DNA of 16,600 nt from the NCBI GenBank assembly GCA_029838215.1, contig JALGVI010000071.1, positions 1-16,600 on the forward strand. Reading direction: 5' to 3'. The position numbers and the translations under genes were made by a program. The notes beneath the pieces are model-generated. The model did not search any database. It saw nothing but the letters and a program-made list of their open reading frames with translations, and was not told the DNA's origin. The stretch comes from Candidatus Helarchaeota archaeon. GTDB taxonomy: Archaea; Asgardarchaeota; Lokiarchaeia; Helarchaeales; RDOG01. Within the stretch, counting starts at the first letter, position 1. Each line of letters begins with the position of its first letter. This document shows, piece after piece, positions 1 to 16,600 of the stretch.

Positions 1-204
1 TTTTTTTTTGTTTTCAAAAAATAGCTGCAGTTCGTCTAAAACTTGAAAATCTGTGAAGTTCTTCTTATCTAAACTTAACAAGTTGCAATTAAAAACCCAT
101 TCTTTTCATCAGCTATAATTATAAGTTTTAAAAGATTTTTATACAATTGTAGCTGGATGTGACCAAAATAACATGGTCATGATGCACGAAAAAACAGGTG
201 AAAG

Positions 205-792
205 ATGATTACGGGTCGCAAGACAATTGCCGTGGATAAAGAACTGGCAGAACGGTTAACGATTTTGGCAAAAAATGAAGGTAAAACAATATACTCGATC
301 ATTAATGAGCTGATTAAATCTGCTTTACACGCATCCGAAACTTTCAACGAATCTTGTACGGAAATCCTAAGTACATATGAAGATTTGATGATTGCCAGAG
401 ACATCGGTTTGAGTCTAATGCCCCAATCTGTCTCGGACATTGCCTATGCCGTGGCGTTTAAGGATGGTTATGGGAAGAACCTCATGTTCGAGTATAGCAA
501 GTGGGGAGAGTGGTTGGGCTCATATTTAAAGACACGATTCCCTGGTAAAGAATTAAAGGCTCTATTTCGGATTTCAAAGGTCATGTTTTGGAAAGATGCA
601 AATTTAGAATTTGAAAAAAATCCCGAGAACGATCCGCAGGAATTGGTAATCAAGATATACGGGTCGGCAGTAAAAAAGGAATACATATCCTGCATTGCCG
701 TTGCATTTGAAAAAATTCTTGAAGCCTTTGAATTTCATTTAACAAATAAAGATATTTTAAAGGGTATTTGCAAGCTCGAATTCAAGAAATGA
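205..792 (+). CDS. Ribbon-helix-helix (CopG-like) DNA-binding protein with an uncharacterised C-terminal alpha/beta domain (possibly V4R-like)
   Basis: The N-terminus RKTIAVDKELAERLTILAKNEGKTIYSIINELI fits the RHH beta-strand/helix/helix pattern. AGGTGA ribosome-binding site at 196-201, just before the ATG. The C-terminal domain assignment is inference only. Confidence 0.6.
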   Translation: MITGRKTIAVDKELAERLTILAKNEGKTIYSIINELIKSALHASETFNESCTEILSTYEDLMIARDIGLSLMPQSVSDIAYAVAFKDGYGKNLMFEYSKWGEWLGSYLKTRFPGKELKALFRISKVMFWKDANLEFEKNPENDPQELVIKIYGSAVKKEYISCIAVAFEKILEAFEFHLTNKDILKGICKLEFKK

Positions 793-869
793 ACGAGTTC
801 ATGATTTAAAAATTATTAAATAGGTGCTTTCTGAGTCACATCTTGAAAAGATTTTTTGGAAGTGGAACC

Positions 870-1166
870 GTGATTTTTATTTCGTTAATCAACATGAATG
901 AAAGCAAGCAAGAAGAAGCTTTCAAGTCGCTAGATGAAATTCAGAAACATCCCCCTGAGGGCGTTAATATCAAAGGGCTTTACTTCTTGTTGGGTGAATA
1001 TGATGCACTCTTAATGTTTGAAGCACCCACTCCTAATGCCGCATTAAAGCTTGCAGCAAAGATGACTTTATTTGGAAGTATTAAAACGTTGACCGCCGTT
1101 CCCTTTTCTGATTCAAAGGACGATTTAGAAGGCATCTATTGGTACAAAAAACTGGACAATATTTAA
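870..1166 (+). CDS. GYD domain-containing protein (small ferredoxin-like fold)
   Basis: The pattern FISLIN...GVNIKGLYFLLGEYDALLMFEAP...AA...GSIKTLTA is typical of GYD-domain proteins (GEYD motif). The ORF track starts at TTG 843; GTG 870, after GGAAGTGGA, fits the family length better. Its stop shares the TTAA at 1163-1166 with the convergent gene. Confidence 0.75.
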   Translation: MIFISLINMNESKQEEAFKSLDEIQKHPPEGVNIKGLYFLLGEYDALLMFEAPTPNAALKLAAKMTLFGSIKTLTAVPFSDSKDDLEGIYWYKKLDNI

Positions 1167-2314
1167 TTCAAAACTTGTTTTATTCGTTGAATTGCTTCTT
1201 TTAATGTTTCAACTGGTACTGTACATGCTATTCGGACGTATCCTTCACCTTCATTGCCAAATGCGTTACCGGGCACGACTGCCACTTTTGCCTTATAAAT
1301 GAGAAATTCTGAGAATTCGGTAGAATTCATGCCCGTTTCTTTTATGTTTGGAAACGCATAAAAAGCACCCTTAGGGCGAAAACAAGATATTCCTTCGAGA
1401 GAATTTAACCCTTCATGAATCACGTCCCTTCGTTTCTTGTATTCCTCACGAAGAGTGTCCTTGAATGACTTGACTTCCTTCAATGCTTTAATGGCTGCGA
1501 TCTGTGAAGCGGAATTTGCACAAGCCGTGTTCATCTGATGAACCACGTTCATTGAATTGATGAGATCTCGAGGGGCAAGGAGGTAACCCACTCGCCAACC
1601 CGTCATGCAATAAGTCTTCGAGAACGAATTAAGCACGATCGTCCTGTCTTGGACATCAAGACCAGCAAGGCAGACGTGTTTTTCATTGGTGTAATTTAAT
1701 ACTTCATATACTTCATCAGAAAGAATGAGTAAATCGTGATCCCGCGCGAGATCTGCCACGGCTTTCAATTTCTCTCGAGACATCACTGCACCTGTTGGGT
1801 TGCTGGGAAAATTCAAGATCAGCATTCTTGTATTTGGAGTGATCTTTTCTTTCAAGACCTCCACGTCAATTTCAAAATCATCTTCTTCCTTTAACGGTAA
1901 TCCAACGGTTTTGGCCCCCGTGATGAGAACCTGTCCCGAATAAGTTAGAAAACCCGGGTCGGGAATGATCACTTCATCACCCGGATCGAGCACGGCTTGA
2001 CAGGCTATGAAAAGACCTTCGACTCCCCCACACGTGACCATTATCTCCGATGATGCGTCATAATCAAGGTTGTATTCGTCCTTATACTTGTCGCTTATTG
2101 CCTGCCGCAATTCAATATAGCCCAAGTTTGGAGAATAAGATGTATAATTATCATCCAGTGCTTTTTTGGCGGCATCTTTGATTTCTTCTGGTGTATTAAA
2201 GTCAGGAGCTCCCAAACCCAGTGAGATCATGCCTTCCATGCTCTGTGCCAGGTCAAAGATACGTCGAATGCCGCTCGGTTTGATCTTTTCCAATTTATCA
2301 GCTCTTACTTTCAT
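1163..2314 (-). CDS. PLP-dependent class I/II aminotransferase (aspartate aminotransferase family)
   Basis: Motifs ISLGLGAPDF, YSPNLGYIELR, NFPSNPTG, SDEVY, NSFSKTYCMTGWRVGY (PLP lysine), GAFYAF, PGNAFG and GYVRI. Lies 15 nt downstream of aspartokinase with a GAGG/GGA ribosome-binding site. Confidence 0.93.
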   Translation of the reverse strand: MKVRADKLEKIKPSGIRRIFDLAQSMEGMISLGLGAPDFNTPEEIKDAAKKALDDNYTSYSPNLGYIELRQAISDKYKDEYNLDYDASSEIMVTCGGVEGLFIACQAVLDPGDEVIIPDPGFLTYSGQVLITGAKTVGLPLKEEDDFEIDVEVLKEKITPNTRMLILNFPSNPTGAVMSREKLKAVADLARDHDLLILSDEVYEVLNYTNEKHVCLAGLDVQDRTIVLNSFSKTYCMTGWRVGYLLAPRDLINSMNVVHQMNTACANSASQIAAIKALKEVKSFKDTLREEYKKRRDVIHEGLNSLEGISCFRPKGAFYAFPNIKETGMNSTEFSEFLIYKAKVAVVPGNAFGNEGEGYVRIACTVPVETLKEAIQRIKQVLN

Positions 2315-2329
2315 TCCGATTCCCTCACT

Positions 2330-3730
2330 CTAACCAATAAATTCTTCATGAATCGCAAGAATGGCTGCTGTCAGGTCCTTTTTTGGAACGAGTATGGAGA
2401 TGTTGATGCCTCCGCTGGCTTGTGATATCGCCAAAATCTGGATGTTAGTCAAAGCCGAAAAAACCCTCCCAAGAATGCCCGGCTGATTGAATCCTTCACC
2501 AATTATTGCTATTAAACCCACGTCCTCCACGGATATCTGAAACCATTTCGAAAAGAACGTATCTTCCTTGAGAAGCCTCATGGCATTCTCGCCGTTTTTT
2601 TTATCAACGACAAAGGTTGTATTGATTTCTGAAGAGGATTGAGAGACAAATGAAACATTTATGTTATTTTTCCCCATCAAGTCAAAGAGCTTGGCAAGAA
2701 CTCCGGGTTGGGATACGGTTGCTGCGGAAATTGCGGAAATCATTGCCACTTCCTTGAAAAAAGTAATCCCCTTGACGCTTAAAGTCGTATCGGGCTTTTC
2801 TTCAACAACCGTGTAACGCGTTTTTGTGAGATCTTCAAAATTTCGGAGTTCTACAACAATACCTTGCTTTTGAATGGGCGTGATGCACTTCGGATTGATG
2901 AGTTTCGCCCCAAAATAAGCAAATTCTTTCGCTTCAGAATAGGAAAGGTGTTCGATTAAACGGGCATTTGGGGCAATGTCAGGATGCGTGGTCAAAACAC
3001 CATCCACGTCCTTCCATAGAATTACCTTGACGAGATTTTCATCGTTTTTAAGACAGTGGGCGAGAATGGTGGCAGTAAAGTCCGTTCCACCACGACCCAA
3101 TGTCGTCACGTGTCCTTCAATATTGCGAGCCAAAAAACCCGTGACGACAGGAATCACGCCATCTTCTATCAAAGGCTTGACTTTCGCATTGATTTTCTGA
3201 CACGTGATGTCAAGAAGCGGAAGCGCATCATTATAAACGCTATCCGTCACCAAAAAATCGGTCGCAGGAACATACTTCACCTTGAACTTGTTCCCCTCTA
3301 AATACTTTGTCAAAAGAAATGTCGAAAGCATCTCTCCCTTCGAAATTATCTGGTCGATCTTGAAGGGTGAAATCTCAAATTCTTTAATATCATCAATCAT
3401 TGCTCGAATTGAGCTGATGTTATCCTCCAAGAAATCCTTGACCGCAATCTGAAATTTTTCTGGAATTACCTTCTCAATGGTTTCTTCGTGCTTGCGAATA
3501 ATTTCCAAGAGATATCCTTCAGGGTCTTCCTGACGACTTGCGGCACGCGCGCTATTCAATAAGAGATCTGTAATGCCCGAAAGAGCGGAAACCACGAAAA
3601 TCAATTGTTGTTCGGGATCTTCGCTCACGTATTTATTGATAACGTTAATTATTTGCGAAAAACTTTCAGGAGATCTAAGACAACTCCCGCCAAATTTCAT
3701 GATTGTCAATCGTTTCAAGAGACTCAACAC
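2330..3730 (-). CDS. lysC: Aspartate kinase with C-terminal ACT domains
   Basis: MKFGGSCL, VVSALSGITD, GEMLS, PVVTGF, TTLGRGGTDFTA, WKDVDGVLTTHP, LSYSEAKEFAYFGAKLINP, then ACT repeats (PGVLAKLFDLMGKNNINV; PGILGRVFSAL). Start could be GTG 3730 or TTG 3727. Confidence 0.93.
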   Translation of the reverse strand: MLSLLKRLTIMKFGGSCLRSPESFSQIINVINKYVSEDPEQQLIFVVSALSGITDLLLNSARAASRQEDPEGYLLEIIRKHEETIEKVIPEKFQIAVKDFLEDNISSIRAMIDDIKEFEISPFKIDQIISKGEMLSTFLLTKYLEGNKFKVKYVPATDFLVTDSVYNDALPLLDITCQKINAKVKPLIEDGVIPVVTGFLARNIEGHVTTLGRGGTDFTATILAHCLKNDENLVKVILWKDVDGVLTTHPDIAPNARLIEHLSYSEAKEFAYFGAKLINPKCITPIQKQGIVVELRNFEDLTKTRYTVVEEKPDTTLSVKGITFFKEVAMISAISAATVSQPGVLAKLFDLMGKNNINVSFVSQSSSEINTTFVVDKKNGENAMRLLKEDTFFSKWFQISVEDVGLIAIIGEGFNQPGILGRVFSALTNIQILAISQASGGINISILVPKKDLTAAILAIHEEFIG

Positions 3731-3795
3731 CGATTCCGTTAAAGCATGAAGCTATAAAATTCTTGAGTTTATGAGTTATATTTTTTTCATAATAT

Positions 3796-3817
3796 TATTT
3801 AAAAACACGTTTAAATA
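3796..3817. promoter_or_regulatory. Perfect 8-6-8 inverted repeat TATTTAAA-aacacg-TTTAAATA: back-to-back TATA boxes for the divergent lysC and PIN genes, and/or a TA operator
   Basis: Seen directly. The right arm TTTAAATA ends 18 nt before the PIN-gene ATG, roughly the archaeal spacing for a leaderless transcript. Confidence 0.5.
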
Positions 3818-3835
3818 CAATGTCGTACAGTACTA

Positions 3836-4330
3836 ATGTTGATGCTGAAGATAGACTCAAGTTCCTTGATATGCATAATAAAATTAAGACTTTTCGATTT
3901 ATTCACGAGATTATACAAAGAAATAATCATTTCACCAACTGTCAAAAAGGAAGTCGTTGATGATGGCTTATCAAGAGGAAAACCTGATGCCATAGTAATC
4001 CACCAACACATTCTTCAGAAAAGAATTCAAATTCATGAGCCTACCAATGTGATTCAAGATTTGAATTTGGGAATTGGTGAAACAGAAATCATTTCTCTTT
4101 CAATAGAAGAAAACTGTCCATGCATGCTAGATGATTCAAAAGCTCAAAGAATCGGAATAAGATTACAGGTAGATCTCAAATCTACACCCATATTTTTATT
4201 GGAGTTATTGAAAAATGGGTATTTGGACTCACAATCCTATGAATTTTACATTGATGAATATGGAAAAATGGTGAATCTATCTCAAAATGGAGTATGGTTT
4301 TATAAACAAGTAGGAAGTTTAATAAAGTGA
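3836..4330 (+). CDS. PIN-domain protein, DUF3368/COG2405 type (putative toxin)
   Basis: PIN acidic residues in KIDSSSLI, VKKEVV, LGIGETEIISL and MLDDSKAQRIG match the DUF3368 consensus (DTSPLI...VYEE...LGxGEAEAIAL...LIDDxxAR). Confidence 0.85.
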   Translation: MLMLKIDSSSLICIIKLRLFDLFTRLYKEIIISPTVKKEVVDDGLSRGKPDAIVIHQHILQKRIQIHEPTNVIQDLNLGIGETEIISLSIEENCPCMLDDSKAQRIGIRLQVDLKSTPIFLLELLKNGYLDSQSYEFYIDEYGKMVNLSQNGVWFYKQVGSLIK

Positions 4331-4665
4331 CTTCACTTTCAATCCGGACAGAAAAGGAAATTATTGAAGAACTTGATCGGCTAGCAAAACTTCAAAATCT
4401 TGATCGGACTTCAATTGTAAAAAAGATATTAAAAAGGGGAATTGAAGAAGAAAAACTCGAGCTTGCAATTGCATTATATCTTAAAGGGCAAACTATTGGA
4501 AGATCAGCTGATATCTCGCAATGTAATTTTTGGGATTTATTGGACGAATTAAAGAAACGAGGAATCATGAAACATTTCGATCTAGATGCTGAAAAAGAAA
4601 TCATTCTCGATACTATAGCCAAAGATGATCAAAACCTCAGAAAAAGGATACTCGAGATGAAATAA
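4327..4665 (+). CDS. UPF0175-family antitoxin with an N-terminal RHH domain
   Basis: TSLSIRTEKEIIEELDRLAK...DRTSIVKKIL (RHH), followed by AIALYLKGQTIGRSADISQCNFWDLLDELKKRGI (UPF0175 HTH). The GTG start overlaps the PIN stop (GTGA), indicating translational coupling. Confidence 0.85.
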   Translation: MTSLSIRTEKEIIEELDRLAKLQNLDRTSIVKKILKRGIEEEKLELAIALYLKGQTIGRSADISQCNFWDLLDELKKRGIMKHFDLDAEKEIILDTIAKDDQNLRKRILEMK

Positions 4666-4705
4666 AATTCTTAAACAATATCACGTCGATAATGGAATGA
4701 TGTCA

Positions 4706-4713
4706 TTTTTTTT
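4706..4713 (+). terminator. Possible archaeal oligo-T terminator after the TA operon
   Basis: T8 run about 40 nt after the antitoxin stop codon. Confidence 0.35.
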
Positions 4714-4749
4714 AGCAGGCTTGATTGAGAAAAATTCGAAGGTTTTGCC

Positions 4750-5643
4750 ATGAAATTTCCATTTAAATTTTCAAAATTGGTATTATATGTCTTATTATTT
4801 CTTGCATTTTATGCAATGGGTGTTTTTTTACCCGACTTGCTATTTGGAAATGCCACGGCTGCTGATGGCTCCGTAAACACCCAAGCACAAGTATTAATGT
4901 TCTTGATTTGGGTTCCGGTTCAGGAGCAACATGTCATATTTCCGCTTTTTATTCACGCAAGCACGTTGTTCGAGTTCTTAATTCCCATTTTAAGCATTCC
5001 TCCATTATTTTATTTCATTCATGGGGAAGTCACGGGAATGCCGACTTACAAGAGCGAACAATCAAGGTATAAGAAGCCATTGGAGTGGATGTTTTGGATT
5101 TTTCTAGGGTTGTTCATGGTCGCTCAGGGAATGAGATATGTAGCCGATGCCATTGACACGATGATAGACGTGAAGCCCATCGACATTAACATTAACATTA
5201 CAAACCCAAATCTAAGCCTTCATCTTGCAAAACTGGCAGCATATTATTTCGACGAGTTTCTCTCACATAAGATTCTTTATTCGGCAATTGTTGGAATAAT
5301 GATCGTGTTAACTTGCTTGCAATACGTATTCGAAAAAGATGAGGATGACCGGCTCGAAAATCAAATCGTGTTGCTCTTACTCGGCGTGATTTTTGGAATC
5401 GCATTCGGTTTTGCCTTGATGGAGGGTCAAGCCGCATTCGAATTTGTAATCGTCACGTTCATTGCAACAATAGGGGTTATTGCATTTAGCTTTTTAAAAT
5501 TTGAAGGGGATTTTAGACGAGTTCCGATGTTCCTGTTCAGTGCAGGAATGTTTGCCGCTACATCATTTACTGTTCTCATCAGCGGTGTGGTATTTGCATT
5601 GACTGGACAAATATCAATGGTGTACCCGTTTTTCCCCCAATAA
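4750..5643 (+). CDS. Polytopic membrane protein (about 7-8 hydrophobic segments), CLN6-like
   Basis: Strongly hydrophobic 297-aa ORF. The ordered motifs VADAID, YYFDEFLSH (aa165-173), EGQ (aa225-227) and FLFS (aa261-264) correspond to VGDSVN, YYYDEYLGH, EGQ and FLFS of human CLN6 as recalled from memory. The CDS is high confidence; the family call is moderate. Confidence 0.7.
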   Translation: MKFPFKFSKLVLYVLLFLAFYAMGVFLPDLLFGNATAADGSVNTQAQVLMFLIWVPVQEQHVIFPLFIHASTLFEFLIPILSIPPLFYFIHGEVTGMPTYKSEQSRYKKPLEWMFWIFLGLFMVAQGMRYVADAIDTMIDVKPIDININITNPNLSLHLAKLAAYYFDEFLSHKILYSAIVGIMIVLTCLQYVFEKDEDDRLENQIVLLLLGVIFGIAFGFALMEGQAAFEFVIVTFIATIGVIAFSFLKFEGDFRRVPMFLFSAGMFAATSFTVLISGVVFALTGQISMVYPFFPQ

Positions 5644-5657
5644 AAAGGAGATTGAAA

Positions 5658-6467
5658 ATGCCATACATGGAACTTTCACACGTGAAGATGTTTTACATTG
5701 ACGAAGGTGATGTTGATGCCCCTGTCATTACCATGATCCATGGATGGACCGAATCGCACAAGTTTTGGGAAGAACAAGTCAATTTTTTTAAGGAAGATTA
5801 TCGAGTGATTGCGCTGGATTTAAAAGGACACGGACGCTCTACGAAGCGGCGACATGGATATCTCATGCGAAATCTATCAAATGACGTGTTTGAACTCTTG
5901 CACAAATTGGATGTAACTCGCACGATCATGTTTGGACATTCTCTTGGGGGCATGGTGACGCTGGACTTCTATTTTCGACGCCCATTGCAAGTCGATGCCA
6001 TCTGTTTGTTTAATACTACCTACAAGCAGTTCTCACTCATCCCGCGAAATTTCACGGAGCTAAGAGGTGCGGGACTTTTCGGCATACGTAAATTCCTACT
6101 ACAATTCTATGATTTCAAGCCCGAAGAAATCGTAAACCTATCTCAACGCAAAAAAGATAATGTCGAAGAATTAATAGAAGAAGCCAGTCGAACACCACCA
6201 TACATTACCGTGCGGTTAGGACTTGCTTCTACGAATTTTAATGTTGAAAGAAAGCTTCCGAGAATTAAAGTCCCTACGTTGCTAGTCTATGGTGAACGCG
6301 ACGCCGTCACACCCGTCCGAATCGGACGAAGCATGCAACGCAAGATTCCAAATTCAACTCTCTATGTCGTGAAAAATTCCGGACACATGGCACCTCTTGA
6401 AAAATCGGAAGAGGTAAATGCCGCCATCGCGGATTTCTTGGAAAAAAATGGATTAAAAAGGCACTAA
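5658..6467 (+). CDS. Alpha/beta-fold hydrolase (esterase/lipase-like)
   Basis: Oxyanion HGW, DLKGHGRS, nucleophile elbow GHSLGG, acid in VYGERDAVTP, catalytic His in SGHMAPLE. GGAG at 5647-5650 favours ATG 5658 over TTG 5652. Confidence 0.92.
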   Translation: MPYMELSHVKMFYIDEGDVDAPVITMIHGWTESHKFWEEQVNFFKEDYRVIALDLKGHGRSTKRRHGYLMRNLSNDVFELLHKLDVTRTIMFGHSLGGMVTLDFYFRRPLQVDAICLFNTTYKQFSLIPRNFTELRGAGLFGIRKFLLQFYDFKPEEIVNLSQRKKDNVEELIEEASRTPPYITVRLGLASTNFNVERKLPRIKVPTLLVYGERDAVTPVRIGRSMQRKIPNSTLYVVKNSGHMAPLEKSEEVNAAIADFLEKNGLKRH

Positions 6468-6488
6468 TTCAACAATTTCTTGCCTATT

Positions 6489-7997
6489 CTAGAAAAAGTT
6501 AAAGATCTTTGGAAGATCTCCTACTTCTTTTCTGAACTTTTTGGGCCAATTATCCGGGTCCAAACCTTTTTGTGCCAGGAAGGCAACACTCCATCGTTCC
6601 AACCCGATACCCGAGCAACCTGACCATAAATCCAATCTTTGTGCCTTTATGTTAAACGCCTTCGTATATTTATCTCCAACGATTGACAGGTTCTGAAATT
6701 CGAGCCATTCACTATCTTCTCTTGTTCCACGATACGGAAGGTATGCTTCAAAATCAATAGTTCCCTTGATTCTTTGTTTGGCATCATCCAATTCCAAGAT
6801 TCCCGAGTGTTGCAAGTAGAACGGCGTTACCCAAGCCATTCTCCACTCCAGATCTAAAATATCATTAAAAATATATTTGTATTTTTCAATTATCTTGTCC
6901 TTAACTTCAACTAATTGTTCCATCGTTCCGATATACACTAATTCCATGCGGTGAAACTCATCCATCCTTTCGATACCGTGGCGTCCTCCGCTTTCATAGC
7001 GGTTGCTGACAGCGCTCCGATCATATACAAGGATGGGAAATTGATCATCACCTATCGTCTTGCCGGAGAAAAACTCATAGATATTTGGACATTGAACATA
7101 ACAATTTATTGCATTTGGAGGGGAAAGCAATTTTGATAATTCTTCATGTGGTACTTCCCTTGAAATTTTTAAATAATCTATGAACGTTTCCCATTCTTCG
7201 GGATTTCGCGTCTTAGGCTCGCACACGTAATATACTTCCATTGGAACGCCTTCAAGATGACCCGTCTTAAGCAGGGTGCTGAAAGATTCGTGATGCGGTT
7301 CAATGACCTCTTGAAATCCAAGAGGCTTGATGATTTCTCTTTTAACAATCTGTTCCATCGCACGAATGATCTTCGTGATTTGGGGACCAAAGAACCACTT
7401 GCCTTTCGTTCGACCTAACTGTAGCCACCCTTTTTCCACCATGACCCTGCTCGGATCCTCGTTCCAAATTGGTTCTTTCTTTTCCGATGCCCATAAAATC
7501 TCGGCAAATTCACCCTTGCCTGCATAATACTGCTGGTCAATTTTTTCCCTGATTCGCCTCACTATTCTATTCACGAAATTCTTCTTGACAAAGCTCTCCT
7601 CCAGCGGTTTCGAAAACGTTATTTCAAACTTGTCCTCATCAAGCTTGAAATCGTCCACGTAAGGTATCGTGAAATCGTGCAATGGGCTCTTTTCCAAGCC
7701 GAATTGTAACTTGTAATGCGAAACAACGACCTTCTTGACCGTAAGACGATGTTTTTTCCCGAAATTTTGATTGAGCTTGTTCCGAAGTTGAAAGAGAACT
7801 GCGTGAGGAAAACCGGTATCATAGAAGATTTCGAGTTTTAGTTTATCCTTTTCGTGAGAAACCGTGAATTTCATGTCTTTTTGTGCGTGCTTTTTCTCAA
7901 GCCCTGTTTTGAACTCGTCCAAAAATTGTTTGATCTCTTTGATCTGTGCCGAAATGTCTTTATTAAAGAGAAATTCTGCTTTTAATGTCGAAGGCAT
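6489..7997 (-). CDS. serS: Seryl-tRNA synthetase, type 2 (methanogen-type, zinc-dependent)
   Basis: 502 aa with a large N-terminal tRNA-binding domain. Motif 2 is RYESGGRHGIERMDEFHRMELVY and motif 3 is WSGCSGIGLERW. Cys303 (VQCPNIY), Glu352 and Cys461 match the Cys/Glu/Cys zinc ligands of Methanosarcina SerRS. Family-typical C-terminal AQKGLDPDNWP. Confidence 0.92.
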   Translation of the reverse strand: MPSTLKAEFLFNKDISAQIKEIKQFLDEFKTGLEKKHAQKDMKFTVSHEKDKLKLEIFYDTGFPHAVLFQLRNKLNQNFGKKHRLTVKKVVVSHYKLQFGLEKSPLHDFTIPYVDDFKLDEDKFEITFSKPLEESFVKKNFVNRIVRRIREKIDQQYYAGKGEFAEILWASEKKEPIWNEDPSRVMVEKGWLQLGRTKGKWFFGPQITKIIRAMEQIVKREIIKPLGFQEVIEPHHESFSTLLKTGHLEGVPMEVYYVCEPKTRNPEEWETFIDYLKISREVPHEELSKLLSPPNAINCYVQCPNIYEFFSGKTIGDDQFPILVYDRSAVSNRYESGGRHGIERMDEFHRMELVYIGTMEQLVEVKDKIIEKYKYIFNDILDLEWRMAWVTPFYLQHSGILELDDAKQRIKGTIDFEAYLPYRGTREDSEWLEFQNLSIVGDKYTKAFNIKAQRLDLWSGCSGIGLERWSVAFLAQKGLDPDNWPKKFRKEVGDLPKIFNFF

Positions 7998-8203
7998 CGA
8001 AATCCCAATCCAATTTAACGTTTAATCATGAATACATGTCTTTAATGAAGGATAAAATTGCATTTAATGATAGAGATCAAAAACAATTTAGATATAAATA
8101 TACGTGGGATGTACTTTAGCCCGCTCGAACATGAGAAACGTATTTAAGATTTCAAAAAGAAATAAAAAGCATTAATAATGAGACTAACCACGCGGTGAAA
8201 AAA

Positions 8204-8818
8204 ATGTCTGAATTAACCAAGGCAGCAGTTGAGTTAGAAGAAGACCAAGTCTTGAATCTCGTAAAGGATAGATTGGCAAAAAATTCGGATGAAGGCTTGC
8301 AAATCGTTGAAGAATTGCGTGAAGCAATGAACATAATCGGAAAGCGCTTTGAAGAGCAGGAATATTTCTTGAGCGACCTTGTCTTTGCTGCAGAGATATT
8401 CGAGAACGCCATTAAAATAATTCGACCATACCTGAAAACAGAAACGCAAAAACTGGGGAAGGTTCTCATCGGCACGGTTCAAGGAGACATTCACGACATA
8501 GGAAAAAGCATTTTGGGGTCCCTGCTGGAGTGTGCGGGATTCGAAGTAATTGATCTCGGCGTAGACCAACCGATCCAGAACTTTATTGAAGCAATCAAAA
8601 AGGAAAACCCCGACATCATCGGTCTGTCCACGTTACTCACGATAGGATTCGACTCAATGAAAAAAACAATTGAGGAAATTCGAAAAGTAACTGAAAAAAA
8701 GATCATCATTGGCGGCGGAGTGATCAACCAGGATTGGTGCGACCAAGTCAAGGCTGACCTGTGGGCAAAAGATGCAATGGACGGCGTCAATAAAATAAGA
8801 GAATTATTGGATGTCTAA
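8204..8818 (+). CDS. Corrinoid (cobalamin-binding) protein, MtbC/MttC/MetH-cap type
   Basis: N-terminal B12-binding_2 cap (MNIIGKRFEEQEYFLSDLVFAAEIF), then GTVQGDIHDIGK (DxHxxG base-off His ligand), GFEVIDLGVD, IIGLSTLLT and IIGGG. GCGGTGA ribosome-binding site favours ATG 8204; the ORF track uses GTG 8195. Confidence 0.92.
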   Translation: MSELTKAAVELEEDQVLNLVKDRLAKNSDEGLQIVEELREAMNIIGKRFEEQEYFLSDLVFAAEIFENAIKIIRPYLKTETQKLGKVLIGTVQGDIHDIGKSILGSLLECAGFEVIDLGVDQPIQNFIEAIKKENPDIIGLSTLLTIGFDSMKKTIEEIRKVTEKKIIIGGGVINQDWCDQVKADLWAKDAMDGVNKIRELLDV

Positions 8819-8819
8819 C

Positions 8820-8826
8820 TTTTTTT
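8820..8826 (+). terminator. Possible oligo-T terminator after the corrinoid gene
   Basis: T7 run immediately after the TAA. A CGAGAAA/TTTCTCG hairpin follows at 8840-8862, inside the 3' end of the convergent gene. Confidence 0.3.
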
Positions 8827-8831
8827 TCTAA

Positions 8832-9758
8832 TTACTCGACGAGAAAAGGGAATTCTTTCTCGAATTTTTCAGAAATGAGTGTCGCGGGAAATACGCCTAC
8901 TTCCGTTATGAGGCTGGCGATTAGGTCGTGTGAGATCGTTTCGAAAGCAGGATTCAACAACTTTACACCCTTTGGAGGATCATCCCATATTTCTCCTACC
9001 GGTCTCATCTCGATTGTTTCCAAGTTTCCAAGTAGAGAATCGGGATTGTATTTGAGAATCGTGGTGACGACATAAAGCGGAATGTGGTTTTCATGTGCCA
9101 TCAATCCGAGAAGGCGTGAGCCGATCTTGTTGAAAACAGTTCCTTCTGCCGTAATGGAGTCTGCTCCAATTAAAATTAGATCAATTTTATTCTTAAAATG
9201 CTTGACAACCCATCGCATCGCGCTATCAACGATGTGGGTAACCTGTATTCCGTGTTCGGCCAACTCTCGAGCCGTGATTCGACCTTGAAATAGAGGTCTC
9301 GTTTCGGTATTTATGACCTCGAGTTTTTTTGTCTTTTTTGCTTCGATTATAATCTGCGTGACCGCAGATGAGTGACAATGCGTGAAAATGAGTGAGTCAT
9401 CAGGAATGCGCTTTGCACCGATTTGCGCAATTTTAAATTTGGCAGATCGTAATAATTCAATATATTCCTCAGTATATGTCATGATTAATGATTTGGCTTC
9501 TTCTACGTCCGTCGCTTCAGCCAGCCTTGCTTTTTTAATGGCATACTTCAAACCATTCCTCAAGCAAGGTTCGGTCACACGGCTGTATTCTAAAATTCTT
9601 CTTGAATCCTCGATTTTTTGAAAGAATTCCTTGACACTTGATGCTTTTAGTGAACCAGCATGATCCCCAAGTGCTTTTACCCCTGCAAGAGCCACGTTTG
9701 TAGCACCTTGAATTTCTAATTTCTTGATTTTTTCAGCCACATCTTGTATTTTTTCCAT
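8832..9758 (-). CDS. eIF-2B alpha/beta/delta-family sugar-phosphate isomerase, most like ribose-1,5-bisphosphate isomerase
   Basis: IQGA, THCHS (catalytic Cys128), TETRP..QG, VDSA, GADSIT (catalytic Asp200), NKIGS and NPAFE align with Thermococcus R15P isomerase motifs. The ATG lies 1 nt after the nagB-fusion stop. Confidence 0.85.
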   Translation of the reverse strand: MEKIQDVAEKIKKLEIQGATNVALAGVKALGDHAGSLKASSVKEFFQKIEDSRRILEYSRVTEPCLRNGLKYAIKKARLAEATDVEEAKSLIMTYTEEYIELLRSAKFKIAQIGAKRIPDDSLIFTHCHSSAVTQIIIEAKKTKKLEVINTETRPLFQGRITARELAEHGIQVTHIVDSAMRWVVKHFKNKIDLILIGADSITAEGTVFNKIGSRLLGLMAHENHIPLYVVTTILKYNPDSLLGNLETIEMRPVGEIWDDPPKGVKLLNPAFETISHDLIASLITEVGVFPATLISEKFEKEFPFLVE

Positions 9759-9759
9759 T

Positions 9760-11595
9760 TTACAACCTTCTTTTTACTTTAAATGATTCTGCATGACAAA
9801 ACTCTTGAATCAGACCAAGCTTCAATAATTCCTCACCCAATTGTCGATTTCGATCTTCAGCTCGCTTCCAAAAAGGACGCAGATCGTCTCCCGGAAACAG
9901 CGGGTCCAGTTGAGACACGTGTTCCTTGATGGCTTTCAACTTGAGATCCATTATTTCTTTGTCAAAACAATAAATTAAATCAATCTCATGTAATGAATAA
10001 TCATTCCAAGCTCCACGATAATACCATGAATCGAAGGTAAAATCGAGATTCTTGGTGGCGAGCTCGAAAATCTGAAGAACCTTTCCATGGGTACCATGCG
10101 GATCTTCGCGTTCCTTATTTACAATTATGATATCCGGCTTAAATGACAGGAGTTCATCATGTAGAAGAGAAATATCCCTTGAAGAAATTATAGATTTTCT
10201 TATTTTTCCATCAATGAAAATTCTCTCATTATAGAACGGACAATCCAGAAAAATTAAATTTTCAGGAGCAATTCCTATTATCTTTACAGCATTCGTGGCT
10301 TCGATCTCTCTCATTCGCTTTTTTAACATCATGACTTGAGTCATTTCTTGCTCACTTAAAGCATCAGGTTTCTCATTAAGCTTCTTCAATAGAGAAGTCA
10401 GTCGAGAATCACTCTTATAGAAATTCATGATGTCTGAATTTTTAACGGCGTTCACGCCGCTCACCATGTAGCACACGCGTAATTCGTTGAATTGGTTCAA
10501 GAGATTCATCGTGGCGCCCAAACAAATGACATCATCGTCTGGATGTGGAGATATGATAAAAATTCTCTGATTTTTTGGACAGGAATTCTCGTCCATCAGT
10601 TTCGCTCTCATCATTGATACACACAGATCATTCAATTCTTTCAAGCTTTGGTAATTATTAACCAAGTCTTCAAGATGGTGCGCTATAAAATCATCTCTTG
10701 TCAATCCTGTAATGGGTTTCCCTGTTTCGCTTGCAAGCCAAATCACGGCTGCCATGATCAGGTTCTTATTGCTCCAATCTATTCTATCTGTATAAATCCA
10801 CGGCCTGATCATTCGGGAAAGTTTTGAAGCGGCATGTCGATCAATCATGATCGTGAGATCGGGATGCTTTTTCAAGTAACTGGCTGGAACGTCGGAAGTT
10901 ATTTCTCCTTCAATGACGATCTTCATGACTTCTGCCTTATGCTCACCGGAAGCTAAAAGCAGGACTTTTTTGGCTTCAAGGATCGTTCCAATTCCCATTG
11001 AGATTGAATATTTGGGCACTTCATCCAAAGAACCGAAAAATCGTGAGTTATCTTCCCGCGTTTTTTCTGTTAATTCAACTTTCCTAGTTCGTGAATCAAT
11101 GGACGACCCTGCCTCATTAAAGCCGATATGACCACCGCGTATTTTCCCGCCTTCATAATAGGACGCACCAATGCCAAGAACTTGGAGATCAATTCCTCCT
11201 GCAGCAACAATCTCATTTTCATATTGCTTGCAATATCTAGTTAGTTGACTCTCGGGAATTTCACCATCAGGCACGTGCCTGTTTTTTTCAGGAATGTTTA
11301 CATGGCGAAAAAACCAGAAGTCCATGTAATAATTATAACTTTGGGGACGTGATTTTGGCATGGGATAATATTCATCGAGATTAAAAGTCGTGACTCGTGA
11401 AAAATCCAATCCCTCTTCCACGTGTAGACGAACCAATTCCTTATACATGCTGATTGGCGTGCTTCCTGTTGGAAGACCTAAAACGCTATCGGGCTTTCTC
11501 CTGATCTGGTCCGCCACAATTCCTGCCGCTTTTTTCCCCAATTCGTCATCATTTTCCACGATGATCAATTTGAAATCCTGATTTTTTTCAGTCAA
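9760..11595 (-). CDS. nagB: Glucosamine-6-phosphate deaminase (NagB) fused to a C-terminal PIG-L/LmbE-type deacetylase domain
   Basis: LGLPTGSTP, TTFNLDEY, GIDLQVLGIG, GHIGFNE, SISMGIGTIL, LLASGEHKA and VPASYL (NagB). Then ISPHPDDDVI, RMREIE..A and DPHGTH (PIG-L metal motifs). TTG start with GGAAG upstream; an in-frame TGA at 11614-11616 excludes a longer start. Confidence 0.88.
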   Translation of the reverse strand: MTEKNQDFKLIIVENDDELGKKAAGIVADQIRRKPDSVLGLPTGSTPISMYKELVRLHVEEGLDFSRVTTFNLDEYYPMPKSRPQSYNYYMDFWFFRHVNIPEKNRHVPDGEIPESQLTRYCKQYENEIVAAGGIDLQVLGIGASYYEGGKIRGGHIGFNEAGSSIDSRTRKVELTEKTREDNSRFFGSLDEVPKYSISMGIGTILEAKKVLLLASGEHKAEVMKIVIEGEITSDVPASYLKKHPDLTIMIDRHAASKLSRMIRPWIYTDRIDWSNKNLIMAAVIWLASETGKPITGLTRDDFIAHHLEDLVNNYQSLKELNDLCVSMMRAKLMDENSCPKNQRIFIISPHPDDDVICLGATMNLLNQFNELRVCYMVSGVNAVKNSDIMNFYKSDSRLTSLLKKLNEKPDALSEQEMTQVMMLKKRMREIEATNAVKIIGIAPENLIFLDCPFYNERIFIDGKIRKSIISSRDISLLHDELLSFKPDIIIVNKEREDPHGTHGKVLQIFELATKNLDFTFDSWYYRGAWNDYSLHEIDLIYCFDKEIMDLKLKAIKEHVSQLDPLFPGDDLRPFWKRAEDRNRQLGEELLKLGLIQEFCHAESFKVKRRL

Positions 11596-11655
11596 GTTTA
11601 AACTTCCATGCGATCATCATTCGTGAACATCATGCCTTGCTTGAAAATAAGTAAG

Positions 11656-11670
11656 TTTTAATAATTAAAA
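11656..11670. promoter_or_regulatory. Perfect palindrome TTTTAAT-A-ATTAAAA between the divergent nagB-fusion and GHMP kinase genes (bidirectional TATA or operator candidate)
   Basis: Seen directly, near the middle of the 149-bp divergent intergenic region. AT-rich palindromes arise easily by chance. Confidence 0.35.
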
Positions 11671-11744
11671 AGATCCTCTAATTCGTTTATAGCCACCATG
11701 AACAATTTCAAAAAATCAAAATCCGGCATTTTAGTTAGATCACG

Positions 11745-12809
11745 ATGTTAGAAGTCAGCACTCCCGGAAGGATCTGCCTATTTGGCGAAGATCTGGACTA
11801 CATGGGATTAAACGTCATCACGGCTGCGATAAATCTACGAATGCACGTTAGAGGCGATTTTTCAGATGATGATTTCATCACGATTTATTTCAAGGATCTT
11901 GATGAACGGGATAGATTCCGGATAAACCAGCCCGCCCCTTATCGAAAAAAGCGCGATTACATTCGTGCCGCAACAAATGTCCTGAATCGCAAGGGATATG
12001 AGATAAATCGCGGCATAAAAGCCACGATCTGGAGTGAAATTCCAATAGGGAGGGGGCTATCGAGTTCTTCTGTATTAACCATTTCGTGGATTGCATTTGT
12101 GAATGAATTGTTTGAATTCGGGTTGACAAAGAAGGAAATTGCAGAGCTCGCATATCAATCTGAAGTTGTTGAGAATAATGAATCAGGAGGGAACATGGAC
12201 CATTATGCCTGTTCATTGGGAAATGGAATGCACCTGAATTGCTCCACTCATGACGTCAAAATACTCGAATTAAACCACCTTGCGGACTCAATAGTTATCG
12301 CCGATACTAAAATCATAAAAAAAGAACTCGTACACGGCGAGCGCAAGAAAAACATCATTGAAGGTCTTGAGTGGTTCTCCAAATTCGTGGATTTTGATTT
12401 AAAAAACACGTGTTGCGAAGATTTGGAACCGTTTTTTTCAAAAATACCTCCAATTCCTTTAAAACATGCCCGAGCAATCCTCCGGCTTCGAGACATCACG
12501 AATGAAGCTGAAAAAGTCTTGTCAAGACCAGAAAGCGATCCTGAAAAACTCGGTCGTTTATTCGATGAATTTCACCATGAACTCGTGAGAGGATTTGACA
12601 ACAGTACCGAAATGACCGAAAAAATCATTCTGGAAGCAAAAAAGGCAGGGGCTTTAGGAGGAAAAATATTGGGTTCGGGTTTTGGCGGCTGCGTACTATT
12701 GTACTGTCCTGGAAAACAAAAAGAAGTTTCCGAAGCCGTAAAAAAAAGTGGTGGCGAACCATACATCGTGTGCATTGATGAAGGAATTCGAATCGAGCAC
12801 GAAGATTAG
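11745..12809 (+). CDS. GHMP-family sugar kinase (galactokinase-like), substrate uncertain
   Basis: PGRICLFGEDLDY (galactokinase signature-like), ATP loop PIGRGLSSSS, catalytic GGNMDHY, C-terminal GALGGKILGSGFGGC. Confidence 0.88.
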   Translation: MLEVSTPGRICLFGEDLDYMGLNVITAAINLRMHVRGDFSDDDFITIYFKDLDERDRFRINQPAPYRKKRDYIRAATNVLNRKGYEINRGIKATIWSEIPIGRGLSSSSVLTISWIAFVNELFEFGLTKKEIAELAYQSEVVENNESGGNMDHYACSLGNGMHLNCSTHDVKILELNHLADSIVIADTKIIKKELVHGERKKNIIEGLEWFSKFVDFDLKNTCCEDLEPFFSKIPPIPLKHARAILRLRDITNEAEKVLSRPESDPEKLGRLFDEFHHELVRGFDNSTEMTEKIILEAKKAGALGGKILGSGFGGCVLLYCPGKQKEVSEAVKKSGGEPYIVCIDEGIRIEHED

Positions 12810-12813
12810 GCAT

Positions 12814-14805
12814 TCACAGCGTTTTTTTTGCCTTTTTGTTGGAAAATGCAATCCGAAAGCTGTTTAGAATTACAAATAAAGAAACGCCGAAGTCGCCAAT
12901 CCCAACTGCAATCCATAGAGTCATCAAGCCGAATATTGCTAAGATTAAGAATAGAAATTTTACGGCTACTGCAATGATGATGTTTTGTCTAATTATGGAT
13001 AGTGTTTTTTTAGAGATATTCAAGAGCGTGGTGAGCGAGCCGAGGTTATCGTTAATCAAAACGATGTCTGATGTTTCCAAGGTAACATCACTTCCCGTTC
13101 CTCCCATGGCAATGCCAACAGTCGCCGTTGCGAGTGCAGGCGCATCATTCACTCCATCACCTACCATGATCACGTTTTCACCCCGTGACATCATGTCCTT
13201 TATGAACTGCTGCTTTTCGTGAGGTTTTAGTTCCGAGTGTCCTTCATCAATATCAAGTCTCTGTTTAAGTGCTTCTACGGTTTGCGCGTTATCTCCGGAT
13301 AAGACCATGGTTTGCATGCCCTTCTTCTTGAGATCATGAATGACTTCTCTTGATTCGTCCCGCAACTTGTCTTGGAGCGTGATGATGCCCAAACTAGCCT
13401 TGTCTGACCCGAAAAGCACGACCGTTTTTCCCGCTTGTTCCAAAGAAGCCATCTGTTTTTCGGGAATCTGCACCCCCAACTCACGAAACAGTGCTTTATT
13501 GCCCAAATAATATGTCTTGCCGTCATGTTTCCCCGTCACTCCACTTCCTGCTATCCCCTTGAAGTCCGTGATTTGAACCGGCTCCACGTGCATGTTCGTC
13601 AATTCATTAACAATGGCTTTAGAAATGGGGTGTTCTGATAATGATTCCAATCCTGCAACCAGCCTTAACCAGTAATCTGAGTGATCGGTCAGATCAATCA
13701 GGTCCTTCACTTGCAACGTCCCCCTTGTAAGCGTGCCCGTCTTGTCGAAGACAATAACTCTTGGGTCATTTAATAACTCAACGTATTTCCCACCCTTTAT
13801 CACGATTCCATTTTTTGCACCGCTGGTCAATGCCGTGACCATTGAAATGGGCGTCGACAAAACCAAAGCACATGGACAGGAAATGACCAGAAGCATTAAT
13901 CCTCGATAGAGCCATTGATCCCATAAAAAAGGGTTTAATATAGTTGGAATTATTATGAAGAGTGCCGCCATTGTAATGACAATGGGCATGTAATATTTTG
14001 CAAACTTATCCACGAATTTTTCCGTTTCAGACTTATTTGATTTGGCTTCCTTGATGGTTTCCTCGATTTTTGCGAGTAACGTATTTTTGGCTCCTTTGGA
14101 AACCTCCACCTCAATGTAACCTTCGTTATTAATGGTCCCTGCATAGACTTCATCACCGATTTGCTTGTAAACGGGAACCGCTTCTCCCGTCAGGGTAGAC
14201 TCATTAATGCTCGTGCTTCCCGAAGCGATGATGCCATCCAATGGAATGTTTTCCCCGGGCTTGATCTGAATGATCGAACCGATCTTGACATTGTGAGTGT
14301 GGAGTTCCTCAAATGACCCATTAACCTTCACCATTGCTGTTTCAGGAATGAGTTTCACGAGCGACTTGATGGACTTTTTGGAGCGATCGCCCGCATATTC
14401 TTCCAAAAATTCTGCAATGAAAAACAAAAACATCGCAGCCGCTCCTTCGCTTCCATGACCAATTATAAAAGAACCAATCGCTGCAATCGTCATTAAAAGA
14501 TTGATCGAAATTCGCTTTTCCAATACCTTTTCAATGCCTTCTTTAGCAATTTCAAATCCGCTGATGGACGCCGTGAGCAAGGCAAAAATCTGCCCCCAAA
14601 TAAAGATGAAAAAGGCAGGCTGAACAGCACCCGCTGATTCGACAAACTGTGAAAAGAAATCCAACGCGATCGCAGGAATGAGAAATAATCCCGAAAAAGC
14701 AATCATCAAACCAATTTTTAGCCGCTCGAATTTTTCTTCTTTATCGTCTTCTTCAAGCTCGAGCTGACAAATTTCGCAAGCACCCGACAAGTGGTATTCA
14801 CCCAT
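12814..14805 (-). CDS. Heavy-metal-translocating P1B-type ATPase, P1B-2 (Zn/Cd/Pb) subtype
   Basis: LTGEA (TGE), CPC in the metal-binding helix, DKTGTLT phosphorylation site, SEHP, SGDN, GDGVNDAP. The C-terminal helices carry the P1B-2 signatures T-x5-QN-x7-K (KTLSIIRQNIIIAVAVK) and D-x-G-x7-N (GDFGVSLFVILN). Confidence 0.93.
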   Translation of the reverse strand: MGEYHLSGACEICQLELEEDDKEEKFERLKIGLMIAFSGLFLIPAIALDFFSQFVESAGAVQPAFFIFIWGQIFALLTASISGFEIAKEGIEKVLEKRISINLLMTIAAIGSFIIGHGSEGAAAMFLFFIAEFLEEYAGDRSKKSIKSLVKLIPETAMVKVNGSFEELHTHNVKIGSIIQIKPGENIPLDGIIASGSTSINESTLTGEAVPVYKQIGDEVYAGTINNEGYIEVEVSKGAKNTLLAKIEETIKEAKSNKSETEKFVDKFAKYYMPIVITMAALFIIIPTILNPFLWDQWLYRGLMLLVISCPCALVLSTPISMVTALTSGAKNGIVIKGGKYVELLNDPRVIVFDKTGTLTRGTLQVKDLIDLTDHSDYWLRLVAGLESLSEHPISKAIVNELTNMHVEPVQITDFKGIAGSGVTGKHDGKTYYLGNKALFRELGVQIPEKQMASLEQAGKTVVLFGSDKASLGIITLQDKLRDESREVIHDLKKKGMQTMVLSGDNAQTVEALKQRLDIDEGHSELKPHEKQQFIKDMMSRGENVIMVGDGVNDAPALATATVGIAMGGTGSDVTLETSDIVLINDNLGSLTTLLNISKKTLSIIRQNIIIAVAVKFLFLILAIFGLMTLWIAVGIGDFGVSLFVILNSFRIAFSNKKAKKTL

Positions 14806-14825
14806 ATATCAAATGTTAATACCCC

Positions 14826-14833
14826 TTTTAAAA
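14826..14833 (-). promoter_or_regulatory. TATA box (TTTTAAAA) for a probably leaderless P1B-ATPase transcript
   Basis: Lies 21-28 nt upstream of the ATG at 14805, with no ribosome-binding site in between. Confidence 0.45.
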
Positions 14834-15209
14834 TTTTGGTACAAACACGAAAATCTATTAAGAAACGCAACTAAATTATCCGCAAGTTATTAAATTTTTG
14901 CCCTGAGTTATTAAAACCTACTAAAATTTCGAAAAAATTTATTATCAAGATGATAACAAGATTCGTTTTTCACTGAGAACTAAAAATCAAAATGTCGCAA
15001 GCTTTTAGAATATAAAACATAACTCAAACCGTGCAAAAACCTGACCCAACCACGCCTTCAATTCTCAAAAATGATCGTTAAATGCTTCGAAAATTCATCA
15101 ATTGCCAAGCATCTTCTTGTTCGAGTAATTGTTTAATAAAAAGAAATCATTCCAACCTAGAAAATTAATTCATTATTGTTTAAGGCAAAAATCATTTCGG
15201 TGAAAACAC

Positions 15210-16600
15210 GTGGATGTCTTCTTCAAACCCAAATCCGTTGCCGTTCTGGGCGTGTCTCGAAACCCGCGCAAAGACGGTAATAACATATTGCGAAATCTGA
15301 TGATGAGAAATTCACTCAAACTATATCCCATTAATCCTTTTGCGGATGAAATCTTGGGGATAAAGGCTTATCCTTCAGTCCTCGATGTTCCCAATTCCAT
15401 CGACCTCGCAATAATATTCGTTCCTCCGGATAAGGCGCTCCAAGCCGTAAAAGACTGCGTGAAGAAACCCGTCAAGGCAATACTCATCGAATCTTCAGGT
15501 TTTAATGAAGTGGGAAATTGGCAGCTATTCGACGAAATTAGAAAAATGACAAAAGACGCAGGCATTCGCGTTTGGGGACCAAATTGCACCGGTTACGTGG
15601 ATTTTCACGAACAACTCTACACGTCCTTTGCTCGCATGGAAGAAATGCTCGAAGACCTCGATGTTGAAAAACTCAAGGGAAACGTTTCGCTGATTTCTCA
15701 GAGCGGAATGATCGCAGGCGGAATGATGTTTGAAATCATATCAGGGAAATTATTGAAAATAAACAAGATCTGTGCCATTGGTAACAAGTTAGACATAAAC
15801 GAGTGCGACATCCTGGAATTCCTTGCTTCAGATCCCAATACCGAAGTCATAGGAATGTACCTTGAGGGCTTTGCCGATGGAAAGCGATTCCTCAAGTTAG
15901 CACGGGAAATCACGGCGAAAAAACCAATCGTCCTACTAAAAGGAGGACAATCCGAAAGCGGCTCGAAAGCAGCAATGTCCCATACGGGCAGCATTTCGGG
16001 TAAAAGCGAACACCTCGAAGGCATTTTCAAGCAGGTGGGCATCATCCAAGTTGATGACTTCATGGAACTACTAAACGTGCTGAACGTCCTATCAATGTTC
16101 AAGGAAAACGAAATCGCGATTCCCGCAAGAGCACGCGTGCAAATCGTCACGATCTCGGGCGGCGCAGGAGTTGTTCTCTCAGATCACGTTGAAAAAGATG
16201 AAAACTTGTCCTTGGCAACTCATTCCGAAAAAACGAAACAAAAAATCGCAAAAGCATTTCCCGAATGGATGGTCACGGGTCGGGAAAACCCCTGCGACAT
16301 CTGGCCCGCCATCGAAATCAAAGGCCCGTTCGTGATATCCGACATCGTGACGGCTCTCCTCAAGGATGAAAACATCGACATCATCGTGATGACGATCTTT
16401 GCAGCACGGATCAAGGAATGGAAGATGTTTCAGAAAGAACTCTTCGGCAAGTTCACGCGAAGATATAAAAAACCCGTATTCTGCTGGATACTCGGCGAAT
16501 ACACCGAATTCGACTCGCTTCGCATCGAACTGAGTGAAGTCGGAATCCCGCTCTTCTGGAGCATCCAAACACTCATGTCAATGGTCTCAAAAACCTGCTC
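15210..16600 (+). CDS. ADP-forming acyl-CoA synthetase (acetate-CoA ligase family) alpha chain, 3'-truncated by the window edge
   Basis: Not in the ORF track because there is no stop in the window. Translated by hand from GTG 15210, which has a GGTGA ribosome-binding site at 15199-15203 and an in-frame TGA upstream. The frame is open to 16600: FFKPKSVAVLGVS, LYPINP, IDLAIIFVP, GPNCTG, SLISQSG, IGNKLD, MYLEG, KPIVLLKGG, AAMSHTGS (phospho-His, codon 15981-15983), ISGGAGV, NPCDI. Confidence 0.92.
   Translation, partial: MDVFFKPKSVAVLGVSRNPRKDGNNILRNLMMRNSLKLYPINPFADEILGIKAYPSVLDVPNSIDLAIIFVPPDKALQAVKDCVKKPVKAILIESSGFNEVGNWQLFDEIRKMTKDAGIRVWGPNCTGYVDFHEQLYTSFARMEEMLEDLDVEKLKGNVSLISQSGMIAGGMMFEIISGKLLKINKICAIGNKLDINECDILEFLASDPNTEVIGMYLEGFADGKRFLKLAREITAKKPIVLLKGGQSESGSKAAMSHTGSISGKSEHLEGIFKQVGIIQVDDFMELLNVLNVLSMFKENEIAIPARARVQIVTISGGAGVVLSDHVEKDENLSLATHSEKTKQKIAKAFPEWMVTGRENPCDIWPAIEIKGPFVISDIVTALLKDENIDIIVMTIFAARIKEWKMFQKELFGKFTRRYKKPVFCWILGEYTEFDSLRIELSEVGIPLFWSIQTLMSMVSKTC

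What the first reader, a model, noticed from the sequence alone, without database searches (positions are those of the whole stretch)
4750..5643. Archaeal homologue of CLN6, the eukaryotic ER membrane protein of Batten disease: candidate unrecognised eukaryotic signature protein
The 297-aa protein matches human CLN6 (311 aa, sequence recalled from memory) motif by motif, in order and with similar spacing. FMVAQGMRYVADAID aligns with FIMGASIHLVGDSVN. AAYYFDEFLSHKILY (aa163-177; core at nt 5242-5268) aligns with LLYYYDEYLGHCMWY. GIAFGFALMEGQAAFEFVIVTFIA (EGQ at nt 5422-5430) aligns with [30 protein letters not shown] aligns with GLFLFSS. Length and hydrophobic-segment layout are also similar. 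CLN6 is an ER-resident multipass protein that acts with CLN8 in lysosomal-enzyme export, and its molecular activity is unresolved. An archaeal, probably Asgard, homologue would date the family to before eukaryogenesis. It would identify the invariant polar intramembrane residues (D133, D168, E169, H173, E225, Q227) as a likely catalytic or binding site and provide a tractable prokaryotic model.
Basis: partly seen in the sequence, partly recalled or inferred. Interest (0 to 1): 0.9.

Follow-up and report, generated by a model that had tools for sequence, protein, structure and literature searches.

The report
Divergent Asgard relative of CLN6 epimerase
This Asgard archaeal gene encodes a seven-helix membrane protein that is a real but very distant relative of human CLN6, the Batten-disease enzyme shown in October 2026 to flip the handedness of a glycerol-phosphate lipid precursor; it keeps the core catalytic residues, but the family is also widespread in bacteria and other archaea, so it is not an Asgard-to-eukaryote signature protein.

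Summary
Homology to CLN6 holds, but only through intermediates. The protein itself gives no Pfam CLN6 (PF15156) hit. Of 74 family members, 26 hit PF15156 and no other family recurs. One bacterial member scores 76 bits, and a profile of the query's Asgard clade matches it (hhalign 84%, E 8e-6; reversed control 0.13%).

Two October 2026 preprints show that CLN6 is a Ca2+-dependent glycerophosphoglycerol epimerase. They name D173/E174/H178, D131 and E227 as essential. The query keeps these as D168/E169/H173 (invariant in 74/74), D133, E225 and Y177. It has Arg for the substrate-binding His127 and Phe for Tyr223.

The model (pLDDT 91) has seven helices, N-in/C-out, with these residues on the outer face. 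A homodimer is predicted.

The family occurs in Chloroflexota, Actinomycetota, Cyanobacteriota, candidate-phyla (CPR) bacteria, Woesearchaeota, Halobacteria and Asgards, so the eukaryotic-signature claim falls.

No CLN8 or CLN5 was found in the genome, so the substrate is unknown. The genome also holds a more canonical paralog.

This scan has already reported CLN6-like genes in other Asgard genomes.

The parts
4750..5643 (+). CLN6-like seven-helix membrane protein, 297 aa (P0001)
   Evidence: ORF. AF2 model has pLDDT 91.4 and pTM 0.88. It belongs to a family homologous to PF15156.
4834..4836 (+). D29 at the outer end of helix 1, the candidate equivalent of human D59
   Evidence: Invariant in the close clade. 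Aligned to D27 of the PF15156 protein P0032 in a global hhalign. MAFFT aligns this N-terminal region differently, so the equivalence is inferred.
5134..5148 (+). R129-Y-V-A-D133 in helix 3, equivalent to human H127...D131
   Evidence: This column is His in 60 of 74 members and Arg in 8, including the query. The next key column is Asn in 68 of 74 and Asp in only 6, including the query's clade. H127 and D131 are essential in human CLN6.
5242..5280 (+). YYFDEFLSHKILY: D168, E169, H173 and Y177, equivalent to human D173, E174, H178 (proposed phospho-His nucleophile) and Y182
   Evidence: D, E and H are invariant in 74 of 74 members. The human residues are essential.
5410..5430 (+). F221...E225-G-Q227, equivalent to human Y223...E227
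   Evidence: E is present in 71 of 74 members and Q in 55 of 74. The Tyr223 position is Phe here. E227A is inactive in human CLN6.
5652..6467 (+). alpha/beta-fold hydrolase, probably co-transcribed; the likely true start is ATG 5658, behind a GGAG at 5647-5650
   Evidence: Pfam Abhydrolase_1, E 2e-26. No NCBIfam equivalog reaches its cut-off. The gap to the CLN6-like gene is 8-14 nt. The same pairing is present in the 52%-identical relative L054 but not across the family.

Best explanation
The gene encodes a divergent, Asgard-specific member of a prokaryote-wide family that is homologous to eukaryotic CLN6. The protein is a seven-helix, N-in/C-out membrane protein and probably a homodimer. A carboxylate-rich cavity opens to the outside of the cell, which is topologically the same side as the ER lumen. 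By analogy with CLN6, D168, E169, D133 and E225 would hold divalent cations around the phosphate of a glycerophosphodiester. H173 would attack the phosphorus to form a covalent phospho-histidine intermediate. A second hydroxyl would then resolve that intermediate, giving phosphoryl migration or transfer. Shown here: the gene, the fold model, homology to PF15156 members, conservation of the core residues and the broad taxonomic spread. Inferred: catalysis, the metal, the substrate and the dimer. The substrate is probably not the same as in mammals. The substrate-binding His127 is Arg, Tyr223 is Phe, Arg62 has no clear equivalent, and no CLN8 or CLN5 was found. My odds: true homology to CLN6 about 0.9; an active His-nucleophile, metal-dependent phosphodiester isomerase or transferase about 0.6; specifically a glycerophosphoglycerol epimerase about 0.25.
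For: Family and homology:
- phmmer over 1.8 billion representatives finds 25 relatives.
- 26 of 74 aligned members hit PF15156 at E <= 0.01, and no other family recurs.
- P0032 scores 76.4 bits over profile positions 3-250 of 280. It lies among mrdA, rodA, mltB and rlpA in a gammaproteobacterial contig.
- The Asgard short-type member L015 scores 28.9 bits, over the 27-bit cut-off.
- hhalign of the 16-member Asgard clade against P0032 gives 83.7% probability and E 8e-6. Against a 21-member bacterial profile it gives 99.8% and E 7e-28. The reversed control gives 0.13%.
- The ESM Atlas nearest cluster carries PF15156 on 12% of its members.

Catalytic residues:
- D168, E169 and H173 are invariant in 74 of 74 members, and E225 is present in 71 of 74.
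- They correspond to human residues whose mutation abolishes activity.

Structure:
- The AF2 model has pLDDT 91.4 with seven long helices.
- Lys and Arg are concentrated in the N-terminus and in loops 96-109 and 251-257. This places the conserved residues on the outer face (read from the sequence).
- The homodimer model scores ipSAE 0.82, best of 3 controls 0.00. That mark was reached by 20 of 30 proteins solved as pairs of one chain and by 1 of 23 solved as single chains. The runs agree in at least 97% of contacts, and partner pLDDT is at least 85. The preprint models CLN6 as a homodimer.

Genome: a GDPD glycerophosphodiesterase is present, so glycerophosphodiesters are handled by this organism.
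Against: - P0001 itself gives no PF15156 hit at E <= 10, and BLASTP against P0032 is not significant.
- No authentic eukaryotic CLN6 sequence or model was compared directly.
- H127, whose Y variant is inactive in patients, is Arg here. Y223 is Phe, and R62 aligns with Phe32.
- No CLN8 (TLC) or CLN5 homologue was found in the 94%-complete genome.
- BMP is not known from archaea (my own knowledge).
- No neighbouring gene is conserved across the family that would point to a pathway.
- The adjacent hydrolase has no signal or membrane segment, so it would act on the other side of the membrane.
Confidence: 0.62

Rival explanations
1. It is a true CLN6 homologue, but the reaction differs. Possibilities are a phosphodiesterase, or a glycerophosphate or head-group transferase acting on archaeal membrane-lipid head groups or on envelope glycans or polymers at the outer face. 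It would use the same His-plus-metal chemistry without stereo-inversion of free glycerophosphoglycerol.
For: Substrate-contact residues differ: H127 to R129, Y223 to F221, and R62 not matched. CLN8 and CLN5 were not found. One clade member (P0007) is followed by BacA undecaprenyl-diphosphatase and PAP2 lipid phosphatase genes. The genome has a second, more canonical copy, P0010, which leaves room for specialisation.
Against: The metal and nucleophile core is fully kept, and nothing tested here separates transfer to water or to another acceptor from intramolecular migration. The BacA/PAP2 neighbourhood is a single case.
Confidence: 0.3
2. Eukaryotic CLN6 descends specifically from this Asgard clade. 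The protein would then be a eukaryotic signature protein in the first reader's sense.
For: The query's five-member clade has Asp at the position of human D131, where 68 of 74 members have Asn. Forcing the eukaryote-type protein P0032 together with the 17-member Asgard clade is not rejected: p-AU 0.75 against the quick tree.
Against: The family is widespread in bacteria and other archaea. The careful tree places P0032 with P0013 and P0014 at 99/90 support, outside the Asgard clade. The constrained tree is about 14 log-likelihood units worse than that tree. Asgard members reach at most 29 bits against PF15156 and the query's type gives none, while P0032 scores 76 bits. P0032 itself has Asn at that column. 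No eukaryotic sequence was in the tree.
Confidence: 0.1
3. It is a catalytically dead or regulatory paralog. The canonical copy, P0010, would do the chemistry, and this copy would pair with it or sense a ligand.
For: His127, essential in human CLN6, is Arg here. The own-genome paralog keeps His.
Against: The D/E/H core, D133, E225 and Y177 are all kept. Arg recurs at this column in a second Asgard clade (L002, L004, L005, L009, L011), which speaks for selection on an Arg-bearing form. Arg can bind phosphate. The relatives with 52% and about 40% identity keep the full length.
Confidence: 0.07
4. There is no homology: this is chance similarity between hydrophobic multipass proteins.
For: No direct Pfam, NCBIfam or PDB hit for P0001. 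Pairwise BLASTP against P0032 gives E 0.07.
Against: 26 of 74 relatives hit PF15156, all collinear on profile positions 110-257. The polar residues match mutagenesis-defined sites. The hhalign controls are clean.
Confidence: 0.03

Closest known systems
Human/vertebrate CLN6 (Pfam PF15156), the ER Ca2+-dependent glycerophosphoglycerol epimerase of S,S-BMP synthesis (bioRxiv 10.64898/2026.10.07.757477 and 10.64898/2026.10.07.757350)
   Same: About 300 aa with seven helices, N-terminus inside and C-terminus outside or luminal. It shares the DExxxH motif with Tyr four residues after the His, Asp in the helix-3 motif and the EGQ motif, in the same order and with similar spacing. The conserved site is on the luminal or extracellular face. 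A homodimer is predicted.
   Different: It falls below the Pfam threshold. Arg replaces His127, Phe replaces Tyr223, and Arg62 has no clear equivalent. An extra loop of about 20-25 residues and a beta-hairpin (aa 33-69) follow helix 1. It lacks the long cytosolic N-terminus. The host has no detectable CLN8 or CLN5 and is not known to make BMP.
P0032, a bona fide PF15156 protein of an uncultured gammaproteobacterial MAG (L052:2857-3678)
   Same: Same family. The alignment is collinear over the full length in global hhalign. It shares DExxxH and EGQ.
   Different: About 21% identity. It has Gln and Asn at the H127 and D131 columns. It was the only hit in 350 genomes sampled from its class, so it may be a transfer from a eukaryote.
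Uncharacterised 230-250-aa membrane proteins of Chloroflexota, Actinomycetota and others (ESM Atlas clusters, 'hypothetical protein')
   Same: Same fold: TM-score 0.67 by the query and 0.83 by the hit over 226 residues. Same conserved GxGxHxxxN, YFYDExLGH and EGQ motifs.
   Different: They are shorter and lack the hairpin insert. They end in a QPSE-type rather than a YPFFPQ tail. They have His and Asn where the query has Arg and Asp.
Own-genome paralog P0010 (G000:C83:22058-22852; L053:3059-3859)
   Same: 30% identity, in the same Asgard clade, with all core residues.
   Different: It keeps the His of the helix-3 motif with Asn, as in most of the family. It is 266 aa long and has a different genomic context.

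Membership tests
CLN6 (Pfam PF15156) | Match to the PF15156 profile at or above the 27-bit gathering score | tested here: not met
   P0001 gives no PF15156 hit at E <= 10. The six-frame search of its own genome finds none.
CLN6 (Pfam PF15156) | Homology to proteins that do pass the PF15156 threshold (superfamily level) | tested here: met
   26 of 74 family members hit PF15156. P0032 scores 76.4 bits and L015 28.9 bits. hhalign of the Asgard clade against P0032 gives E 8e-6, and against the bacterial profile E 7e-28.
CLN6 (Pfam PF15156) | Ca2+ site and nucleophile: D173, E174, H178 | tested here: met
   D168, E169 and H173 are invariant in 74 of 74 members. The human residues are essential.
CLN6 (Pfam PF15156) | Further essential acidic residues D131 and E227 | tested here: met
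   D133 and E225 are present. Most of the family has Asn at the D131 column.
CLN6 (Pfam PF15156) | Substrate-binding H127 (the H127Y patient variant is inactive) | tested here: not met
   R129 is at this column. His is present in 60 of 74 members.
CLN6 (Pfam PF15156) | D59 and R62 near the luminal end of helix 1 | tested here: inconclusive
   D29 aligns with D27 of P0032 in global hhalign, and F32 falls at the R62 position. The MAFFT alignment of this region differs.
CLN6 (Pfam PF15156) | Pocket tyrosines Y182 and Y223 | tested here: inconclusive
   Y177 is kept, but F221 replaces Y223. The human Y182A/Y223A mutant was tested only as a double mutant.
CLN6 (Pfam PF15156) | Seven helices, N-terminus cytosolic, C-terminus luminal or outside, active site on the non-cytosolic face | tested here: met
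   Seven long helices in the AF2 model. This is a prediction only.
CLN6 (Pfam PF15156) | Homodimer | tested here: met
   ipSAE 0.82 against a best control of 0.00. The mark was reached by 20 of 30 proteins solved as pairs of one chain and 1 of 23 solved as single chains. Contact agreement is at least 97% and pLDDT at least 85. This is a model only, and the CLN6 dimer itself is also a model.
CLN6 (Pfam PF15156) | Ca2+-dependent R,S to S,S glycerophosphoglycerol epimerase activity | not testable with these tools
   It needs purified protein and chiral LC-MS, as.
CLN6 (Pfam PF15156) | Acts upstream of CLN8 and CLN5 in BMP synthesis | tested here: not met
   No PF03798 (TLC/CLN8) or PF15014 (CLN5) match in the 94.3%-complete genome. 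The CLN5 search had no positive control.
Eukaryotic signature protein (Asgard plus eukaryotes only) | Restricted to Asgard archaea and eukaryotes | tested here: not met
   Relatives occur in at least eight bacterial phyla, Woesearchaeota and Halobacteria. In the Asgard sample the family is patchy: 48 of 301 genomes and 25 of 71 genera.

The most novel reading that the evidence does not exclude
This Asgard clade, and the wider prokaryotic family, could be enzymes that move the phosphate between the two ends of a glycerol in a phosphodiester. They would then set or invert glycerol-phosphate stereochemistry of membrane-lipid head groups at the outer face of the cell. That would give prokaryotes, including the archaeal relatives of eukaryotes, a post-synthetic way to change lipid handedness, which bears on the archaeal/bacterial lipid divide. 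Eukaryotic CLN6 could descend from the Asp-bearing Asgard clade to which this gene belongs.
Probability: 0.1. Interest if true: 0.85.

Novelty: new variant of a known kind. Interest (0 to 1): 0.55.

Why it matters
CLN6 was an orphan disease protein until October 2026, and no solved CLN6 structure or significant fold match was found in the PDB copies searched. The prokaryotic family keeps the mutagenesis-defined catalytic core. It therefore offers small, intron-free proteins for structure determination and for testing the proposed phospho-histidine mechanism. It also shows which residues are universal (D, E and H of DExxxH, and the Glu of EGQ) and which vary with lineage (His127, Asp131, Tyr223). 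This helps in reading patient variants.

It also raises an open question: what does a CLN6-type enzyme do in organisms that are not known to make BMP? Neither preprint mentions prokaryotic relatives, and I found no paper linking CLN6 to Asgard archaea.

The claim that would have made this a major result, an Asgard-to-eukaryote signature, is not supported.

Tried and rejected
- Direct searches with P0001 against Pfam, NCBIfam and PDB sequences gave nothing meaningful.
- Foldseek against the PDB gave no match at E <= 0.001. VIA-align against 48,161 chains gave at best Z 8.2 over 90 residues, which is background for helical proteins. A profile of the family against PDB sequences gave no CLN6 chain.
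- I tried to bring in authentic eukaryotic CLN6 sequences. All three word-index searches (P0001, alignment A2, P0032) returned only prokaryotic or unnamed proteins. A metagenome scan with P0032 found no relative.
- The human cDNA is printed in a preprint's methods, but I did not retype it. The residue map therefore rests on the preprints' residue numbers, motif spacing and the proxy P0032.
- The search for related loci with the 22-row alignment failed for lack of a conserved stretch. A narrower alignment worked.
- Conserved gene neighbourhood: none across about 57 loci. The hydrolase pairing holds only for the closest relative.
- Weak 7tm_1 (GPCR) hits in clade members P0005 and P0002 (24 and 16 bits, under the 30.5-bit cut-off) occur in only 2 of 74 members. 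I take them as compositional.
- Glycerol-3-phosphate dehydrogenase (PF01210) gave only weak generic Rossmann-type hits in the genome, which is not informative.
- The AU tests used groups named after seeing the tree, so they are indicative only.

Full report
**The observation**

An ATG-to-TAA ORF of 297 codons lies at 4750-5643 on the + strand. A GAAGG lies about 7 nt before the ATG.
- YYFDEFLSH is aa 165-173 (nt 5242-5268).
- EGQ is aa 225-227 (nt 5422-5430).
- FMVAQGMRYVADAID is aa 122-136.
- PMFLFSA is aa 259-265.

The gene is real. Relatives at 52%, 41% and 39% identity keep its full length. phmmer over 1.8 billion representatives finds 25 relatives at E <= 0.001. AlphaFold2 with a 22-row alignment gives mean pLDDT 91.4 and pTM 0.88.

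**Is it homologous to CLN6?**

Not by direct search. P0001 gives no PF15156 hit even at E <= 10. There is nothing in NCBIfam or among PDB sequences, and the six-frame Pfam search of its own genome is empty.

The link appears through relatives. I assembled 74 family members (alignment A4):
- Asgard loci came from a genome search.
- 40 loci came from one-genome-per-species contigs.
- The remaining members were library hits.

When each member was scanned against Pfam, 26 of 74 hit PF15156 at E <= 0.01. No other family was hit by more than two members. The hits are collinear on profile positions of about 110-257.

Key members:
- P0032 (L052:2857-3678) scores 76.4 bits, E 3e-21, over profile positions 3-250 of 280. 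It carries PF15156 in the precomputed annotation. It sits among PBP2, RodA, MltB-like and RlpA-like genes, so it is genuinely bacterial.
- The Asgard short-type member L015 reaches 28.9 bits, over the 27-bit cut-off, and L007 reaches 26.1 bits.

Profile-profile tests:
- A 16-row profile of the query's Asgard clade matches P0032 alone at 83.7% probability, E 8e-6, over 113 columns.
- It matches a 21-row bacterial profile led by P0032 at 99.8%, E 7e-28, over 196 columns.
- Reversed P0032 gives 0.13% and shuffles give nothing.

The ESM Atlas nearest cluster to P0001 is a bacterial cluster in which 12% of members carry PF15156. By shape, the model matches bacterial 'hypothetical' clusters at TM 0.67/0.83. 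I put homology at about 0.9.

**What CLN6 is now known to be**

Purified human CLN6 is a Ca2+-dependent epimerase that converts R,S- to S,S-glycerophosphoglycerol. The patient variant H127Y is inactive, and R62H does not rescue. D173/E174/H178 mutants and Y182A/Y223A fail to rescue.

The second preprint finds D59A, D131A, D173A, E174A, H178A and E227A inactive. It maps the N-terminus to the cytosol and the C-terminus to the lumen, and it models a homodimer. From QM/MM it proposes that His178 forms a phospho-histidine, after which the other primary hydroxyl of the glycerol attacks. This is a 1,3-phosphoryl migration between two Ca2+ ions.

Neither paper mentions bacteria or archaea.

**Mapping onto the query**

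The mapping uses the preprints' residue numbers, the motif spacing and the alignments with P0032.

| Human CLN6 | Query | Conservation or note |
|---|---|---|
| D173, E174, H178 | D168, E169, H173 | Invariant in 74/74 |
| Y182 | Y177 | Kept |
| E227 | E225 | 71/74 |
| D131 | D133 | Asp only in the query's small clade; Asn in 68/74 |
| H127 | R129 | His in 60/74, Arg in 8 |
| Y223 | F221 | Not kept |
| D59 | D29 (probably) | Uncertain; see below |
| R62 | F32 | Uncertain; see below |

For D59 and R62, the N-terminal alignment is method-dependent.

**Architecture**

The model has helices at 9-32, 70-95, 108-138, 155-193, 202-225, 229-251 and 259-284, plus a beta-hairpin at 50-69.

Lys and Arg cluster in the N-terminus (K2, K6, K9), in loop 96-109 and in loop 251-257. 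The loops 33-69, 139-154 and 225-229 and the C-terminal tail have few or none. This gives N-in/C-out, as in CLN6, and puts every conserved polar residue in the outer half of the membrane. This is my reading of the sequence, not a tool result.

A two-copy prediction supports a symmetric dimer through helices 3 and 4, the hairpin and the YPFFPQ tail:
- ipSAE is 0.82, against 0.00 for the best of 3 controls.
- The mark was reached by 20 of 30 proteins solved as pairs of one chain and by 1 of 23 solved as single chains.
- The runs agree in at least 97% of contacts, and pLDDT is at least 85.

No CLN6 structure was found in the PDB copies searched, so this is not recall of a solved complex. R129, D133, D168 and H173 are not among the interface residues listed, so they are not predicted to be buried in it. 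Whether they line a common cavity could not be checked.

**Distribution and evolution**

In 301 genomes sampled from the window's phylum, 48 have a family member, in 25 of 71 genera. The window's own genome has a second copy at C83:22058-22852. This copy is P0010, 266 aa, and it keeps the His with Asn.

The closest named relative is from a Helarchaeota MAG. Phylum mates are identical to named Hodarchaeota, Promethearchaeota and Baldrarchaeum sequences, so the host is an Asgard archaeon.

Outside the phylum, relatives occur in Chloroflexota (many), Actinomycetota, Thermodesulfobacteriota, Cyanobacteriota/Melainabacteria, Gemmatimonadota, Bdellovibrionota, two CPR lineages, a gammaproteobacterium, Woesearchaeota and Halobacteria.

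A careful ML tree places the query in an Asgard-only clade. P0032 has a very long branch and groups with two metagenomic proteins at 99/90 support. Forcing P0032 with the 17-row Asgard clade is not rejected, but that tree is about 14 log-likelihood units worse than the careful tree.

Against PF15156, only 1 of 301 Asgard genomes passes the cut-off, at 27.4 bits. P0032-like proteins were found in only 1 of 350 genomes of its class, so P0032 may itself be a transfer from a eukaryote.

Without eukaryotic sequences, the origin of eukaryotic CLN6 cannot be told. What can be said is that the family is not confined to Asgards and eukaryotes.

**Context and likely role**

The next gene is an alpha/beta-fold hydrolase (Pfam E 2e-26; no NCBIfam equivalog over its cut-off). 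It starts 8-14 nt after the stop, behind a GGAG.

The order aminotransferase, aspartokinase, CLN6-like, hydrolase recurs in the 52%-identical relative. Other clade members have other neighbours: an ATC-hydrolase-like gene and acetyltransferases in one case, BacA plus PAP2 in another. No neighbour is conserved across about 57 loci.

The genome shows no CLN8 or CLN5, but it has a GDPD glycerophosphodiesterase.

I therefore commit to the general mechanism: an outward-facing, metal-dependent, His-nucleophile enzyme acting on a glycerophosphodiester. I leave the substrate open. The Arg-for-His and Phe-for-Tyr changes and the canonical paralog suggest a shifted specificity.

**Verdict**

Homology is supported, and the functional-site prediction is vindicated by new experiments on the human enzyme. 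The eukaryotic-signature reading is not supported.

The find is a divergent variant of a now-characterised enzyme family in a host where its role is unknown. Earlier follow-ups of this scan reached the same reading for CLN6-like genes in other Asgard genomes. I re-derived each step here.

Noticed in passing
window 3836-4665 (+): A two-gene module, a 164-aa protein with no Pfam hit followed by a UPF0175-family protein that overlaps it by 4 nt, looks like a toxin-antitoxin pair. It sits between the aspartokinase and the CLN6-like gene here but is absent from the syntenic relative L054. A homologous pair lies near the CLN6-like gene of a Baldrarchaeum MAG (L042:4998-5865).
   Followed up: partly
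L052:2857-3678 (P0032): A full-length, above-threshold PF15156 (CLN6) protein (76 bits) is encoded between rodA/PBP2 and mltB/rlpA-like genes in an uncultured gammaproteobacterial MAG. It was the only hit among 350 genomes sampled from that class, so it may be a gene transferred from a eukaryote.
   Followed up: partly
G000:C83:22058-22852 (L053:3059-3859): A second CLN6-like gene in the same genome (P0010, 266 aa, 30% identical) keeps the His of the helix-3 motif. It lies between an indolepyruvate-oxidoreductase-like gene and a flavodoxin-like gene, near small Ras/Arf-like GTPase genes.
   Followed up: partly
window 6489-7997 (-): A methanogen-type (rare form) seryl-tRNA synthetase: tRNA_bind_4 plus a class II core. 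NCBIfam PRK00960 scores 477 bits, below its 611-bit cut-off.
   Followed up: no
window 9760-11595 (-): A 611-aa fusion of a glucosamine-6-phosphate deaminase-like domain with a PIG-L (GlcNAc-PI de-N-acetylase) domain. It matches NCBIfam NF002557 over the cut-off and lies next to an eIF-2B-family ribose-1,5-bisphosphate isomerase-like gene.
   Followed up: no
L059:3486-5183: In the clade member P0007, the CLN6-like gene is followed on the same strand by BacA (undecaprenyl-diphosphatase) and a PAP2 lipid phosphatase. This is a single case, but both act on lipid phosphates at the membrane.
   Followed up: no
P0005, P0002 (relatives of the query): There are weak sub-threshold matches to the rhodopsin-family GPCR profile 7tm_1 (24.3 and 15.8 bits; cut-off 30.5). 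They were seen in only 2 of 74 members and are probably compositional.
   Followed up: partly
window 4849-4857 and 5194-5202: N-x-T sequons (NAT at aa 34-36, NIT at aa 149-151) lie in the two predicted outward-facing loops. They are possible N-glycosylation sites.
   Followed up: no
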